Positions 1 to 64,000 of a stretch of 64,000 bases of DNA are shown piece after piece. The notes below the pieces were generated by a model. It had not been told where the DNA came from. It saw only the letters and a list, made by a program, of their open reading frames with translations, and searched no databases. The stretch comes from Cyanophyceae cyanobacterium (lineage in GTDB: Bacteria; Cyanobacteriota; Cyanobacteriia; Cyanobacteriales; JBHJGN01), in assembly GCA_050331735.1 (NCBI GenBank), contig JBHJGN010000006.1, positions 41,856 to 105,855 on the forward strand, written 5' to 3'. Within the stretch, counting starts at the first letter, position 1. Each line of letters starts with the position of its first letter. A program made the translations under genes and the position numbers.

Positions 1-196
1 TGCTCTAACTGCTCTAGCGACGCTTTGGCAAGAGTAGCCATCCAGGTTTGTCTCTGAGTAGTCATTGCTTTTAGTCGAGGAGAGCGTTGGTACTGGAACC
101 CCCAGAATACCCGCCACGGCGTCAAATTTCAATCAGGCTAGACAACCAAGCAAGTTAAGCTGGAACTATGCGGTTTGCCTATAGGAGGATTGAGCG

Positions 197-1687
197 ATGG
201 ATGCTGACGAGAAACGAGCCATGCTTAAAGGTGACTCTCTCACCACTGAGATTCCTGCCGCTACAGTCTGCACTATGAATATTCCTGACTTTAAGCGCTA
301 CGGCTATCAGGTCATTGAACCACTAGGACAAAATTCCGGGCAGGGACGCTTGACCTACAAAGCGCTCAATTTCCAAGGACAAACTGTCGTCATCAAGCAG
401 TTCCAGTTTGTTACCAGTACAGACTGGACAGGATACAAAGCCGTCGAGCGCGAAGTTGAAGTCTTGCAAGCGCTCAATCATCCTGGTATTCCGCGAATCT
501 TGAAAACATTCGATTCGGGAAACGGCATCTGCTTAGTTCAAGAATATAAAGATGCCTCCCCTCTATCAACCCCGCGCCGCTTAACGACGGAAGAGGTTAA
601 AAGCATTGCGATCACCGTTTTAGAAATTTTAGTCTACCTTCAACAGCAGGTTCCCCCCATTATTCATCGCGATATTAAGCCCGAGAACGTTTTAGTCGAC
701 GATCAGCTCAACGTTTACTTAATTGATTTTGGGTTCGCTCGCACGAATCACCAGCCCGGAGTAGCCCTGAGCAGTCAGGTAGCGGGAACGTTTGGTTTTA
801 TGCCACCAGAGCAGCTCTTGAATCGCCCTCTAACTCTGGCTACCGACCTCTACAGTTTGGGGGCGACGCTCATTTGTTTGCTCAGCGGCACTGCCTCAAC
901 TGAAATTGGGACTCTCATCGACAACCGTTTTCACTTCCGCTGGCAGCCTCCTGCCCACCTCAGTCGCCGATGGAGGCAGTGGCTTCAAAAGCTAGTGCAG
1001 CCGGAGCTAAAATATCGCTTCAGCGATGCTTCTGAGGCCTTAGAGGCTCTCAACGACATCGACGCTCTCGATTTGCCCCAGACTCAGATTAACTGGCTAG
1101 GAGCAGCAAAGCAAATTAAGTTTAAAGAAACCGTTGGCAATTGGAGAAGTTCTCTCCATCAAGCCTTGCTTGCCCTCAGACAATCGCCCAGGATTCTACT
1201 CCTGTGGTGGCTGGTTTGCTTTACGGTTACTGTTTTGGTTGCGGCGGTGGGAATTAGTGCCTGGGGAACGATAACAGGAGCGATCGCCGGAGTCGCTTTG
1301 GGTGCTTTACTCGGTTCAGGAGAGGAGCAATTGGGGAAAGGAGTGCTTGCGGGAGCCAGTGGCGGAGCGCTCGCGGGAGCCGCGAGCGGGGCGACGGCTA
1401 AAATTGGGGCTGGCTTGGGCATTAGTGCTGTTGGGGGAGCCGTATTGGGCTTTGCTCTTGCTAGTATTGCCATTGTCATCGCCCTTGACCTTTTGCTGAC
1501 AGAACAGCTTAAGAGCAATCTGAGCAGTTCTCTGCTGGCGATCACGACCGGGATTGGGGTTGGCATCGGCTTGAGAGCAGGAGTGAGTTACCTACTGCTG
1601 GTCCTCCTCAGCACAGTTCCCCTCGCTAGCGTTCTCATCGCCAACAGACAGCGAGCGCTAGATCCGGCTGAAATCAGCAGTGAGTAG
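197..1687 (+). CDS. Hanks-type Ser/Thr protein kinase with C-terminal Gly/Ala-rich transmembrane region
   Basis: VVIK, HRDIKPEN, DFG and GTFGFMPPE motifs; hydrophobic C-terminal third. True start may be the later Met (MNIPDF, ~275). Confidence 0.9.
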   Translation: MDADEKRAMLKGDSLTTEIPAATVCTMNIPDFKRYGYQVIEPLGQNSGQGRLTYKALNFQGQTVVIKQFQFVTSTDWTGYKAVEREVEVLQALNHPGIPRILKTFDSGNGICLVQEYKDASPLSTPRRLTTEEVKSIAITVLEILVYLQQQVPPIIHRDIKPENVLVDDQLNVYLIDFGFARTNHQPGVALSSQVAGTFGFMPPEQLLNRPLTLATDLYSLGATLICLLSGTASTEIGTLIDNRFHFRWQPPAHLSRRWRQWLQKLVQPELKYRFSDASEALEALNDIDALDLPQTQINWLGAAKQIKFKETVGNWRSSLHQALLALRQSPRILLLWWLVCFTVTVLVAAVGISAWGTITGAIAGVALGALLGSGEEQLGKGVLAGASGGALAGAASGATAKIGAGLGISAVGGAVLGFALASIAIVIALDLLLTEQLKSNLSSSLLAITTGIGVGIGLRAGVSYLLLVLLSTVPLASVLIANRQRALDPAEISSE

Positions 1688-1688
1688 G

Positions 1689-2654
1689 TTAAACTTGGTC
1701 GCAAGCGGCGATCGCCCCCAAAACTTGCTCGTGAATCAGGCCATTACTGGCGACGATGCCTCGATTCTGAGCGAGTTTAGCCCCACAAGAAAACTTGAGG
1801 GGTTGCCCGTCCAAATCCGTCACCCGTCCGCCCGCTTCTTCAACAATAATGGCTCCGGCGGCGTGGTCCCAGATGTTTTCTCGACGCGAGGAATCTTGCG
1901 GGAGAGGAATCCGCAGGTAGAGATCTGCGTCTCCTTTGGCGACTGCCCCGTACTTAGCCTGGGAGTCCATCCTCATCGGAGTGCAGCTAAGGCCCAGTTT
2001 ACGAGCAATTTCCTCCTGTCGGGGGCGATCGCTATGGGCCGATTCTACGCTTTCAATCAGCCGTACGCTATCCGAACCGCCACGCTGGGACACCTGCACT
2101 GGCTGAGACGTTCCGTTGAAAGTCATCATCGTGGTTCCCTGACCGCTAACGGCGACAAAGAGAGTTCCGATGTGCTCCTGAAACGGTAACGCCGGACAGG
2201 CTAGGACGCCGAGCTGAACCTGACCATACTCGATTAAAGCTAAGGCGATCGCATACTGGTCGCCGCGAATGAATCCTTTCGTGCCGTCGATGGGGTCCAA
2301 AGTCCAGTAGCGAGCAGCCGTTTGTCCCTTGCCGCGATCAATCCACTCTGTCAGCAGGTCTGGAGTCGTCTGCGGAACTGTTTGTCTCACTCGCTCAGTA
2401 ATCTGTTCTAAAATCCCCCGATTGCTAGGCTGACGGAGCATTTGAGCATCCTCCTCGGCCACAATTGAATCGTCAGCAAACGCGGCGGATAAAGTTTGGC
2501 AGACAATGGCTTGAGAGCCTAAATCCGCTAACGTCACCGGCGACTGGTCCGCTTTAGCGAACGCTTGAAAACTTCCTTGACGGATCTGCTGGCACAGGCG
2601 AGCAGCAGCGGTAACGGCGGCGATCGCCACTTGTTGTTCTTTGAGATGCGGCAT
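1689..2654 (-). CDS. 3'(2'),5'-bisphosphate nucleotidase (HAL2/CysQ, inositol monophosphatase superfamily)
   Basis: KADQSPVTLAD, EED, DPIDGTKGF, DSQAKY and WDHAAG motifs. Confidence 0.92.
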   Translation of the reverse strand: MPHLKEQQVAIAAVTAAARLCQQIRQGSFQAFAKADQSPVTLADLGSQAIVCQTLSAAFADDSIVAEEDAQMLRQPSNRGILEQITERVRQTVPQTTPDLLTEWIDRGKGQTAARYWTLDPIDGTKGFIRGDQYAIALALIEYGQVQLGVLACPALPFQEHIGTLFVAVSGQGTTMMTFNGTSQPVQVSQRGGSDSVRLIESVESAHSDRPRQEEIARKLGLSCTPMRMDSQAKYGAVAKGDADLYLRIPLPQDSSRRENIWDHAAGAIIVEEAGGRVTDLDGQPLKFSCGAKLAQNRGIVASNGLIHEQVLGAIAACDQV

Positions 2655-2867
2655 TAGGTTTGGAGACGGAAGATACTTTATGTTTGTACTCTCGGCAGGA
2701 GCTAAAAGTCAAACTCACAGAGCTCATAAGCACTACTCGGACCCTTTACTCGCCCCGAGATCAGCTAAAGTCTATCCAAATTAGTTTTTTCGACGAGGAT
2801 TTATGGACTAAATACCTCGGAAAGCACACTCATTGTACAAGTCCTTGTTCACATCGGCCAATTTCAG

Positions 2868-3052
2868 ACTACTGATTGCAGGATGCTTTGGGTTAACCAC
2901 GATTACCTCCTCTAAACCCGCCGGTATGGCTCCACTAGGTACGCGTAAACATAAGCTAGTAGCTCTTGTTAGCCAGTGACTACCGATTTTTTGAGTGCTG
3001 GCTGGATAAGGATACTTGGCCCAGTCTTTGCAGCATCCTGAGACATAACGGA
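2868..3052 (+). ncRNA. ssrS: 6S RNA (SsaA/SsrS); ends approximate
   Basis: Closing stem CAGGATGCT (2879-2887) / AGCATCCTG (3032-3040), inner pairing TTGGGTTAA / TTGGCCCAG, ~180 nt rod-like layout, and terminal motifs GATG...GCAGCATC resembling the E. coli 6S closing stem. Confidence 0.78.
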
Positions 3053-3207
3053 GTGTTGAATCTCATTGGCGGAGCTTATTTTAGTCGTGCCTGATGCTAG
3101 AGATGATAAACTGTTAGCTGAGGAAAACCTGTAGAACGGTGTGCTAAACCTAACGATTCAGAATCTACAGGAATGTTTGAGTCAACAGCTTGCTTTTCTA
3201 ATCACCG

Positions 3208-3816
3208 ATGCGCTCTTTTTGGACTGAACCGTTTTTATGGATTCATTTAGCAGGAATAGCCGTCTTGCCGCTGACTTTGCAGGCGACATGGCTTGGGTTA
3301 GCGGTGGGTGAACCGATTCCTTTCTTCTGGCTTGAGTTCCTTCTGCTCGCCGCAGTTGGCATCGTTCCGATCACGCTAATGCAGCTTCGCCGTCCGTTCG
3401 ATATTTTTAGCCTGCTGCTTGTTGCCGTCAGACCAGAAGCATTAACTCCTCGTCAGCAACAGATTTTGAGTTTGTTTACAGCCGGAAAGCAGCGCCTGCT
3501 AACGGCAGTGGGAGTGTTGATTATGCTGGTGATTCTCTGGCAAATCTATCGAGTTGCTCCCCTAGCCGCCGTTGCTGCCTCTAGTCTTCCCCAAGTCAGG
3601 CTGCTGGGTCTAATGATTGCTGCCGTAGCCTTTCTGTTGAGTAATTTATTTATTCAGGTTCCCCTAAGCGTTTTGGGTGTATTGTTGACCGGGGAACAGG
3701 TCTTTGCTGCTGCTGAACCGTTATCCCCAGACCAGATTCGCCAGAAGTTTATCATTCCTGGTTTTCGAGTGAATCGAATTTTGCCAGCCTCGGTAACAAA
3801 CTCCACAGAAAGCTAG
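3208..3816 (+). CDS. Cyanobacterial 'low-complexity tail' membrane protein
   Basis: N-terminal FWTEPFLWIHLAG and RRPFDIFSLL motifs, several hydrophobic segments. Confidence 0.75.
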   Translation: MRSFWTEPFLWIHLAGIAVLPLTLQATWLGLAVGEPIPFFWLEFLLLAAVGIVPITLMQLRRPFDIFSLLLVAVRPEALTPRQQQILSLFTAGKQRLLTAVGVLIMLVILWQIYRVAPLAAVAASSLPQVRLLGLMIAAVAFLLSNLFIQVPLSVLGVLLTGEQVFAAAEPLSPDQIRQKFIIPGFRVNRILPASVTNSTES

Positions 3817-3866
3817 CGGCGAACAAGGTACATTAAAATGAAACAGTCACTGAAGAGAAGCAATTA

Positions 3867-4049
3867 ATGACTAGTTCACTTCTGTCCTCGAATGAGGCAT
3901 CGGTATGGGAAAGCTTGAAGCAGGCGATTGCCCAAAGCTCTGGTTTTCAGCGCTGGCAGCAGAACAACGCCGCTCAGATTCAGCAAACGAGCTTAGATGC
4001 TCAGGTGCGTCTCTATCTGCAGGAAACTCTTAAAACTCTAGCTTACTAA
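3867..4049 (+). CDS. Small conserved cyanobacterial hypothetical protein
   Basis: WESLKQAIAQSSGFQRWQ ... VRLYLQETLKTLAY pattern typical of a small cyanobacterial family. Confidence 0.75.
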   Translation: MTSSLLSSNEASVWESLKQAIAQSSGFQRWQQNNAAQIQQTSLDAQVRLYLQETLKTLAY

Positions 4050-4594
4050 AGCTTAAGCTCAACTCCAGCATCGGCAAGAATCCCTAAGAATTTATCAAGC
4101 TGAGTGTAGGTTTCGACCAGGCGATCGCCCTCAACATGGACATCCTCAGTAGGGTAGTTTTCTAGCACTTCCAGCAAAGTAATATTACCGTCAGGTAGGG
4201 CAGAACTGACGAGGGCAGCCCGTAAAGACTGCTGACTAGCGCTTTGGGTGGGGGTGTGAATTACTTTACTCACCTGGTCAAGCAGCAGTTCTCCAGGAAG
4301 GGTGTTGAGTCCTCTCGATAGCGGAACAGGCTCGATTTCTATTTCCCGCGTCAGTACGCTACGAAGTTCTTCGGGTTCGGTGTTCGCCATTTTTAGGTAA
4401 GCTTCTAAAGAAGAAGACAGTTCACCCGTCTCGACAAAAGTACTTAGCTCAGGAACAGACACAGATTCTCTGATAAAACCGTACTTAAGCACAACAGACT
4501 CGGCTGCCTCTGTTGGATAAGCAGGCAGAACGGCAGCGGCGGTTAATCCAAGCCCGAGCTGGGTGAATCCGTGTCCGAGCGATTGTTTGTTCAT
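4046..4594 (-). CDS. DUF1400-type exported protein (annotated alpha/beta hydrolase family)
   Basis: Signal-like N-terminus then AAESVVLKYG...SVPELSTFVETGE...LRAALVSSA...ITLLEVLENYP. Confidence 0.8.
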   Translation of the reverse strand: MNKQSLGHGFTQLGLGLTAAAVLPAYPTEAAESVVLKYGFIRESVSVPELSTFVETGELSSSLEAYLKMANTEPEELRSVLTREIEIEPVPLSRGLNTLPGELLLDQVSKVIHTPTQSASQQSLRAALVSSALPDGNITLLEVLENYPTEDVHVEGDRLVETYTQLDKFLGILADAGVELKL

Positions 4595-4725
4595 GCCATT
4601 GCCTCTTTCTCTCCATAATAATGAAGCTGACTCAATTCGGTCGATTTTAGTTTCGCCTCGCCCTTAGCAAACCGTTTAATCACAAAAAGCTAAACTGGAA
4701 GAGAAAAGTTATTGAGGCAGGTGCA

Positions 4726-6024
4726 GTGCTCAACCCGGCGATCGCAAAGTCAGTAGAGCAGCTTAGCTATCGAGTGACCGTTGGCGACGTTGCTGCTCAA
4801 GCCGGACTCGACGTTAATATTGCCCAGCAAGGATTACTTGCCCTAGCGTCAGAGGCAGGCGGACATTTACAGGTAGCAGAGACGGGGGAAATTGTCTATT
4901 TGTTTCCCCGAAACTTTCGGTCAATTCTGCGTAATAAATACTGGCGCATCCGCTTGAGGGAATGGTGGGATAGAGTCTGGCGGGTTTTGTTCTACATCAT
5001 TCGCGTTTCCTTTGGCATTGTTCTGATCGCTTCTATCCTCATTATGGTGGTGGCGATCGCCGCAATTTTCATCGCCATGAATTCCAGCCGCGATAGTGAC
5101 AATCGCAGTGACTACGGTGGCAGAAGCTATGGCGGTGGCGGATTCTTCTTCCTGCCTCGTTTCTGGCTAGGACCGGAGCTTTTCTGGTTCTTCTCGCCGA
5201 ACTACGGCACTCAGCGCCAACGTCGCCGTTCGGCGCCTAGTAGTCAGATGAATTTCTTTGAAGCCATTTTCTCGTTTCTGTTTGGGGATGGCAATCCCAA
5301 TCTAGACTTGGAAGAGCGGCGCTGGCAAGAAATCGGCACCGTGATTCGCAACAGTGGCGGTGCGGTTGTGGCTGAACAGATTGCTCCTTACCTAGACATC
5401 AACAACGCTGAGGATGAGGACTATATTCTACCAGTGCTGAGCCGCTTCAACGGGTATCCGGAAGTATCTCCGAGGGGCGAAATTGTTTACTACTTTCCAG
5501 AACTCCAGGTTAGCGCTAATCGACGGCGTTCCCAACCGGTGTCTGCTTACCTGCGAGAGCAGACCTGGCGCTTTAGTCAAGCCGGAAGCAATCAAATTAC
5601 GTTAGCGGTGGGATTAGGAGCAGCCAACTTCATTTTGGCTCTTGTCCTTGGTTCTCTGTTGCGCGACGGCACAGTAGCCCAGTTAGGCGGATTTTTTGCC
5701 CTGGTTGCTTCCCTCTACTGGCTGTTGCTCGGATACGGAACGGCTTTTCTCGTCATTCCCCTTGTCCGCTACTTTTGGATTCAGGGTCAGAACAGCAGAA
5801 TCGAGGCGCGCAACCACAAGCGGCAAGCGAGGGCAGTAGCCCTCAATGAAGCCGATACCGCACTACGGCGGAAGATTAACTATGCCCGTCAATTTGCCAG
5901 TGAGAAGGTAATTGGAGCAGAAGATATTACTTATTCAACGGAGACTGATCTAATCGATCAGGAGTTAGAGAACTCCGATAAAATCGATGCAGAATGGCGA
6001 CGGCGATTAGAATCGGGGTCTTAG
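4726..6024 (+). CDS. Conserved cyanobacterial/plastid membrane protein of unknown function
   Basis: RVTVGDVAAQAG, FSFLFGDGNPN and FNGYPEVS..G.IVYYFPELQ motifs; three TM segments. Confidence 0.8.
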   Translation: MLNPAIAKSVEQLSYRVTVGDVAAQAGLDVNIAQQGLLALASEAGGHLQVAETGEIVYLFPRNFRSILRNKYWRIRLREWWDRVWRVLFYIIRVSFGIVLIASILIMVVAIAAIFIAMNSSRDSDNRSDYGGRSYGGGGFFFLPRFWLGPELFWFFSPNYGTQRQRRRSAPSSQMNFFEAIFSFLFGDGNPNLDLEERRWQEIGTVIRNSGGAVVAEQIAPYLDINNAEDEDYILPVLSRFNGYPEVSPRGEIVYYFPELQVSANRRRSQPVSAYLREQTWRFSQAGSNQITLAVGLGAANFILALVLGSLLRDGTVAQLGGFFALVASLYWLLLGYGTAFLVIPLVRYFWIQGQNSRIEARNHKRQARAVALNEADTALRRKINYARQFASEKVIGAEDITYSTETDLIDQELENSDKIDAEWRRRLESGS

Positions 6025-6067
6025 TATGAGCCGCAATCGGGATTAAATAATCGGGACAGATTAGTAG

Positions 6068-6825
6068 ATGCCTCAACAAGCAAGTATTCAACCGAACCAA
6101 TCCTACACGTTTAGCCACTATTTTGAACTTCAAGCCGACCCTGAAGCTTTACTCAGCTACTTCGACTATTCGTTTGCCAAAATCTTTTTAGAGCTTCCCA
6201 AGGAAACTTTCGATCGAGAGGAGGCAAGTAAGCTCAAACGCAAAATAATCGAGCGCTTGCCGAAGATCTTCTTTAGTGCAGAGACAGCCAGACGAGAAGT
6301 GCTGGTGTCTCCAGTTATTCTGTCGCTCATCGATTAGCTAGATATTCGCGTGAAGATTGAATACCCGCTCAGGGTGAGCGATCAACTCAAAGGAGTCTTA
6401 GACTATTACATTAGCTCTCATCACCACTTATTGTACCAATTAGAAAAAGTAATAGGAGACTTGATGAGTTGGGGGAAAGGGGAAGGGGTAAAGGGGAAAG
6501 GGAAGCACAGCAGCTCTTTCCCCTTGAACCTCCAATTCTTGGTGCGTTTGGGAACTATCTGACTCCTTTCGGTAAATGGTATTAGTCATTGAAGCGAAGC
6601 GAGAAGATTTAGACAACGGTTTCAATCAACTCGCTGTAGAGCTTATTGCCCTTCAGCAGTGGCTAGAAACAGACCAAGTTATCTATGGCGCTCTCACCAC
6701 CGGAACAATTTGGCAGTTTGCCATTCTCAACCCGTAACACAACAGATTGTTCAGGATTTGCAGCTTTACCGAGTTCCGGCAGATTTAGAAGAATTGTTTA
6801 GCATTCTAGTCGGCATTCTCAAGTA
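6068..6825 (+). pseudogene. Degraded PD-(D/E)XK (HsdR_N-like) hypothetical protein with in-frame stop, MITE insertion and 3' frameshift
   Basis: Reads ...ETARREVLVSPVILSLID*LDIRVKIEYPL...GVLDYYISSHHHLL [148-bp insert] LVIEAKREDLDNGFNQLAVELIAL...IYGALTTGTIWQFAILNP / (frameshift) QQIVQDLQLYRVPADLEELFSILVGILK*. Confidence 0.85.
6434..6581. mobile_element. 148-bp non-autonomous MITE-like insertion with imperfect TIRs and G-rich heptamer core
   Basis: Left end TACCAATTAGAAAAAG vs right end reverse complement TACCATTTACCGAAAG; removing 6434-6581 restores the host reading frame; flanked by TTG / TTA. Confidence 0.8.
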
Positions 6826-6927
6826 GAGAATTAATTTGCCATTCAATTTACTGGAAACTAAAACAGTCTCAGTTTTCCTCATCAACCGATGGTCGAAATC
6901 CCTTTCCCCCTTCGCCCTTTCCCCGAT

Positions 6928-8703
6928 TTAATACCCCAATGTTAAAGCCCCCGTGCGGCGAGGATCGGAAGCGCCATACGGGACGCCATCAACCCTCATC
7001 ACGCTCTGGGTACTGCCCATGGCGTTCCCAACCTCTACTTCATGTCCTTTAAGGGTGAGTAACTCAACAGTGTCAGCGTTTAAGCCCTGCTCAATTCTAA
7101 GCTGGTCGGGGAACCACTGATGATGAATGCGTACTGCATTGGTAGCGGCGGCAATGTTCATCCCGTGATCGATGACGTTGAGCAGAATCTGCAACGTGGT
7201 GGTAATGATCCGACTGCCTCCCGGACTTCCCGTAACCAGAAACGGTTTGTCGTCTTTCATCACGATGGTGGGGGTCATGGAGCTGAGCATCCTTTTTTCC
7301 GGCTCAATCACGTTGGCTTCTCCCCCAACTAAACCGTAGGCATTCGCGACTCCTGGCTTGGCAGTAAAGTCATCCATTTCGTTGTTAAGCAAAATGCCAG
7401 TTCCGGGAACGGTAATGCCGGTTCCATAGCTAAAATTGAGGGTGTAGGTATTGGCAACGGCGTTTCCCTCGCTATCGATCACCGAGTAGTGGGTCGTATC
7501 GTTACTCTCTAGTCGGTCAGTGCCTCCAGGCAGAATCTGCTGACTGGGTGTAGCCATTTCTAGATCAATTCTGTCTCTAATCTGCTCGGCATACTGGGGA
7601 GAAATCAGGCGAGCCACAGGAACGTCAACAAAATCGGTATCGCCTAGAAACTTAAAACGGTCAGCGTAGGCTAACTTCATGCTTTCTACCATCAGATGAA
7701 TGGTTTGAGCCGTATTGTGTCCCAAAGAACCAAGGGGAAATTTCTCAAGGAGATTGAGAATCTGCACCAGATGAATGCCCCCAGAACTCGGTGGCGGCAT
7801 TGAATACACCTCATAGCCGCGATAGGAACCGCGAATCGGTTCCCGCACGACGGGTTCATAATCGGCTAAGTCTTCCTGGGTAATTAAGCCTCCGTTCGCC
7901 TCCATTTCAGTCGAAATAGCTTCAGCGATCGCTCCTTGATAAAACGCCGACTTTCCCTCTTCGGCAATCAGCTTTAAGCTGTTGGCTAAGTCTTCCTGAA
8001 CTAGAATATCCCCGACTTCGTAGGGCACTCCGTCGTTATAGAAGATTTCTTGACTAGCCGGATAGGGTTGCATCTTCTCTTGGGCAGCTACCAGGGAACT
8101 GTAGAGATCTTCATCCACCGGAAACCCCTCTTCAGCTAAGGCGATCGCTGGCTGCAAGGCTCGCTCCAGCGAAATCGTTCCGTACTCTTCGAGGGCCAGC
8201 ACCATGCCAGCAACGGTTCCAGGAACGCCAACGGCGAGGTGACTAAATTGCGATTTCTGCGGATCGGCCTCTCCCTCCTCGTCGAGAAACATATCCCGCG
8301 TGGCCGCTTTTGGCGCTTTCTCTCGATAATCGATGGCAACGGTTTCTCCCGTCTCGGCTAGATGCACCATCATAAAGCCGCCGCCGCCGAGGTTACCAGC
8401 GCGGGGTAACGTCACCGCCATTGTAAATCCAATCGTGACAGCAGCATCGATGGCATTGCCTCCCTCTTTCAACACGTCTAACCCGGACTGAGTAGCGTAC
8501 TTTTCCTGAGAGGCTACCATCCCGTTCTGGGCAATTACCGGATGGAAAATATCCTCCGAGCTGTAAATAGGGGGTTCTTGGGCGGTGGCGCTAGCCGTGA
8601 AGAGGAGGGAGACGGCGATAAACAAGCTTTTTCCTTGCTGCTTCAATAAAGATAAGCATTGGAATCGAGCTGATGAGTGTTGAAAGGGACTCCTTACTGC
8701 CAT
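6928..8703 (-). CDS. ggt: Gamma-glutamyltransferase (exported)
   Basis: GGNAIDAA, IDYREKAP, catalytic Thr motif DTTHYS, LNNEMDDF, GSPGGSRI, ASDPRR; signal peptide. Confidence 0.96.
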   Translation of the reverse strand: MAVRSPFQHSSARFQCLSLLKQQGKSLFIAVSLLFTASATAQEPPIYSSEDIFHPVIAQNGMVASQEKYATQSGLDVLKEGGNAIDAAVTIGFTMAVTLPRAGNLGGGGFMMVHLAETGETVAIDYREKAPKAATRDMFLDEEGEADPQKSQFSHLAVGVPGTVAGMVLALEEYGTISLERALQPAIALAEEGFPVDEDLYSSLVAAQEKMQPYPASQEIFYNDGVPYEVGDILVQEDLANSLKLIAEEGKSAFYQGAIAEAISTEMEANGGLITQEDLADYEPVVREPIRGSYRGYEVYSMPPPSSGGIHLVQILNLLEKFPLGSLGHNTAQTIHLMVESMKLAYADRFKFLGDTDFVDVPVARLISPQYAEQIRDRIDLEMATPSQQILPGGTDRLESNDTTHYSVIDSEGNAVANTYTLNFSYGTGITVPGTGILLNNEMDDFTAKPGVANAYGLVGGEANVIEPEKRMLSSMTPTIVMKDDKPFLVTGSPGGSRIITTTLQILLNVIDHGMNIAAATNAVRIHHQWFPDQLRIEQGLNADTVELLTLKGHEVEVGNAMGSTQSVMRVDGVPYGASDPRRTGALTLGY

Positions 8704-9122
8704 TACTTTCTTAAAAAGATGCTGTTGTTAAAGAGCATCTTACAGGGAAACGAGAAATCTTAACAAACTTTGTATCTGTCAACAACTCGTAACACCTTCC
8801 TCATTTTAAGAAGAGTAAAATAGAAATAAAAACAGTAACATTCAAAACTTTTTGCAAGATTCGTCATGACATCAGTGCGAACACTTTCTTAGGCAACGAA
8901 TTAATTGAACAAAGTTTCTTAACCAGTAGCTCTTGATTTTTAGCGATTGCCAATATAAATCTTATTCTTCTGCCAGATAATAGCTAGCGGTTAACGAGCT
9001 TTCAATCAGTTTTAAAAAGTTTTGAGAACTAATTGAGTAGAGTCAAGCAATAACATTCTAATTACTCTTTTTTGATTTGTTGATCTGCTTGACTCAAAAG
9101 CCTTAAATAAGGAGAAAAACCG

Positions 9123-9656
9123 ATGAACACTCACGAACTTTTGAGTCGGTATGCCGCTCAAGAATTAGATTTTGCAGAGGTTAGTCTGCATGAAGCGAGG
9201 CTTGAAGGAGCTAGTCTAAGCAGAATTAATTTAACTAGAGCTGACTTAAGTAGTGCCGATTTTAGACGAGCGGACCTGAGTGGTGCCTGTTTGCAGCAGG
9301 CCAATCTAACAGATGCCGATTTAGGGGAAGCTAATCTAGTCGGAGCTAATTTAATTGAAATTAATTTAATTGGTGCGGAGTTGAATCAGGCTAATTTGAG
9401 GTGTGCAGACTTAAGTGGAGCAGACTTACGCTGTGCTAACCTCCAGGGAGCCAATTTGAGCGGAGCCAATCTCACCGATGTGGATGTGAATGGTGCTGAC
9501 TTGAGCGGCGCTGATTTAACCAACGCTAAACTAGGAGGCACAGATTTAAGCGTGGCTCATTTAGAAGGGGCAGATCTGACGGGAAGCACCGCTGATGAAA
9601 GAGACAGAAGACAAGTCGGTACCTCGCATCGCTGGGTAACTTGGGCTGGTCAATAA
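9123..9656 (+). CDS. Pentapeptide repeat protein
   Basis: Tandem A(D/N)LxG repeats; AAGGAG RBS upstream. Confidence 0.93.
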   Translation: MNTHELLSRYAAQELDFAEVSLHEARLEGASLSRINLTRADLSSADFRRADLSGACLQQANLTDADLGEANLVGANLIEINLIGAELNQANLRCADLSGADLRCANLQGANLSGANLTDVDVNGADLSGADLTNAKLGGTDLSVAHLEGADLTGSTADERDRRQVGTSHRWVTWAGQ

Positions 9657-9902
9657 TTGATGTAGAGTTCAGATAGTCTAACTATTAGGGAATATACGCT
9701 AGATTGTGCTCCTTATCTAGTAGGAGGCGATCTCTTTACCTGCGCCTTAGCACTTTTTCGCAACCCAGAGCTAGGCTTTTTACCGTTACCTTCCTCAAGG
9801 AGGATGACTGACCCCAAGACAACTCATCAAGATAGATGTCTACCTTAAATTGTCAGCAAGGCTCTTGAGCTATCCTAAGTCGAGCTACTGTTGTCGGCTC
9901 TA

Positions 9903-9984
9903 TGGGCAGAGTCGGACTCGAACCGACATGACCGAAGCCGCCACATTTTGAGTGTGGTGCGTCTACCAATTTCGCCATCCGCCC
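9903..9984 (-). tRNA. trnL-CAA: tRNA-Leu (anticodon CAA), no intron, CCA not encoded
   Basis: Reverse complement GGGCGGATGGCGAAATTGGTAGACGCACCACACTCAAAATGTGGCGGCTTCGGTCATGTCGGTTCGAGTCCGACTCTGCCCA folds as a class II cloverleaf with CTCAAAA anticodon loop and GGTTCGAGTCC T-arm. Confidence 0.97.
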
Positions 9985-10838
9985 TGGATGTTAACTTTTC
10001 GATTATAGTCCTTTTGCCGACTTTCTAACAAGGATTGGTATTGTTGCGAACTGGCCCAGCGGTCGATTTCTCGGGCCCGCAGAACTGGAACTGGATGAGT
10101 TAACTGAGCAGTTTGCGCACTTTTGAGCATCTCGCCCAGTTGAGTATTGCTGATAGCGTCGTAATCTCTTGCCTGAGCGATAAACGCTTCTAAATTGAGT
10201 TGAGGCGCTAGCGTTGGCGAACCGCCTGCCAGCTTCATCAGCACCGACATTACCACTTTCGGTTCCTGAATGGCCAGCAGCGCGGCGCGATCGCAGCTAA
10301 ACTCAGCACAGCGTAACCAGGCCATCATCTGTTCCTGAAGCGACTGAGCAATGACGGCTCCCCAGGTAGGCAGTAAATTGGCTGCGAGGACCATCAGATT
10401 AGCCAACGTCAGATAAACACCGTGTTCGCACTTAAGATGCCCCAGTTCGTGCGCCATCACGGCCTGAATTTCTTCAGGGGTCAGCATTTCAATCAGAGAC
10501 GTGTGCAGCACCATAAACGGTTGCTTCCCCCTCATGGCGAAGGTGTAAGCGTTGGGGACCGGATTTTGCTGGACGTAAAGCTGAGGCGGCTCTAGATCGA
10601 GCACCCGACAAGCTTCTAACAGCAGCTTATGGAGATGAGGTAATTGGTTGCCGCTGACTTGAACGCTAGAGGCAATGTTGTTGAGGTAGAAAAACTGCTC
10701 GCCCACAGGACCAAGCAGGCTGCGAACTGCTAAATCTAACCCCGGCAACTGCTTCAACGCTTGGGTAGCCTGAAAATCTAGCGGATGACGAAATTCGTTG
10801 GCGTTGAGACCAATCAGTTGAGTTTTGGAGATGCTCAT
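9963..10838 (-). CDS. M48 family zinc metallopeptidase; 3' end overlaps tRNA-Leu
   Basis: HELGH (HExxH), AEFSCDRAA and THP motifs. Confidence 0.93.
   Translation of the reverse strand: MSISKTQLIGLNANEFRHPLDFQATQALKQLPGLDLAVRSLLGPVGEQFFYLNNIASSVQVSGNQLPHLHKLLLEACRVLDLEPPQLYVQQNPVPNAYTFAMRGKQPFMVLHTSLIEMLTPEEIQAVMAHELGHLKCEHGVYLTLANLMVLAANLLPTWGAVIAQSLQEQMMAWLRCAEFSCDRAALLAIQEPKVVMSVLMKLAGGSPTLAPQLNLEAFIAQARDYDAISNTQLGEMLKSAQTAQLTHPVPVLRAREIDRWASSQQYQSLLESRQKDYNRKVNIQGGWRNW
10002..10031 (-). promoter_or_regulatory. Putative sigma70-type promoter for tRNA-Leu inside the M48 CDS
   Basis: Minus strand TTGTTA-N18-TATAAT; perfect -10 at 10007-10002, 17 nt upstream of the tRNA 5' end. Confidence 0.6.
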
Positions 10839-10863
10839 CGTGGGAAGAATTTGAATTTAATAA

Positions 10864-10930
10864 AGCGATTAGCTCTTAGCTAGATTTAGGGAAATCACTA
10901 AACAAGCGGCTAATCGCTAACGGCTAAGAG
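10864..10930. repeat. STRR-like nested inverted repeats (intergenic hairpin)
   Basis: AGCGATTAGC / GCTAATCGCT and AGCTCTTAGC / GCTAAGAGCT. Confidence 0.55.
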
Positions 10931-10945
10931 CTGTTAATCAAATGC

Positions 10946-11365
10946 TCAAGAGTCGAACAGCCAGCCTTTCACTCGATGCATACTTTCCCAGTCTGGTTTT
11001 CTCGCCAAACCGTCGGCAATATTTTCGGCAATATCGCTACGAATTTGAGCATCGAGTCCGAGCATCTGCTGAACGGCCTGGATATGCTGACGCACTCCTG
11101 TTTGTCCGGCATCTAGCATGGCAAGAGCCAAGTTAATTCGGGCTTGGGGCGCTTGGGGATCGAGTTTTACTCCCTTTTGCGCCGCTTTACAGGCTTTGTC
11201 GGGTTTGTCTGTTAATAGATACAGCCACGCCAGACAGCTCCAGGCAGAAGCGTTTCTGGGCGCGCGATCGCAAACGTCTTGAAATACGGGAATCAGGCTT
11301 TGAGGTGATTCTCCGGCTTTATAGCGTTCTAACCCTTCGTCAAAGAGAGCAGCAGCTTGGGACAT
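10946..11365 (-). CDS. TPR-like conserved protein
   Basis: AWSCLAWLYLL..KPDKACKAAQKGVKLDPQAPQARINLALA helical repeat pattern. Confidence 0.8.
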   Translation of the reverse strand: MSQAAALFDEGLERYKAGESPQSLIPVFQDVCDRAPRNASAWSCLAWLYLLTDKPDKACKAAQKGVKLDPQAPQARINLALAMLDAGQTGVRQHIQAVQQMLGLDAQIRSDIAENIADGLARKPDWESMHRVKGWLFDS

Positions 11366-11395
11366 ATTAAATGAGTAATTTCGATACGCCTGATG

Positions 11396-11755
11396 CTAAA
11401 CTCCGAAGGATTTACCGCAGCCGCAGGTTTGATTCGCGTTGGGATTAGTAAACTGAAAGCCGCCTCCGATCATGGCATTGCTGTAGTCGAGAACAAGACC
11501 ATAGAGATACAGCATACTTTTGCGATCGCAGACGATCTGGAAGCCGTCGTAATCAAACACCTCGTCATCGGTGCGCACGTTGCCGCTCTCTTCAAAGTCC
11601 ATCATGTAGGACATTCCCGAACATCCTCCTTGGCGAATGCCCACCCGCAAGCAGAGATCCTTCCCTTGCTGAGCGCGCAGCAGGATAATATGCTTAAGGG
11701 CAGTTTCAGTTAGCTGAATGCCAGAATTAGGTTTAGCTTGAGTGGCCTGTGTCAT
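11396..11755 (-). CDS. iscA: Fe-S cluster assembly A-type carrier (IscA/SufA/HesB)
   Basis: GGCSGMSY and CGCGKSF motifs; likely start MTQATQ at 11755 rather than 11803. Confidence 0.92.
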
Positions 11756-12000
11756 CAGTATTAGAAACTCCGAATAGACATCAATACGAACAATTTTAAT
11801 CAAGGTCTTGCCATTCTAAGAGAGCAACAAGCTTTTTTTTACTATTCTAACGAGTAATCTCCCTCGTTTTCTAAGACGATTCAACCCTGCGGGCTTCTTT
11901 CCTTCAGGCTTGAACGCGGAATTGTTGTCTGCTGTGGGGAGAGCCGTTAGGAAGCCTTTGACCCAAGCCCTCAGAGATCGACAAGAAACCTCACTGAATT

Positions 12001-12330
12001 CTATAGACTATCCTTGCTCAAGGGAACTAAATCTCCATAGGTTGTCAGCCCAAGAAACATCGATTGATTTTCGGCAATCAATTGGCCTGTTAAAACACAG
12101 CGTTCGTCTTTTCTAGCCGTTGCTTCGATGGTGGCGCGAATATCAACCGGAGAGAATTGGGGCCGATAGTCTCCTAACTTTTGCTGGACGTAGTTCCACA
12201 AAATATCTCTAATCAAGGCTTGGTATCCTTGAGTTCCAGAAAGTGCTTTGAGCTTGTCTTTTAAACTTCTCTCTAGACGAATACTAGTCACTTCCATCTC
12301 TGTCGTTGAAGTGCGAGAAAGAGTCCGCAT
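12001..12330 (-). CDS. Conserved cyanobacterial protein with ribbon-helix-helix-like N-terminus
   Basis: EVTSIRLERSLKDKLKALSG..GYQALIRDILWNYV fits the RHH beta-helix-helix pattern; start MRTLSR at 12330. Confidence 0.7.
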   Translation of the reverse strand: MRTLSRTSTTEMEVTSIRLERSLKDKLKALSGTQGYQALIRDILWNYVQQKLGDYRPQFSPVDIRATIEATARKDERCVLTGQLIAENQSMFLGLTTYGDLVPLSKDSL

Positions 12331-12521
12331 GTTTTTTCCTCTCAATGGCGATTAATGGTAATACAAGTGTAGTATAAGCTTAGTTGTTTGCCTACAGGAT
12401 TTAGGGCTACGTAGTCGGAAACTGGGCAGCAGTGACTCTCAAAGAACTGGCATAGAGCATACCTGATGAGGAACTTATTTCTTCATAAAATAAAGATCTC
12501 AAAGCATTCTTCAGTGAAAAA

Positions 12522-12941
12522 GTGATGGCAAGACTAGCAGGTTGTTTAATTTCCACTGCTTTAGTTGCAGGTTTGTTAGGAATGGCGACAGAGGCTAACG
12601 GTCAAATTGTCGTCGGACAGACTACCACTCCGCTCTCTCTTCAGGGACAGTCGGGCGGACCTGTTGATAGTAAAGGATGCGGTTTTATTGCTGCGACTCC
12701 TAATCATGCAATCAACGTGACCGATCGCCTGGACTATCTGCGACTTAACGTACAGGCGAATGGAGAACCGACTTTACTTGTCGATGGACCGGGGGGAAAA
12801 TTTTGTGTTCTTGCCGATCAGGTTTCAGGAGCCAACCCGGAAATTTCTGGGGTGTGGATGCCGGGTCGTTATTCAATCTATGTTGGCGATCGCACAGGTT
12901 CTCAGCACCAGTACACCATCAACATCTCTCAGCAAAAATAG
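12522..12941 (+). CDS. Exported hypothetical protein (small beta-sandwich, PPC-like)
   Basis: Signal peptide; CGFI...PNH, PTLLVDGPGG.FC and GRYSIYVGD motifs. Confidence 0.75.
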   Translation: MMARLAGCLISTALVAGLLGMATEANGQIVVGQTTTPLSLQGQSGGPVDSKGCGFIAATPNHAINVTDRLDYLRLNVQANGEPTLLVDGPGGKFCVLADQVSGANPEISGVWMPGRYSIYVGDRTGSQHQYTINISQQK

Positions 12942-12943
12942 TG

Positions 12944-13321
12944 CTAATCTTCTCGGGACTGAGCCGACACGTCTACCGCTTCAACATCAATTGTGCCGGG
13001 GGGAGTCAGGCGAACAAATTGTCTTGATTCTACCTTAAGCGGCTCCTTGCAGTTAGGACATTGACACTGCGTCCCGTTAAATCCCGTGAACTCGTAGCGA
13101 CAGACAGGACACTGAGATTCAACTAGGTTGCGCTGCAGCCACCAGCGAAAGACAATCCACCCTACAGCGGGCAGCAACAGAACCGCCGCCACCACAACCA
13201 GCAACCCATTGGCGAGCCAGCCGAGTCCGACTGACCCTAGCAAAAAAGCGATCAGGAAGACGGTGAGCAAACAGCTAAGGCCAGAGCTGTTGACCTGAAG
13301 TAGCTTGGGATTAGGGTTCAC
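12944..13321 (-). CDS. Membrane protein with Zn-ribbon (CPVC...CPNC)
   Basis: Two TM helices, two CxxC pairs, C-terminal PGTIDVEA. Confidence 0.8.
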   Translation of the reverse strand: MNPNPKLLQVNSSGLSCLLTVFLIAFLLGSVGLGWLANGLLVVVAAVLLLPAVGWIVFRWWLQRNLVESQCPVCRYEFTGFNGTQCQCPNCKEPLKVESRQFVRLTPPGTIDVEAVDVSAQSRED

Positions 13322-13427
13322 GGGTAAACTCCTAGGCTCTGCAATGGGGTGGTATTTCTATCCTAATCTAGGCTTTCCCACCGGACAACTCGTGGTGTAG
13401 CGTACAACGGCGGAACCTTGAGCAAGC

Positions 13428-14609
13428 TCAGCCAGCTAGCAGTTGCTGTAGTCTTTTAGACAAGGACTGCTTGCTGAACTTCTCTAAGGTGTGCTGGCGT
13501 AGGAACTGACCGTGACAGCGCCGATCGTTGCCTGACAAAATTTCGATGCAGGCACGGGCAACGCTGTCGGGGTCTCGATGAGGAACCCGCCATCCTAACC
13601 GTCCGTCCTGAAGAGGATCGGCAGAACCGTCATCGTCCCCCGACAGCACGGGAATGCCGCAGACTAGAGCCTCTAGGTAAACAATTCCAAATCCCTCTTG
13701 AGAAGGCATAATGTAAGCATCGGCGACGCGGTAATGCTCTACCAACTCTGCGGTCGGGACGAACCCGGCAAACACGACTTTTTCGGCCACTTTTAGTTCT
13801 TTAGCTAGCCTCGCTAAGCGTGGCTGGTCGTCTCCCCGACCAATAACTAAGTACTTGAGTGCTGGAAATCGCTGGACAATTTCGGGAAGGGCGCGAATGG
13901 TGACATCTACTCCTTTGTAAATGTCTCCTGACCATAGCCGCGCTACCGTCATGAGAACTTTAGCATCGGCGAGGCCGTATTTTTCCACTAGGGCGGTGGG
14001 TTTAGGTCCGGGGGTAAAGAGAGTGCCATCTATAGCGCAGGGCAGAATTTGCACGTTCTGGGACGGAACGCGATTGGCGGTGCAGAGGCGATCGCGGCTA
14101 TAGCGGCTGATTGTCCAAATGGAATCAGCCTGCTGAAGAGCTTTCCGTTCGTAGGGGGGGAGAGGTTCCCATACTTCTTTGCCGTAGGTCAAGACGGTGT
14201 AGGGCAGCCTCAGCGGCTGGCACAGAGACCGAACTAGCGGCGCTAGCTTAATGTGCCCGCATAGAACTCGCTGCGGTCGCCGCCATCCCAAACACATTAG
14301 CAGGGCGGTGGCGAGTTTGAACCGGCCTTGCCAAGCTGGCAAGGTTTTCAAATAGTGAAATTTGATCGCTCCTGTCTCCAGAGGGTTGTGGCATCCTGGT
14401 GCATCTCGCAGTAAAAAGACTTCTGCCTGAAGAGAATGACCCGATTGCTCTAAATAGGCTTGCAGAACGTCTTGAACATAAGACTGAATCCCCCCTTCTT
14501 GAGAAAAGATTTCTAAAAAAACGAAGACGTGACTAGTGGCTGTAGCGGTTTGTCCTAAATCACTTTTCTTCACTCTCTTCCCCCTCATACAGTTGGTGCC
14601 TGCGAACAA
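13428..14609 (-). CDS. GT4 family glycosyltransferase (start uncertain)
   Basis: GGIQSY, YKGVD and EGFGIVYLEA motifs. Confidence 0.92.
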   Translation of the reverse strand: MFAGTNCMRGKRVKKSDLGQTATATSHVFVFLEIFSQEGGIQSYVQDVLQAYLEQSGHSLQAEVFLLRDAPGCHNPLETGAIKFHYLKTLPAWQGRFKLATALLMCLGWRRPQRVLCGHIKLAPLVRSLCQPLRLPYTVLTYGKEVWEPLPPYERKALQQADSIWTISRYSRDRLCTANRVPSQNVQILPCAIDGTLFTPGPKPTALVEKYGLADAKVLMTVARLWSGDIYKGVDVTIRALPEIVQRFPALKYLVIGRGDDQPRLARLAKELKVAEKVVFAGFVPTAELVEHYRVADAYIMPSQEGFGIVYLEALVCGIPVLSGDDDGSADPLQDGRLGWRVPHRDPDSVARACIEILSGNDRRCHGQFLRQHTLEKFSKQSLSKRLQQLLAG

Positions 14610-14654
14610 CCCTTTCTAGACTGATCGCAGGCACCTCTAAAAATCTCGGTCAGT

Positions 14655-15137
14655 TTAGAACAGGCCAAGAGTCAGCGATTTGTCGATGGGGAAAGTGGCA
14701 CCAATCCCTAACCAGATAGTTACCGCGGTACCAACTAAGAAAACCGTTGTGGCGACCGGGCGGCGGAAGGGGTTTTGGAACTTATTGACGTTTTCGATAA
14801 AGGGAACCAGCATTAGACCTAGAGGAATAGCCGCCTGAGCAGCAATTCCCAGGAGTTTGTTAGGAACAATCCGGAGAATTTGGAAGACGGGGTAGAGATA
14901 CCACTCGGGCAGAATTTCTAGAGGAGTGGCAAAGGGATCGGCTGGTTCGCCAACAACGGCTGGGTCGAGGACGGCGAGGCCAACGCACAGGGCAATCGTG
15001 CCGAGGATCACAATCGGGAACGTGTAGAGGAGATCGTTCGGCCAAGCAGGTTCGCCATAGTAGTTATGGCCCATGCCTTTGGCTAACTTAGCGCGCAATT
15101 TAGGATCGGCTAGATCCGGCTTTTTTAAGGTTGACAT
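14655..15137 (-). CDS. petD: Cytochrome b6/f complex subunit IV
   Basis: MSTLKKPDL...[16 protein letters not shown]...PEWY; real start 15137 (160 aa), not 15281. Confidence 0.98.
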
Positions 15138-15282
15138 TTTATTCTCCTGAATCTCAGAATCAGCAGGCAGTACAGTAATGTTAATCAAAATACTAGCGTT
15201 TAACGGCCACAGTTTGGTCACCTTTTCAGCAGATTTCGCCGCTGAAGATAGAAGAGGCAGGAAACGCCAGGGCGATCGCAAT

Positions 15283-15951
15283 TTACAAAGGACCAGAGAT
15301 CCCTTGCTTGCGAATCATCAGGAAGTGAAGCAGCATGAAGACGGCGATGGCCCAAGGCAGCACGAAGGTGTGCAGACTGTAGAATCGGGTCAAGGTAGCT
15401 TGTCCAACGCTAGTACCGCCTCTCATTAGCTCGACAAGCTGATCGCCAACAACAGGAATTGCCGCCGGAACGCCAGAGACGATTTTCACAGCCCAGTAGC
15501 CGATCTGGTCCCAGGGTAAGGAATAGCCCGTAACGCCGAATGTAACGGTGATGACGGCCAGGATCACTCCAGTGACCCAAGTGAGCTCACGGGGCTTTTT
15601 GAATCCACCGGTGAGGTAGACCCGAAAGGTATGCAGAATCATCATCAACACCATCATGCTCGCTGACCAACGGTGAATCGAGCGGATGAGCCAGCCGAAG
15701 TTGACCTCATTCATGATGTACTGAACCGAAGCGAATGCCTCAGTTACGGTAGGCCGATAGTAGAAAGTCATTGCAAATCCAGTGGCAAACTGGATTAAGA
15801 AGCAGGTGAGCGTAATTCCCCCCAAACAGTAAAAGATGTTGACGTGGGGCGGAACGTACTTACTGGTAATATCGTCTGCGATCGCCTCAACTTCTAGGCG
15901 CTCGTTAAACCATTTGTAGGCCGATGAGTTGGTTACTTGTTTAGAAAACAT
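15283..15951 (-). CDS. petB: Cytochrome b6
   Basis: [32 protein letters not shown]; 222 aa. Confidence 0.99.
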
Positions 15952-16330
15952 GAAGCCAGTATTTGCTGAGTAGTAAATATTATACGGATGTTTTAGATCG
16001 AAGAGGGCTGATTGAGTCGCTCGTCACTGCCTCAGTAAACCTCTGTGGTTCAAGGATTCAGAGCTGAGCCTTAATTCTCTCCATCAAATGTAACATAGCT
16101 GCTCGGCAGAATGTTAACTTTTGTTTGAGGAGATTAAGAACGCCAAGGCTAGGGAAGGTGGCCCAGAGAATTGTTACAGTTAAAGACTAGTAACGCTTTT
16201 GGCAAAATGGCTGCCCAAAGTTTTTCTCCGTTTCGTATAGAACGCTAACTTGCTACTCAACTATTCTAGTTCAGCAACAAAAGTTTAAAGCCCCTAAACT
16301 TTAAGTAATACTTAAAAAAAAGTTAACGCG

Positions 16331-17566
16331 GTGCTCATGGGCAAAAGAGTCATTGGGGTCATGCTGACCTTTGTTCTCACAATTATCTCCTGGTGGTGGT
16401 CTCCTACTGCTGCTGCTTTTACAGAGGATCAAAAGCTACTACTACAGTCTTGGCGAATTGTCAATCAAGCTTATCTCGACGAAACGTTTAACCATCAGAA
16501 TTGGTGGCTGATTCGCCAAAAGCTGCTGAAGCGCCCTCTGACCGAGCGAGAAAAGACTTACACCGCAATCGAGGAGATGCTTGCGAGCCTGAATGACCCG
16601 TTTACACGGCTACTCAGACCTGAACAATATCGGAGTTTACAGGTCAGTACTTCTGGAGAACTCTCCGGAGTGGGGCTGCAAATTAATCTCAACGAGCAAG
16701 GAGAGCTAGAAGTGGTCGCCCCGCTAGCGGGCTCTCCGGCAGAGTCAGCCGGAATCGAGCCGCGTGATCGCATCTTAGAAATTGACGGCGTAGATACCGC
16801 TAAGCTAGCTCTCGACGAAGCCGCCACCCGGATGCGGGGGCCCGTTGGCACAACGGTTTCTTTGAAAATCCAGTCAAACGCCAGCCAAGAAACACGGACC
16901 GTTAAGCTAGTCAGGGACACAATTTCTCTCAATCCCGTTTACGCGCAGCTCGACGAGCAGCCCGAAGGCGCCAGGGTAGGCTATCTTCGCCTTAATCAGT
17001 TTAGCGCCAATGCCGTCCAAGAAATTGCTCATGCGATCGCCAAGCTAGAACAACAGGGAGCCGATGCCTACATTCTCGATCTCCGTAATAATCCGGGAGG
17101 ACTGTTACAGGCAGGAATTGAGATTGCTCGCCTGTGGCTAGATAATGGCACCATTGTCTATACGGTCAATCGGCAGGGCATGTTAGGCAGCTTCGATTCC
17201 TATGGTTCGGCTTTAACCGAAGATCCGCTAATCGTGTTAGTGAATCAAGGAACCGCCAGCGCCAGCGAGATTTTGGCGGGGGCGCTTCAAGATAACGGGA
17301 GAGCTCTCCTAGTGGGAGAGACTACGTTTGGTAAGGGGTTGATTCAGTCTTTGTTCGAGCTTGCTGATGGCTCTGGGTTAGCCGTTACCGTCGCTAAGTA
17401 TGAAACACCAAGCCATAGAGATATCAACAAGGAAGGGATAGTTCCAGATCAAGTGATTTCTCAAGCCCCCATTACTCTACAGCAGGTCGGAACAGCAGTA
17501 GATCAACAGTACCAAGAAGCGCTGCGTCTGCTGAGGGCTCACTCCGTGTTAGCCGATGCAGCCTAG
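16331..17566 (+). CDS. ctpA: Carboxyl-terminal processing protease (S41, PDZ), D1-processing CtpA type
   Basis: LDLRNNPGG, TASASEI and TFGKGLIQ motifs; divergent from petB. Confidence 0.9.
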   Translation: MLMGKRVIGVMLTFVLTIISWWWSPTAAAFTEDQKLLLQSWRIVNQAYLDETFNHQNWWLIRQKLLKRPLTEREKTYTAIEEMLASLNDPFTRLLRPEQYRSLQVSTSGELSGVGLQINLNEQGELEVVAPLAGSPAESAGIEPRDRILEIDGVDTAKLALDEAATRMRGPVGTTVSLKIQSNASQETRTVKLVRDTISLNPVYAQLDEQPEGARVGYLRLNQFSANAVQEIAHAIAKLEQQGADAYILDLRNNPGGLLQAGIEIARLWLDNGTIVYTVNRQGMLGSFDSYGSALTEDPLIVLVNQGTASASEILAGALQDNGRALLVGETTFGKGLIQSLFELADGSGLAVTVAKYETPSHRDINKEGIVPDQVISQAPITLQQVGTAVDQQYQEALRLLRAHSVLADAA

Positions 17567-17576
17567 TTTCAGTGAG

Positions 17577-17620
17577 CAGTGACTAGTCATCAGCGATCCG
17601 GTAAACTAGTTTAGTCACTG
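17577..17620. terminator. Inverted repeat between convergent genes (possible bidirectional terminator)
   Basis: CAGTGACTA (17577-17585) / TAGTCACTG (17612-17620). Confidence 0.45.
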
Positions 17621-17678
17621 ACTGATAACTTTCTGAGCCTGTCAGCCTACAGTAACTAGCAACGGTGGCTGTTGTCGA

Positions 17679-18398
17679 TTAGCGTAATAGCCAGTCGTCG
17701 ATCAGGTTGAGAACTGTTGTTGGTCCTAATCCTCTGACAGATTTAACGACATCCTGGTAGTTAGCAAACGCTCGCTTCTTTCTAGCACTGATGATCCCTT
17801 GGGCTAGTTTTTCCGCACCTCGGACTTTAGAACGCTCTAACTCAACGGCTAGTTCTGCTTCGCTCAAAGTATTGAGTGCTTCTAGAGGCTTAAGGCGCTG
17901 AGGAATTAAGCTTTCGATTTCTCTCAATCGATTGTCAGTCCTGGCTCTTTCTTGAGTTTGTTCTTCTCTAACCTGATTTAGACCTTTCTCGACCCGTAAC
18001 TCCAGATTCATCAACCGCGATTCTAAAGACTGGAGACTGCCAGTGGCAGCCGCTGTATCAGTTGCTAGCGCACTGTTTCTGGCCGTAGCCGAGAGTTGCT
18101 GAAGGGTCTCTATCTGCTGAATAGCGGCTGCTTCCCTTCCTTCTGGAACGACCAACACGTTGACCATTTCTGCTTGACGAGGATTTTTCTCACTGGCTCT
18201 GACAGCAGCGTAGTATTCTAAATGACCATAAATGACTTCGTAACTTTCAAAGGCTGTTTTTTTCAAAACTAACGGTTTTAACAATCCTTCAGTTTCTAAT
18301 AATCGCTCGGCGAGCCGCTCAAGATTTGCTTCCGAAAACTGGGAGCGCGGAACGTTAGAAGTAATGCTTTCTACATCTACCTTCAAAAAGGTGGCCAT
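17679..18398 (-). CDS. ParB/Srx-like N-terminal domain + coiled coil + C-terminal helix-hairpin-helix (ComEA-like) protein
   Basis: VDVESI...PRSQFSEANLERLA...LLKPLVL...YEVIYGHLEYYAA (degenerate ParB box); C-terminal LNTLSEAEL...AQGIISARKKRAF..YQDVVKSVRGLGPTT. Confidence 0.8.
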   Translation of the reverse strand: MATFLKVDVESITSNVPRSQFSEANLERLAERLLETEGLLKPLVLKKTAFESYEVIYGHLEYYAAVRASEKNPRQAEMVNVLVVPEGREAAAIQQIETLQQLSATARNSALATDTAAATGSLQSLESRLMNLELRVEKGLNQVREEQTQERARTDNRLREIESLIPQRLKPLEALNTLSEAELAVELERSKVRGAEKLAQGIISARKKRAFANYQDVVKSVRGLGPTTVLNLIDDWLLR

Positions 18399-19777
18399 TA
18401 CTGCATCTCCATTTTGTCTAACACTTCTAGAGCCAGAGCTTCAAATTCAGCGGCAGAAACATCAGCCGTAGAGACGGCTTTAGCATACTCAAAGATAGAT
18501 TTAGGGTCGGGAACCTCTAAATCTCCGACCGAAAGAGTTTGATTGACGCAATGGGAGAGATGCATTCTTTCTGAAATCATATTTTCCATCAGGGGAAGCT
18601 GATAGCGCTCTGGAATGATGCTTCGATGTTTAGGAAAAGTATGCTGAAGATATTTGGCATGGGTGGATATTTTAGAAGGAAGCACTCCCATAATTTTGAT
18701 CGGTGGTTTTCCTAATCCTTCTTTGTTTTCGTTAATTTGTTTAGTGATAAAGTTTTTGACGCTTTCTAGTCCTTGATTAGAAAAAGGCTTAAGGTCCGAA
18801 GGAATAATTAAATAGTCAGCCGCCGTTAGCGCCACTTCTGCATACAAATCTAGAGAGGGGGGAGTGTCGATAATGACAATATCATATTGATCTTTAACTT
18901 TTTCCAATTTTTTGACGAGGCGGAATCTACTGGCTCCGTACTGAACTAGCTCATTTTGCCGCTCGATGAGAGTAATGTGGGAGGGAACCACATCAATTTC
19001 TGGCTGATTGAAGTAGTGAGACTGCCTGGAAAGTTCGGGAATAAAGTTAAAGTTGGTTCCTTCTAGCAAATGGTAAACGTTGCGCTCTCTAATATCATCC
19101 TCTTCTTCAAACTGAAATTTCACTAACCCCACAGCAAAGGTTGTGTTGGCTTGCGCATCGATATCAATGAGCAATACCCTTTTGCCCTTTTTTCTCAAAG
19201 CTGCTGCTAGGTTAATCGCAACAGTGGTTTTACCGACGCCACCTTTATGGTGGTAAATGGCAATTGTTTTCATAGTTGGTTGACGATTAAGGTTAAGTTG
19301 AGATGCAGCGGCACTCAGATAAGTGGAAAACTGACCAGCGTCAGAGACAGTTTGATTAAGGTTATTTTTACCGATTAACGCGTTGATACCCTCTAAATTC
19401 TGCTCGATTTGCTGACCAAGACATTGAAAAACTAACTGAATCGCGTCTTGGTCCCTCTGATAAATTCTAATTTCTCGTCCATTTGTCAACAGTCCATAGG
19501 GCGCCCTTAATCGGGTTAGATAAATTCTGAGCTTGCGCTCGTGACGCTCTAGATTTTCTTGGGGATGTTTGGCTTCTAGGACGACAAACGGCAATTGTGT
19601 TGACGGAGACGGCATCACCCGGTTAGCGAAAGCGAGAAAATCTAGACGGATATTGCCAAAGGCTACTTCTTGATGCCAGGTATCAGGAGAGTAGCCGAGC
19701 TTAGGCAGCAAATACTGAACAATGAGTTTACTTTCAACTTCGCTTTCGTTGCGACAAAGAGAGGGATCGAAGCTCAA
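18398..19777 (-). CDS. HsdR_N-type PD-(D/E)XK nuclease domain fused to ParA/Soj ATPase
   Basis: N-terminal ESEVE..LIVQYLLPKLGY, QEV, RLDF, LEAK, YGLLTNG; C-terminal KGGVGKTT, DIDAQAN, DTPP. Confidence 0.9.
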   Translation of the reverse strand: MSFDPSLCRNESEVESKLIVQYLLPKLGYSPDTWHQEVAFGNIRLDFLAFANRVMPSPSTQLPFVVLEAKHPQENLERHERKLRIYLTRLRAPYGLLTNGREIRIYQRDQDAIQLVFQCLGQQIEQNLEGINALIGKNNLNQTVSDAGQFSTYLSAAASQLNLNRQPTMKTIAIYHHKGGVGKTTVAINLAAALRKKGKRVLLIDIDAQANTTFAVGLVKFQFEEEDDIRERNVYHLLEGTNFNFIPELSRQSHYFNQPEIDVVPSHITLIERQNELVQYGASRFRLVKKLEKVKDQYDIVIIDTPPSLDLYAEVALTAADYLIIPSDLKPFSNQGLESVKNFITKQINENKEGLGKPPIKIMGVLPSKISTHAKYLQHTFPKHRSIIPERYQLPLMENMISERMHLSHCVNQTLSVGDLEVPDPKSIFEYAKAVSTADVSAAEFEALALEVLDKMEMQ

Positions 19778-20074
19778 CTTTTTAGGGTAGCGTTTAAGTC
19801 AGGGGATTGTAGACTTGATTGTCTCGGAAAAGTAAGCCTCTACACAATAGTTAAGACTACGTAATTATCGGCTTCAGGTTTACTTTCTGGAACTTCTTAG
19901 CAAAAAGTAAAATATATTACAATCGTGAAATTACGTAAAAAGTGGCGAACAGACCTTCTCGTGGTCTGTGGAGAAGGGAGAGCATCCACTTCGTCCTTGG
20001 TTATTAGTCCTTTGTCCGAATGGCTAAGGAGGTGACATCCTCCGAATATGCCCTGTGGGGCTCAGTTAATGCTG

Positions 20075-22251
20075 TTAAGCTACGGTGGTAGTGCTAACCG
20101 GGAAGAACGATAAAGTATCAAGGCGGTCAGGGCTCACTCCCTGAACAATTGCTAGCGTCTCGTCTTCAAAGTTGATCAAGGCATCGTTGGTTCCGTTAAT
20201 GGATAGATCTCTAAAGCGGAGATTATCTAAGGCGATGAAGTCGGTGCCGACTTCAAAGTCAACAATGGTATCTGTTCCTTCGCTAGCACCGAGGACAAAA
20301 ACATCTCGACCTTCCCCTCCAGAGAAATCATCCCCTTGAAGCGTGTTGTTACCCGGTCCACCCCCTAGCACATCATCCCCATACAACTGGTCGTCGTCTA
20401 AACCGCCCAGAAGCAAGTCGTTGCCGCCCTTACCGCCGAGGCGATCGCTGCCTGCCCCGCCGACCAGAGTATCGTTGCCGCCTTCTGTTCCCCCTGGAGA
20501 GCGGCTGTTAAGGTCTCCACGCAGCACGTCATCGCCGTTGCCGCCAAAAATTTCATCATCGCCTGCTAAACCCGCGATGGTATCGCTCCCGCTACCGCCA
20601 GAAATGAGGTCAATGTTGTCGCGATCGAGGAGGGTATTGCTCTCTTCAGTGCCGATAAGACCTGTAGAAGGCGCAGGACCAAAAATAACATAGCTCTCGC
20701 CGCGGCGATCGTTATAGTCGAAGTCGTAGCCAACAATTAGATTCCCTGCACCAGGAGCGCCGATAATAAAGTCGTCAAAGCCGTCGCCATTAACGTCTCC
20801 TGCTTCGCTGACCGAGCTGCCTAAAAGATCCAAGGGATCAATGCCGCTGAGAGTAAAGCCATTAGTGCCATCTAGTTCAGCAAGATCTAAGCTCGCATCA
20901 AACCCGCTTCTGCCAAACACTACGTAGGTCTCGCCTCGGCCATTACTATAAATGCCAAAATCACTATAAACTAGCTCTCCTGCACTAGGAGCACCGATAA
21001 TGAGGTCATCAAAGCCATCACCATTAACGTCTCCCGATCCGCTCACCGACCTGCCGGAATAGTCTTCGGCGTCAACTCCTCTAAGGACAAAACCATTGGT
21101 TCCATCTAGCTCAGCTAAATCCAAGTTTGCGTCGAACCCATTACTGCTACCGAACACGACATAGCTCTCGCCGGCTTCATAATTCCCGTTAGGATCAGCC
21201 TCATCAGCCCCAATAATTATGTCGTCAATCCCATCACTGTTTATGTCTCCAGCTTCGCTCACCGACCTGCCGGAATAGTCTCCGGCATCAATTCCTCTAA
21301 GGACAAAGCCATTAGTACCATGTACTAATCTAGCCAGATTTTGACTAACGCCGCTTGGGAAGCTAGGAAGCGGAGGAGGAGAACTACCTAGCGTAATTTC
21401 AATCTCATAGTCGCCAGTGCTGGCAAAAAAATCAACTTCACCGCTTCCCTCTACCAAAGGATTGTATTCGGAATTAGTAACGTCGCTGACACCAATGAAG
21501 TAAGTGTCAGAGGTAGAAGTGGTAAAGTCAATTAGAGATTCAGAACTACTGCTGCTAACACTGCTAACTTCTACTCTCTCTCCGTTTGAGTCAAAAAGCC
21601 CCAGGATTGCCTCTAGCACAAAGTCTTCTCTATCTACATGAGCAACCAGGCGATCGCCCGCGTCAAGCTGCACCTCGAACAGATCGACATCCGCCCCTGG
21701 AGTAACGTTGAAATTATCACCAATAGCACCAGAGAAGCTAAACGTGCTCAGGTTTTCAGCGCTTAACCCCGTTGGCGTTGCGGTCGCAATGGTATCGTTC
21801 GGTTCATATGTAGGGGACTCTCAAGGGTAATTTCAAGCGAATACTCGCCAGTACTACCAAAGTCTCCACTTCCTTCTGTGAAAGGATCGTAGGAAAAATT
21901 ACTATAGCCGCTGACTCCAATAAAGTAAGTATCAGAGACAACAGCGGTAAAGTTTATTAAAGAGTCTAAACTGCCAAAATCATCATCATTAACCGCAACT
22001 TCATTTCCGTTGGCAGCAAACAGACGCAAAATTGAATCTAGCGAGGAGCCGACGATATCAGCTTCAATGTCGATCGTGAGGCGATCGCCCACATCAAGCT
22101 GTACCTTAAACAGATCGACATCCGATTGAGGAGCTATATCTGGGTTATCACCAATCTCCCCAGAAAAACTCAGCCGCCCCAAATTATTAGCGCTTAAGCC
22201 TGTCGGGGTTGCGGTTGCTAGCGTATCGTTTCGTTCAGAAAAAGTTACCAT
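20075..22251 (-). pseudogene. Frameshifted secreted/surface protein: two PPC domains + FG-GAP (integrin-like) repeats + RTX Ca-binding repeats
   Basis: ORFs 21763-22251 and 20075-21673 join if one C is added to the C4 run (plus-strand GGGG 21813-21816), giving ...ITLESPPTYEPNDTIATATPTGLS...; GDVNGDGFDD and GGxGxD repeats. Confidence 0.82.
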
Positions 22252-23216
22252 TACTTGTTTCTTTTGAGTTGTTGGTCACACTTGAAGTGCTGTTTCAAGC
22301 GCACCAGTTGTTGCCACAAACCAACATTTACGCTGTAGCTATTCCACAAATACATCCCCAATTTATGGCAATCCAGATTATTGCCATAAATTTTCTGCAC
22401 TCAAAAATTAGTTAGCTATTCTTTCGCTAATGTTATTGCGGACGCTTTGCCTTCCTGATGATGTGTTTGCTAGGAGCAAGTTAGCGCAAATAAAATGACT
22501 CGCTCATCGACCATCAATAAAATCTGGCGGGGTACTGCTAGATAGCACTTTCTGTACTAGTTATTAAAATTTAATCCATCCTCAAATTTTTACTTCTGCT
22601 TGATAGCAGCATTTTTTGCTTAAATTACGAGTTTGATTGTCTCAAAAAGATTGGCTTTTGTGCATTAGTAAAATTACTTAGTGGTTTAATTAAAATCAAA
22701 GCTTCTTGGTTTCTCAACATCAGTAAAAATACGTAGCTATTCGTATTTCTTTGGATTGCTTATCCTACATAGAATGAAAGGACAAATTCTACTGCATTTT
22801 TCAGTTGTGTTGCAATCGAAAAAACAACCGCATTTTTTTGAAAATTACCAATTATTTTTAGTGGTCGCCACCAAGTAAATGAGCGAACGTTGATTGCTTT
22901 TTGCAGTCTATAAAAAGGCAAAAATAACCTGATTGGTCATTATGTTTTTTCCGAAAACGCCATTTTTAAGGACTACCAATCAATTTACTCTAGGCAACAT
23001 AAACGGAGTTTTAAAGCCTAAAATTGGCTAAGCAAGACAAGAAGCAATTATAGGCATTATCAAAATTTTCTACTAAAGAACTTAAAAGTAGCAGCATCAA
23101 GACAATCCGCCCGGTATGAGGGGACGTTTTCCTGGAATTGAACTAACTGGGGTTTTTCTAGGGCTAACTCGTTACGGTACGCTGGAAGTAACATCTAGAT
23201 AGCACTCATGAACTGA

Positions 23217-24527
23217 GTGTTCCTTTCTATGACCCAAGCGATCGCTGACTTCAAAACTCTGTCAGATGTAGACTTTGTTGAGTGGAATCAGCTAGAGTCT
23301 CCGTGGCAGGAGAGAATTACCGGAGCGATTGCCCCTGGAGGCGCTGGGCTTGACCCAATCGCGACTCGTCCTCCAAGTGCCCTCGTCTATCCCCACACGC
23401 CAGAAGCCCTGTCAGCAGCTCTTAAACTGGCTCATCAACAGCGCTTGGCAATCCTTCCCTGTGGCGGTGGGAGTAAACTCAATTGGGGAGGGCTAGTGCA
23501 AGAGGCTCAACTCGCCATTAGTACTCAGCGGCTTAATCGGATTGTTGAACATGCCGTCGGCGACTTAACGGTGACGGTGGAGGCGGGAGTCAAACTGAGG
23601 GATCTGCAAGACGTTTTGAAGTCTAAGCAGCAGTTTTTGCCCCTCGATCCGGCTTATCCTGATGAGGCAACGATGGGCGGTATTGTTGCCACCGCCGATA
23701 CGGGCAGTTGGCGACAGCGCTATGGTGGAGTGCGAGATATGGTGCTCGGGCTAACTTTTGTGCGGGCGGATGGTCAGATGGCCAAAGCCGGAGGGCGAGT
23801 GGTGAAAAACGTGGCAGGGTATGACCTGATGAAGCTGTTTACCGGCTCCTATGGAACGCTGGGAGTGATATCGCAAATCACCTTCAGGGTCTATCCGCTA
23901 CCGGACGCATCGACCACAGTGCTGCTCACTGGAGAAGCAGAAGCGATCGCTACCGCTGCCCAAACCTTACGCAATTCTTCCCTTACTCCCACCGCTGCTG
24001 ATTTACTTTCGGCTTCTCGAGTTCAGCAACTAGAACTAGGACAGCACATGGGGTTGAGAGTTCGCTTTCAAAGCATCCCAGAAAGCGTTCAAGAACAAGC
24101 CACACAGCTTAAGGCGATCGCCCAAGAGTTAGGATTAACCAGAGAAGAAGTAGACGAAGCTCAACTATGGCAACCAATAAAGTCCCCCTCAGCCATACGG
24201 TGTAAAATCGGGGTCATTCCGTCTGCGGCTGTGGCTGTTCTGAGGGAGTCGGCTACTCTTACCGCTGGTCAAGGTTTTGGGCTCATGCACAACGGCAGCG
24301 GCTTAGGCACACTGTACTTAGATGAGTTGGAAATAGTAAAGAAGATGCGAGCGATCGCTCAGAACTACCAAGGTTTTCTGACTGTGTTAGAAGCCTCTAC
24401 TGCTTTGAAACAACAGCTTGAGCCTTGGGGATACACAGGCAATGCTCTTACCGTCATGCGCAAGCTTAAACAACAGTTCGACCCAAAAAATATTCTTAGT
24501 CCGGGTCGGTTTGTTGGAGGCATTTAA
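23217..24527 (+). CDS. glcE: Glycolate dehydrogenase FAD-binding subunit (GlcE-like)
   Basis: GGRVVKNVAGYDLMKLFTGSYGTLG and FDPKNILSPGR; adjacent to glcF. Confidence 0.88.
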   Translation: MFLSMTQAIADFKTLSDVDFVEWNQLESPWQERITGAIAPGGAGLDPIATRPPSALVYPHTPEALSAALKLAHQQRLAILPCGGGSKLNWGGLVQEAQLAISTQRLNRIVEHAVGDLTVTVEAGVKLRDLQDVLKSKQQFLPLDPAYPDEATMGGIVATADTGSWRQRYGGVRDMVLGLTFVRADGQMAKAGGRVVKNVAGYDLMKLFTGSYGTLGVISQITFRVYPLPDASTTVLLTGEAEAIATAAQTLRNSSLTPTAADLLSASRVQQLELGQHMGLRVRFQSIPESVQEQATQLKAIAQELGLTREEVDEAQLWQPIKSPSAIRCKIGVIPSAAVAVLRESATLTAGQGFGLMHNGSGLGTLYLDELEIVKKMRAIAQNYQGFLTVLEASTALKQQLEPWGYTGNALTVMRKLKQQFDPKNILSPGRFVGGI

Positions 24528-24535
24528 GTATTTTA

Positions 24536-24638
24536 TTTAGATGCTATCTATACAAATTTGTAGCATAGGGGAAGGGGAAAGGGGTAAGGTGGAAAGGAAA
24601 AAGTTGGGCTTATTTCTTCTCTGTTTAATGCGTCTAAA
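24536..24638. repeat. Small IR-bounded element with G-rich heptamer repeats in the glcE-glcF spacer
   Basis: TTTAGATGC / GCGTCTAAA ends, inner ATGCTA / TAGCAT hairpin, GGGGAAGGGGAAAGGGGTAAGG core similar to 6471-6502. Confidence 0.55.
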
Positions 24639-24665
24639 AAACTTTGTTAAATTACTACAATAACA

Positions 24666-26054
24666 ATGCAAACCTCAGATCGATCTAGCAACCTTGATGA
24701 AACCAATTCAGCGCCAAACAGCTTTGATTTTCAGCAACGTCTAGAGCAATCAGGATTCGATGCTCAACATCCGCCTCAACAAGAACTGATTGATACCTGC
24801 GTTCACTGCGGATTTTGTTTGGCTACCTGTCCGAGTTACCGCGTCATTGGTAAAGAGATGGATTCTCCGAGAGGACGAATCTATTTGATGGACGCGATTA
24901 ACAAGGGTGAAGCGACATTAGACGAAACAACGACGCAACACTTCGATTCTTGTTTGGGATGTCTTGCCTGCGTCACCACCTGCCCATCTGGGGTGCAGTA
25001 TGATCGCCTGATTGCCGCGACTCGCCCCCAGGTAGAGCGCAATCAGCCCCGTTCCTTGTGGGAAAGGCTTTATCGGCAGTTAATTTTCAAAATCTTTCCC
25101 TATCCCCAGCGCCTACGTCCTCTGCTCGTGCTGCTGTGGCTGTACCAAGCGATCGGGCTACAGAAGCTGGTTCGCGCCACCGGAATTTTAAAGATTGTGC
25201 CTCGTTTAGCGGCGATGGAGTCTATCTTACCTAAGATTACAAGAGCTGCCTTTCGAGACAATTTTCCAGACGTTATTCCTGCCCAGGGAAAGCAGCGCTA
25301 TCGCGTCGGAGTTATTTTAGGCTGCGTACAGCGTCTCTTTTTCTCTCCCGTCAATGAGGCAACCGTGAGAGTGCTAACGGCGAACGGCTGCGAAGTCGTC
25401 ATTCCGAAAACCCAAGGCTGCTGTGCGGCTTTACCCGCCCACCAAGGACAGGAAGAGCAGGCACAGGCGTTGGCAAGGCAGATGATTGATAGCTTTGAGG
25501 GCACTGATGTCGATGCTGTCATTATCAACGCGGCTGGCTGCGGACATACCTTGAAAGAATACGAACATATTCTTGAAGACGATCCCGAATATCGAGAGAA
25601 AGCCAAGCAGTTCACCGCCAAAGTGAAGGACGTGCAAGAATTTCTGATGGAAGTAGGAGTGACTGCACCCCTTTCACCCCTAGCCGAGGACGACTTAGCA
25701 ATTGTGTATCAGGATGCCTGTCACCTGCTGCACGGGCAAAAGATTAGCCTCCAGCCTCGCCAGTTGCTGCGACTCATTCCGGGAGTGACGCTCAAAGAAC
25801 CGCTGGATGCTTCTCTCTGCTGCGGGAGTGCCGGAGTATACAATATGCTTCAGCCCCTCGTTGCTGATGAACTCGGACAGCAGAAAGTTGATAATTTGCT
25901 CAATACGGGCGCACAGCTAATTGCCTCGCCCAACCCGGGCTGTGCGCTGCAAATTCAGAAACACCTGCAACGCAAAGGCAAGGAAATGAAAGTGATGCAC
26001 CCAATGGAGTTGCTAGATCGTGCCATTCAGGGAGTGAAACTGAAGCTGAATTAA
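24666..26054 (+). CDS. glcF: Glycolate dehydrogenase iron-sulfur subunit
   Basis: CVHCGFCLATCP, CLGCLACVTTCP and two CCG-type domains. Confidence 0.92.
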   Translation: MQTSDRSSNLDETNSAPNSFDFQQRLEQSGFDAQHPPQQELIDTCVHCGFCLATCPSYRVIGKEMDSPRGRIYLMDAINKGEATLDETTTQHFDSCLGCLACVTTCPSGVQYDRLIAATRPQVERNQPRSLWERLYRQLIFKIFPYPQRLRPLLVLLWLYQAIGLQKLVRATGILKIVPRLAAMESILPKITRAAFRDNFPDVIPAQGKQRYRVGVILGCVQRLFFSPVNEATVRVLTANGCEVVIPKTQGCCAALPAHQGQEEQAQALARQMIDSFEGTDVDAVIINAAGCGHTLKEYEHILEDDPEYREKAKQFTAKVKDVQEFLMEVGVTAPLSPLAEDDLAIVYQDACHLLHGQKISLQPRQLLRLIPGVTLKEPLDASLCCGSAGVYNMLQPLVADELGQQKVDNLLNTGAQLIASPNPGCALQIQKHLQRKGKEMKVMHPMELLDRAIQGVKLKLN

Positions 26055-26110
26055 GTACAAAGATGGGGAGCAGTCACCTTGGTTCCGATAGTTAGCCCTA
26101 CTAAAGTGCC

Positions 26111-26527
26111 ATGAGTAACACTGTAGATGTTGAAATCATTCATGCCGCAAGGCATATCATGAGCAAGCGGTATGTGGAAGGCAAGCATCATATTGGTGCG
26201 GCTATTCGGACCAAGAGTGGCAATCTATTCGTCGGTGTCCATGTAGAAGCAAGCTGCGGTCGCATTTCAGTCTGTGGCGAAGCGGTGGCAATTGGCATTG
26301 CTGCTACCTATGGAGATACTGAGATATCTCAAATCGTAGCCGTCACTGAATCGGGCGATATTGTTCCTCCCTGCGGCATGTGTCGAGAGCTGATTTCTGA
26401 CTACGCGCCCGATGCCAGAGTAATTCTTGACACTGATGATGGCATAAAATGTGTCCCCATCCTGAAACTGCTGCCTGAAAAATATGACGGCTCAAAGTAT
26501 CTCAACAGAAGAAATGCACGTAGCTAA
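26111..26527 (+). CDS. Cytidine deaminase family, blasticidin S deaminase (Bsr)-like
   Basis: HHIGAAIRTKSG, VHVE...VCGE, PCGMCRELISDYAPD (three-Cys zinc site). Confidence 0.85.
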   Translation: MSNTVDVEIIHAARHIMSKRYVEGKHHIGAAIRTKSGNLFVGVHVEASCGRISVCGEAVAIGIAATYGDTEISQIVAVTESGDIVPPCGMCRELISDYAPDARVILDTDDGIKCVPILKLLPEKYDGSKYLNRRNARS

Positions 26528-26567
26528 CTAAAAGCTAATAGCAAGGCAATTGTATTAAACCATCTTT

Positions 26568-27725
26568 TTATATCGAATTGACATACTGAGCAAGTCTTTC
26601 CATTCCTTTTTCAATAGAGGTAGTATCTGTGGCGTAGGAAAGACGAATGCAGCCTTCAGCACCAAAGGCAGCCCCAGGAATCGCGGCGACGTGCTGAGAC
26701 TTCAGGAGAGCATTGCAAAATTCTAAAGAGGGCATTCCGGTTTTACTGATGTCTACAAACAGGTAAAATGCGCCTTGAGGTACGGCACAGGTTAACTGAG
26801 GAATCGAGCGGACCCCCTCTAACATAAGCTGCCGTCGTTGAGCAAAAGCCGCCACCATCTCTTCTACGCACGCTTGCGAATTTTCTAAAGCGGCGATCGC
26901 CCCGTATTGCGCAAAGGTACAGACGTTAGAGGTGCTGTGTCCCTGAAGTTTTGTCATCGCCTGAATCAGCTCGACAGGGCCAGCTAAGTAACCCACTCGC
27001 CATCCCGTCATGGCAAAGCTTTTGGCAAAGCCGTTACTAATAATCGTGCGTGCAAATGCTTCGGTTTCTCCAATACTAAGATGCTCAGCGCCATCGTAGA
27101 GAATCTTCTCATAAATCTCATCAGAAACTACCCATAAGTTCTGCTCAACCACTACCTTGGCAAGAGCGCGAATTTCGTCAGGTGTGTATACTATCCCCGT
27201 GGGGTTAGAAGGAGAATTCAGCACAAACAGCTTGGTTCGGGTCGTGATGCTGTTGCGGAGCTGTTGTGGGGTGAGTTTATAATCATTCTCTAACGATGTT
27301 TTGACAATCACGGGTTGACCCCCCGCTATCTTGACCATTTCAGGGTAGCTGAGCCAGTAGGGAGCCGGAATGACGACTTCATCTCCCGGCTCGATTAACG
27401 CCAGCATTAGATTAAATAAAGACTGTTTGCCCCCGTTGGTAATAATCACATTCTCGCTTCGATAATTGAGGTGATTGTCTCGATACAGCTTTTTCGCAAC
27501 GGCTTCTCGCAGCTTAGGTTCTCCGGCCGCAGGTCCGTACTTGGTTTTACCCTCGTCTAGGGCTTGTTGAGCAGCAGCTTTGACGTGAGCAGGGGTGTCA
27601 AAATCCGGTTCTCCGGTACTAAAGCTACAGACATCCATGCCCGCTTGCTTCATGGCCTTCGCCTTTGCGGCGATCGCCAACGTCATCGAAGGAGGAACTT
27701 GCTCGACTCGTGCTGCTAACTTCAT
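26568..27725 (-). CDS. aspC: PLP-dependent aminotransferase class I (aspartate aminotransferase-like)
   Basis: [18 protein letters not shown] and [14 protein letters not shown] motifs. Confidence 0.88.
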
Positions 27726-27900
27726 TATGTTTATCTCTTGTCCTTTGCGTTTGTTGGCCTAGTTGTCCAGTCTTCCTCTCAAAGTATTCTTTTATTTAAA
27801 CGAATATTGATATTTTTTTTACATAACTTTTCCCGACAGGGCTTTCAATGCGCAAAATAGGGAAGTGGTAGGATTTGAAATATAAAATAAACGTCTGATT

Positions 27901-29190
27901 GTGGCACAGGTTATTTTAGAAAACGTCTACAAAAGCTTTCCCAGCCGTTCTGGAGAAGTGGTGACAGCATCGAGTAGCCCTGTCCCACTGCCAGCCTTCA
28001 AAGCGGATGATCGTAGTGCTAAACCTCGTCGAGTCAACGTTTTGCGCTGCATCAATCTTACGATTGCCGACGGAGAATTTATGGTCTTGGTTGGACCTTC
28101 TGGATGCGGTAAAAGTACTCTTCTGCGAGTGATTGCTGGACTTGAATCCCTCACCGGAGGCAATATCCGAGTCGGCGATCGCACCGTCAATAGTTTGGCT
28201 CCCAAAGAGCGAGACATCGCTATGGTGTTTCAAAACTACGCCCTGTATCCTCACTTAGATGTTTACGATAATCTTGCTTTTGGCTTGAGACGCACCGGGA
28301 ACCAGACTCAGAAAGGAACTAGCGAGCACCTCAATCGGCACGATCAATCGCTTGCCGCTGAGTGGCTTGTCAAAGCGACGCGCCCTTTGCCTAAATCTTT
28401 GCGCTACCTCACAGAGCGAGAAAGAGCTATCGACGAACGGGTGCATAAAGTGGCACAACTGCTGCAAATTGAACCGCTGTTGCACCGACTGCCGAAACAG
28501 CTTTCTGGCGGACAGAAGCAGCGAGTTGCCCTAGGACGAGCGATCGCTCGCAACCCCCAGGTATTTCTGATGGACGAACCGCTGTCTAACCTCGATGCCA
28601 AGCTGCGGACCGAAACTCGCTCTCAGATTGTTAAACTCCAGCGCCAGTTAGGCACAACGACGATCTATGTCACCCACGATCAGACCGAAGCAATGACGAT
28701 GGGCGATCGCATTGCGGTGATGAACGAAGGCGAAATTCAGCAAATCGCTGCGCCACTAGAACTCTACAACCGTCCGGCCAATCGCTTTGTGGCCGAGTTT
28801 ATCGGTTCTCCTCCGATGAACTTTATTCCGGTGAAGTTTGCGGCTCCGCTGCTGATCACTCATCATCAGTTTCGCTGCACCCTAGCGGAAACGTGGTTTG
28901 AAGCGCTGGCTCCCTACGACGGGCGATCGCTTCTCCTCGGCGTTCGCCCTGAGCATTTTAGCCTCAGTCGTCCCGCCCCCAAAAACCTATCGGTTCAGGT
29001 CGATTTAGTCGAAGCCCTCGGCAACGACACCTATCTTTCTGTTCACCCTGTAGATGAGCCAGAATTCTCGCTCCAGGTACGGATTTCTCCAGAAAATCAG
29101 GTGCGGCGAGGAGAAAAGATTTGGCTCTCGCTCGATCTAGACAAAATTCATTTTTTTAATCCGCAAACAAATCACGCTATTCGCTCCTAA
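27901..29190 (+). CDS. MalK/UgpC-type sugar ABC transporter ATP-binding protein
   Basis: GPSGCGKS, MVFQNYALYPH, LSGGQ, DEPLSNLDA, YVTHDQ; C-terminal TOBE-like region. Confidence 0.93.
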   Translation: MAQVILENVYKSFPSRSGEVVTASSSPVPLPAFKADDRSAKPRRVNVLRCINLTIADGEFMVLVGPSGCGKSTLLRVIAGLESLTGGNIRVGDRTVNSLAPKERDIAMVFQNYALYPHLDVYDNLAFGLRRTGNQTQKGTSEHLNRHDQSLAAEWLVKATRPLPKSLRYLTERERAIDERVHKVAQLLQIEPLLHRLPKQLSGGQKQRVALGRAIARNPQVFLMDEPLSNLDAKLRTETRSQIVKLQRQLGTTTIYVTHDQTEAMTMGDRIAVMNEGEIQQIAAPLELYNRPANRFVAEFIGSPPMNFIPVKFAAPLLITHHQFRCTLAETWFEALAPYDGRSLLLGVRPEHFSLSRPAPKNLSVQVDLVEALGNDTYLSVHPVDEPEFSLQVRISPENQVRRGEKIWLSLDLDKIHFFNPQTNHAIRS

Positions 29191-29360
29191 TTTTCTTCCA
29201 GTCTTCAAAACGGTTTTGCCCCTCTTTTTTCAGTTAATGCCTGTAGAATAAAAATGCTTACACTATATTTAGTCTCTCGTTTACTTTCTAAAGAGTGAAT
29301 TTAACCAGAAAGATACTGTAAGCTCTTCCCTTGCTACAGACAAACCCTAGAACAGTTTAG

Positions 29361-29639
29361 TTAATAATAGAAAGCAATTTCTTTCTCTTTCAAAGGTTTA
29401 AAATCTGCGTCGATCAGCATCTGATTCAATTCATCTTTAGGAAGATGCTTAGCTCCAATGCGGACAATTCGAGAGCGCATGGTGTTTGTGACCCCGCTTC
29501 GCTGACGTTGGGCTTCTAATGCCATCACTTTGTTGTACAGTTCTAGCTTAGCCGGGGGAATCGGGGTTCCATCCAAATCGAGCCCCTGAGCGATCGCGGC
29601 ATCAACCGCATCTGCACCAGGATTAGCAGGCAAACTCAT
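29361..29639 (-). CDS. DUF4090 / Ssr1528-family small protein
   Basis: GADAVDAAIAQG.DLDGTPIP...LEAQRQRSGVTNTMRSRIVRIGAKH...KEKEIAFY. Confidence 0.85.
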   Translation of the reverse strand: MSLPANPGADAVDAAIAQGLDLDGTPIPPAKLELYNKVMALEAQRQRSGVTNTMRSRIVRIGAKHLPKDELNQMLIDADFKPLKEKEIAFYY

Positions 29640-29728
29640 AGAAATAAAAAGTTGGGAGAAATATGACTTGAGCTATTGTATCAGCAGAGGCGGTTCTTCA
29701 AGGCAGTCAGTTAGTTTGTCTACTGTTT

Positions 29729-30427
29729 TCAAGAAAACATTTTTTTTACGTAAATAGGCAGCACCGAGAGAAGCACCAACAGTCCCAGGGCGAGGAAAAA
29801 CGGCAGGCGATCACCTCCTTGAATAGCCGCACTGCCGCTAACTCCTAGCCAGGTATAGGCAAAGGTTCCTGGGATAATGCCGATGAGGGTTGCGAACGAA
29901 TAGGGAAGCCAATGGATCGGTGTCAGTCCAAAGGCAAAATTGATCGCGTTAAAGGGAGTGATGGGAACAAAGCGCACGGCGAGGACAAAGGAGAAAGGAT
30001 AGCGGCGGACGGCTTGCTTAAACTTGATTAGCATCGGTTGCTGGCCAAATCTCTTCTCGATCCAGTCGTGGAGAAGATAACGAGCCGTCCAAAAAGCCCC
30101 CATCGCTCCTAACGTCGCGCCAAGCACCGACCACAGGGTTCCCCAAGCCAACCCAAACACCACGCCGCCTGCAATGGTCAGAATGGTGCCGGGGACTCCT
30201 GCAACCGTAATCACTGTGTAAATCAGGATAAACAGAATGGCAGCACAGCAGGCGAACATATCTAGCTGTTCGACCAGAAAATCTTGATTAAACAAGACCT
30301 TCAGGGGGCCTACCGTGAGCAGTAAGGCAAAGGTAAACAGAGCGATCGCGCTCCAGAATCTGTGGCTTTTACAGGCTTTGAGGCAGGTAAGGCTCAGTTG
30401 TTTAAACGGAGGTGGCTTTATCTTCAT
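29729..30427 (-). CDS. TVP38/TMEM64 (DedA/VTT) family membrane protein
   Basis: VPGTILTIAGGVVFG, RFVPITPFNAINFAFGLT, GIIPGT; likely start MKIKPP at 30427. Confidence 0.9.
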   Translation of the reverse strand: MKIKPPPFKQLSLTCLKACKSHRFWSAIALFTFALLLTVGPLKVLFNQDFLVEQLDMFACCAAILFILIYTVITVAGVPGTILTIAGGVVFGLAWGTLWSVLGATLGAMGAFWTARYLLHDWIEKRFGQQPMLIKFKQAVRRYPFSFVLAVRFVPITPFNAINFAFGLTPIHWLPYSFATLIGIIPGTFAYTWLGVSGSAAIQGGDRLPFFLALGLLVLLSVLPIYVKKMFS

Positions 30428-31172
30428 CGAACCCAGAGCTGCTTTCCTGGTCAATCTCGCTATCTAAGGCTTTTCTGGCTACCTTAGTGACGTAGAGAGT
30501 CACGGCAACGGTGGCCACAAAACCGACAATGCGAATCACCCACTGGACGGTACTCGCCTGCTCGCCTTCTGGAACTCCCCCAGTAGCCAAGCTAGCCAGG
30601 TTGCCCGCCAAAGAACCGAGATAGACATACATCACCGTTCCCGGCATCATGCCAATCCAGGAGGCGAAGAAGAAGTCTCTCAACGAAACTTGGGTGACTC
30701 CATAGGCATAGTTGAGAAACACGTAAGGAAACACCGGAGAAAGCCGCGTTAAGCCGACAATTTTCCAGCCTTCTCTCGCTACGGCGGAGTCGATGGCCCC
30801 AAATTTGGGGCGATTTTCGATCTGTTTAGCGACCCATCCCCTCACAAAGTATCGTCCAATCAAAAACGCAGCGGTTGCGCCTAGAGTGGCGGCAATGGAA
30901 ACATAAATAGACCCCTGAATGACCCCAAACAGAACACCTGCTCCTAAAGTGAGTAAAGCCCCCGATACGAGGAGCACAGCCGCCACAATGTAGATAGCAA
31001 TGAAGATCGTCGGACCCCAGGAACCCAAGCTATCGATCCACTGAAGGGTATTCTGCAAGGCACTGTTAATGACGTCGGCAATTCCTAACATTTTTGCGAG
31101 CACAATTATTCCAGCGACCACGACAGCAACGACGAGCCACTTCAGAATCGAGTTTTTCTTAGTTCGTGTCAT
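30402..31172 (-). CDS. TVP38/TMEM64 (DedA/VTT) family membrane protein
   Basis: LTLGAGVLFG, TRLSPVFPYVFLNYAYG, WIGMMPGT. Confidence 0.92.
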   Translation of the reverse strand: MTRTKKNSILKWLVVAVVVAGIIVLAKMLGIADVINSALQNTLQWIDSLGSWGPTIFIAIYIVAAVLLVSGALLTLGAGVLFGVIQGSIYVSIAATLGATAAFLIGRYFVRGWVAKQIENRPKFGAIDSAVAREGWKIVGLTRLSPVFPYVFLNYAYGVTQVSLRDFFFASWIGMMPGTVMYVYLGSLAGNLASLATGGVPEGEQASTVQWVIRIVGFVATVAVTLYVTKVARKALDSEIDQESSSGFDEDKATSV

Positions 31173-31202
31173 GGGTTTGTTCTCCTTAATTGGGGTGAGG
31201 AC

Positions 31203-32210
31203 TTAGACTAAAGAACCGCCACAGCTAGAGCCGCTGCCAGCCGTACAGCCGTAGCAATAGGGGGCTGTTTTGACTTCCTGAATTAAATCAAGACTGCCAG
31301 CCTCCAGTAGCTTTTGCACCGTTAACGTTTCGCCACTGGCCATTGTGGCCGGAACGTTTTCCATCTGGTTAAAGTCACAGTCATAGATGTTTCCCCGGTA
31401 GTCGATAGAAAGCTCATTGCGACACATTAAGTGGGGGACTGTTCCGGAGTTGTAGTAAGTTTCTAAAAACTTGAGATAGGGAACATACAGCTCTTTATAT
31501 TGGAGGTACTGTTTCACTCTGCCTATCGGTAAGTTTGTAATAGTAAAGAGGCGATTGAACACAATATCAAAGTTTTCTTTCAGGAACTGCTTGTAATCTT
31601 GCTCCAGCTTGCCTTGGTCCGGGGTCAGAGAAAAGTTTTCGTTTCTGGGAACCTGCGGGTTGTAAACCAGGTCGAGAGTTAAATCGGGGTCTTTCCCGTA
31701 GCCAAAGGCATTGAGGCGCTGAATGGCCCGAATCGAAGCCTGATAAACACCGGATCCTCTCTGTTTGTCTACGTTGTCTTCTAAGTAGCAGGGCAGTGAT
31801 GCCACTACTTTGAGCCGATGTTTGGCACAGTATGCGGGTAGGTCTTCAAACCCTGACTCAAAGTAAATCGTAAGATTAGAGCGCACAATGACTTCTTTCC
31901 CCGCTTGTCTCGCCGCTTCTGCTAGGGGTCTGAAACCGTAGTTCATTTCCGGCGCACCGCCGGTTAAATCGACGGTTTGAATCTGCCCAAAGCGATTGAT
32001 TATCTCAATCAACTGGTCACAAATTTGGGGCGATAGTTCTTCAGTGCGTTTGGGTCCGGCTTCTACATGGCAGTGAGTACAGGCAAGATTGCAGCGTTTA
32101 CCTAAATTAATTTGCAGAACGGTGATGGAATTTTTAGCTAGAGGAGTCCCCAATTTATGAAGAAACGGAGTGACTTGCTCAGCATTCGTTTTTGTAGGAG
32201 ATTGAACCAT
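31203..32210 (-). CDS. arsS: Arsenosugar biosynthesis radical SAM protein ArsS
   Basis: LQINLGKRCNLACTHCHVEAGP (CxxxCxxC), DLTGGAPE, YDCDFNQM, CYGCTAGSGSSCGG; start MVQSP at 32210. Confidence 0.88.
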   Translation of the reverse strand: MVQSPTKTNAEQVTPFLHKLGTPLAKNSITVLQINLGKRCNLACTHCHVEAGPKRTEELSPQICDQLIEIINRFGQIQTVDLTGGAPEMNYGFRPLAEAARQAGKEVIVRSNLTIYFESGFEDLPAYCAKHRLKVVASLPCYLEDNVDKQRGSGVYQASIRAIQRLNAFGYGKDPDLTLDLVYNPQVPRNENFSLTPDQGKLEQDYKQFLKENFDIVFNRLFTITNLPIGRVKQYLQYKELYVPYLKFLETYYNSGTVPHLMCRNELSIDYRGNIYDCDFNQMENVPATMASGETLTVQKLLEAGSLDLIQEVKTAPYCYGCTAGSGSSCGGSLV

Positions 32211-32289
32211 TGTTTTTTCTATTGTTCGTGGTGGTAGAGCGCTCTCACGCACGGTTTTTAAAGCCTCAGAGAGCGCCCATCTTCAGAGA

Positions 32290-33486
32290 TTAGCAACATT
32301 CTCCTGAACGACAGCCGCCGATTTCATCCCCTATAGAAGTAACTTGGTAGCTATCTCCTTTTGTTTCCCTTGGGTGACGGATTTTGGTTCCGTTAAAGGT
32401 GGCCGCTGACTCCAGAGGAATATCTTCATAGGGAGGAACGGCAATGATGTCTTGCGCGTAGGGGCCTTGAGGATTGGTTAGAATCTGGTACGTTTTATCG
32501 CAAACTGCCATGCGTTCCCCGCGACGCAAGCTGTGACCATCATCATCGACAACCTGCTTCCAGGGGCCTTGATAAATGACTGCCTGGTGACGGTCTAAGC
32601 AGGGCCCTTCTTTGCCTTTAAAGGCCCGTATCGTCATCGACCGGAATTCGATGCCGTTGACGACCTGCCACGGTGTTTCCTCCCGCTTGAGAATTTCAAT
32701 TCCGTAAAATCCAGCCTCTACAAACATTTGGCTAAAAGCGTCTTCCCGAAAAGCCCCGGCAATACAGCCACTCCACAGGTCGGGATCGTTGAGCATCTCC
32801 GGAGTCGGGTCTTCGTCGCAGACAATATCGGAAATCACAGCCCGTCCGCCTCGCTTGAGGACGCGGAAAATTTCTCCAAAGAGCTGCTGCTTATCTTGGG
32901 GACGCACTAAATTCAGAACGCAGTTGGAAATGACAACATCAACGCTGCTGTCCGGGATCAGGGGGGCTTGGAAGCGCAGGCGATCGCACTCTGCCTCAAA
33001 AACTCCCATTTGCTCGACAGAGGTGACTGGATTGGCTCTTAACCAAGCTTCGACCTGCTCTAGATCTAGCTTGAGGTCTTGAATTTTTCCCTTGACAAAT
33101 TTCGTATTGCCGTATCTCAATTTTGTCCCGATCTCTTGCCGATACTTGCGAGCCAGCGAGAGCATCTCATCGTTAAAATCAACGCCGATGACGCTGCCCG
33201 TTGCTCCCACTTTTTGTGCTAAAATATAGCAATTTTTTCCGGCTCCAGACCCCAAATCAACCACGGTTTCTCCTTCCCTGACGTAACGAGTGGGATCGCC
33301 ACAGCCGTAGTCTTTCTCGATAATCTCTGCTGGAAGTCGTTCGAGATAATTTCCTTCATACTCAGTGGGGCAACATAAGCTAGGCTGTTGCTGCTGTGCT
33401 CCCGCTTTGTATCGTTCGAGCACAGCATCCTCAACGCTGTAGACTTGGGGGCTATTCGTATTCTGCTGACTGGTAATATTGTTCAC
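32290..33486 (-). CDS. Arsenite methyltransferase (ArsM/AS3MT)-like SAM methyltransferase
   Basis: LCCP, DYGCGDP, DLGSGAG, ISNCVLNL, WSGCIAGA, AVCDKT and terminal CC; directly upstream of arsS. Confidence 0.8.
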   Translation of the reverse strand: MNNITSQQNTNSPQVYSVEDAVLERYKAGAQQQQPSLCCPTEYEGNYLERLPAEIIEKDYGCGDPTRYVREGETVVDLGSGAGKNCYILAQKVGATGSVIGVDFNDEMLSLARKYRQEIGTKLRYGNTKFVKGKIQDLKLDLEQVEAWLRANPVTSVEQMGVFEAECDRLRFQAPLIPDSSVDVVISNCVLNLVRPQDKQQLFGEIFRVLKRGGRAVISDIVCDEDPTPEMLNDPDLWSGCIAGAFREDAFSQMFVEAGFYGIEILKREETPWQVVNGIEFRSMTIRAFKGKEGPCLDRHQAVIYQGPWKQVVDDDGHSLRRGERMAVCDKTYQILTNPQGPYAQDIIAVPPYEDIPLESAATFNGTKIRHPRETKGDSYQVTSIGDEIGGCRSGECC

Positions 33487-33919
33487 AGCTATCCTTTTTC
33501 TCTAGTTGGGTACGCTTGCTCACGACGGGAAAACTGCTGCTGTAGTACCCGCTGGTCAGTTACCAGTTTGACTCTTTTCAAACCTGAGTACCAAAATTAT
33601 TTAAGCGACGGTAAATTAGTTTTTCCTGAGAAAAAGCTGTGTTTTTACTCAAAGTTCCGCCGGAAAAGGTACTATTCGAGAATCCCTCTAGGAAACCGGC
33701 GGCTGCTTTGAGCCAGCTCAATGACAGAAAAATTTTAGGAGACTAGTCGCGTTATCGCCCTCTTCATTCAGCCATGTCTTCGAGAACCTACGGCTAGTAA
33801 TCAGTCGTTTGAGAAAGTGTTTTAGTGTCCAAGGAATTAGAAAAGGGGAAACAGGAAACGGAGTTGCTAATAATCTCTATTAGATTTCTACAGCTTCGTT
33901 TATCTTTGTAGCGCTATAT

Positions 33920-35488
33920 TTATGGCTTTAGCAAATATAAATAGTAATCGCCTTCATAGAAAGAAATACTTGTTTTAAAATCTTTTAATTTGGTAATTTT
34001 TAAATCAAAATCCGAAAAATCTATGTCTTTCTGGAGAAGAATGAGCACTTCTTTGTTCTCCTGAACCTGTATTTCTTTCATTTTTCCTATGAAGTGCTCT
34101 AAGGTTCTATTTTTTTGCTTTTGTTTTCTTGCTTTATTCCAAATCAAGTAAGTTCCGTATCGCTCAATATTATAAAAATATATTTCCTTGTTCAAATAAG
34201 CAGACAACGACGCAAAAGGAAAGTCACGAATGCCAACAACTACAGCATTTTCTAAGTCGTTATCTTTAATATAGTCAGCAACTTTTTGATTAACAGAAAA
34301 AGGCTGGACTAAATCTTTTGCATAAGCAAAAATTCCGCTAAAAAGTTGCAAACAAAGAATAGAAGACAAGAAAAAGCTTTGATACTTTTCTATGCCCCGA
34401 ACTTCTGTTTTCCGCAAACGAGAGCGATTTCTAAGGCAACTGTTTAATAGCCAATAGCAGGCCAAGCTCAGAACAAACAAATAACCGACATGACGCACTC
34501 TTGTAGCAGCAGATATTGTGTGCATAAATAGCAGCATGAGGCCAGTTCCAAAGCTATATAAGAAAAAAACCGTTGGGTGTTTTCTAAAGAAAACTGCTAG
34601 AAAGGCAATAATCCCTAGTGAAACCAAAACAACTCCAACCTTACCTGCCAGCGGAAATGCTGAGGCGATATTCCTATTCCAAAACTCGTATTCTAAAAAG
34701 TAGGGAATAGGAATAAAGCTTTTCCAGATCAAAAATAGTGTCTTCGCCAGTTTGACGATATTAGCTAATACTAAGTCTACTAGAGTGTCACCCAATCTAG
34801 TATTAGCAGTTAAGTTCTGCAATTCTCCGCCAATTTTTCCGTAAGGCCGATCGGCAGGAGGCATAATTTGATAAACTGCTGAGGCCATTCCTAAAATTGC
34901 TAGATACAAACCAGTAGCAAACTGCCAATTTGTCTTTGTACACCAAGGCTTTTGAGGGTAAAAAATGTGTTCAAAGAGCAGTGTTGCTGCCAATGAAATA
35001 GCAACAAGCAACGCTATAATATTTGTATTTGCCAGCACGGCAATCATTAGAAATAGCACGAGATAGTTTCGTTTAGGAAATAAAGCACAAAAGATAAAAA
35101 TGAATAAAACACCTAGTCCATAGTTTCTACTGATAACAGCGTATTCATAGAACGGAAAGTAGCTGAAAGTAAACAAAAATTTTTGAGCTTTACTGAATGG
35201 GGAGAAGCCAACAAAAATATAAATTGTTAGAGTAGCAATTCCTAAATGGAATAGCTGCATGCTGATAGGATTATGGGTCAACCGACTAATTAAATGTAGA
35301 AACAGATGCCATAGTCCCGGCTGACCTTCGTATTTTAAGTTTCTGAATAAGTCTGCTATAGACTGGCTATCTCTAGCAATCAACCATGCCTGGAGTTCGT
35401 CAAACCACATCTCATGTCTTAAAACACCAATTAATCCCAGAATAAAGAAAACAGACGTTAGCACTCTTGTAAGAGTTTTGTCGCTCAT
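33920..35488 (-). CDS. Polytopic membrane protein, GT-C-like glycosyltransferase candidate (paralog 1)
   Basis: HEMWFDELQAWLIARDS...YEGQPGLWH, FYEYAVISRNY; many TM helices; acidic DE in first loop. Confidence 0.65.
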   Translation of the reverse strand: MSDKTLTRVLTSVFFILGLIGVLRHEMWFDELQAWLIARDSQSIADLFRNLKYEGQPGLWHLFLHLISRLTHNPISMQLFHLGIATLTIYIFVGFSPFSKAQKFLFTFSYFPFYEYAVISRNYGLGVLFIFIFCALFPKRNYLVLFLMIAVLANTNIIALLVAISLAATLLFEHIFYPQKPWCTKTNWQFATGLYLAILGMASAVYQIMPPADRPYGKIGGELQNLTANTRLGDTLVDLVLANIVKLAKTLFLIWKSFIPIPYFLEYEFWNRNIASAFPLAGKVGVVLVSLGIIAFLAVFFRKHPTVFFLYSFGTGLMLLFMHTISAATRVRHVGYLFVLSLACYWLLNSCLRNRSRLRKTEVRGIEKYQSFFLSSILCLQLFSGIFAYAKDLVQPFSVNQKVADYIKDNDLENAVVVGIRDFPFASLSAYLNKEIYFYNIERYGTYLIWNKARKQKQKNRTLEHFIGKMKEIQVQENKEVLILLQKDIDFSDFDLKITKLKDFKTSISFYEGDYYLYLLKP

Positions 35489-35569
35489 ACAAACTGACGT
35501 GATTTTTGGCCAAAGGGTAGATTAACAGCTTAAGGTAAAAAACGGCGAGATCGCCTTCCATCTTTACTG

Positions 35570-35603
35570 CCTTGACTCTAGTAGAACCTTGACTCTAGTA
35601 GAA
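35570..35603. repeat. Perfect 17-bp tandem duplication
   Basis: CCTTGACTCTAGTAGAA x2. Confidence 0.9.
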
Positions 35604-36103
35604 CAACGTGAGCTTAGCGACTATTGGCTAAGCCAGGTGTTCCTCCAAAACAGTACCCTCAATGTTACACAATTAGCAAACTATTAATAGCTGTTTGTGC
35701 TGAGGGACGAAAAACTGACTGATACCAGACATCTCAAGCCTCTTTTCTTCTTCCTTGTCAAACCTTGCTACCGAGGACTGAGCTGGAATCGAGTCCGGTA
35801 TTTCCGAAGACGCTACGCGAACACAAGCCTTGGTGAATTCCGCACCACCTGCCTCCTGCCTCGCCTAATTTATAAGGAGGGGGATCTAAACTGGGTTGGA
35901 TACGAGATGTTTTCTGGAAGTCAACTGCGGGGATTCCCCCGCGCACACAATTAGGCAAAATAAGTACAGTGGCTCGCTCGGCCAATCCAAACGCTCCCTA
36001 TACCCCTGAATGAAATTAGACCCCCGCCCGACTTTAAAACCCGAACAATAACTGACAACCGGCGAATGATGAATGATCCGTCTGCTTTCCTGCCTAAAGT
36101 TCC

Positions 36104-37762
36104 TCAGTCTGGTTCATTCAACTTCAGGGGTGTTGCTCTCGCCAAATAAACATTAAAGTCTTCGCTGTAAACAATACTTCCCTCAAATTGGGCCAACTTT
36201 TCAACCCGCATATCGGTAGTAACTATTGGAATGCGCTCAAGTTCGTAGTTAAGAACTATCAACACCTCTGTATTTCCTGCTTGAAACAGATTACGAGTAG
36301 CCTGCAAGACGGCTTCTGTTTCCTGCTTCTCTTCTTTCCACTCTTGCCAAAAACTGCCAAACTCGTTGTTGGTTAAGTAGTAAATTTGTTTATCTAAATA
36401 ACCAGATAAAGTAGATACCCCCCGCGAGGTTGCGCCCACAATCGGTAAATCCTGATAGCCTCGCGCTTGAATATAGTTGGCGGTATCTTTGCTCATGGAA
36501 AAAGCATGTCGCAAATCCATACCGTACGCGTAAACGCCAGCGGCGACATGGAGCACAAGCATGACTGTAAAAAGCTTGCGTCCGAGTCCTCGAAGGCGCT
36601 TCTGCCAATTCTGTAGCTGAGGAGTCTGATAGGTTTTAACAAACGGAGCTAGCCACAGACAAACCACTAACACAATAAATAAATGGCCGTAGTGTCTGAT
36701 GCCGCCGCCATGAACAAAATAATAGAAGAAAATGTTACTGAAAGTGCCAAATAAATAGGTAAATAGAATTGTTGGTTTATGGCTTAGTAGATTGGCTACA
36801 GCAATTAAAATTGCTATCGATAAGATGTAACTTAAAAGAGAACCTGCTGAATAATCTAGTATTTTAGGGAAAATAACTTGGCTACTAAAGATGCTGGTAT
36901 TCCAAAACTTGTGCTCGAAGATATCTGGAATTGGTATGTAGCTTTCAACAATATATGCTACAACGCCCGCAAATCTTTTCAGTTCTTGAAAAAGACTGGC
37001 TTCCCAAATAGTGTCTTGCCCAATCGAACTAACGGGACGAGCAATCGAAAGAGACCGAAGAGGACGGCTAGTTTGTATTAACGAGAGTCCCCATCCAGCT
37101 AAGACGATTAGACAACCAATAGCTAAACGCCACCGCTGTTGCCGGGATGAAGTCGACTCTTCGCTTAGATAGAAATCCAGCAACAGAGTCAACGCCAGGG
37201 TAATGCTCAAAATCAAGGCAAAAACATTGGTATTAGCGAGTAAGGCTAAGACGAGCGCGGTCAATAAACAATGGTTCTTGCGCTGAGGAAAAAGCGTACA
37301 AAACCAAAAGACCAGTAAAATGCCAATTCCATAGTTTCGGCTCACAATTGAGTATTCGTAGAAGAAGAAATACCCAAAGGCAAGCAACGCTCTATTGACT
37401 AACGAAAACGGAGCAAACTTGACGAGTAAGCTGGTAGTCCCTGTCGCTATCAGGATGTGAAAAATCTGCATGCTCAGTGGATTAGAAGTCCACCGACTGA
37501 GGCAATAGAGACATAAATGCCAAAGCCCGGGATGCCCTTCGTGTCTTAAATTCTGATAGAGTTCGACGACAGATGAACTATCTCTCGCCAACAGCCAAGC
37601 CTGCAGTTCATCTCTCCACATCTCGTGATGCAGAATGCCAACGAAGCTGAGGCCCAAAAAGCCCAGAATGATGAGCAGCTCAAAAGCGGCAGTGCTTTTG
37701 GCGCCAGAGAAGTGCTGGCGAACGAATGGGTCACGGAGATGCATCGTACACGTTAGCCACAA
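36104..37762 (-). CDS. Polytopic membrane protein, GT-C-like glycosyltransferase candidate (paralog 2; start uncertain)
   Basis: HEMWRDELQAWLLARDS...HEGHPGLWH, FYEYSIVSRNY, LANTN and RHYGHLF shared with paralog 1. Confidence 0.65.
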   Translation of the reverse strand: MWLTCTMHLRDPFVRQHFSGAKSTAAFELLIILGFLGLSFVGILHHEMWRDELQAWLLARDSSSVVELYQNLRHEGHPGLWHLCLYCLSRWTSNPLSMQIFHILIATGTTSLLVKFAPFSLVNRALLAFGYFFFYEYSIVSRNYGIGILLVFWFCTLFPQRKNHCLLTALVLALLANTNVFALILSITLALTLLLDFYLSEESTSSRQQRWRLAIGCLIVLAGWGLSLIQTSRPLRSLSIARPVSSIGQDTIWEASLFQELKRFAGVVAYIVESYIPIPDIFEHKFWNTSIFSSQVIFPKILDYSAGSLLSYILSIAILIAVANLLSHKPTILFTYLFGTFSNIFFYYFVHGGGIRHYGHLFIVLVVCLWLAPFVKTYQTPQLQNWQKRLRGLGRKLFTVMLVLHVAAGVYAYGMDLRHAFSMSKDTANYIQARGYQDLPIVGATSRGVSTLSGYLDKQIYYLTNNEFGSFWQEWKEEKQETEAVLQATRNLFQAGNTEVLIVLNYELERIPIVTTDMRVEKLAQFEGSIVYSEDFNVYLARATPLKLNEPD

Positions 37763-37855
37763 AAACGACTAGCTACAGAGATCTTAACCCTGATTTTTAA
37801 AGACTGCAAAGAGAGATGACTCTAAAAACATAGCTTTTGATTTAACTTGGTATTT

Positions 37856-38740
37856 TTAGCGAGATTTTGTCTCTTTTCTCATTTCCCAGAAAAAGCCTGC
37901 TGCGTTCGCTATTTGTGAGATCGCAAGCACCCCTGTTTGGACAAGTCCTTGTCTTCCTTGTCCGTTTCTAAACGGGTAACTCAACAACTTGATGTAGTAG
38001 TTTCCTTCGATTTGGAAATTGCCCCATCCTTTTAGGGAGCGCGTCTGGTGGAACCGAAATGCACCCTGTCCATAGCTAAAATGCTGTCGCCAAAAGCTGC
38101 GGAGATTCATGGGGTGAGCGTGATAAATAATAACTTCAGGAGCATACGTCATTTTGTAGCCCTGATGCAGCCAGCGATCGCAAAGTTCCCGGTCTTCTGA
38201 AGTGGTGAAGCTTTCGTCAAATCCTCCTAAAGCGCGGAACCGTTCTGCTGGCACCACCATGTTATTAGAGGCAAAGAAGCGAGCCTGGTCTGGAACAGCA
38301 TTGTAGTGTTCGTAACCCATGCTGATAATGTTCTGACTAGTTGCTGAAAAAGGATTGTTCGTGAGAGCATTAACGGTTCGTCCGCCAACAATGTCTTCTG
38401 GTGCTCGGGCAAAACGCGCTTCCAAGGCCTGTAACCAATCAGGGGCAGGAGTACAGTCGTCGTCGGTAAAGGCAAGATATTTGCCCTGAGCAGTTTGAGC
38501 CGCGTGATTGCGAGCTGCTGCGGGACCAGCATTATTTTGTCTCATTAATCGCAGAGGAAGCCGCTCCTGAAAAGGAGCGACAGCCGCATCATATGGCTCG
38601 CTACTGCCGTCGTCTACTACAATGACCTCAAAGCGATCGCGCGGGTACTCTAGACGGGTTAAAGACTGAAGGCAATTAACTAGCTGCTGAGGACGATTGT
38701 AGGAAGGAATGATCACCGAAAATAAAATAGGTTGATTCAT
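37856..38740 (-). CDS. GT2 family glycosyltransferase
   Basis: SVIIPSYNRP, VVDDGS, GPAAARN, FTDDD, GGFDESF..SED. Confidence 0.93.
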   Translation of the reverse strand: MNQPILFSVIIPSYNRPQQLVNCLQSLTRLEYPRDRFEVIVVDDGSSEPYDAAVAPFQERLPLRLMRQNNAGPAAARNHAAQTAQGKYLAFTDDDCTPAPDWLQALEARFARAPEDIVGGRTVNALTNNPFSATSQNIISMGYEHYNAVPDQARFFASNNMVVPAERFRALGGFDESFTTSEDRELCDRWLHQGYKMTYAPEVIIYHAHPMNLRSFWRQHFSYGQGAFRFHQTRSLKGWGNFQIEGNYYIKLLSYPFRNGQGRQGLVQTGVLAISQIANAAGFFWEMRKETKSR

Positions 38741-38836
38741 CTGCACTAAATCTACGCGTCTCTCTATTTTTTAGCCTGCTTAAAGCGATTTAGGTGTTAA
38801 TTTGATCGCTGAATTTTTGCCTGCTGCTGTGCCATG

Positions 38837-39185
38837 CTACTCTTCTCGGCTGGACACAACCGCTTCGATAATTTCTGGGATTGTTCTCTGCAAAGCTTTT
38901 TGGCTATCGTTGTGAGCAAAATACTGGTTCTGAAAGGGCTTGACCCCGTTCTCAAACTCCCAGACAAAAGTTTTGTCGGTGATCGCTCATCTTCAACATT
39001 AGCTCAAAATACTGTCGATGGCATGATGCTTGCTACGCTTAGTCAGCTTAAAGTTTAAGGGAGTTGCCAAAGACTCTATTTCCCAAATCTCTAGCCCAAT
39101 TTGCGGATTTAATCCGACTTTGGTATGGAATTAGGTCATCAATATTGTCAGCACCGTCAAAACAAGCAGAATAAACAGGCTTCAT
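38837..39185 (-). pseudogene. Probable relic 3' portion of a lost gene
   Basis: Protein-like minus-strand fragments MKPVYSACFDG...DDLIPY and AITDKTFVWEFENGVKPFQNQYFAHNDSQKALQRTIPEIIEAVVSSREE* separated by stops/frameshifts. Confidence 0.35.
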
Positions 39186-39207
39186 GCGACCACTGCTGCC
39201 TAGCTTG

Positions 39208-40065
39208 CTACTGGCGGACGTAGAAGAAACTTTGACCCGCACGCTCAATTTCTAAAAATCCCTGCTGTCGCAGTTGTCGACGCAGTCCGTTGACTTTGGC
39301 AATTCCTAAAACGTTTGGATGCATCTCAACAAGAAGTTTACGGATGCCAGAGAGGTCGGCGAAACTTAACAGCTCGCCTTCGCTTCCTTGTACGTCCATA
39401 ATCAGGACTGTCGGTTGAATGCGCCGAATTTCCTCATTAAGTGGTTTGACGGGAACTTCGTAAGGAGTAGTGGCCTCTTGTGCTGCAATTTGATAAGCTG
39501 ACGAGCGGGCAAAATGCTCAGACACGTAAAAGGTACAGGTGCTAGTGGTGCGACCGAGCATGCACATTTTTAGGTGAGGATTGACCCCGTTAAGGGCGTA
39601 GTTCTCGCGGGTTAGACTTTCTATGGTAGGGTTAGCTTCGTAGGAATAAACGCGCTCCCCGCCGATTTTAAGGGCGCAGGCCGTTGCCAACATGCCAATG
39701 CCCCCTCCTAGTTCCATCACAATGTCGTCTGGTTCTAATCGATGGATCAGCAAGTGGCGCTCGTGACGAGTATGACGACCAGCCAGGAGCTTGCGAACTT
39801 GAAAGGATGACATTCTCTGATCGATGCGCATGCGAATGCCATCTATCGTCACGAGCGATCCGTATAGGTCTGGGGAGACGGTGGGTTCTTCTGGAAGGGG
39901 TCGCTGTTGGCGATAGGCAGACTGAAGAGTGCGATAGAGCGATGGCGTTGCGGATTCCCAAGCCGTCAGGAACTGACCCCAGCGTACTCCTTGCTGTCGT
40001 CGTAGATGGCGTACCAGCAAAGCGGTATCCCACCAGTAGGAACGTAACGTATGATAAATATTCAT
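39208..40065 (-). CDS. FkbM family methyltransferase
   Basis: VMELGGGIG, YSYEANP, LIMDVQGSE, LLVEMHP. Confidence 0.85.
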   Translation of the reverse strand: MNIYHTLRSYWWDTALLVRHLRRQQGVRWGQFLTAWESATPSLYRTLQSAYRQQRPLPEEPTVSPDLYGSLVTIDGIRMRIDQRMSSFQVRKLLAGRHTRHERHLLIHRLEPDDIVMELGGGIGMLATACALKIGGERVYSYEANPTIESLTRENYALNGVNPHLKMCMLGRTTSTCTFYVSEHFARSSAYQIAAQEATTPYEVPVKPLNEEIRRIQPTVLIMDVQGSEGELLSFADLSGIRKLLVEMHPNVLGIAKVNGLRRQLRQQGFLEIERAGQSFFYVRQ

Positions 40066-40133
40066 GGTGCGCTATTCTTTGAATGTCGACTGCATTATAG
40101 TGCTAACGTTTTTTCTACACAACGGCGCAGCGC

Positions 40134-40844
40134 TCATTTAATTGCCAAAAAGCCTTCAAAGCAGAGGTGTTTGAAAACCGTCATGATGTCTACAAAACCA
40201 GCCCGACGCATCAGATCAATGTTCCCCTGAGTAGAAAATGGTTCGAGCATGCCTTTCAAACTGCGGCTTTTGTTGACGATTTCCTGCTCAGAAAAACCCT
40301 GCTGTAATTTGAAATCAATATAGAGTGACGACATCATATCTTGAAAGCGAGCGTCAGGAGCCCGCACTTTTTCAAAGAGGAGAAAACCGCCTCCCCAGCT
40401 AAGGCTCTGGTAAATTTTGTCGAACACAAGCTGGCGAACAGCGGGTCGGATAAACTGAATTGTATAGTAAGAAACAATCAAGTCGGCCGGCTCTAACTCC
40501 GCGTCAACGATATTAGCCTCTCGAATCTCCACTCTTGGTAAATCAGCGGTTTTCCGCTTTGCTGCTTCTACCATAGCTGGTTCGATTTCCAGCCCAATAA
40601 ATGAGACATGGCGATCGCTGTTTGCTTCGGCTATCTGTCGGGTAAGTTCTCCTGTCGAGCAACCTAGTTCATAGACAGTCGATCCTGGACGAATAAAGAA
40701 ATCAGACAGCGCCACCACAATCTCATGTCCTTGCCGATACTGCGGTACTGAGCGACTGACGTGACTATCAAAGGTTTCTGCGACGCTGCCACCAAAGGAC
40801 CAGCGTGCGTTCGCTACAGATATTGTGTCTCCAACATCAGTCAT
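40134..40844 (-). CDS. CmoA-like (carboxy-SAM synthase-like) class I SAM protein
   Basis: WSFGGSVAETFDSHVSRSVPQY, VYELGCSTG, TIQF, DKIYQSL..GG..L.EK, DFK..QGFSEQEI..K align with E. coli CmoA as recalled. Confidence 0.8.
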   Translation of the reverse strand: MTDVGDTISVANARWSFGGSVAETFDSHVSRSVPQYRQGHEIVVALSDFFIRPGSTVYELGCSTGELTRQIAEANSDRHVSFIGLEIEPAMVEAAKRKTADLPRVEIREANIVDAELEPADLIVSYYTIQFIRPAVRQLVFDKIYQSLSWGGGFLLFEKVRAPDARFQDMMSSLYIDFKLQQGFSEQEIVNKSRSLKGMLEPFSTQGNIDLMRRAGFVDIMTVFKHLCFEGFLAIK

Positions 40845-41007
40845 GACAGACCCCCTCACAAATCAACAAGTGACAATATTGCTTTTTCCAGTCAGCGTTT
40901 TTCTGTACTAATCTGTAATTCTACATAAAAGATGTATTTTGGGCTGTTAATTTAGAAACCAACCAAAAAAAGGATGCGATCGCCAATGATGTTGCGACCG
41001 CGCTGCC

Positions 41008-41874
41008 CTAACTATCAAAGGTATATCCTTCCAGGAACGGAAACAAGCGTATTTTAGCTTCGACTGCTTCCCTTGAACTTTGATCCCAGCTTATTTTATG
41101 TCTGCTTTTGTGCGGTGACTCAAAAACAATTTTCGTACACGCATTCAAGTAGTCCACCGATGGCTCAACTCCCAACCAGTGACAGAGGTGACGCAGTTGC
41201 GCTTTGGGATCTTCAATAAAATCTTCTTGACGAAGCTCGAAGACATCCCCTGAATCTATCATTGCTTTCACCTTTATAACGGATGTACAAACCCTAAAAT
41301 AGCGGTCTATCGTAGCCTGAAGGTCTAATGTCTTATTCTTCGCTTGCTTCAGCGCCATCGTTGCAATGTTGTCAAATGGATTGCGGACAACATGAATAAA
41401 GCGCACCGGGACTTTAACCACTTCTCGAAGCTTTTGAAGTAACTCTGGGTTAGCAGCCAGGGCCGTCACCGTAAATTCACCATGTTTATCGCCAATCACG
41501 CGAATTTTTTCAAAAGCACCTTGATATTGTCCCGATACATCATAGGTATATCCGCCTCCCCGTTTCCAAGAATGACCTCTGACTTTAGTCATTTGAAACA
41601 GTAAGTAGTAGAGTGCCTCTCGCCCAAAACCAGATTGAACGTATTGAACGGCCCGTAGTTCGTGAGCCATGACAATATCGGGATGGGCATCTAGTAAAGC
41701 CGCGACTAAACTATGTCCGCTTCTGGAATAGCCGATGAAGGTGCAGTAGGTTTCTACCTCTGAAAATGAAGGAGCAAATTGTTTTCCTGTTCTCAGAGTT
41801 ACTAAATGAGCCAGACTAAACTGCACTGGCCAAGGAAGCTTTTTACGCTTTTTCAAAAGAAGTTTTAATAACAT
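41008..41874 (-). CDS. Sulfotransferase family protein
   Basis: 5'-PSB-like FIGYSRSGHSLVAALLDAHP, IGDK, 3'-PB-like IHVVRNPFD. Confidence 0.85.
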   Translation of the reverse strand: MLLKLLLKKRKKLPWPVQFSLAHLVTLRTGKQFAPSFSEVETYCTFIGYSRSGHSLVAALLDAHPDIVMAHELRAVQYVQSGFGREALYYLLFQMTKVRGHSWKRGGGYTYDVSGQYQGAFEKIRVIGDKHGEFTVTALAANPELLQKLREVVKVPVRFIHVVRNPFDNIATMALKQAKNKTLDLQATIDRYFRVCTSVIKVKAMIDSGDVFELRQEDFIEDPKAQLRHLCHWLGVEPSVDYLNACTKIVFESPHKSRHKISWDQSSREAVEAKIRLFPFLEGYTFDS

Positions 41875-41980
41875 TCACAGCCAACCGTAGTTTGACAAGA
41901 AACTATTTCTACTCTTTAGAAAGCTTAGCAACGAAACTGACACTGGTATACTAAGTTCGCGAGCCATTCGAGTCCAGTGA

Positions 41981-43504
41981 CTACTGATACGCCATCATCG
42001 TTGATGTTGTTTGGAGCAGATGCTGACCAAGGCGACGGGCGAGAGCCAAGATTGTGAAGGTGGGTGAGTACGACGGGCCAGTGGGAAACACCGCTGAACT
42101 GGCGACATAGAGATTATCAGTCCCAAACACTCGACAATTTGTATCGACGACCCCCTCCTCGGGGCAGCTAGCCATCCGGGTGGTTCCCATTTGATGAGCT
42201 GCGTCGGTCATTGTTTCTAAACTCGGCGGATCGTCCCCAAATTCAAAGGTTCCGAGTCCAACCTCCGCGAACCGCTGCGTCAAGAGCTGTAGCGTCTTCT
42301 CCATCGAACGACGATCCTGATCGGTGAAGCGCCAGTCAACCTCTAACTTTCGCTGGCCGAGCGCATCGCGTTCTGTGCCTAGTTTGACGCGGCTACTCTC
42401 CTGGGGAACTTGCTCAGTCACAAATTTGACTCGGTAGGCCGCGACCGAGCCATTGCCATCGCGGCAGGCGGGACGGCCCTGCAAGGTGCGCCAGAGGCGC
42501 TCTATTGGCTTCTCGTAGAGTGGCTTCAGGTACAAAACGTGTTCGAGCAGCTTGTGTTCTCGCTGGGTGGCATCATCGAGCGCAAAGCACACGCAGAAAC
42601 GGGGTTTGGGTGCGTATTGCAGCTCGTGGGCGTATTCTTGAGTGAGGTGGCCTGGCTGGAGACTACCAGTATGGTGTTTGGGATGATCGGTGTAGAAGCG
42701 ACCAACCAAGTCATGTCCATTGCCGATTCCGCCAGGAAGTTGGCGGTCGGAAGCTAACAAGAGCCGCGCGGCTTCAAAGGCTCCGGTTGCCAGAACAACA
42801 GTTTCGCCTTCAACGATGAGCTCTCGCCCCTCAAGCGAGCGGCAAGCAATCGCCGTCACCCGTTGGCGAGAAGCATCGAGCTGCAACTCAGTGGCGGTCG
42901 CGCCCAGCACGACATGCAGATTTTTGGAGCGGCGCATTTCTTCGCCAAAGCGGATTGCTGTCCGCGTCGGGGTTTCTTCCCAGTAGAAGCTACTCATTTT
43001 CAGGCCGCCTGGCGCGATTTTGGACCGAAAGGCCACAATTTCAGGACGGTTGGCCTCTGCCTCCAAATCACCAAAGCCGTAATCTTTGGCTGCGGAGCGG
43101 TAGTACTCTAAAAGATCGGTAAAGCGGATGGGCCAACTACTGTGGGGAACCCAAGGTCTGGCCTCGAAATCCGATGGTTGCAGATATTTCCATTTGCCTG
43201 TCCAAACGTTACTCGTTCCTCCAAACTGACGTACGCGACTGACCCCACGTAGCTCAGGCGGCAAATACCGATGGTAGTAAGAGTTTGGATTTAACTCGCG
43301 ATGGCGTTTGCCCAGGAAGTTTACATCATTCAAGGCCTGAATTGAGGGCTCGTATCGGTCGCGTCCGCTTTCTACGAGCACGACTTCTCGACCATGGCGC
43401 GCGAGGTATGTTGCTACCTCAGCTCCGGCAATTCCGGAGCCAAGTACAACTACCTGTCCCCGTAGTTTCGTCTGCTCGTCTATTTCAAGAATATCGGTTA
43501 GCAT
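41981..43504 (-). CDS. GMC family flavin oxidoreductase
   Basis: LGSGIAG, FGGTSNVW, LVGRFYTDHP, AHQMGTTRM, NLYVASSAVFPT. Confidence 0.9.
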   Translation of the reverse strand: MLTDILEIDEQTKLRGQVVVLGSGIAGAEVATYLARHGREVVLVESGRDRYEPSIQALNDVNFLGKRHRELNPNSYYHRYLPPELRGVSRVRQFGGTSNVWTGKWKYLQPSDFEARPWVPHSSWPIRFTDLLEYYRSAAKDYGFGDLEAEANRPEIVAFRSKIAPGGLKMSSFYWEETPTRTAIRFGEEMRRSKNLHVVLGATATELQLDASRQRVTAIACRSLEGRELIVEGETVVLATGAFEAARLLLASDRQLPGGIGNGHDLVGRFYTDHPKHHTGSLQPGHLTQEYAHELQYAPKPRFCVCFALDDATQREHKLLEHVLYLKPLYEKPIERLWRTLQGRPACRDGNGSVAAYRVKFVTEQVPQESSRVKLGTERDALGQRKLEVDWRFTDQDRRSMEKTLQLLTQRFAEVGLGTFEFGDDPPSLETMTDAAHQMGTTRMASCPEEGVVDTNCRVFGTDNLYVASSAVFPTGPSYSPTFTILALARRLGQHLLQTTSTMMAYQ

Positions 43505-43644
43505 TTATGACCTCCACTAAAAACACCTTGGGTTAACAAGCGACCGTGAGTCCGCCCTATGCATTGAACATTAGCGGTCGGTGCGATAATCCTTTCCTTT
43601 GTACAGCAAAGGATTAAAACTAGGATTGGTACTTAGCTTCATTG

Positions 43645-44553
43645 TTAAACCCCTCTCGAAAAATCTCGCCAAGATTGAGAAGGCACTCCTCTTACCAGTC
43701 TTCTTCCAGACGAAGTTATACAGGCGAACGTATGAAGCGGATCGACACTCATCGCCCAGGAAAAGCTTTTTATTGCTGCGGGGATCTGTCCGAGCTGGTA
43801 TAACTTCATTGCATGGTCGAAGATAAAATTGGCATACATTTTCGGATGCGCTTCAAAAAGCGGTCTATGTTTGTCCAGGAGGCGATTGAAGTTAGTTTGT
43901 CGCAGCGATAGGTTTGATGAAACTTGCTGACCGTGTTTAGTTAAGCGATAAGTCACGGTGGGCAACCCTAAGAGCGAACAGACTGGATTGAGTCTGAGGA
44001 ACAGCTCTGTATGAATGCGAGAAGTAAATGACTCGTCGAACCCCCCAATGCTGAGCAGTACCTCGCGTTCGACAACCATTGTTTGCTTGGTATGAAACGA
44101 TTGCCCCGGCTCGATCTTTTCAAGGCAGAAGTGAGACCCCCGCAGGAGAGTGGGCGGGATACGCTTTTGAATAATGCGCCCATTCTTGCCGACTACCTCC
44201 ATCCCAGACAGCACTGCCACAGGTTGTGGTAGGGTTGTGCTAGCTAGTGCTTCTAGGGAAACTTGCGCCATGTGGGGCAAAAGTTGGTCGTCATCATCTA
44301 AGTAGCTGATGTAACGTCCTCGTGCCGCTTTTGCCCCAACGTTACGCGCTACTGCCCCGCCACTGTTTTTATGTAACCGAATGAGCTTAAGCTGAGGATG
44401 GTCTCTCAGTTTTACGGAATCTGGCGAGCCATCGTCTACAACGATAACCTCTAAATCCTCCACTGTTTGTGCTAAAGCGCTTCTAACGGCACCGGGTAGC
44501 AAATGAGGACGGTTGTAGGTGGGGATGATGATGCTAATGAGAGGATTACTCAT
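43645..44553 (-). CDS. GT2 family glycosyltransferase
   Basis: SIIIPTYNRP, VVDDGS, ARNVG, YLDDDD. Confidence 0.93.
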   Translation of the reverse strand: MSNPLISIIIPTYNRPHLLPGAVRSALAQTVEDLEVIVVDDGSPDSVKLRDHPQLKLIRLHKNSGGAVARNVGAKAARGRYISYLDDDDQLLPHMAQVSLEALASTTLPQPVAVLSGMEVVGKNGRIIQKRIPPTLLRGSHFCLEKIEPGQSFHTKQTMVVEREVLLSIGGFDESFTSRIHTELFLRLNPVCSLLGLPTVTYRLTKHGQQVSSNLSLRQTNFNRLLDKHRPLFEAHPKMYANFIFDHAMKLYQLGQIPAAIKSFSWAMSVDPLHTFACITSSGRRLVRGVPSQSWRDFSRGV

Positions 44554-44731
44554 GATTTCTTAGTTTGGAACCGTAGAGAACGGGAATGGCGATCGCCTTT
44601 TGGTTAGATTATTAGGCTGAGTTGGTCATCTGCTGTAGTCCTCAAGAACGGGAGCTACGGTTGACAAGCTTTTCGTGCAAGGTTTCCCGAGTTAGTGCGT
44701 ACGCTTTATAGAGCTAAATCTTTAGGGCAGC

Positions 44732-45326
44732 TTAAGTCTTGGCTGGTTGTCGCAAACGAATTAGTGTCGCAATAAACCACCCCAAAGAAACAGGAAGAAC
44801 TGGATACCATATCGTTCTCCAATTAATAAAACCATTCAAATTAAACAAAGTACGAAGTCCTAAGTCGCTGTGCTAGAGAAAGCCCAGAATAGTAGCCAAT
44901 CAGCCTCCAAGCTTGAATTGTTTCAATGTTAGAGTTGGCACGAATTAATCTCGAAACAGCACGCATTAAGTATTTTCTACTCGCGTCCCTCAGATCAGTG
45001 TCGGTAGTATCAAAAGCCTGTTCGACAATACTATGGGACAGGCTGTCGTAGGGAATAAACAAAAGTTGTTCCGGTTTTACGAGATGAGACCCTCCTGTGG
45101 CGGTGTAAGCTCTCAGTTCTACAGCAGACACAGATGGCTTAGGGGGACGATATCGCGCTGAATATCCACTATAGAGAATCCAGGAAACGATTGGCCATGT
45201 TGACTCTCGCTTGCCTACAACCCCAACTCCCAATAGAAAAACCAGCAAAGAGATTTTTGTGAGTTGTAAAGCCTTAAGGGCGTTAGAGTTATTGGCGTAT
45301 CCTGGCGAGATGACTTTGTCTTCCAT
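44732..45326 (-). pseudogene. Truncated hypothetical protein fused out of frame to the 3' end of a membrane-protein gene (probable deletion scar)
   Basis: ORF 44841-45326 is protein-like to ...IETIQAW; from ~44900 another frame reads LATILGFL*HSDLGLRTLFNLNGFINWRTIWYPVLPVSLGWFIATLIRLRQPAKT* with no start. Confidence 0.5.
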
Positions 45327-45389
45327 AGCGGATTATGGATAACTTTAAAATCTTTGATAGCGGGTAAAAGGCGATTCAAATGTGAATAT

Positions 45390-46679
45390 TTACTTCTCCT
45401 GGCTAATTACTCTCCAGCTTCGCGGTTGATAGAACAGGCAACGGCTGGTATTTTTTCTGGAGTCTACTCGGAATCTAAAAGAGCGCACAATATCAAAAGA
45501 AAGCACTCCCTTCTTAACATAAATTTTCGCACTGTAAACCCCTTGAATTAGGCAGCAGTGAGGCATATACATCTGTAGCTCAAATTGTCCATAAGGCACA
45601 TTTAGGCTAGCGTTATCATTAACAGCAGTAAGATTAAGAATGCGATTTCCTTCTCCTGATAAGGACGTGACGAGAACACCAAGATTAACTGAAGTAATTT
45701 CTTTGTAAGCTCTGCATCTGACACACAAATAGGCTGGTTCTCCTGTTAAAGGAGACTCGATGATCTCTTCTTGTTCATCTCTAAAAAAGAGTGACAAGAT
45801 ATCGAGACCGAGACTTTGATGTTTCGGTTTTTCTGGCAAGGTCATCATCCCAGGAACCGCACCCGCTCCATCTAAGGAAAGATCCTTTTCATACTGATGA
45901 ATCACGGTTTCTGTTTCCCCCTCCATAACTAATTTGCCCTGTCGCAGATAGATAGAGTTTTCACAAACATTTAAAACCGTGTATGGGTTATGGGAAACTA
46001 AAATGAAAGCTGTGCCATTCTCTTTTAACTTAGCTAGCCGATGATGGCACTTCATTTTAAACTTCACGTCTCCAACAGCCAGCACTTCATCGATTAGCAG
46101 AATTTCCGGTTCAATATGAACAGCACAAGCAAATCCTAATCGTGCTGCCATTCCAGAACTATAGGTTTGCACCGGGGCATCAATCGCCTCCCAAATTTCC
46201 GCAAAATCGACTACTTCGTCAAATCGTTCTTTAATTTCCTGAGTAGACAATCCCAAAATTGACATATTTGCATAAATATTTTCTCTACCTGTCAAAATTG
46301 GGTTAAACCCGGCTCCTAGGGCAATTAGGGGCGCCAATCGTCCTCTGACTCTGACAGAACCAGTATCAGGTTTAATCAAGCCACTAATAATTCTTAGGAG
46401 CGTACTTTTCCCAGCACCGTTTGCCCCAACCAAGCCGAGCGACTCCCCGCGCCGCAGTTGAAAGCTAATCTTGTCTAACGCCCAAAACTCTCCGTTTCTG
46501 AGGGTATCGCTTTTTCTGCGTCCTCCACTGAGTTCGCTAGCAATGTCACAGATTCCGTAAAATAGTGAGCGCCGGAGGTCGCGGCAGAACTTTTTAGATA
46601 CCTGGTCAACCGCAATCGTAACTTCTGGCTTTGGCTCGACTATTGTCTGAGAGGTTCGGTCTATCATTTCGCGAGTCAT
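45390..46679 (-). CDS. wzt: Polysaccharide ABC transporter ATP-binding protein with C-terminal Wzt_C-like domain
   Basis: GANGAGKS, ALGAGFNP.LTGRENI, YSSGM.ARLGF, IDEVLAVGD; start MTREMI at 46679 (TAATG overlap with wzm). Confidence 0.9.
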   Translation of the reverse strand: MTREMIDRTSQTIVEPKPEVTIAVDQVSKKFCRDLRRSLFYGICDIASELSGGRRKSDTLRNGEFWALDKISFQLRRGESLGLVGANGAGKSTLLRIISGLIKPDTGSVRVRGRLAPLIALGAGFNPILTGRENIYANMSILGLSTQEIKERFDEVVDFAEIWEAIDAPVQTYSSGMAARLGFACAVHIEPEILLIDEVLAVGDVKFKMKCHHRLAKLKENGTAFILVSHNPYTVLNVCENSIYLRQGKLVMEGETETVIHQYEKDLSLDGAGAVPGMMTLPEKPKHQSLGLDILSLFFRDEQEEIIESPLTGEPAYLCVRCRAYKEITSVNLGVLVTSLSGEGNRILNLTAVNDNASLNVPYGQFELQMYMPHCCLIQGVYSAKIYVKKGVLSFDIVRSFRFRVDSRKNTSRCLFYQPRSWRVISQEK

Positions 46680-47551
46680 TAGGAACTTACCCTCTCTATT
46701 ACGTAGGGAATTGATAAACGGAAGGCCATCCATGTTAGCAGTAAACCAACAAACGTGAGAAGACTAACAACCCAAAAGCTAATGGGTTCTGAGATTGACT
46801 CCGCAATGGCTAATTCTCGCGTTGTCACCAGTAAAGGGGTAGCCGGATTGAGCTTCACCAGCAGACTAAACAGTCCTTCTTGAGGAACAGGATAGACAAC
46901 GGGAGTCAAGAATAGCCAGAATCCCGTCAGAATTGATAACCCTTTAGAAACGTCCTGATAAAGAACTCCTAGGGGAGACAGTAACGTACCAACTAGAGTT
47001 CCTAACATAACTAGATGGATGAGGGCGACAGGAGCTAAAATCACTGTCCAGCTAACCGAGATACGAAACCAAACAAAGATGCCAACAATCAGAATCAATT
47101 TAATGCCAAAGTTGAATAATACCTCACCGACTTTAGCAAGAATGATCGCCTCGCGGGGAAAATTAACTCTGGCCAACATGGGTTTGGCTTTTGTTATCGC
47201 TTCGACTGGACCGCTAATGGCTTCAACAAACGTTTGCCACAGGCTTGTACTAAACATAACGTAAGCCGGATAAGGAATATCGGTCTCGCCAATATTGATA
47301 ATTTGGGCTTGACCTGCCAAAGTGAATCCTATTGCCATTACAATCGGGGGGATAAATGCCCAAGCCACTCCTAAAAAAGACTGCCGGTACTGAGCACTAA
47401 TATCTCGCACCATCAATCGCCATGCGAGTTCCCGAGATGCCAGTAAATCTCGCCACATCTGATTAAATAGCTGGAGCGGATGCCTAAGCAGACTCTCAGG
47501 AGTATGAAGCACTTCGAAACTGCATCTCCTTCGCACTGGTTTTGAAGTCAT
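46679..47551 (-). CDS. wzm: Polysaccharide ABC transporter permease
   Basis: RDISAQYRQSFLGVAWAFI, FPRE, FLTPVVYP, LNP. Confidence 0.92.
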   Translation of the reverse strand: MTSKPVRRRCSFEVLHTPESLLRHPLQLFNQMWRDLLASRELAWRLMVRDISAQYRQSFLGVAWAFIPPIVMAIGFTLAGQAQIINIGETDIPYPAYVMFSTSLWQTFVEAISGPVEAITKAKPMLARVNFPREAIILAKVGEVLFNFGIKLILIVGIFVWFRISVSWTVILAPVALIHLVMLGTLVGTLLSPLGVLYQDVSKGLSILTGFWLFLTPVVYPVPQEGLFSLLVKLNPATPLLVTTRELAIAESISEPISFWVVSLLTFVGLLLTWMAFRLSIPYVIERVSS

Positions 47552-47563
47552 AAATACTCAAAA

Positions 47564-48622
47564 TTAACGACTTGTACGGTTTGAAGCTAAGTGGGATGGT
47601 AGCACTGCAGAGCCTTGCTGATGTGCTGGTATTTGGTGCTGGTTAGCATGGCGAGTAGTCAAATACCGATTGAGTAACTGCTCAGGTCTAACTAGTAGAT
47701 TTTCGATTAGACCGCTGCCAATACCAAAGGTTAAAGACCGAACGAATGGAATAATGATTGTTCCTCTCCTTCGCCATCCTTTCTCTAATTTTTTGTACTT
47801 GCTTTTAAAATAGCTGTCTTCAACCAAATCCCACTTCTTTTGCAGGTGCTTTAAGCTAGCACGAGTCCACTCGTCGCTCCAACGCAGCATATAAAAATGC
47901 AAATCTGTTAGCTTCAGAGGAGGGCCAGGTACATAAGTCGTAATCGAGGCTGGCTCGAAATAAACACTGCCTCCCGTCTCTCTAACACTCATGCAGAAAT
48001 CTAGGTGCTCTTTAGTATTGAAGATAGCTTCATCAAGATACCCAATGCGGTCAAAAATTTCGGTACGAACAAGCACACAGTGAAATTCTGCTAGCTCTGT
48101 CGGTTGGCGCTGAAGCTGGGGGCGAACATCTGTTACTCGTTGTCCCTGTTTATACATTTTCTCCCGCAGTCGCCTTCTGCCAGTTTTGTCAGTCCAAACA
48201 TGAGATTCACCTCCGGCAAAATGAACAATTTCGTGCACTGGCTCATTTTGACACATTAAAGGCCCGACGACTGCCGCTTCCGTTTCCTCAGCACACTCGA
48301 CGAGACGAGTGAGCCATCTAGACGAGACAATTACATCATTGTCGATAAAGACAACGTACTCGGTATCTACCTGAGCAAGACCCATATTGCGAGCGCGGTT
48401 AGGAGTAAGGTAGTAATCCGTCCGAATGAGTTGAAATTCTCGCTCCTGAGCTTGCTGTTGAAGGTAGCGCTGCACTCTCTTCGGTGAGTTTCCATCAACG
48501 TAAATTAACTTAAAAGGAATTTCTGTGTATTGGTAGATGCTTTCTAAAGATTTACGGGTACAACTAAAACGTTCCCGGGGTACAGCAACAATGGTGACTT
48601 GCGGCTCTGTCTGGTGTGTCAT
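47564..48622 (-). CDS. GT2 family glycosyltransferase
   Basis: VPRERFS, YVDGNS, ARNMG, FIDND, EHLDF. Confidence 0.88.
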   Translation of the reverse strand: MTHQTEPQVTIVAVPRERFSCTRKSLESIYQYTEIPFKLIYVDGNSPKRVQRYLQQQAQEREFQLIRTDYYLTPNRARNMGLAQVDTEYVVFIDNDVIVSSRWLTRLVECAEETEAAVVGPLMCQNEPVHEIVHFAGGESHVWTDKTGRRRLREKMYKQGQRVTDVRPQLQRQPTELAEFHCVLVRTEIFDRIGYLDEAIFNTKEHLDFCMSVRETGGSVYFEPASITTYVPGPPLKLTDLHFYMLRWSDEWTRASLKHLQKKWDLVEDSYFKSKYKKLEKGWRRRGTIIIPFVRSLTFGIGSGLIENLLVRPEQLLNRYLTTRHANQHQIPAHQQGSAVLPSHLASNRTSR

Positions 48623-48652
48623 GGCAACATCTCCTGAATAAGTTTAATGAAC

Positions 48653-49945
48653 TCAAGTGTTGTTTAGGAATAAATTAGGACCGATTGGCTGCGGAGTACA
48701 AGCTAATGAACCAGAGTCAGTCGCTAGTAATTGTTCGTAAACAGTAACGAGTCGATCATTAAGTTTGTGAAGATCGTAATGCTGTTCGACAAAAGCTCGA
48801 CCAGACTGACCCATCTCTGCCCAAGTTTCTGAATGGTCAAGTAAATAGCCTAGTTTTTGGGCTAAAGCATCAGCATCTCGCTCTGGCACCAGAAAACCGG
48901 AAACTCCTTCTTCGACCAACTCTGGAATACCACCATGATAGGTACTGACTACGGGCAAACCCATTGCCATCGCCTCTTTTAAAACATTAATTGGGGCATC
49001 TTGATTGCCGTCAGCCGCCGTGACGCTGGGCGCAATAAATAGATGCGATCGCTGCAAAATTTCAATAATTTCTTGCTCGTTTTTCCAGCCGAGTAAATGA
49101 ACAATGTGACCAACTTTCAGCTCATCAATGAGTTGCTGTAGGTGCGGCTTTAATTCTCCGTCACCAATAATGTTGTACTCAATATTTGGATGCGTTTCGG
49201 CTTGTTGAGCAACGGCACGAATGGCATACTCAATTCCTTTTTTTTCAACCAAACGGCCAGTAGTGGCAATGCGTACTTTTCCATCAGTGGGGAACTGACG
49301 AGAGTCAAACGGAAACTTACTAGAGTCTAATCCTGAATAGTGAACAATAATTTTATTTGGATCGCAGCCTAGGTTGACAGCATGACTTCTAAAGAACTGG
49401 CAGTTAGCCAAAAAAAAGTCTCCAGTTTTAAAGAGTTCGTTGTAAATCTGTTTGCCGTTCTCCTTAACGAATCTGCTAATATCATGACCGCGAAAAATTG
49501 TAATTAGCTTTGCTTGAGGAGCATTCTGTTTTTGAAATGCCATTGCCCGGAAGGCAAGACTACCAAATTGGCAATGAATAATGTCATAACTTTTACTCAA
49601 GTTAGGCACAATAGTATAGAGTAGCCACAGAGAAAGCGATTGCTTGCCGTATTTAAAAAAATTAAGTGAATGCACAACAGATGCCGGATCTCTGTAACCA
49701 TAGCTAACGAGTAACGGCAAGCTCTTTACAACTCTTAAGAGAAGATTTTGAGGGATTTCAGGAAAATAATAAGTGTGGTCGAGAAGACTGTACTTTTCTA
49801 TCGCCTCATGCACCTTAATCGTATCGCCTTTTTGATCGGCGTATATATCAACCTGATGTCCTCTGTCAAGCAAGCCGATAATTTGATTTAATATAAATGT
49901 TTCTGACAATATTGGAAAGCAGCCAACGATAAAGGCAATCTTCAT
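48653..49945 (-). CDS. GT4 family glycosyltransferase (WcaL-like)
   Basis: FPILSETFILNQI, IHCQFG, FRGHD, GRLVEKKG, EAMAMGLPV..T.HGGIPE. Confidence 0.92.
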   Translation of the reverse strand: MKIAFIVGCFPILSETFILNQIIGLLDRGHQVDIYADQKGDTIKVHEAIEKYSLLDHTYYFPEIPQNLLLRVVKSLPLLVSYGYRDPASVVHSLNFFKYGKQSLSLWLLYTIVPNLSKSYDIIHCQFGSLAFRAMAFQKQNAPQAKLITIFRGHDISRFVKENGKQIYNELFKTGDFFLANCQFFRSHAVNLGCDPNKIIVHYSGLDSSKFPFDSRQFPTDGKVRIATTGRLVEKKGIEYAIRAVAQQAETHPNIEYNIIGDGELKPHLQQLIDELKVGHIVHLLGWKNEQEIIEILQRSHLFIAPSVTAADGNQDAPINVLKEAMAMGLPVVSTYHGGIPELVEEGVSGFLVPERDADALAQKLGYLLDHSETWAEMGQSGRAFVEQHYDLHKLNDRLVTVYEQLLATDSGSLACTPQPIGPNLFLNNT

Positions 49946-50005
49946 AACTATTATTTAGATTCTTTAGATAAGTATGCTCTTCTCTAACTTCTCTTTCATT
50001 AAGCA

Positions 50006-50929
50006 CTAATTTCTAACTGGTATGCCTCCTAGTTTAAGCCGAATGACCTCCAAAGCAGTAATATATCTGACAAAAAGCATAACAAGAGAAACTTTAAGTT
50101 TAGGCTTCAAACCTTTTAAACGAGAGTCCCGAAAAGTACTAACCATGAAATTTAGAGGAGGAATCAAATTTTGAGCCAAACAAATTATAAAAATCGTATT
50201 CTGTTCAAATTGTGATTTTGCTTTTCGGCATTGCCAGCTATACAGTCCCGCTGTTATTCTCATCGTTCTTCGATAGATTTGCCCCCAAGAATATCTCGCT
50301 GGATGAGCTACTTGAACATCCTCTGCATAAATCTGTTGATACCCGTGCTCAAAAACTCGCTTTCCCCACTCAAGATCGCCCCCGGATTTGAAACTGGTAT
50401 CAAAATTGCCAACTTGCTCAATTACTTTTCTAAAAGTAAAAATATTTGCAGTTGCTCCCCCTTTATATTGTTCAAGAAGTTGCTTTTGGGCAAAGGCTGT
50501 TATTTTTTCAAAAAGTTCGATAGAAGTAAGCCGGCTAGGATCTTTAAAGAAAAGCTCAATTTTGCCAGCTACTAAACCACAATTTGGTGTTCTCAGTAAA
50601 GCTTTTACTCCCTTTTCAAGCCAATCAGCAGCGGGAACGCAATCAGCATCTGTAAAAGCAATCACTTCGCCTTTAGCTAGAGCAAGTCCCCGATTTCTGG
50701 CGGCATAGGAGCCGGGAGTGCTTTCAAAAGCAGCAATTGCGCTATCAAATTGAGCGACAACCCCTTGAATGTCTTGTCCCTCATCAGAAGCATTATCGAC
50801 AACAATTACTTCATAAAGGGTTTTTGGATATGTCTGAGCTTTTAGGGCCTTTAAACAGATCTTCAAACGCTCAGCATCATTAAAAACCGGGATAACGACG
50901 GAAACAAAAGGATCGCTAAAAATATTCAT
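50006..50929 (-). CDS. GT2 family glycosyltransferase
   Basis: SVVIPVFND, VVDNAS, GSYAARN, FTDAD, SGGD. Confidence 0.93.
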   Translation of the reverse strand: MNIFSDPFVSVVIPVFNDAERLKICLKALKAQTYPKTLYEVIVVDNASDEGQDIQGVVAQFDSAIAAFESTPGSYAARNRGLALAKGEVIAFTDADCVPAADWLEKGVKALLRTPNCGLVAGKIELFFKDPSRLTSIELFEKITAFAQKQLLEQYKGGATANIFTFRKVIEQVGNFDTSFKSGGDLEWGKRVFEHGYQQIYAEDVQVAHPARYSWGQIYRRTMRITAGLYSWQCRKAKSQFEQNTIFIICLAQNLIPPLNFMVSTFRDSRLKGLKPKLKVSLVMLFVRYITALEVIRLKLGGIPVRN

Positions 50930-50944
50930 TCTTTTTATCTGCCA

Positions 50945-52396
50945 CTAAGTTCGCGCTGCAAACTTCTTTTGCTTTGTGTCTTCAGTATTTTTCGTGACAA
51001 ACTCTTCATGATAAGACCGTTCCGTATTCACATCCCAAAGATTGTGTTCTTCTCCAAGGATATTTTTAGCGGCTAAAATCGCTGTCAGCATCGAGTGGTC
51101 TTGGTTGTTGTAGCGGTGCATGCCATTGCGACCAACGGTCTGCAAGTTCTCAAAGGTTTGCAGATAATCTTGAATCACCTGTAGGTGCTGGCGATATTCG
51201 CCGTCGTATACCGGATAAGCTTTGTGCTGACGAATCACTACCCCGTCTTCAATCTTTCCTAGATGGTCAACTAGCCCGAGATTAACCACTTCCCGACTCG
51301 CCAAATCAATTAATTCTGTCTCCGATAGCTCCCACAGCGCATCGCCTTCACTACAGAAGTACTCCATGCCCAAACACGTTTTCTTCGGGTCAGGAACCAT
51401 AGCCGGACTCCAATTTTTGAAGTTTTGGATGCGTCCTACTTTGAACTCTGGAGAATGAATATAAATCCAGTTATCGGGAAAGAGTTCTGGCTCATCGATC
51501 ACGAGCGAGACAATCAGAAAATCCCGATAAGAAAGGCTGCGGGCTGCTTTAATAACTGGTTCCGGTGGCAGGGGATCGAGGCGATGGACCAGCGCTGTCA
51601 CGGGCATACTAGAAACAAAGTGGTCTCCTGTCAATTGAAAGGTCTGTCCGCCTTTGCTAGCTGTGATGCTCTCAATGCGATTCCCGTTTCGCTTTACCTG
51701 GCACACTTCGGTATTGAGCCATACCGGACTCCCCTGATTTTCTAGGATTTCCTGGCAGCACTCCCACATTTGCCCGGGTCCGAGGAGGGGATAATCAAAC
51801 TCTTTAATAAGAGTTTTGGTATTGTTGCTACCCGTTAGTGCATTGAGCACGGCTTTTTTGAGCGATAGACCTTTAATGCGCTGTGCTGCCCAGTCGGCTC
51901 GAATTTGGGTGCAGGGAATTCCCCAAACTTTCTCGGTGTAGGACTTGAAGAAAGTTTCGTAAAGTCTTTGGCCAAAGCGGTTGGATACCCATTGCTCAAA
52001 GTTTTCCTCGACTGGATGGGGTTGAACCTTGGCTTTGAAATAGCTCCACATAATCAGGAGGCTGTTAATGACTCCTAGATTAGCGAGAGCATTGTAAGGT
52101 TCGAGCGGATAGCTAAAAAACTTGCCATCGTAGTAGATGCGCGACAGGCGAGGCACCCGAATAAACTTGTCTCCCATGATTTCCCGCCAAATCTGTTCGA
52201 CTTCGCCTACTTTGGTAAAGAAGCGATGACCGCCAATGTCAAAGCGGTAGCCTTTGTAAACTTCTGTGCGGGCAATTCCCCCAACCTTGTCGTCCTTTTC
52301 GAGGACAATCGAGCGCACGTCTTTTTTGCCCAACTCATAGGCGGTGGTTAAGCCCGCCGGACCAGCACCGATAATTACGGTAGGGTAATAAATCAT
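50945..52396 (-). CDS. FAD-dependent oxidoreductase, UDP-galactopyranose mutase-like
   Basis: IGAGPAGL, FDIGGHRFF, YTEKVWG, AYPV, GRNGMHRYNNQDHSM. Confidence 0.78.
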   Translation of the reverse strand: MIYYPTVIIGAGPAGLTTAYELGKKDVRSIVLEKDDKVGGIARTEVYKGYRFDIGGHRFFTKVGEVEQIWREIMGDKFIRVPRLSRIYYDGKFFSYPLEPYNALANLGVINSLLIMWSYFKAKVQPHPVEENFEQWVSNRFGQRLYETFFKSYTEKVWGIPCTQIRADWAAQRIKGLSLKKAVLNALTGSNNTKTLIKEFDYPLLGPGQMWECCQEILENQGSPVWLNTEVCQVKRNGNRIESITASKGGQTFQLTGDHFVSSMPVTALVHRLDPLPPEPVIKAARSLSYRDFLIVSLVIDEPELFPDNWIYIHSPEFKVGRIQNFKNWSPAMVPDPKKTCLGMEYFCSEGDALWELSETELIDLASREVVNLGLVDHLGKIEDGVVIRQHKAYPVYDGEYRQHLQVIQDYLQTFENLQTVGRNGMHRYNNQDHSMLTAILAAKNILGEEHNLWDVNTERSYHEEFVTKNTEDTKQKKFAART

Positions 52397-52444
52397 AAAA
52401 TTAGTAGCCGTTGTGAGTAGTGTGCTTTGGTAACAATGCTTTGT

Positions 52445-53512
52445 TTACGAGTCGGCTAGAGAAATTCCAGGCCGACGGGCTTTATCGAGTTGATGGCGAA
52501 TGACTCCAATCGTAAAAGCTAAACCGCTGTAGAAGTAGTAAAACAGATGCCAGGGAATTGTCTGTACGGTAAAAACCAAACCGCGCTTGTGCCAAAAAAA
52601 GCGATAAACTGGCAGATTAAGGATTACAAGCACGAGCAGAAAAGTCGCGGCAGGCACTATTCCCAGAGGCTGCCAGAAAGAGCCAATTGAAGCAGCCAGA
52701 AAAAGATAGGTTAAAACGACGCTGAGCCGACTGCTAGGCTTGAGATTTAAGTCTTTCATCACTCGCTGAAAATTATCGGGTTGGGCTTCTTGCAGGCGCA
52801 GAATGAGAGCAGTCCAAGGCAGCGCACGATAAAAAAATTCGGCTCTCAGTAGCGAGACAGGTTCCCACCGTTTCAGATGCTTAACCTGTAGCTCTTTGCA
52901 CAGTCGAATTACATATCCTTTTGAACGTAGTCGGTAGCCTAACTCAATATCTTCAACGCAGGGACGGCGATAGCTTTCATCGAAGCCACCTACCGCTAGA
53001 AAAACATCTCGACGGATGGCCCCGCAGGCTCCCCAGAAAGTAGAGGCTTCCAGGCTCGCTTGTTGATGGGTATAGTGATGAAACAGATTTTTGTACTGGG
53101 AGAGAAAGTTAGGTTCTCCAGGAGTATCGTCGTAGGAACCAATGAGGGCAGCCAACCGTGAATCGGTAAAAGCCTGTTTCACTTGAGCGATCGCATCTGC
53201 ACAAATTTCTACATCCGCATCGACAAAATAAAGAATTTCTCCCGTTGCCTCTTTCGCTCCTAAATTTCTCGCTTTCGCTGGTCCTTCACTGATTGGTTTT
53301 CGGATGACTCTGGCTCCAAATTCTTGAGCTAGCTGCGCCGAACCATCCGTGTCTCCGTCGGCCACCACAATAATTTCTTCCGGTAATGGCGTTGCTTGGG
53401 ATAAGCTATTTAAACAGCGGCGAAAACTAGAGCCGCCGTTATGGACAGGAATAATAACGGAAAGTGACGGAGCCTTCAGAGAACTATGGTGATTGGCTTC
53501 TGTAAATTTCAT
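52445..53512 (-). CDS. GT2 family glycosyltransferase with C-terminal TM helices
   Basis: SVIIPVHN, VADGDTD, GPAKARN, FVDAD, GGFDE...VED; hydrophobic C-terminus. Confidence 0.92.
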   Translation of the reverse strand: MKFTEANHHSSLKAPSLSVIIPVHNGGSSFRRCLNSLSQATPLPEEIIVVADGDTDGSAQLAQEFGARVIRKPISEGPAKARNLGAKEATGEILYFVDADVEICADAIAQVKQAFTDSRLAALIGSYDDTPGEPNFLSQYKNLFHHYTHQQASLEASTFWGACGAIRRDVFLAVGGFDESYRRPCVEDIELGYRLRSKGYVIRLCKELQVKHLKRWEPVSLLRAEFFYRALPWTALILRLQEAQPDNFQRVMKDLNLKPSSRLSVVLTYLFLAASIGSFWQPLGIVPAATFLLVLVILNLPVYRFFWHKRGLVFTVQTIPWHLFYYFYSGLAFTIGVIRHQLDKARRPGISLADS

Positions 53513-53811
53513 ACTGTAGGTTATGGCTAGATACAGGCTGAGTAAGGCATGCTTTCCACCAACCTTTATAACATAGATAACATGACGTTATTTAAAGTTT
53601 TTGTAAAAAGAACATGAAAAACAGATGAAAGTAAGAATTCTGTAGTGTGGGGTGCTAATTTATCTTTCTTAGTAGAATCGGGCGAGAACTTTCAGAACAA
53701 TCCTTTTTGCTATTTCTGAGTCTGCTTTTTTGCTATTTAAAGTCCATAATTGAACCAAAAAACAATCCGCTTCTCATGTTTCTGTTACTTTTCTATCACT
53801 AATTAGTTACT

Positions 53812-54672
53812 ATGAGGGAACCAAAAACTACTTTGTGGGAAAGCTTTTTGAAACCGATAGTTAGTCTGTTGATCGATGAAGATGAACTTCGTCAGCTTTA
53901 CCAAAATATAGAGTGGGAGCAAGAAAGTGCTTGCCTTAGCGATCCCAGCCTAGTTTACCCGCTGTACTACAGTCGTCAGGATTTCCACGGAATTGACGGC
54001 GGCTATCTTAACCCTGAAGCGGCAGTAACCTACGACCCAGTTACCCAGTACGTTTTACCTCCTCATGAATTGTGGGTGCGGCAAGATGCCATTAAGACTG
54101 TTGGCGGAGAGCCGCGCCAAATTATCGATTTGGGGTGCGGAACGGGTTCGAGTACGCTGATGCTTAAACAAACCTTTCCGCAAGCCAAAGTGACTGGACT
54201 CGATTTGTCGCCCTATATGCTAGTGATGGCAGAACATAAAGCACGGCAAGCTCGGCTAAATATCCATTGGCGGCATGGTAAAGCCGAAGCGACCGGACTA
54301 GAGGCCGAGGCTTTTGATACTGTATTTGTCTCTCTGCTGTTTCACGAGACTCCTCCCCACATTTCTGAGGCAATTGTGAGAGAGAGCTGGCGCTTGCTCG
54401 TTCCGGGAGGACAAATGATTATTCTTGACGGCAACCAAAAGACGCTGAGAGAATCGGATTGGCTGACTACCATCTTTGAGGAACCCTATATTAAGGCTTA
54501 TGCTGCGGGGAGTGTTGATGACTGGATGAGAGAAGCGGGATTTGAAGCGGTCCAAACTCGAGAAATTTGGTGGGTACATCAGATAACCCAAGGAATGAAG
54601 CCCACGGGCGCCAATCCGCAGGTACAGCAGGAGTACAGGGTAGCCTCTGACATGCTTCCTGTCCCTTTGTGA
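53812..54672 (+). CDS. Class I SAM-dependent methyltransferase
   Basis: YPLYY..QDFHGIDGGYL, IDLGCGTG, GLDLSPYML, LLFHE. Confidence 0.9.
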   Translation: MREPKTTLWESFLKPIVSLLIDEDELRQLYQNIEWEQESACLSDPSLVYPLYYSRQDFHGIDGGYLNPEAAVTYDPVTQYVLPPHELWVRQDAIKTVGGEPRQIIDLGCGTGSSTLMLKQTFPQAKVTGLDLSPYMLVMAEHKARQARLNIHWRHGKAEATGLEAEAFDTVFVSLLFHETPPHISEAIVRESWRLLVPGGQMIILDGNQKTLRESDWLTTIFEEPYIKAYAAGSVDDWMREAGFEAVQTREIWWVHQITQGMKPTGANPQVQQEYRVASDMLPVPL

Positions 54673-54711
54673 ACGAGCTACGGTGGATAGGCTGGCGGTA
54701 TCCGAATCATA

Positions 54712-55428
54712 ATGACTCTAAAAGCAGTACTTTTTAACTTCAGCGGTGTCATCATCAACGATCAATTAATTCGTCAACAGCTAATTGATGAGATTCTTCT
54801 CCAGGAAAATCTACGTCCTTCAGCATCAGAAGATTGGCAGAAGTATTTAGGAAGGAGCGATCGCACTTGCTTGCAAGAGATTTTGACGAGTCGCGGTCGA
54901 GTTGTTTCCAATGCTTATCTCACTCAATTAATGATCAACAGGGCCAAAGCCTACGAACAGCAACTCCAACAGCTAGACTGTTTACCTCTCTACTCGGGAG
55001 TCAAAGATTTTCTCGCGCACCTCAAGTCAGCGGAGCTAAAAACAGGGTTGGTAGCCGACGCACTGCGTACCGAGATCGATTTCGTGCTCGCTCGCGCTGC
55101 GGTGGCTGCTGAGTTTGATGTCATTGTTGCTGGTGATGAACTAGAACCGGGTAAACCGGACTCCCATCGTTATTTATTGGCTATCGAACGGCTTAATCGC
55201 CAGAATCCGGTCGGTATAGAGCCAGCCAATTGCTTAACCATAGAAAATACCTATACGGGAATTGCAGCCGCTCAACAGTCTGGAATCGCGGTGGTGGGAG
55301 TTGCTAATACATTGCCGCTCCACATGCTACAGCGTCAGGCAGACTGGGTAGTAGACTCGCTGGCAGAACTAAATCTAGCAACAGTTCAAGATTTTTTCGA
55401 GTCCAAAAGCGATCACCAACTAGAGTAA
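54712..55428 (+). CDS. HAD-superfamily phosphatase-like protein with degenerate catalytic motifs
   Basis: LKAVLFNFSGVII (motif I without Asp), GKPD, CLTIENT (motif IV D to N). Confidence 0.8.
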   Translation: MTLKAVLFNFSGVIINDQLIRQQLIDEILLQENLRPSASEDWQKYLGRSDRTCLQEILTSRGRVVSNAYLTQLMINRAKAYEQQLQQLDCLPLYSGVKDFLAHLKSAELKTGLVADALRTEIDFVLARAAVAAEFDVIVAGDELEPGKPDSHRYLLAIERLNRQNPVGIEPANCLTIENTYTGIAAAQQSGIAVVGVANTLPLHMLQRQADWVVDSLAELNLATVQDFFESKSDHQLE

Positions 55429-55657
55429 GCATTGCGCTAGTGGAACTCGCCGCTCAACAGAGCCTAAAGTGTACTCTTGGGTGTCTTCTTTAGAAGATTA
55501 TTGCCAGTGATGGTTTGGGCAGAGCTAAGCTTGTCGCTCTGGTAGCGACTCAGTATTTTGCCCCTAATTTTTCTACATCATACCCGAGTTACTCAACGTT
55601 TTTTGAGTTTGTAAAAAAATATGAACAGAGAAGCACCGCTCCTTAAGACTTGGTCTG

Positions 55658-57232
55658 CTACCAGAAGCTGCGCTTACCGCTAGGAAGCACAGTAGCCCAG
55701 TTCGTTTTAGCCAGTGCCAACTGTTCTTTGGTTACTTGAGCATTGGTCAGATTGGCTCCGCATAAATTGGCATCATTGAGGTTAGCATGCATTAAATGAG
55801 CAAACTGCAAATTAGCTCCCTGTAAGTCTGCACCTTCAAGATTGCTGTAGCCAAGATAAGCTCGACATAAATTCGCTTTTTTGAGGATGGACTGCTTTAA
55901 GTTAGCGCGACCAAAATTAGCGCTGGTCAAGTCGGCTTCTTGGAGATTAATGTTCTTCAAGTTTGACTGACTAAAAATTCCTTCTGCTAAGGTCACTCCT
56001 TGCAGGTCTAATCCCTGTAAGTTCTGCTGGGCAAAATCGCGTCTGCCTTTGGGATAGCTACTCGCAACGGTTTTAGCATCGAGTTTGACGGTTTTTTTTC
56101 TCCCTGAGTGGAAAGCCGTTTTGCTGATTCCCTCTGGTTGGTGACGATTTAGAGTACTAGGTGTATTGATGGTGGTTTGTTGACGACGACGTTCCTTGCG
56201 GGCGCGAATTGCCATGGCTAGCTTAGAGGTGGCCGACAGATTCGGATTGGTTGGGGCTGGAGATGAAGTATCTTCGAGGAAGCTAGATTGGTTAGATGTA
56301 GGCTGACTTACCAAGCCCTGAGCTAGGCTGTCAAGATATGGCTCCATCTCTAACGCTTTCAGCACTTCGTCGGCGGACTTATAGCGATGGCGTACCGACA
56401 CGTCCATCATGGTGCGGAGAATCTGGGCGAGATGGTCACTGATGTTGACATGCTGTTGCCAAGTAATATCTCCCGTAGCAGAATCAAACCCGAGGTTTTT
56501 CGGTGGCTTACCCGTCAGCAAATACAGACACGTTACTCCGAGGGCGTAGATGTCGCTGGCATAGATTGGTCTCATCGCCAACTGTTCCGGCGGAGCATAG
56601 CCTGTGGTTCCTACGGAGAAAGCGGTCAAAGCCGTTTGAGCGACTGTATCGGTCACGGCGCTAACCTGATCTTTGACAGCCCCAAAGTCGATTAGGACCA
56701 GCTTGCGGTCTTGTTCGCGACGAATCAGGTTTGCCGGTTTGATGTCGCGATGAATCACCTGTAGAGAGTGAATATATTGAAGCAGCGGCAAAACCTCGCT
56801 GAGGAACTGCTTCACGCCTGCCTCACTAAAGGGACCGTTGCGTTTCACCTCCCGCTGGAGGTCATAGCCACTGACGTACTCTTGAACTAGATAAAATTGC
56901 TGGTTGGCTTCAAAGTAATCGAGCAGTCGGGGAATTTGCGGATGATTGCTGAGTCTGCCTAACGTTTTCGCCTCTCGCTCAAACAGTTCCTTGGCCATTC
57001 TGAAGGTGTCGGGGTCTTGAGACGACGGACGCAACTGTTTGATGACACAGCCCGGTTGTCCAGGAAGGGAGAGATCGCGGGCGAGAAAAGTGGTGCCAAA
57101 TCCTCCCTTACCCAAAATTTTGCCAATTTGATAGCGATCGCGCAGCAGCAGTTGAGTGCCGCAGCCATGACAGTTGACTGCTTGAGCAGAGTTCTTTGGA
57201 CTAGAGCAAGAGGGATTTGTGCAGTAGCTCAT
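55658..57232 (-). CDS. Ser/Thr protein kinase with N-terminal Cys-rich motif and C-terminal pentapeptide repeats (SpkB-like)
   Basis: YCTNPSC...CHGCG, LGKGGFG, HRDIKPAN, DFG, GYAPPE; ANL.G repeats. Confidence 0.92.
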   Translation of the reverse strand: MSYCTNPSCSSPKNSAQAVNCHGCGTQLLLRDRYQIGKILGKGGFGTTFLARDLSLPGQPGCVIKQLRPSSQDPDTFRMAKELFEREAKTLGRLSNHPQIPRLLDYFEANQQFYLVQEYVSGYDLQREVKRNGPFSEAGVKQFLSEVLPLLQYIHSLQVIHRDIKPANLIRREQDRKLVLIDFGAVKDQVSAVTDTVAQTALTAFSVGTTGYAPPEQLAMRPIYASDIYALGVTCLYLLTGKPPKNLGFDSATGDITWQQHVNISDHLAQILRTMMDVSVRHRYKSADEVLKALEMEPYLDSLAQGLVSQPTSNQSSFLEDTSSPAPTNPNLSATSKLAMAIRARKERRRQQTTINTPSTLNRHQPEGISKTAFHSGRKKTVKLDAKTVASSYPKGRRDFAQQNLQGLDLQGVTLAEGIFSQSNLKNINLQEADLTSANFGRANLKQSILKKANLCRAYLGYSNLEGADLQGANLQFAHLMHANLNDANLCGANLTNAQVTKEQLALAKTNWATVLPSGKRSFW

Positions 57233-57463
57233 TTAGTTTCACCATCATCGCGTTGTTGGCACTAAGGAATCAGTCTGAGTCACCGAGAGATATCGGCTGG
57301 AAAGAGCGCGAAACTCTAATACCATAACCGATCTTTTCTCATCCGTCTCCTCATGACAACAGGCTTTTCACGGAATTTAGCAGCAAGATGAGGATGTGTT
57401 CTCTCCTCTAGCAGAGAGAGCGTTAAAATGATTGAGCTAAAGTAAACAAAAAGCGACGAGTCG

Positions 57464-59878
57464 ATGCGGATCTCTTTGAATTGGCTACGGGAATTAGTAG
57501 AGTTTTCTCTTTCTCCCGAAGAATTAGCCCAAACCCTAACCATTGCCGGATTTGAGGTAGAAGATATTGAAGACCGTCGCACCTTCGCGGACGGAGTGGT
57601 GATTGGTCTCGTTCAGCAGTGCGATCTCCATCCTAACGCTGATAAACTCCGGGTGTGTCGGGTTGATATTGGACAGAACGAGCCGGTAACGATTGTCTGT
57701 GGCGCTGCTAATGTCCGGGCGACAGCGTATGTCTGCGTTGCCACTACGGGAACGTATTTACCTGCTGTTGACCTGAAGATCAAGTCAGCTAAACTCCGGG
57801 GAGTGCGTTCTGAAGGCATGATTTGCTCGCTTCAAGAGCTAGGCTTAGAAAAGGACTCAGAAGGCATCTATATTTTCCCAGACAAGCAGCTACAGCCGGG
57901 AGACGATGTGCGCCCTCTCCTCGGGCTGGATGATATCATTTTAGACTTGACAGCAACGGCCAATCGTTCTGATGCCCTCAGCATGGTGGGCGTAGCTCGG
58001 GAGGTCGCTGCCTTAACAGGAGACGCTCTGAAGCTCCCCTCGGCTCCCGAACTAACGATAGCAGAGAGGGATGCTCCGTTAGCGATCGCCGACAATCGTG
58101 CCTGTCCCGCCTATATTGGCACTACCATCGAGGGTGTGACGATGGCTCCCTCTCCAGAGTGGCTGCAACAGCGGCTCTTGACGGCAGGAGTAAGACCGAT
58201 CAGCAATGTTGTTGACGTGACTAACTATATTTTGCTGGAATGGGGACAGCCCCTTCATGCCTTTGATAGAGATCGGTTGCGTGGGGAGCAGATATCAGTA
58301 GGAGTGCGCTTTGCCAGAGAGGGAGAAACCCTACAAACCCTGGACGGACAGCAGCGCTTCCTCGACTCCGAGAATCTACTGATTACGGCAGGTGATCGCC
58401 CAGTAGCCCTGGCTGGCGTGATGGGAGGGGAAGAAACAGAAGTTCATGCTCAAACTCAAAACGTGTTCCTCGAAGCCGCCCTCTTTGACCCTGTAACGAT
58501 TCGCCGTTCGGCTCGTCGTCAGAGTCTGCGGACAGAAGCCTCCGCCCGCTACGAGCGCGGGATCAACCAAGCCGAGTTAAAAACTGCCTGTAATCGGGCG
58601 ATCGCTCTCATGGTTGAGCTGGCTGGGGGCAAAGTGACCCGGAGAACCATCCACGATGCTCGCCCCGATTTATCCAAAGGGTTTTTGATTGAGCTACGGC
58701 TAGAGCGGGTTCGTCAGGTTCTGGGTCCAGTGGTCGGAGAAGAACAGCCCGGAAAAATTGAAGCCGCAGACGTAGAGCGCATTCTTTCAGCTCTAGGCTG
58801 TCAGCTTCAGCGGGAGGAAGTCGCTCCAGCACGATGGTTTGTGACGGTTCCTCCTTACCGCCACCGGGACTTAGAGCGAGAAATTGACCTAATTGAAGAA
58901 ATTGCGCGGCTTTATGGCTATGACCGCTTCTGCGACGAACTGCCCGATAAAACCGAACCGGGCTATTTGTCTTTGGCCTATCAGGTGCAGCAGCGAGTGC
59001 GCTTTGCTCTTCAAGCGGTCGGACTGACGGAAGTGGTGCAGTATTCTTTGGTTAAGCCAGAAGCTAACGAAATTACTCTAGCTAATCCTCTCTTTGCTGA
59101 ATATTCCGCTCTGCGCACTAACCTACTCGATGGCCTAATTAATGCGTTTGCCTATAATCAGTCTCAGGGCAATGGAGCGCTCAACGCCTTTGAAATTGGT
59201 CGCGTGTTCCGGCAGCACGGTGGAGAATTCCAAGAAGCCGATGCCGTGGCGGGGATTATAGGCGGGGACTATGCCCCCGTCGGTCGCTGGACGAGGGGAG
59301 GCAAAGCAGCGCCACTAACCTGGCATGAAGCGAAAGGCTTTCTAGAAACTGTGTTTGAGTCTTTGGGGCCTTCTGTAGAGTATCAGCCTACTCGAGAAGA
59401 TAAGCGTCTTCATCCGGGACGAACCGCTTCCCTATGGCTAGAGGGTAAACGGCTGGGAATATTTGGTCAGCTTCACCCGCAACTGCGCCAGCAGAAGGAT
59501 TTACCGGAGGCTGTCTATGGGTTTGAAATCAGCTTTAATCTCATCCGGGAAGTATTAGGAGGAGTGCAGGCGACTCGTTTTCGGTCCTACTCATCTTATC
59601 CGGCTGTAGAGAGAGATCTGGCTTTTGTCGCAGCGAAACAAGTTGCCGTAGCCGATATCGAACGGGTGATGTACAAAGCTGGAGGCACTTTGCTTGCCGG
59701 AGTGGAACTATTCGACCAGTATCAGGGCCAGAATATGGCAGAGGGAGAGCGCAGTTTAGCCTTTAGCCTATTCTATCGAGCGGGCGATCGCAACTTAACT
59801 GCGGAAGAAGTTGAACCGGTTCACAACAAAATTCGAGAAGCGTTAGTGGAGCAATTCAACGTAACGCTACGAAGTTAA
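57464..59878 (+). CDS. pheT: Phenylalanine--tRNA ligase beta subunit
   Basis: [53 protein letters not shown]. Confidence 0.98.
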
Positions 59879-59904
59879 TGAGTAATCTATTGGGATTAAT
59901 TGCT

Positions 59905-60174
59905 ATGCCAAAGTATATTATGTGGGGCAGCTACTGTGACAATGCCATAGAAAAGCGGTCTTCTTACCGCCAAGCTCATCTCGATGGTTTGGCCGCCCAA
60001 AAAGAACGCGGAGTTTTGGTCACTCTTGGTCCCACTAAAGACAACACCAAAGTCTTTGGTATCTATGATGCTGACGATGAAACCGCCGTGCGCCAGCTTG
60101 TTGAGCAAGATCCCTATTGGCAAAATGGTATTTGGACGGAATACGAGGTTAAGGAATGGATTCAGGCGTTTTAG
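59905..60174 (+). CDS. YciI family protein
   Basis: R..YRQAHL, LGP, DPYWQNG; start MPKY at 59905. Confidence 0.88.
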   Translation: MPKYIMWGSYCDNAIEKRSSYRQAHLDGLAAQKERGVLVTLGPTKDNTKVFGIYDADDETAVRQLVEQDPYWQNGIWTEYEVKEWIQAF

Positions 60175-60307
60175 TTTTGATTCTGTCACGCTTTTTTTGC
60201 TGACATACTCTGCTAAGAGCCTGTAAAATAGGTTGTTTCAAAGGTCAGAGCACACTCTCATAGAATCAATATGAGGAATGATATCCTGACCTTTCGACTA
60301 GAATTGA

Positions 60308-60570
60308 TTAGCGCTGTACGTGCGAAGAATGACCACTCGCGATATTCAAGCCCAATTGCAAGACTTTTATGGAGCCGAGGTATCACCAGCCTTAGTGTCT
60401 CAAGTGACCAATGCCGTCCACGAAGAGCGACTCAACTGCTGTGCAAACACGCAGTTTGGAAGCCGTGTGCTTAACTGTATACTTTAATGCTTTGGTTATC
60501 AAAATTATACATGAGGCAAGGGTGATTAACAAAGCTGTCCACTTATTATCTTAGAAGGTTAAGGACTACT
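60308..60570 (+). mobile_element. IS256 family transposase remnant (internal fragment, frameshifted)
   Basis: LALYVRRMTTRDIQAQLQDFYGAEVSPALVSQVTNAVHEE / QTRSLEAVCLTVYFNALVIKIIHEARVINKAVHL matches the IS256 consensus (LYARGMTTRDI...YGVEVS...YLDAL.VK...NKAV). Confidence 0.85.
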
Positions 60571-60612
60571 TCCCTAGCTTCATAAGCTTTCTTGCCGCCC
60601 CCACCGCTTTCA

Positions 60613-60905
60613 GCTAATAGGGTTGCTCAGACTCTTAGAAACGCTAAGCTGCGTTGGATTAATCGCGAGACAATCTGCCTAGAAGTGCAGTTGAATCGCT
60701 CACAGGTCAGCCGGAAGCCTTTCCGGCTGCTGCTTTAAGCAAGTTTTATGTAACTTGTTCCTCACACTGTCCTTGCTCCCCACTCGATGATGCTTTTCGG
60801 GGAGTACGCCGCGATAAGTTTCCCAATCGTCAGTGGAGATAACGGCATACTCCCGGTACACCTTCGGCAATGAAGCCTAGAGCTGTTGGCACTGTTTTTA
60901 CTAAC
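60613..60905 (-). mobile_element. IS1 family InsB transposase remnant with stop, frameshifts and a ~45-bp insertion
   Basis: QL*ASLPKVYREYAVISTDDWETYRGVLPEKHHRVGSKDS / TSYI [insert] ERFNCTSRQIVSRLIQRSLAF.KSLSN. Confidence 0.85.
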
Positions 60906-60971
60906 GACCAAAGCGCATCACTCAGTAGTTTAAAGAAATTGACAGGCGACCGATTTTTTGGTTGGTTCGGC

Positions 60972-62405
60972 TTAGAATAGTCTCAAAAGGAAGTTAATGG
61001 GCGAAAAGATCGCTCCAAGGGTGTTTAATACAGGACTTAATCCATCTGAAGCAGCAGCAACATCGGAACGCTTGACGACAACAACATCATTGTTGCGTAA
61101 GGTGGGATTGTTCTCTTCATTAATACTGGAAGCAAAATCAATCTTGATATCTCGTTTAGCTACTGTCCCATCAGGATTGAGGCGAATTAACTCTACAGAA
61201 CTCTTTTTAGCCCGTTCGTCATCAAATCCTCCTGCTGCCAAAAGTGCCTGATTAAGAGGAGTGTTGGGAGACAATTCTACTCGCCCCGGTTGTTCAACTT
61301 CACCAACAACGTTGACTTGAATATTTCCCGGAGAAAAACTAGCGGTTGCCAAGGTTTCTGACTCAGTGGGATCAAGAGTTTGAGCAGTCGGAATAAGGAT
61401 AGTATCACCATCTTGCAAAATTACATCCTGGCTCAGATCGCCATCTTGCAACAGAGCCCACAAATCGATATCAATGGTTTGTTGAGAACCAGACCGAGTT
61501 TGGCGGCGGACTTCAATATTGCGGATGTTAGCGAGGGGTTTAATGCCTCCAGCCTGTTCTATTGCTTTGGAAAGCTTGGGTGGCTGTGCTCGATTACCCT
61601 CCGCATTGCTCTGTTCAGGATTAACCTGGTAGGAGCCGGGACGGTAAACTTCACCAACAACGGCAACATCAACTGGCTCATTGGTCTGAATACCGAAATT
61701 AGCAGCGGCAAGCTGCCGAGTTTCAGTGACATCAATCTTGTCTTTGGTCGGAACGATAATTGTGTCTCCATCGCGGAGCGCTATGTTATCTTTCAGATTG
61801 CCCTGCTGTAGCAGTTGCCACAGATCTACCGTCATCAACTGGTTTTGACCTTGAGCAGAACGCTGAATTTGCACCTGGCGAACGTCTGCTGCCGTCGTAA
61901 TCCCTCCAGCCTGTTGCACAATATCAACAACAGACGGAAACTTGCGATCGTCTCCTAGGGATACTGTATAAGCTCCCGGATTTCTGACCTCTCCAGAAAT
62001 AGCAATGGTGATTGGACGAGGAGCGACGAGACTGACGGTAACAACGGGAAGTCGAAGATAGCGAGCGTAGCGTTCGGAAATAGTTTGAGTGGCCTTTTGC
62101 AAGGTTTGTCCTTCGACCTGAACTTTTCCAGCCAACGGCAAACTAACTGTTCCATCAACGAGCACTAGGTATTCCCCGGTGTAGTCTTCTTCCTGAAAAA
62201 TATCTATGTAGATGCGATCGCCTGCTCCCAGCACATAATCTGCCTCGGATAGTCTAGGATTAAATTCTGAACCCGATGAGGAATCTGGTTTAACAGTTAT
62301 TTGTGTTGCCAGAGCCTGAATCTCGGACGGAGTAACGAAAAATACTAAAGCAGTAACAGCAGAAATAGGCAGTCCTTTATTCAGTGAAAAACGAGTAAAA
62401 ACCAT
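60972..62405 (-). CDS. Polysaccharide export protein (Wza/KpsD-like, Poly_export + SLBB domains)
   Basis: YVLGAGDRI, VDGTVSLPLAG, GEVRNPG repeats, three SLBB-like repeats. Confidence 0.92.
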   Translation of the reverse strand: MVFTRFSLNKGLPISAVTALVFFVTPSEIQALATQITVKPDSSSGSEFNPRLSEADYVLGAGDRIYIDIFQEEDYTGEYLVLVDGTVSLPLAGKVQVEGQTLQKATQTISERYARYLRLPVVTVSLVAPRPITIAISGEVRNPGAYTVSLGDDRKFPSVVDIVQQAGGITTAADVRQVQIQRSAQGQNQLMTVDLWQLLQQGNLKDNIALRDGDTIIVPTKDKIDVTETRQLAAANFGIQTNEPVDVAVVGEVYRPGSYQVNPEQSNAEGNRAQPPKLSKAIEQAGGIKPLANIRNIEVRRQTRSGSQQTIDIDLWALLQDGDLSQDVILQDGDTILIPTAQTLDPTESETLATASFSPGNIQVNVVGEVEQPGRVELSPNTPLNQALLAAGGFDDERAKKSSVELIRLNPDGTVAKRDIKIDFASSINEENNPTLRNNDVVVVKRSDVAAASDGLSPVLNTLGAIFSPINFLLRLF

Positions 62406-62974
62406 AGCAAAAATATCTCCTTATCGTTGACAAAGCTTTTCTGGGGTCGTTCGCAAGTAACTTGCGGCTTCTTTGGGAACTTGTTCTCTTGAAGAAAGTA
62501 AATATTAGCCCTAGTTTTTTTTAGAGCATCAAAAACTATATGATTGCGGTAAAAGCCTCTTGAAGAAGAAAAATCTATTTCCGACTGAACGTTTAATTAG
62601 ATTGTATACAATTACAATGTGCTCTTGCAGTTCTACTAGAAGAATATTCGGCGGGTGCTTTGAGCTTGGCCCTTCTCAAGAGAGAGCAATAAAAGACAAG
62701 TAAGCTTGTTGTGTATTCTCTTACCTCAAACGAATTTTTGAAGCAATGTTATAATCCACATTTTTATATGTATCTTGACAAGAAGTTCCGTGTTTTCTCG
62801 CACAAAAATTTGACAAGTATTTTGCCAATTAGGGAACTTTTTAAATGCAAAAGACAAGACAGTGATCTTAAAAAGGAAAAGTAGATGAAATATCTTTCCA
62901 GCCTCATACCTTTTTTTTCTAGAACAAATCTTCGCCAACAACCTTTATTAATAACAGAAGGTCAGCACAAGCAT

Positions 62975-64000
62975 GTGAGTAAAAAACGAAAATTTGCTCT
63001 TGCTCTGTCTGCTGGGATTTCTGCTTTTGCTTTACCCTTTGTTTTCCACTCGGTTCAAGCGAAGGTTTATACTCGCTATGATTTTGAGGGAGGTATAAAG
63101 GGATTGAAACTACAAACTCACAATAAGCGCTGTTCTTCTACGGACAAGATGTTTCAGACAATTGCTAATCCTGTTCATTCTGGAAGAAAATCGCTGCAAG
63201 TTCACTTAGCTAATTGTGATGAGCGGGCAGAGGTTGTTCTTCCCAGGCTTCAGGAAGGAAAAGAAGTTTGGATCGGATGGAACGTAATGGTTCCAAATGA
63301 TAAGCGTCACTTTAATGGAAGAACTCCAAAGACTAACTGGACTCTTACTCAGCAGTTTGAAGCAGCAGGAATATGGCAGAAAAAATATCGGGTTTCTGCT
63401 GAATGTGGTTTCCCCTATAAGTCAAACCTCCAAATCTTTCCTCGGAGCAATAGATATAACTACAAGGTTGTGTATTCTAAGGGGAGAAATGGCAACAACA
63501 TTCGTTTGGGCTGTAAAAGCGTCAATATTCCTCTTCAAAAAGGAAAGTGGGAACAGTTTGTGATGCAGGTAAAGCCAACTGAAGGAGGAAACGGATATTT
63601 GCGTATCTGGAAAGACGGTAAACAATACCTCAATTTCCAGGGAGCTTTACTTCCCCCAGGCTTTGCTCCTGGCCCATTTAAGCTCGGTGCTTACGTAGGA
63701 GATCCGGGAAGAGGGGAGAGAGTGTTGTTTTTTGACGAGATTAGAATTGGTGATTCTGCCCAAGAAGTTATTGCTCAAGGTTCTGGTGGTTCTCTCAATT
63801 TAAATGATTCAAGTCCTAACTCAAACTCAACTCCTAATACTGAAAATTTGGCTATTAGAAAACCTGTTAAAGTGACTTCCCAGCCTCGGTCAGATTACCT
63901 GGGCCGTTTCGCCGTAGATGGCAAAACCGATACTCGATGGGCAGCGCAGAACTATCCTCAAGAAATCACAATTACTCTCGCGGATCGTCCCGTGCCGATT
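62975..64000 (+). CDS. Secreted polysaccharide-lyase-like (heparin lyase I-type jelly-roll) protein + discoidin/CBM32 domain; partial, runs off the window end
   Basis: Open frame from GTG 62975 to the end (342 codons): signal peptide MSKKRKFALALS...VQA, YDFEGG, ERAEV, KGKWEQF...GYLRIWKDG, FKLGAY, FFDEIRIGD, then NLAIRKPV...AVDGKTDTRWAA. Confidence 0.8.
   Translation, partial: MSKKRKFALALSAGISAFALPFVFHSVQAKVYTRYDFEGGIKGLKLQTHNKRCSSTDKMFQTIANPVHSGRKSLQVHLANCDERAEVVLPRLQEGKEVWIGWNVMVPNDKRHFNGRTPKTNWTLTQQFEAAGIWQKKYRVSAECGFPYKSNLQIFPRSNRYNYKVVYSKGRNGNNIRLGCKSVNIPLQKGKWEQFVMQVKPTEGGNGYLRIWKDGKQYLNFQGALLPPGFAPGPFKLGAYVGDPGRGERVLFFDEIRIGDSAQEVIAQGSGGSLNLNDSSPNSNSTPNTENLAIRKPVKVTSQPRSDYLGRFAVDGKTDTRWAAQNYPQEITITLADRPVPI

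Follow-up and report, generated by a model that had tools for sequence, protein, structure and literature searches.

The window analysed here, a stretch of 64,000 nucleotides from a cyanobacterial contig, carries on its minus strand an M48 metallopeptidase gene whose 3' end lies inside a tRNA-Leu(CAA) gene. The features of this junction are as follows:

9963..10838, minus strand: ORF of the M48 metallopeptidase, 291 aa plus TAG (ORF list; PF01435, 75 bits)
10437..10451, minus strand: HELGH zinc-binding motif (H130-E131-x-x-H134), from the ORF translation
10026..10031, minus strand: putative -35 box TTGTTA, read as Leu-Leu, followed by an 18-nt spacer
10002..10007, minus strand: putative -10 box TATAAT, read as Tyr278-Asn279 (10/12 consensus match)
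9985..10001, minus strand: 17 nt from the -10 box to tRNA +1, read as the linker RKVNIQ
9963..9984, minus strand: 22 nt used twice, as nt 1-22 of the tRNA and as the 3' end of the ORF
9966..9983, minus strand: tail codons GGC GGA TGG CGA AAT TGG (G-G-W-R-N-W)
9963..9965, minus strand: TAG stop, which is also the final three D-loop nucleotides of the tRNA
9903..9984, minus strand: tRNA-Leu(CAA), from ARAGORN and Rfam RF00005, sole genomic copy

The ORF ends with CAG GGC GGA TGG CGA AAT TGG TAG (QGGWRNW-TAG). Nucleotides 1-22 of the tRNA (9984..9963) provide the third base of the Gln codon (position -7), the six codons of GGWRNW and the stop, and this segment spans the acceptor 5' strand, U8, the D-stem and the D-loop. 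Sequence, ORF list, ARAGORN and RF00005 agree on the same-strand overlap of 22 nt that had been announced in the original prediction. Reading in frame also bears out that the M48 ORF contains no stop before the TAG within the tRNA. Among the 39 tRNAs called by ARAGORN in this genome, tRNA-Leu(CAA) is present in one copy. Furthermore, 75 tRNA-and-frame combinations of the genome have a stop inside the tRNA, and a single one of them is entered by an ORF of at least 100 aa (291 aa here, the next longest in the same scan being 77 aa). The overlap is not due to chance: the genome has no second tRNA-Leu(CAA) and no second ORF of this size that ends inside a tRNA.

The protein is a predicted M48 metallopeptidase, as indicated by its profile, its HExxH motif and its modelled fold. 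Pfam PF01435 (Peptidase_M48) matches residues 68-261 with 75 bits, for a cut-off of 20.3, and H130, E131 and H134 are invariant in 95 aligned homologs. With the AlphaFold2 model (pLDDT 87.7), the top Foldseek matches are ZMPSTE24, Ste24p, an HtpX domain, BepA and BlaR1 (best E 2.7e-4, probability 1.0, 13-18% identity, TM 0.25-0.49). A sequence search of solved structures (PDB) gave no match at E <= 0.01. The ORF appears to belong to the homolog family of Synechocystis sll1280 and plant PGM48. PMC12223511 pairs sll1280 with Arabidopsis PGM48 (AT3G27110) as homolog and lists sll1280 in the proteome of the cyanoglobule (cyanobacterial lipid droplet), which indicates that an sll1280-type protein is made. 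No entry for sll1280 was found among the searched supplements of PMC5386190. Like the window protein, sll1280 and PGM48 are M48 metalloproteases of about 290 aa. In Synechocystis, the gene is followed by a tRNA, as at the window locus, and the two are listed in one transcriptional unit (TU1125); the putative orthology of sll1280 to the window protein rests on family, size and this adjacent tRNA. Unlike the window protein, eukaryote-like representatives (at most 57% identity) have N-terminal extensions and none of them has a W-x-N-W end.

The tRNA scores 57.1 bits with RF00005 (gathering score 29). Both ARAGORN and the alignment point to a class II tRNA: the anticodon is CAA and the long variable arm can be seen in the alignment. 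In 99 junction tRNAs, 99.2% of the 1980 cells of the cloverleaf are paired, compensatory (both-side) changes occur in 12 of the 20 pairs and the covariation score was reached by none of 500 shuffles. These data indicate that the tRNA-Leu(CAA) at the junction is a functional gene whose structure is kept by compensatory change. Some of its constraints are directly visible in the protein: acceptor pairs 5-7 covary in these 99 tRNAs and dictate tail residue -5 (Gly, Lys or Glu). U8, A14, G18, G19 and A21 are universally conserved tRNA bases.

We then considered how widely the overlap and the tail are conserved. Loci were classified with ARAGORN in linear mode in two sets: set A consists of the window and the 80 best named loci (81 loci) and set B of the 145 remaining orthologs from 401 genomes sampled evenly across the phylum. 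In these sets, which may share genomes and whose loci are phylogenetically non-independent, set A includes 68 loci with overlap and 13 loci that kept the tail but are uncoupled from the tRNA, and set B includes 88 loci with overlap, 46 with the tail but without overlap, 10 without tail and one at a contig end. The geometry of the overlap is identical to that of the window in 68/81 and 88/145 loci, respectively. A scan with a D-arm pattern was discarded as a source of counts, for it also matches other tRNA-Leu genes. Overlap is seen in 21 of the 28 coded families having an ortholog and is the sole state in 46 of 75 genera; one genus (g36) holds both states, genome G202 with overlap and genome G182 without. 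The GGWRNW ending that the original prediction ascribed to cyanobacterial M48 homologs is indeed found in 100 of the best 120 database orthologs, and all 120 end with W[RS]NW. Among representatives at 57% identity or less, the W-x-N-W tail was found in 0/150. Within the genome, no other ORF of at least 100 aa ends with W-x-N-W. Since the M48 ORF alone (1/4853) ends so, a C-terminal signal shared with other proteins was ruled out. A description of the M48/tRNA overlap or of the GGWRNW tail was not found in the literature searched, subscription-only papers lying outside that search.

In a tree obtained by a quick LG+G4 search and rooted on six distant outgroups, the tail-bearing clade has an SH-aLRT of 87, the overlap locus L091, on a long branch, being placed outside. 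The orthologs without tail occupy the basal branches of this outgroup-rooted tree. Since they are basal and since all 150 representatives with an identity of at most 57% are tail-less, the tail appears to be a derived state. Locus L081 was considered as an example of the ancestral state, with adjacent but non-overlapping genes, and rejected: the tree nests it within the overlap clade on a long branch, so that a secondary loss is more likely.

According to the tree and to the classification of loci, the tRNA moved away from the protease gene in at least 4-6 independent lineages. In one large family, the overlap is absent from 40 of the 45 sampled genomes and the tail is retained; this family accounts for 40 of the 46 uncoupled loci of set B. 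When sets A and B are pooled (156 overlap loci and 59 uncoupled loci), W-4, N-2 and W-1 are each kept in 59/59 uncoupled loci, whose Gly, Arg and Asn tail codons have been recoded. For instance, Arg is kept in 50/59 of them through six codons (CGA/CGG only in overlap loci). The stop is TAG in 156/156 overlap loci versus TAA in 30, TAG in 28 and TGA in one of the uncoupled loci. Relative to the tRNA-encoded tail, uncoupled loci show 111 synonymous and 23 nonsynonymous codon differences. The residues read from the -10 box behave differently: Tyr at -14 is found in 9/59 uncoupled versus 121/156 overlap loci and Asn at -13 in 6/59 versus 105/156. Over the 40 nt after the stop, the median identity to the tRNA is 9/40 in uncoupled and 29/40 in overlap loci. 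Since W-x-N-W is kept with recoded codons and the promoter-derived Tyr-Asn is lost, the comparison argues that the tail is under protein-level selection. Moreover, covariation in the tRNA and synonymous recoding of the peptide after uncoupling indicate a dual-use sequence, of which both the tRNA reading and the peptide reading are under purifying selection. A local stop loss, envisaged in the original prediction as an alternative, is inapplicable since the tail is retained by selection. The tail is not indispensable, however, since two loci inside the tail-bearing group lack it: in L081 the stop lies about 70 nt before the tRNA and in L154 a premature TAA lies 17 nt before it. AlphaFold2 places residues 279-291 mostly with pLDDT <50 and hence offers no structural rationale for the tail. 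It would be a flexible Trp-rich C-terminal motif, acting most likely as an interfacial lipid or membrane anchor or as a short recognition motif.

The conservation of the tail could have other reasons. It may be a neutral passenger, conserved solely through the tRNA bases beneath it and unused by the protein. The constraint on the tRNA explains every tail position in overlap loci, the tail is not placed by AlphaFold2 and the L081 and L154 lineages do without it. However, W-x-N-W persisted in all 59 loci after at least 4-6 independent uncouplings, with codons drifting synonymously and the stop changing, whereas the linker is highly variable and Tyr-Asn vanishes after uncoupling. This reading is therefore disfavoured and we regard it as highly improbable. 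An RNA-level reason for the tail in uncoupled lineages, either a cis-acting remnant of the tRNA 5' half or an mRNA helix masking the tRNA, would be more improbable still. Remnants of the tRNA 5' end do reach beyond the stop in two uncoupled loci (nt 5-33 in L039 and nt 2-28 in L074), and the D-arm pairs with the upstream Ala-Ser-Ser codons when the mRNA context is folded by MFE. However, the synonymous changes preserve the peptide and not the RNA sequence, the fold is no better than that of shuffles (z = -0.5) and the apparent codon bias in favour of the helix is a lineage effect (AGY in 5/5 overlap members of family f6, TCN in 9/12 uncoupled loci of set A). The masking helix was rejected on the last two grounds, the codon difference tracking lineage and not overlap state. 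Selection on the peptide itself remains our preferred explanation.

The best sigma-70-type site of the region, TTGTTA/TATAAT, matches the consensus at 10/12 positions and lies 17 nt before tRNA +1. An exact TATAAT is found in 63/68 (set A) and 56/88 (set B) overlap loci and in 0/59 uncoupled loci; TTG precedes it at a spacing of 17 or 18 nt in 61/63 and 51/56 of the loci with an exact TATAAT. The last conserved helix of the M48 protein ends with the Leu-Leu read from the -35 box, and the linker positions read from the 17 nt between the -10 box and tRNA +1 have a high amino-acid entropy. Furthermore, the relocated tRNAs of L060 and L064 retain a -10 box 17 nt before +1. The tRNA-Leu(CAA) thus has its own conserved predicted promoter within the ORF, with a consensus match in this organism. 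From the geometry of this promoter, transcription of the tRNA is predicted to start near 9994-9996, with a 5' leader of about 10 nt. In Synechocystis 6803, the transcriptional-unit data available from PMC4195498 show that TU1125 starts 25 nt before sll1280 and holds sll1280 followed by the tRNA 6803t12. The same data place an internal start 851 nt downstream of the start codon of sll1280, near the gene end, a position that can be related to the tRNA only approximately. By analogy, this internal start supports an own promoter for the tRNA.

Three RNA runs matched 6% of the sampled words and the contigs obtained from them stem from relatives. Of these contigs, one has its first base 10 nt upstream of tRNA +1 and another at +1 itself; these are weak hints, such contigs being able neither to show transcript ends nor to prove one single transcript.

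In the original prediction, the tRNA would be processed out of a read-through transcript. The overlap on which this model was built is upheld, being on the same strand and anciently conserved, but the reliance of the tRNA on read-through is not, since a conserved promoter lies in the ORF and moves with the tRNA on relocation. The junction was also proposed to be a regulatory device, in which a race between translation and RNase P cutting at tRNA +1 sets protease output: the cut would deprive the mRNA of its stop and of the six codons before it, ribosomes would stall and the product would be tagged by tmRNA. Several data are in line with such a device. The overlap is on the same strand without an earlier stop, the genome carries RNase P RNA (248 bits) and tmRNA (125 bits), and sll1280 and its tRNA belong to one transcriptional unit in Synechocystis 6803, as tabulated for TU1125 in PMC4195498. 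One RNA-library contig of a relative spans 83 nt of the M48 gene and the whole tRNA, a weak argument as a contig is not proof of a single transcript. For the E. coli secG-leuU cotranscript, PMC2241853 describes an RNase P cut at tRNA-Leu +1 and a subsequent decay of the secG mRNA in <30 s. However, the own conserved promoter of the tRNA implies that tRNA supply is not tied to the protease mRNA. In addition, the overlap broke up on at least 4-6 occasions, 40 of the 45 sampled genomes of one family lacking it but retaining the tail, and selection on the tail suggests that the full-length product is what matters. The separate promoter and the tolerated uncouplings make the coupling dispensable. 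We therefore consider a regulatory device plausible but unlikely; some RNase P cleavage may well occur at the junction without any regulatory role. It is similarly doubtful that a tRNA-born W-x-N-W motif functional in a lipid-droplet or thylakoid protease is combined, in the cyanobacterial majority that still has the overlap, with an output set by a race between ribosomes and RNase P. In such a race, terminating ribosomes would keep the tRNA unfolded and tmRNA would clear the losers. If true, the level of a photosynthetic-membrane protease would be tied to tRNA-processing capacity; competition between RNase P and translation would be a new link from tRNA processing to protease dosage.

We favour, as a probable scenario, an ancient overprinted junction where a promoter and a tRNA came to be read as a protein tail that was later selected, the tRNA being made mainly from its own promoter. 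The M48 ORF would have come to extend into the adjacent tRNA-Leu(CAA) when the class began to radiate, some basal lineages having already diverged. The extended ORF reads through the promoter, the leader and the first 22 nt of the tRNA gene: Leu-Leu comes from the -35 box, Tyr-Asn from the -10 box, the variable linker from the leader and G-G-W-R-N-W from tRNA nt 2-19, invariant D-loop bases supplying the TAG stop. The tRNA would be transcribed mainly from the internal promoter, and the protease mRNA, starting upstream, would have to extend at least 22 nt into the tRNA. W-x-N-W may long have been frozen by U8, A14, G18, G19 and A21 and then recruited into protein function. Since both readings would be selected, the overlap would be locked in place for as long as the 22 nt are not duplicated. 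In lineages with such a duplication, the protein copy would have been retained while gathering synonymous changes, and the Tyr-Asn that stems from the promoter would have been lost. An RNase P cut of the read-through mRNA at tRNA +1, giving a non-stop mRNA, is a predicted side-effect of this arrangement.

The junction provides a clean and datable case of a new coding sequence that arose from a structured RNA gene and was afterwards selected. Its natural uncouplings separate DNA-level constraint (Tyr-Asn lost) from protein-level constraint (W-x-N-W kept). Moreover, an overlap can lock in without regulatory purpose, which can be used as a null model for other overlaps. There are also practical consequences. 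Any deletion, truncation or C-terminal tag of the sll1280-type gene in an overlap species would also strike the promoter and the 5' end of tRNA-Leu(CAA). Because no other tRNA-Leu(CAA) gene was found here, such knock-outs could be lethal or give confounded phenotypes. Annotation pipelines that trim or flag CDS-tRNA overlaps could likewise mis-call the M48 gene.

Besides sll1280/PGM48, three known systems can be compared with this locus. In E. coli secG-leuU, the tRNA follows the secG stop after a 14-nt spacer and RNase P cutting of the cotranscript destabilises the upstream mRNA (PMC2241853). As in the window, a protein gene is followed by a same-strand tRNA-Leu. Cotranscription is shown for secG-leuU, whereas in the cyanobacterial case it may occur, as the Synechocystis TU1125 table and a bridging contig from a relative hint. 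The spacer of 14 nt in E. coli compares with -22 nt here, so that cutting at tRNA +1 would cost the mRNA its stop and six codons. Unlike that of secG-leuU, the cyanobacterial tRNA has its own predicted promoter inside the ORF. The conserved internal promoter and the internal start of TU1125 suggest that it does not depend on the upstream promoter.

In animal mitochondria, the ends of mRNAs are set by the excision of tRNAs, with which genes overlap on the same strand; mitochondrial mRNAs often have incomplete stops that are completed by polyadenylation. The overlap of human mitochondrial tRNA-Tyr and tRNA-Cys is 1 nt (PMC4787750). The same-strand overlap of gene and tRNA is common to this punctuation and to the window locus. 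However, the latter has a complete TAG inside the tRNA, as do all 156 overlap loci, unlike the incomplete mitochondrial stops. Moreover, its host is a free-living bacterium with a 5.6-Mb genome rather than a compacted organelle, and the peptide encoded by the tRNA appears to be itself selected.

SgrS/SgrT and RNAIII/hld are overprinted dual-function RNAs, in which one stretch yields a structured RNA and a peptide. The likeness lies in a single nucleotide stretch with two readouts that are both selected. In contrast to these RNAs, the RNA is here an ordinary single-copy tRNA and the peptide forms the C-terminus of an enzyme that is much older, instead of a small stand-alone ORF. Furthermore, at this locus, natural uncouplings allow both constraints to be separated.

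The 22 nt shared by the M48 peptidase ORF and the tRNA-Leu(CAA) gene have two properties, being both the 5' part of a functional tRNA and codons under selection. The region is organized as follows:

10946-11365, minus strand: TPR-repeat protein (139 aa), upstream neighbour of M48 on the same strand, 107-nt gap
9963..10838, minus strand: M48 ORF, 291 codons, ending ...CAG GGC GGA TGG CGA AAT TGG TAG
10031..10026, minus strand: sigma-70-like -35 box TTGTTA, 18-nt spacer to the -10 box
10007..10002, minus strand: -10 box TATAAT, ending 17 nt before tRNA +1
9903..9984, minus strand, as the M48 ORF: tRNA-Leu(CAA) (ARAGORN and Rfam RF00005, 57.1 bits vs 29)
9123-9656, plus strand: pentapeptide-repeat protein (177 aa), downstream neighbour, opposite strand

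The first nucleotide of the tRNA is the last base of a Gln codon of M48, nt 2-19 are the codons of the C-terminal tail GGWRNW (core W-x-N-W) and the TAG stop is formed by nt 20-22, the last nucleotides of the D-loop. As the original prediction had it, the coordinates of the ORF and of the tRNA agree on a 22-nt overlap, and the ORF has no earlier in-frame stop upstream of the tRNA. This tRNA is single copy among the 39 ARAGORN tRNAs of the genome. The overlap is not due to chance: of the 75 tRNA-and-frame combinations of this genome with a stop inside the tRNA, just one, that of M48 (291 aa), is entered by an ORF of at least 100 aa, the runner-up being 77 aa long. Rfam also gives 'Plastid-ycf2 5UTR RNA' below threshold (26.2 bits vs a gathering threshold of 65.7; 9902-9984, plus strand, antisense to the tRNA), a match that probably reflects a tRNA-Leu(CAA)-like sequence in that plastid family rather than a real element.

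All 120 best database orthologs (78-100% identity) end with W[RS]NW, and the GGWRNW ending initially given for homologs is present in 100 of them. The named ones are all cyanobacterial except one MAG labelled 'Chloroflexaceae bacterium' (JAAUTE010000019.1, locus L008), which has a cyanobacterial M48/tRNA junction (82% identity) and groups among cyanobacteria in our tree; this MAG was probably misbinned or mislabelled. Junctions were classified with ARAGORN in linear mode in two sets of loci: the window together with the 80 loci of named genomes that matched best (set A), and 145 other orthologs (E < 1e-100) found in 401 genomes sampled evenly across the phylum (set B). The overlap proved to be conserved, as had been proposed: the identical 22 nt are found in 68 loci of set A and 88 of the 145 of set B, the others being uncoupled, i.e. 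with the tail but without the overlap (13 and 46, respectively), devoid of the tail (10 in set B) or at a contig end (one in set B). Pooling gives 156 overlap and 59 uncoupled loci, which come from related, non-independent genomes and may include duplicates, as the two sets may share genomes. The overlap occurs in 21 of the 28 coded families having an ortholog and is the sole state in 46 of 75 genera; the M48 query found no ortholog in the 29 members of f26, a family with small genomes.

Among 99 distinct junction tRNAs, standard pairs account for 99.2% of 1980 pair cells, 12 of the 20 pairs show changes on both sides and the covariation score was matched by none of 500 shuffles, a pattern indicating a functional tRNA. 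Acceptor pairs 5-7 covary (e.g. G5-C/U or A5-U; A7-U, G7-C or C7-G). Since tRNA bases 5-7 make up codon -5 (counted back from the stop, -1 being the last residue), the corresponding residue is Gly, Lys or Glu. Likewise, nt 1 is always G and codon -7 therefore ends in G in 156/156 overlap loci (21/59 uncoupled). One locus (L148, G148:C115:4900-6574) carries three tandem tRNA-Leu(CAA) after M48, the junction copy and two others, located about 290 and 1260 nt further on; hits of the D-arm pattern point to a second copy some 1.1 kb downstream in other members of this coded genus (G388, G119 and G216). A 460-nt ARAGORN 'tmRNA' ending exactly at the junction tRNA (L079, 2967-3426) was most likely triggered spuriously by this tRNA.

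The tRNA has its own promoter, located within the M48 ORF. The TTGTTA/TATAAT pair, a consensus match in the window's organism, is the best sigma-70-like site of the region (10/12 matches); no consensus promoter was found in the 107-nt gap upstream of M48. In frame, TTGTTA is read as Leu-Leu, at the end of the last conserved helix of M48, and TATAAT as Tyr278-Asn279. Exact TATAAT is present in 63/68 overlap loci of set A (in 54 of them at precisely 17 nt, in the others displaced by whole codons) and 56/88 of set B (47 at 17 nt), with TTG at 17/18-nt spacing in 61/63 and 51/56 of them, respectively. A further 5 and 30 loci carry a TAnnnT variant, and two set-B loci have no -10 box 14-23 nt before the tRNA. 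In two loci where the tRNA has been relocated (L060 and L064), the -10 box is still 17 nt before +1; another (L094) has TTGACA with a less clear -10 spacing. Since the -10 box is conserved in overlap loci and kept by relocated tRNAs, this promoter belongs to the tRNA, and the conserved Tyr-Asn is its shadow in the protein. In overlap loci, codon -7 is AAG in 119/156 and codon -8 is NCC (CCC, TCC, GCC, ACC) in at least 74/156 (9984-9989 in the window); this bias may reflect an RNase P leader preference or the initially transcribed region of the promoter.

Some lineages have lost the overlap but kept the tail. Over the 40 nt past the stop, the median identity with tRNA nt 23-62 is 9/40 in the 59 uncoupled loci vs 29/40 in overlap loci; only L039, which retains a remnant, reaches 19/40. 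TATAAT is absent from the final 72 nt of the ORF in all 59, and Tyr at -14 and Asn at -13 fall to 9/59 and 6/59 (121/156 and 105/156 in overlap loci). In overlap and uncoupled loci alike, the ten linker positions ahead of the tail vary strongly, with an entropy of about 2-3.4 bits. Trp-4, Asn-2 and Trp-1 are nevertheless each found in 59/59 uncoupled loci. Arg-3, present in 50/59, uses all six Arg codons (CGA/CGG only in overlap loci), three and four different Gly codons are seen at the two Gly positions, and stops are TAA (30), TAG (28) or TGA (1), vs TAG in 156/156 overlap loci. Uncoupled tail codons differ from the tRNA-encoded ones by 111 synonymous and 23 nonsynonymous changes; in one clade of seven loci, the peptide is uniformly LGW[ST]NW although five different codons encode its Leu at -6. 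Hitch-hiking or an RNA-level reason for tail conservation does not predict this pattern. Since the two Trp and the Asn remain invariant despite changes in codons, stop, linker and Tyr-Asn, W-x-N-W is under purifying selection at the protein level, which predicts such a pattern.

The protein is a member of PF01435 Peptidase_M48 (75 bits vs a cut-off of 20.3) with a HELGH motif. The AlphaFold2 model, based on an alignment of 95 sequences, has a confidently predicted core (mean pLDDT 87.7, pTM 0.88); residues 279-291 are mostly below pLDDT 50 and the tail is therefore predicted to be flexible. The closest solved folds are M48 enzymes (ZMPSTE24, Ste24p, HtpX domain, BepA and BlaR1; 13-18% identity), and a PDB search at the sequence level gave no match. 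The putative Synechocystis ortholog sll1280 is described as an M48 metalloprotease homologous to Arabidopsis PGM48 and is listed in the proteome of cyanoglobules (lipid droplets) (PMC12223511). The modelled flexible, Trp-rich C-terminus suggests a putative interfacial lipid anchor or short recognition motif. Among the 4853 ORFs of at least 100 aa of the genome, only M48 ends with W-x-N-W.

The tail is absent from all 150 listed representatives at ≤57% identity, many of which have N-terminal extensions. A quick IQ-TREE phylogeny (LG+G4) was built from 101 full-length orthologs and six outgroups taken from these representatives, all rows being retained and the last 22 residues of tail-bearing rows cut. 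Four tail-less families (f22, f27, f28 and f32) lie at its base and one group holds 91 of the 92 tail-bearing rows, with moderate support at this key node (SH-aLRT 87); the overlap locus L091, on a long branch, falls outside. Loss of the tRNA from the junction with retention of the tail requires at least six changes, at least four being forced by well-supported branches. Uncoupled loci of set B belong to five coded families (f6, f7, f12, f14 and f25), one large family being uncoupled in 40/45 genomes from 16 genera, and both states coexist within one genus (g36). Uncoupling seems to have come about by insertion or duplication: M48 and the tRNA are separated by an FMN-dependent dehydrogenase gene in L060 and by a 151-aa ORF in L064, tRNA 5' remnants extend past the M48 stop in L039 and L074, and six set-B loci have their tRNA 108-391 nt downstream. 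Two members of the tail-bearing group lost the tail: in L081, about 70 nt separate the stop from the tRNA; L154 (G216:C77) has a single premature in-frame TAA 17 nt before the tRNA, which could be a real loss or a sequencing error, other sampled members of its genus having the full overlap. L082, ending with LAKNWW on weakly tRNA-like DNA, is of ambiguous class. We infer that the M48 ORF was extended into the neighbouring tRNA gene, whose invariant bases would have kept W-x-N-W-stop constant until the protein came to use this tail. From then on, separation would have needed duplication of the shared segment, which could explain why the overlap has persisted for so long and why escapes from it were repeated and tolerated.

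As far as searches of an open-access library show, this arrangement is unpublished. In Synechocystis 6803, table S1 of PMC4195498 lists a transcriptional unit, TU1125 (minus strand, 1096684 to 1094002, 25-nt 5'UTR), containing sll1280, 6803t12 (tRNA), sll1281 (psbZ), sll1282 and sll1348, with internal starts at 1095808 and 1095531. The unit runs from the tRNA into psbZ, whereas the downstream arrangement differs in the window. The first internal start is 851 nt past the sll1280 start codon, i.e. inside the last few dozen bases for the ORF sizes seen here (852-876 nt); although its position relative to the tRNA is approximate, it sits where the conserved promoter predicts one. These table entries argue for a read-through unit and, at the same time, for the tRNA having a start of its own. 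For the window's organism, the RNA runs screened yielded nothing usable.

RNase P RNA (248 bits) and tmRNA (125 bits) are found in the window's genome. By analogy with E. coli secG-leuU, read-through protease transcripts are predicted to be cut by RNase P at tRNA +1, and a race between translation and RNase P could then be regulatory. However, such a role seems unlikely, since the tRNA does not depend on the long protease transcript and many lineages manage without the overlap. In secG-leuU, RNase P is reported to cut at +1, where the stop keeps a 14-nt spacer behind it, and the mRNA is then degraded in less than 30 s (PMC2241853); in contrast, the same cut at the M48/tRNA junction would give a non-stop mRNA.

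Follow-up and report, generated by a model that had tools for sequence, protein, structure and literature searches.

A chromosomal nuclease-ParA/ParB-like gene pair of cyanobacteria with the architecture of effector-ParAB systems

ParA and ParB are textbook segregation proteins, and the two genes considered here carry corresponding database names ('AAA family ATPase', 'ParA family protein', 'chromosome partitioning protein ParA/ParB'). The first encodes a ParA fused to a nuclease and the second a ParB-like protein that departs from the canonical type, which raises the question of whether such a pair partitions chromosomes at all or serves another purpose. Both genes reside on the minus strand of a 64,000-nucleotide stretch of cyanobacterial DNA, the whole of which is referred to here as the window. 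Gene 1 comprises the following features:

18398..19777, minus strand: gene 1, 459 residues from a TTG start, stop codon at 18398-18400, consisting of nuclease head, linker and ParA ATPase
19358..19777, minus strand: PD-(D/E)XK nuclease head of the HsdR-N/type IIG type, residues 1-140
19640-19642 (D46) and 19568-19576 (E68-A-K70), minus strand: candidate catalytic residues of the head
19274..19357, minus strand: variable linker, residues 141-168
18401..19273, minus strand: ParA/MinD-type ATPase, residues 169-459
19223-19246, minus strand: deviant Walker A motif KGGVGKTT, residues 178-185

An earlier note, made from the letters of this DNA, had read gene 1 as an intact-looking PD-(D/E)XK domain joined to a ParA with a KGGVGKTT Walker A motif, and this reading is fully borne out. 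Gene 1 matches Pfam family HSDR_N (PF04313) with 30.3 bits at a cut-off of 25.1 and HSDR_N_2 with 23.9 bits, slightly below the threshold of 25, while residues 169-350 are assigned to AAA_31/ParA with an E-value of 2.3e-55; helicase or methylase domains were not found in gene 1 by Pfam. The motifs QEV (residues 36-38), RLDF (44-47), LEAK (67-70) and DIDAQ (205-209) can be read directly. Residues D46, E68 and K70 are invariant in all 33 orthologues aligned and, judged by its sequence, the head keeps an intact catalytic signature and is predicted to be an active nuclease. Its AlphaFold2 (AF2) model (pLDDT 86, pTM 0.82) features an alpha-beta-beta-beta-alpha-beta core, for which Foldseek returned an HsdR fragment (3h1t), DrdV (7lvv) and BpuSI (3s1s) as top matches (E 3e-3, probability 1.0, TMq 0.53-0.55). 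A search of the PDB with the sequence profile of the head was uninformative, yielding a designed repeat protein and noise only, and the likeness to known structures was thus found by structural search. In the ParA part, K178 to T185, D205, D207 and Q209 are invariant across an alignment of 22 sequences, and all motifs of an ATP-dependent dimer are retained. Mean pairwise identity amounts to 66% for the head, 62% for ParA and 20% for the linker (672 comparable pairs), the length of which also differs between the aligned sequences.

Gene 2 and its junction with gene 1 are made up as follows:

18396..18400, minus strand: TAATG, in which the stop codon of gene 1 and the start codon of gene 2 overlap by 1 base
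17679..18398, minus strand: gene 2, 239 residues, stop codon at 17679-17681, with ParB_N-like domain, coiled coil and helix-hairpin-helix (HhH)
18144..18398, minus strand: N-terminal domain of ParB/Srx fold, residues 1-85
18204-18227, minus strand: GHLEYYAA box at the position of GERRxRAA in canonical ParB, residues 58-65
17907..18134, minus strand: helical/coiled-coil middle, residues 89-164, with the motif R128-L-x-N131-L-E133-x-R135
17682..17888, minus strand: C-terminal ComEA-like HhH domain, residues 171-239, ending with conserved D234-x-W236

The ParB/Srx-like N-terminus, the altered box within it and the coiled coil had likewise been noted before, and each is confirmed. Residues 7-69 match ParB_N (PF02195) with 30.7 bits (threshold 26.3), and Foldseek relates the N-terminal domain to Noc/ParB-CDP (E 6.5e-6). 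In a profile alignment with Spo0J, GhlEyYaA of the family lies opposite GERRYRAA. The consensus of 83 family sequences reads GHFEYYAAVRA and is devoid of the CTP-box arginines, with G58, E61, A65, A68 and E70 invariant in the same set, and TIGR00180 does not match gene 2. As these alignments indicate, the ParB fold has been kept and the CTP-binding arginines have been lost. The AF2 model of gene 2 (mean pLDDT 84.4) contains long helices at residues 89-112 and 122-164, separated by a low-confidence gap at 114-120. Mean identity is 28% in this middle part, where E133 and R135 are invariant and R128 and N131 are conserved in at least 90% of the 83 sequences. The proposal of a ComEA-like HhH stands on structural grounds, the C-terminal 75 residues superposing on ComEA/HHH_3 clusters with TM values of 0.72-0.75; on the level of Pfam the match of gene 2 to HHH_3 stays sub-threshold (15.8 versus 27 bits), as do those of the 83 family members, 19 of which match HHH_6 and 16 HHH_3 at E<=0.1, with DUF655 also appearing. 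Pfam detects no helix-turn-helix (HTH) family in gene 2, and the tail is predicted to be a non-specific HhH DNA binder in place of the HTH. Homologues of gene 2 number 236 at E<=1e-3. Full-length homologues of gene 1 (60-71% identity) and homologues of gene 2 (40-63%) are present in many cyanobacteria, which places the features described far beyond chance.

The translational coupling proposed earlier is evident from the TAATG, and seven orthologous loci exhibit overlaps of 1 or 4 bases or gaps of at most 2 bases at the same junction. One further element was considered upstream of gene 1:

19911..19939, minus strand: weak sigma-70-like promoter match 5' of gene 1, 9 of 12 consensus positions

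Sites of this kind occur twice in the region against 3.2 expected in shuffled sequence, so that the match is no evidence of function, and the promoter and terminator scans altogether gave site numbers not above those of shuffles. Inverted repeats of at least 12 bases with arms at most 60 bases apart are absent from positions 17400-20200, in agreement with the earlier note, in which no parS palindrome was seen. HIP1 sites are indeed lacking, namely between 17041 and 20440, and this part of the earlier observation holds; the gap, however, ranks only fifth in size among the 46 of the window and is as such unremarkable. The GC content of the pair is 43.8% compared to 47.4% in the window, with 14% of 2.1-kb segments equally low. 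Recent horizontal acquisition was considered on the basis of composition and is unsupported by this 14th-percentile level as well as by the rank of the HIP1 gap. PADLOC matches at E<=1e-10 were obtained for six of 144 flanking open reading frames and for none of the six in the window, which leaves a defence-island context unsupported. The comparison with PADLOC that had been suggested for recognizing a known defence system did not reveal one: PADLOC-DB v2 contains no full-length system model for the pair, gene 2 has no match, and the sole match of gene 1 covers 44-53 residues around the Walker A motif of PDC-M28B. A complex prediction for the two proteins gave a score of 0.15 (mark 0.32) and carries no weight either way on binding.

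The earlier statement that no system with this architecture was known has been overtaken by an in silico definition of effector-ParAB systems, which are predicted to be immune systems (Li, Burroughs & Aravind, bioRxiv 10.64898/2026.10.19.760177, October 2026). In the passages of the preprint that deal with them, an enzymatic effector, mostly a restriction endonuclease (REase), directly precedes ParA at its N-terminus and the genes for ParA and ParB follow each other in an operon. The ParB is predicted to be inactive, although polar residues persist around its former active site, and ends in an HhH or a Rho-N-type HeH rather than an HTH. Cyanobacteria are enriched in such systems, the ParA of which belongs to a clade termed ConB1 by the authors. 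Gene 1 has both the valine in Walker A and DxDxQ, but neither is diagnostic of ConB1, as the glutamine of DxDxQ marks the broader PriB1 branch in the same passages. Compared with what these passages describe, the pair shows no architectural difference: an operonic ParB-like gene follows ParA (1-base overlap; immediately downstream and in the same orientation in 66 of the 67 other genomes in which the head is matched strongly), an effector is N-terminal to ParA (HSDR_N, D46/E68/K70, Foldseek), the CTP residues of ParB are degenerate (GHLE, consensus of 83, no TIGR00180 match), the C-terminus is of the non-HTH HhH/HeH kind (sub-threshold HHH matches, TM 0.72-0.75, Rho_N tail in a related pair at locus L063), and the effector varies between loci (none, PhoD-like, SF1 helicase modules, RloB plus REase). 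As every architectural feature of section 15 of the preprint is thus matched, we assign the pair to effector-ParAB. Our literature search found the term in this one paper only and no experimental work on such systems.

The variability of the effector deserves a closer description. Homologous ParA/ParB-like pairs without the head are present at four loci. At L066, a gene for a PhoD-like phosphoesterase overlaps that for ParA, and at L063 and L065 SF1 helicase modules are fused to ParA; the gene upstream at L063 additionally gives a REase-like match that is weak and below threshold. A triple fusion of RloB, head and ParA was also found. The head itself resembles type I HsdR and the type IIG/ISP enzymes (3h1t, DrdV, BpuSI) in its PD-(D/E)XK fold and in belonging to the HSDR_N/HSDR_N_2 families, and sequence relatives of it are fused to N6 methylases as in type IIG/ISP enzymes; among 30 hand-picked relatives, 14 are ParA fusions, four type IIG methylase-nucleases and three NACHT NTPases. 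Unlike in HsdR and type IIG enzymes, the motor of gene 1 is a ParA ATP switch and not an SF2 translocase or methylase. Inspection of the translated flanking reading frames by eye revealed no apparent methyltransferase, as had been noted for the pair itself, and with no modification enzyme seen beside the pair, discrimination between self and non-self must differ from that of restriction-modification.

Of 400 other genomes sampled from Cyanobacteriota, 67 were found to have the pair, each as a single copy, and these represent 44 of 152 genera. Large clades gave no match (family f26, for instance, in 0 of 33 sampled genomes), while retention in some genera is core-like (19/19, 6/6, 5/5 and 7/8 sampled genomes). 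A relative is present in roughly 525 genomes. Contigs bearing the pair span 0.15-7.75 Mb among the 23 orthologous loci fetched. In at least two genomes gene 2 is broken, which points to dispensability. It was not found in the phage and plasmid collections searched: tblastn with gene 2 gave no match there at E<=1e-3, head matches from plasmids and phages were HsdR-N/type IIG heads only, and viral contigs are practically free of the head (a single match of 32%).

Head and ParA/ParB_N have different histories. On the head tree, family labels change 10 times, which is the minimum, and f6 stays undivided (support 93). ParA sequences fall into two clades (support 99.7), each of which has members from f3, f6 and f7. 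In AU tests, the type-A clade is rejected by the head data (p 1.6e-5) and the f6 clade by the ParA data (p 3.3e-12). The alignment columns that tell the two types apart, 18 in gene 1 and four in gene 2, are all confined to ParA and to ParB_N, respectively. The head accordingly tracks taxonomy, the ParA body and ParB_N form two types that cross families, and families have exchanged the ParA/ParB_N part. The identities of ParA and ParB_N co-vary (Spearman 0.79). Congruence of the ParA and ParB_N trees is expected already from linkage.

Relatives of the ParB_N domain are encoded by phages. On a phage-like viral contig of 89.7 kb, a stand-alone ParB_N of 100 residues shares 48% identity over 96 residues with gene 2. 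Its gene is flanked by a sliding-clamp gene of phage type and by a tail-assembly gene, and is separated by one reading frame without assignment from a gene for a Lar-like zinc-ribbon protein. In the ParB_N tree this copy falls within type A, with support of only 81-84, and a search for further viral copies returned the same contig only. The second case is ejection protein gp27 of phage A-4L, the host of which is Anabaena sp. PCC 7120. The profile of the gene 2 family aligns with gp27 over 82 columns (hhalign probability 96.3%, E 2e-9); tblastn with gene 2 itself gave the A-4L match at E 4, such that significance is reached only with the family profile, and Pfam finds nothing, ParB_N included, in the matching segment, which covers about residues 1320-1410 of gp27. 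The phage links thus comprise one viral contig and one phage. ParB-like domains have been described in virion-packaged polyvalent proteins of phages (Iyer et al., 2017, PMC5512222), and gp27 is similar in being a large protein with a ParB/Srx-type domain that is injected with the phage DNA. In the description given there, DdrB-like ParB domains keep the active-site arginine and are interpreted as NTP-regulated DNases; the gp27 segment, unlike these, is best matched by the arginine-less profile of the gene 2 family.

A role in conflict is favoured by the variable effector, a head that is common to type IIG enzymes and NACHT proteins, the swapped cassettes and the phage look-alikes. We consider it somewhat more probable than not, at roughly 0.55, that the pair is a chromosomal effector-ParAB member, of a class that evolved from ParAB and was put to use in conflict with phages or plasmids. 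The anti-phage or anti-plasmid role envisaged earlier is in line with the comparative evidence, which leans to conflict; core-like retention and neighbours of the housekeeping kind speak against it. The pair differs from most defence systems in being kept throughout the sampled members of several genera and in lying among housekeeping genes, and head and ParA are unusually conserved for defence genes. The single copy, the head tracking taxonomy and the missing PADLOC model also count against immunity.

With regard to mechanism, gene 2 would dimerize via its coiled coil and contact DNA via the HhH, with the ParB_N domain touching the ParA body. ATP-driven dimerization of ParA on DNA could then pair two nuclease heads and lead to cutting. 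The ParB-like protein may set the place or time of this event, either by restraining the enzyme on self DNA or by recruiting it to incoming DNA. Diversifying pressure on the contact between ParA and ParB_N would result in two exchangeable types combined with a vertically inherited nuclease head, and ParB_N look-alikes of phages could serve as decoys or triggers. It is a tentative further step to regard this contact as an arms-race interface, at which ParB_N mimics from cyanophages neutralize the system or are sensed by it and hosts respond by swapping cassettes. The stand-alone 100-residue mimic would then stem from the capture of part of a host system of type A, the domain inside the ejected virion protein gp27 of A-4L would be a second mimic, and whole ParA/ParB_N cassettes would be exchanged between two specificity types with the nuclease head remaining constant. 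Should this hold, it would provide the first worked case of ParA/ParB-switch immunity with a phage counter-measure, in a genetically tractable host-phage pair.

The strongest competitor is a housekeeping task at the nucleoid of large cyanobacteria, which are often both filamentous and polyploid. The pair would organize, segregate or process their chromosome copies, and the nuclease head would act in repair, in a decatenation-like process or in the regulated turnover of DNA instead of in immunity. The pair is chromosomal, long-resident and present once per genome, families are followed by the head tree, several genera have it in all sampled genomes, and head and ParA are highly conserved. Its neighbours, among them genes for IleRS, glycosyltransferases, PurD and a desaturase, are mostly of the housekeeping kind, and an orthologous gene for a ParA-like protein of 294 residues adjoins the pair in eight fetched loci (one of them by Pfam scan). 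Moreover, the genome containing the window (99.98% complete) lacks a TIGR00180 ParB and has no ParB_N above threshold other than that of gene 2. TIGR00180 matches, however, occur in 170 of 401 genomes, many carriers of the pair included, and mostly on small contigs. Replacement of a missing canonical ParB by the pair was considered and is not supported by any pattern of complementarity. A housekeeping task also has to be reconciled with the restriction to a minority of genomes and genera, with a chassis that carries varied effector domains or none, with exchange of ParA/ParB_N cassettes across families, with broken copies and with look-alikes carried by phages. We regard it as possible though rather unlikely; a role in conflict is the likelier of the two.

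More doubtful is an anti-plasmid, incompatibility-type or addictive module, which would interact with the partition machinery of replicons entering the cell, or of rival copies, and destroy these by the nuclease, or act as a toxin (nuclease-ParA) with a neutralizing ParB-like partner. Two exchangeable ParA/ParB_N types are reminiscent of incompatibility groups of partition systems, many plasmid-type ParB genes reside on small contigs of cyanobacterial genomes, and translational coupling together with the TTG start of the nuclease gene fits tight stoichiometric control; interference with the ParA/ParB of invaders is also proposed in the effector-ParAB passages of the preprint. For toxicity, however, evidence is lacking, and the toxin-antitoxin-like variant raised earlier has gained no specific support. 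In addition, the absence of the pair from the plasmid and phage collections searched and vertical inheritance of the head disfavour a selfish mobile addiction module, and the phage links indicate conflict with phages and not with plasmids. Finally, the pair can hardly be an ordinary, merely divergent chromosomal ParABS system, which agrees with the earlier note: it shares with Soj/Spo0J and type I plasmid partition the deviant Walker A ParA (K178 invariant), the ParB/Srx fold, the gene order, the tight coupling and the database names, but has GHLE instead of GERR and none of the CTP-binding arginines, an HhH tail instead of an HTH, no TIGR00180 match in gene 2, no palindrome near the operon, a patchy distribution and, fused to ParA, a nuclease that looks catalytically intact.

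The names that databases give to the pair are probably wrong as far as partitioning is concerned. Beyond the passages of the preprint on these systems, the present analysis adds core-like retention in some genera, vertical inheritance of the head versus swapping of ParA/ParB_N, and the look-alikes in phages. As the kind is known from one computational preprint only, any experimental result would be the first. A nuclease-bearing ParA with a CTP-dead ParB may represent a positioning switch that came to serve as a weapon of DNA surveillance or else as a chromosome-maintenance device of polyploid cyanobacteria.

The pair consists of two co-directional genes, for which the following features were recorded:

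17679-19777, minus strand: the two co-directional genes (open reading frames of the window)
18398-19777, minus strand: gene 1, 459 aa, TTG start; nuclease head, linker and ParA (open reading frame and Pfam)
19223-19246, minus strand: KGGVGKTT of the gene 1 ParA (read from the sequence)
18396-18400, minus strand: TAATG, the TAA of gene 1 overlapped by the ATG of gene 2 (sequence)
17679-18398, minus strand: gene 2, 239 aa; ParB_N, long helices and HhH-like tail (open reading frame and Pfam)

The N-terminal PD-(D/E)XK head of gene 1 matches HSDR_N in Pfam with 30.3 bits (cut-off 25.1) and HSDR_N_2 with 23.9 bits, the ParA part belongs to AAA_31 (E 2.3e-55), and the linker between them is poorly conserved. 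An AF2 model of the head (pLDDT 86, pTM 0.82) contains the alpha-beta-beta-beta-alpha-beta nuclease core and is closest to an HsdR fragment, DrdV and BpuSI (probability 0.95-1.0, TMq 0.43-0.55, with weak E values of 3e-3 to 6e-3). Every sequence feature on which the earlier note had based its nuclease-ParA and degenerate ParB-HhH module is present in the two sequences, and the nuclease residues D46, E68 and K70 are unchanged across 33 orthologous heads, as are N10, E11, E13, K17 and T98. The TTG start lies at 19775-19777; in most orthologous loci (L012-L070) the aligned first codon stands for L or V, not M, suggesting from the alignment that a weak start of the nuclease gene may be conserved among orthologues.

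In gene 2, ParB_N scores 30.7 bits (cut-off 26.3), while the tail yields sub-threshold HhH matches only. The AF2 model of the protein (pLDDT 84.4) resembles Noc and ParB-CDP structures across about 100 residues (E 6.5e-6), and its C-terminal 75 residues superpose on ComEA/HHH_3 clusters (TM 0.72-0.75). HHH_6, HHH_3 or DUF655 is detected at E<=0.1 in 16-19 of the 83 family members. As G-h-l-E-y-Y-a-A of the gene 2 family stands opposite GERRYRAA of Spo0J in a profile-to-PDB alignment, the CTP-binding arginines are gone from this family; across 83 sequences, G58, E61, A65, A68 and E70 do not vary. Some homologues are 70-85 residues longer (L041, 309 aa; L043, 308 aa; L042, 324 aa; L068, 317 aa). 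The extra length stems from linker/coiled-coil insertions in L041, L043 and L068, with ParB_N and HhH tail retained, and L042 carries an additional C-terminal extension of about 70 residues beyond the HhH tail. Two Nostoc-type genomes with a long gene 2 have a ParA nearly identical to the one in short-form genomes.

The earlier note knew of no characterised system with this architecture. Such a class has been described in silico as the 'effector-ParAB system' by Li, Burroughs and Aravind (bioRxiv 10.64898/2026.10.19.760177, October 2026). According to the accessible part of this preprint, ParA and ParB are operonic, with ParB predicted to lack enzymatic activity; an effector, which varies and is in most cases an REase, directly precedes ParA at its N-terminus; and the HTH is replaced by a variable C-terminal DNA-binding module, e.g. 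HhH or Rho-N HeH. The same part states that the systems are over-represented in multicellular taxa such as cyanobacteria, and presents their immune role as an in silico prediction made without experiment. A literature search found the term in no further paper. The window locus is thus a further member of this computationally defined kind and not categorically new. We put the probability that the pair acts as an effector-ParAB conflict module at roughly 55%. A HhH/coiled-coil ParB-like dimer on DNA would then control the ATP switch of a partner ParA; dimerization of the switch would pair two nuclease heads and lead to cleavage, and immunity would be the outcome. The domains, unchanged residues, gene linkage, varying effectors, modular exchange and phage homologues are observed, and the binding partners, ATP-dependent activation, target DNA and immunity are predicted.

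Variation of the effector is evident in genomes matching gene 2 without a strong head match. Homologous ParA/ParB-like pairs lacking the head occur in L061, L062, L064 and L067 (ParA of 285-305 aa). The ParA gene of L066 is overlapped by four bases by a gene for a PhoD-like phosphoesterase, ParA of L065 is fused to an SF1 helicase (AAA_11/AAA_12), and in L063 a helicase-ParA combination of the same type is divided between two genes, the upstream one with weak REase-like matches. Upstream of this unit, L063 contains a second, tandem effector-ParAB-like unit (10983-13885, genome G183) made up of a DUF2779 protein, an HSDR_N_2-ParA gene broken by a frameshift (276 + 219 aa) and a protein of 219 aa that ends in a Rho_N (HeH) tail; the two systems side by side look island-like. 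Searching 1.84 billion representatives with the head profile returned 422 proteins at E<=1e-3, 37 of them at E<=1e-30. Among 30 of 150 listed proteins, hand-picked among the longer ones and scanned for domains, we found 14 ParA fusions (one with an added RloB domain), four type IIG methylase-nucleases, three NACHT NTPases, one RloB plus PD-(D/E)XK protein without ParA and eight heads alone. The head is therefore a module common to restriction enzymes and immune-type NTPases.

Head and ParA/ParB_N appear to have different histories. In 40 orthologous pairs (the window and 39 loci; seven Nostoc-type heads comprise only 78 residues, being clipped at locus edges), mean identity over up to 780 pairwise comparisons is 66% for the head, 62% for ParA, 52% for ParB_N, 34% for HhH, 28% for the middle of gene 2 and 20% for the linker. 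Identity of ParA correlates with that of ParB_N (Spearman 0.79) and much less with that of the head (0.34). The ParA tree contains two clades, types A and B, with 20 rows in each (support 99.7), both holding members of families f3, f6, f7 and genus g22, and the ParB_N tree nearly repeats this split (3 and 2 label changes versus about 15.7 in shuffles; none of 500 shuffles as low). In the head tree, changes of family label are at their minimum of 10, f6 stays together (support 93) and A/B labels change nine times. With groups defined on the ParA partition and AU-tested on the head partition, a type-A clade is rejected by the head data (p 1.6e-5); an f6 clade is rejected by the ParA data (p 3.3e-12). 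The columns diagnostic of type are confined to residues 174-432 in gene 1 (all 18) and to residues 43-79 in gene 2 (all four). We infer that the head was probably inherited vertically and the ParA/ParB_N unit exchanged via recombination in or near the linker, a pattern that fits diversifying or balancing selection on a predicted ParA/ParB_N contact. As ParA and ParB_N are adjacent, their agreement alone is no proof of interaction.

Links to phages were found for ParB_N. In a PDB search with the gene 2 profile, the top match, ahead of any cellular ParB, was chain B (residues 1343-1406, E 2.7e-6) of 9K3A, the pre-ejectosome of Anabaena podophage A-4L. This chain of 1717 residues is taken to be ejection protein gp27, since the paper cites gp27 Cys1715 and ORF27L, a gene of 5154 nt, is listed in the phage record as coding for a tail protein. 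When the 83-sequence family was aligned with the gp27 region by hhalign, the probability was 96.3% (E 2e-9) over 82 columns corresponding to gene 2 residues 6-90; Pfam found no family in gp27, and A-4L was the sole phage genome matched by gene 2 in tblastn at E<=10 among 50,697 records (E 4). The accessible part of the A-4L paper reports that gp27 touches the first turn of packaged DNA, and its main text does not mention ParB (PMC12002296). Furthermore, the 89.7-kb IMG/VR phage contig L152 encodes a stand-alone 100-aa protein with 48% identity to gene 2 residues 1-96 and DGHFEYYA kept. Its gene is situated between those for a phage-type sliding clamp (phrog_947) and for tail assembly (phrog_778), with one unassigned open reading frame between it and a gene for a Lar-like zinc-ribbon protein. 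The protein nests in type A, that of the window; its nearest row is 55% identical, and the nesting has a support of only 81-84. Both the ParB_N gene and the next small gene are preceded by an almost identical stretch of about 70 bases containing TTGACA and a TATA-like box (L152:3850-3925 and 4368-4440; by eye), which resembles a strong promoter for early-type genes that is repeated. As a lead from two cases, a phage copy cut down to the presumed ParA-contacting domain resembles an expected decoy.

A housekeeping nucleoid function is the foremost alternative, possible though clearly less probable than a conflict module. It is favoured by high conservation, by vertical inheritance of the head, by core-like retention in some genera and by housekeeping neighbours. 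Among 401 sampled Cyanobacteriota genomes, including the window's own, a 165-aa head query matches 88 and gene 2 matches 79. The top head group comprises 67 genomes besides the window's (E<=1.5e-37, 46-68% identity, single copy each; next match 2.4e-16), and gene 2 follows immediately downstream on the same strand in 66 of these, the remaining one being at a contig end. The head is core-like in four genera (19/19, 6/6, 5/5 and 7/8 sampled genomes) but occurs in only 44 of 152 genera overall, and in none of 33 sampled genomes of family f26. Neighbouring genes are mainly housekeeping, with synteny limited to within genera or families. The suggested neighbourhood search gave no support for a defence context, PADLOC matching 6 of 144 flanking open reading frames at E<=1e-10 and none of six in the window. 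By eye, the genes at 14655-17566 and 20075-22251 look like those for cytochrome b6-f subunits petB/petD and a C-terminal processing protease on one side; on the other, two encoded proteins contain repeats of the FG-GAP-like and the calcium-binding GGxGxD kind. HIP1 (GCGATCGC) occurs 47 times in the whole window versus 0.86 expected from shuffles and is denser in the first half.

An anti-plasmid, incompatibility-like or addictive module appears rather unlikely, and a plain ParABS system very improbable.

Gene 2 has no tblastn match at E<=1e-3 among 72,556 plasmids and 50,697 phage records, where matches of the head are HsdR-N/type IIG heads only. The composition of the pair gives no sign of recent import, 23 fetched orthologous loci reside on contigs of 0.15-7.75 Mb (>3 Mb in 13), and the best 80 of 525 relatives found by pattern-plus-tblastn (one genome per species) are titled cyanobacteria, bar one 'uncultured bacterium'. 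Gene 2 is the sole above-threshold ParB_N in the window's genome (99.98% complete), in which TIGR00180 ParB was not found. Canonical ParB and the pair show no complementarity across the sampled Cyanobacteriota genomes. The only other ParB_N-like match of this genome is an 89-aa open frame (L002, contig C29:104963-105184; 25.3 bits, below the Pfam cut-off). In eight fetched f6 loci (L044, L046, L047, L049-L052, L070), one conserved 294-298-aa ParA-like gene with Walker A MKGGVGKTT adjoins the nuclease-ParA gene, mostly divergently; L060 of family f2 has two similar genes (300 and 318 aa), and the window's genome has an orthologue (60% identity) without ParB-like neighbour on another contig (L004:1492-2388, contig C11).

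The effector-ParAB class is so far defined by one computational preprint (10.64898/2026.10.19.760177). The observations added here sharpen the housekeeping alternative and also make 'predicted immune' directly testable in an established host-phage system.
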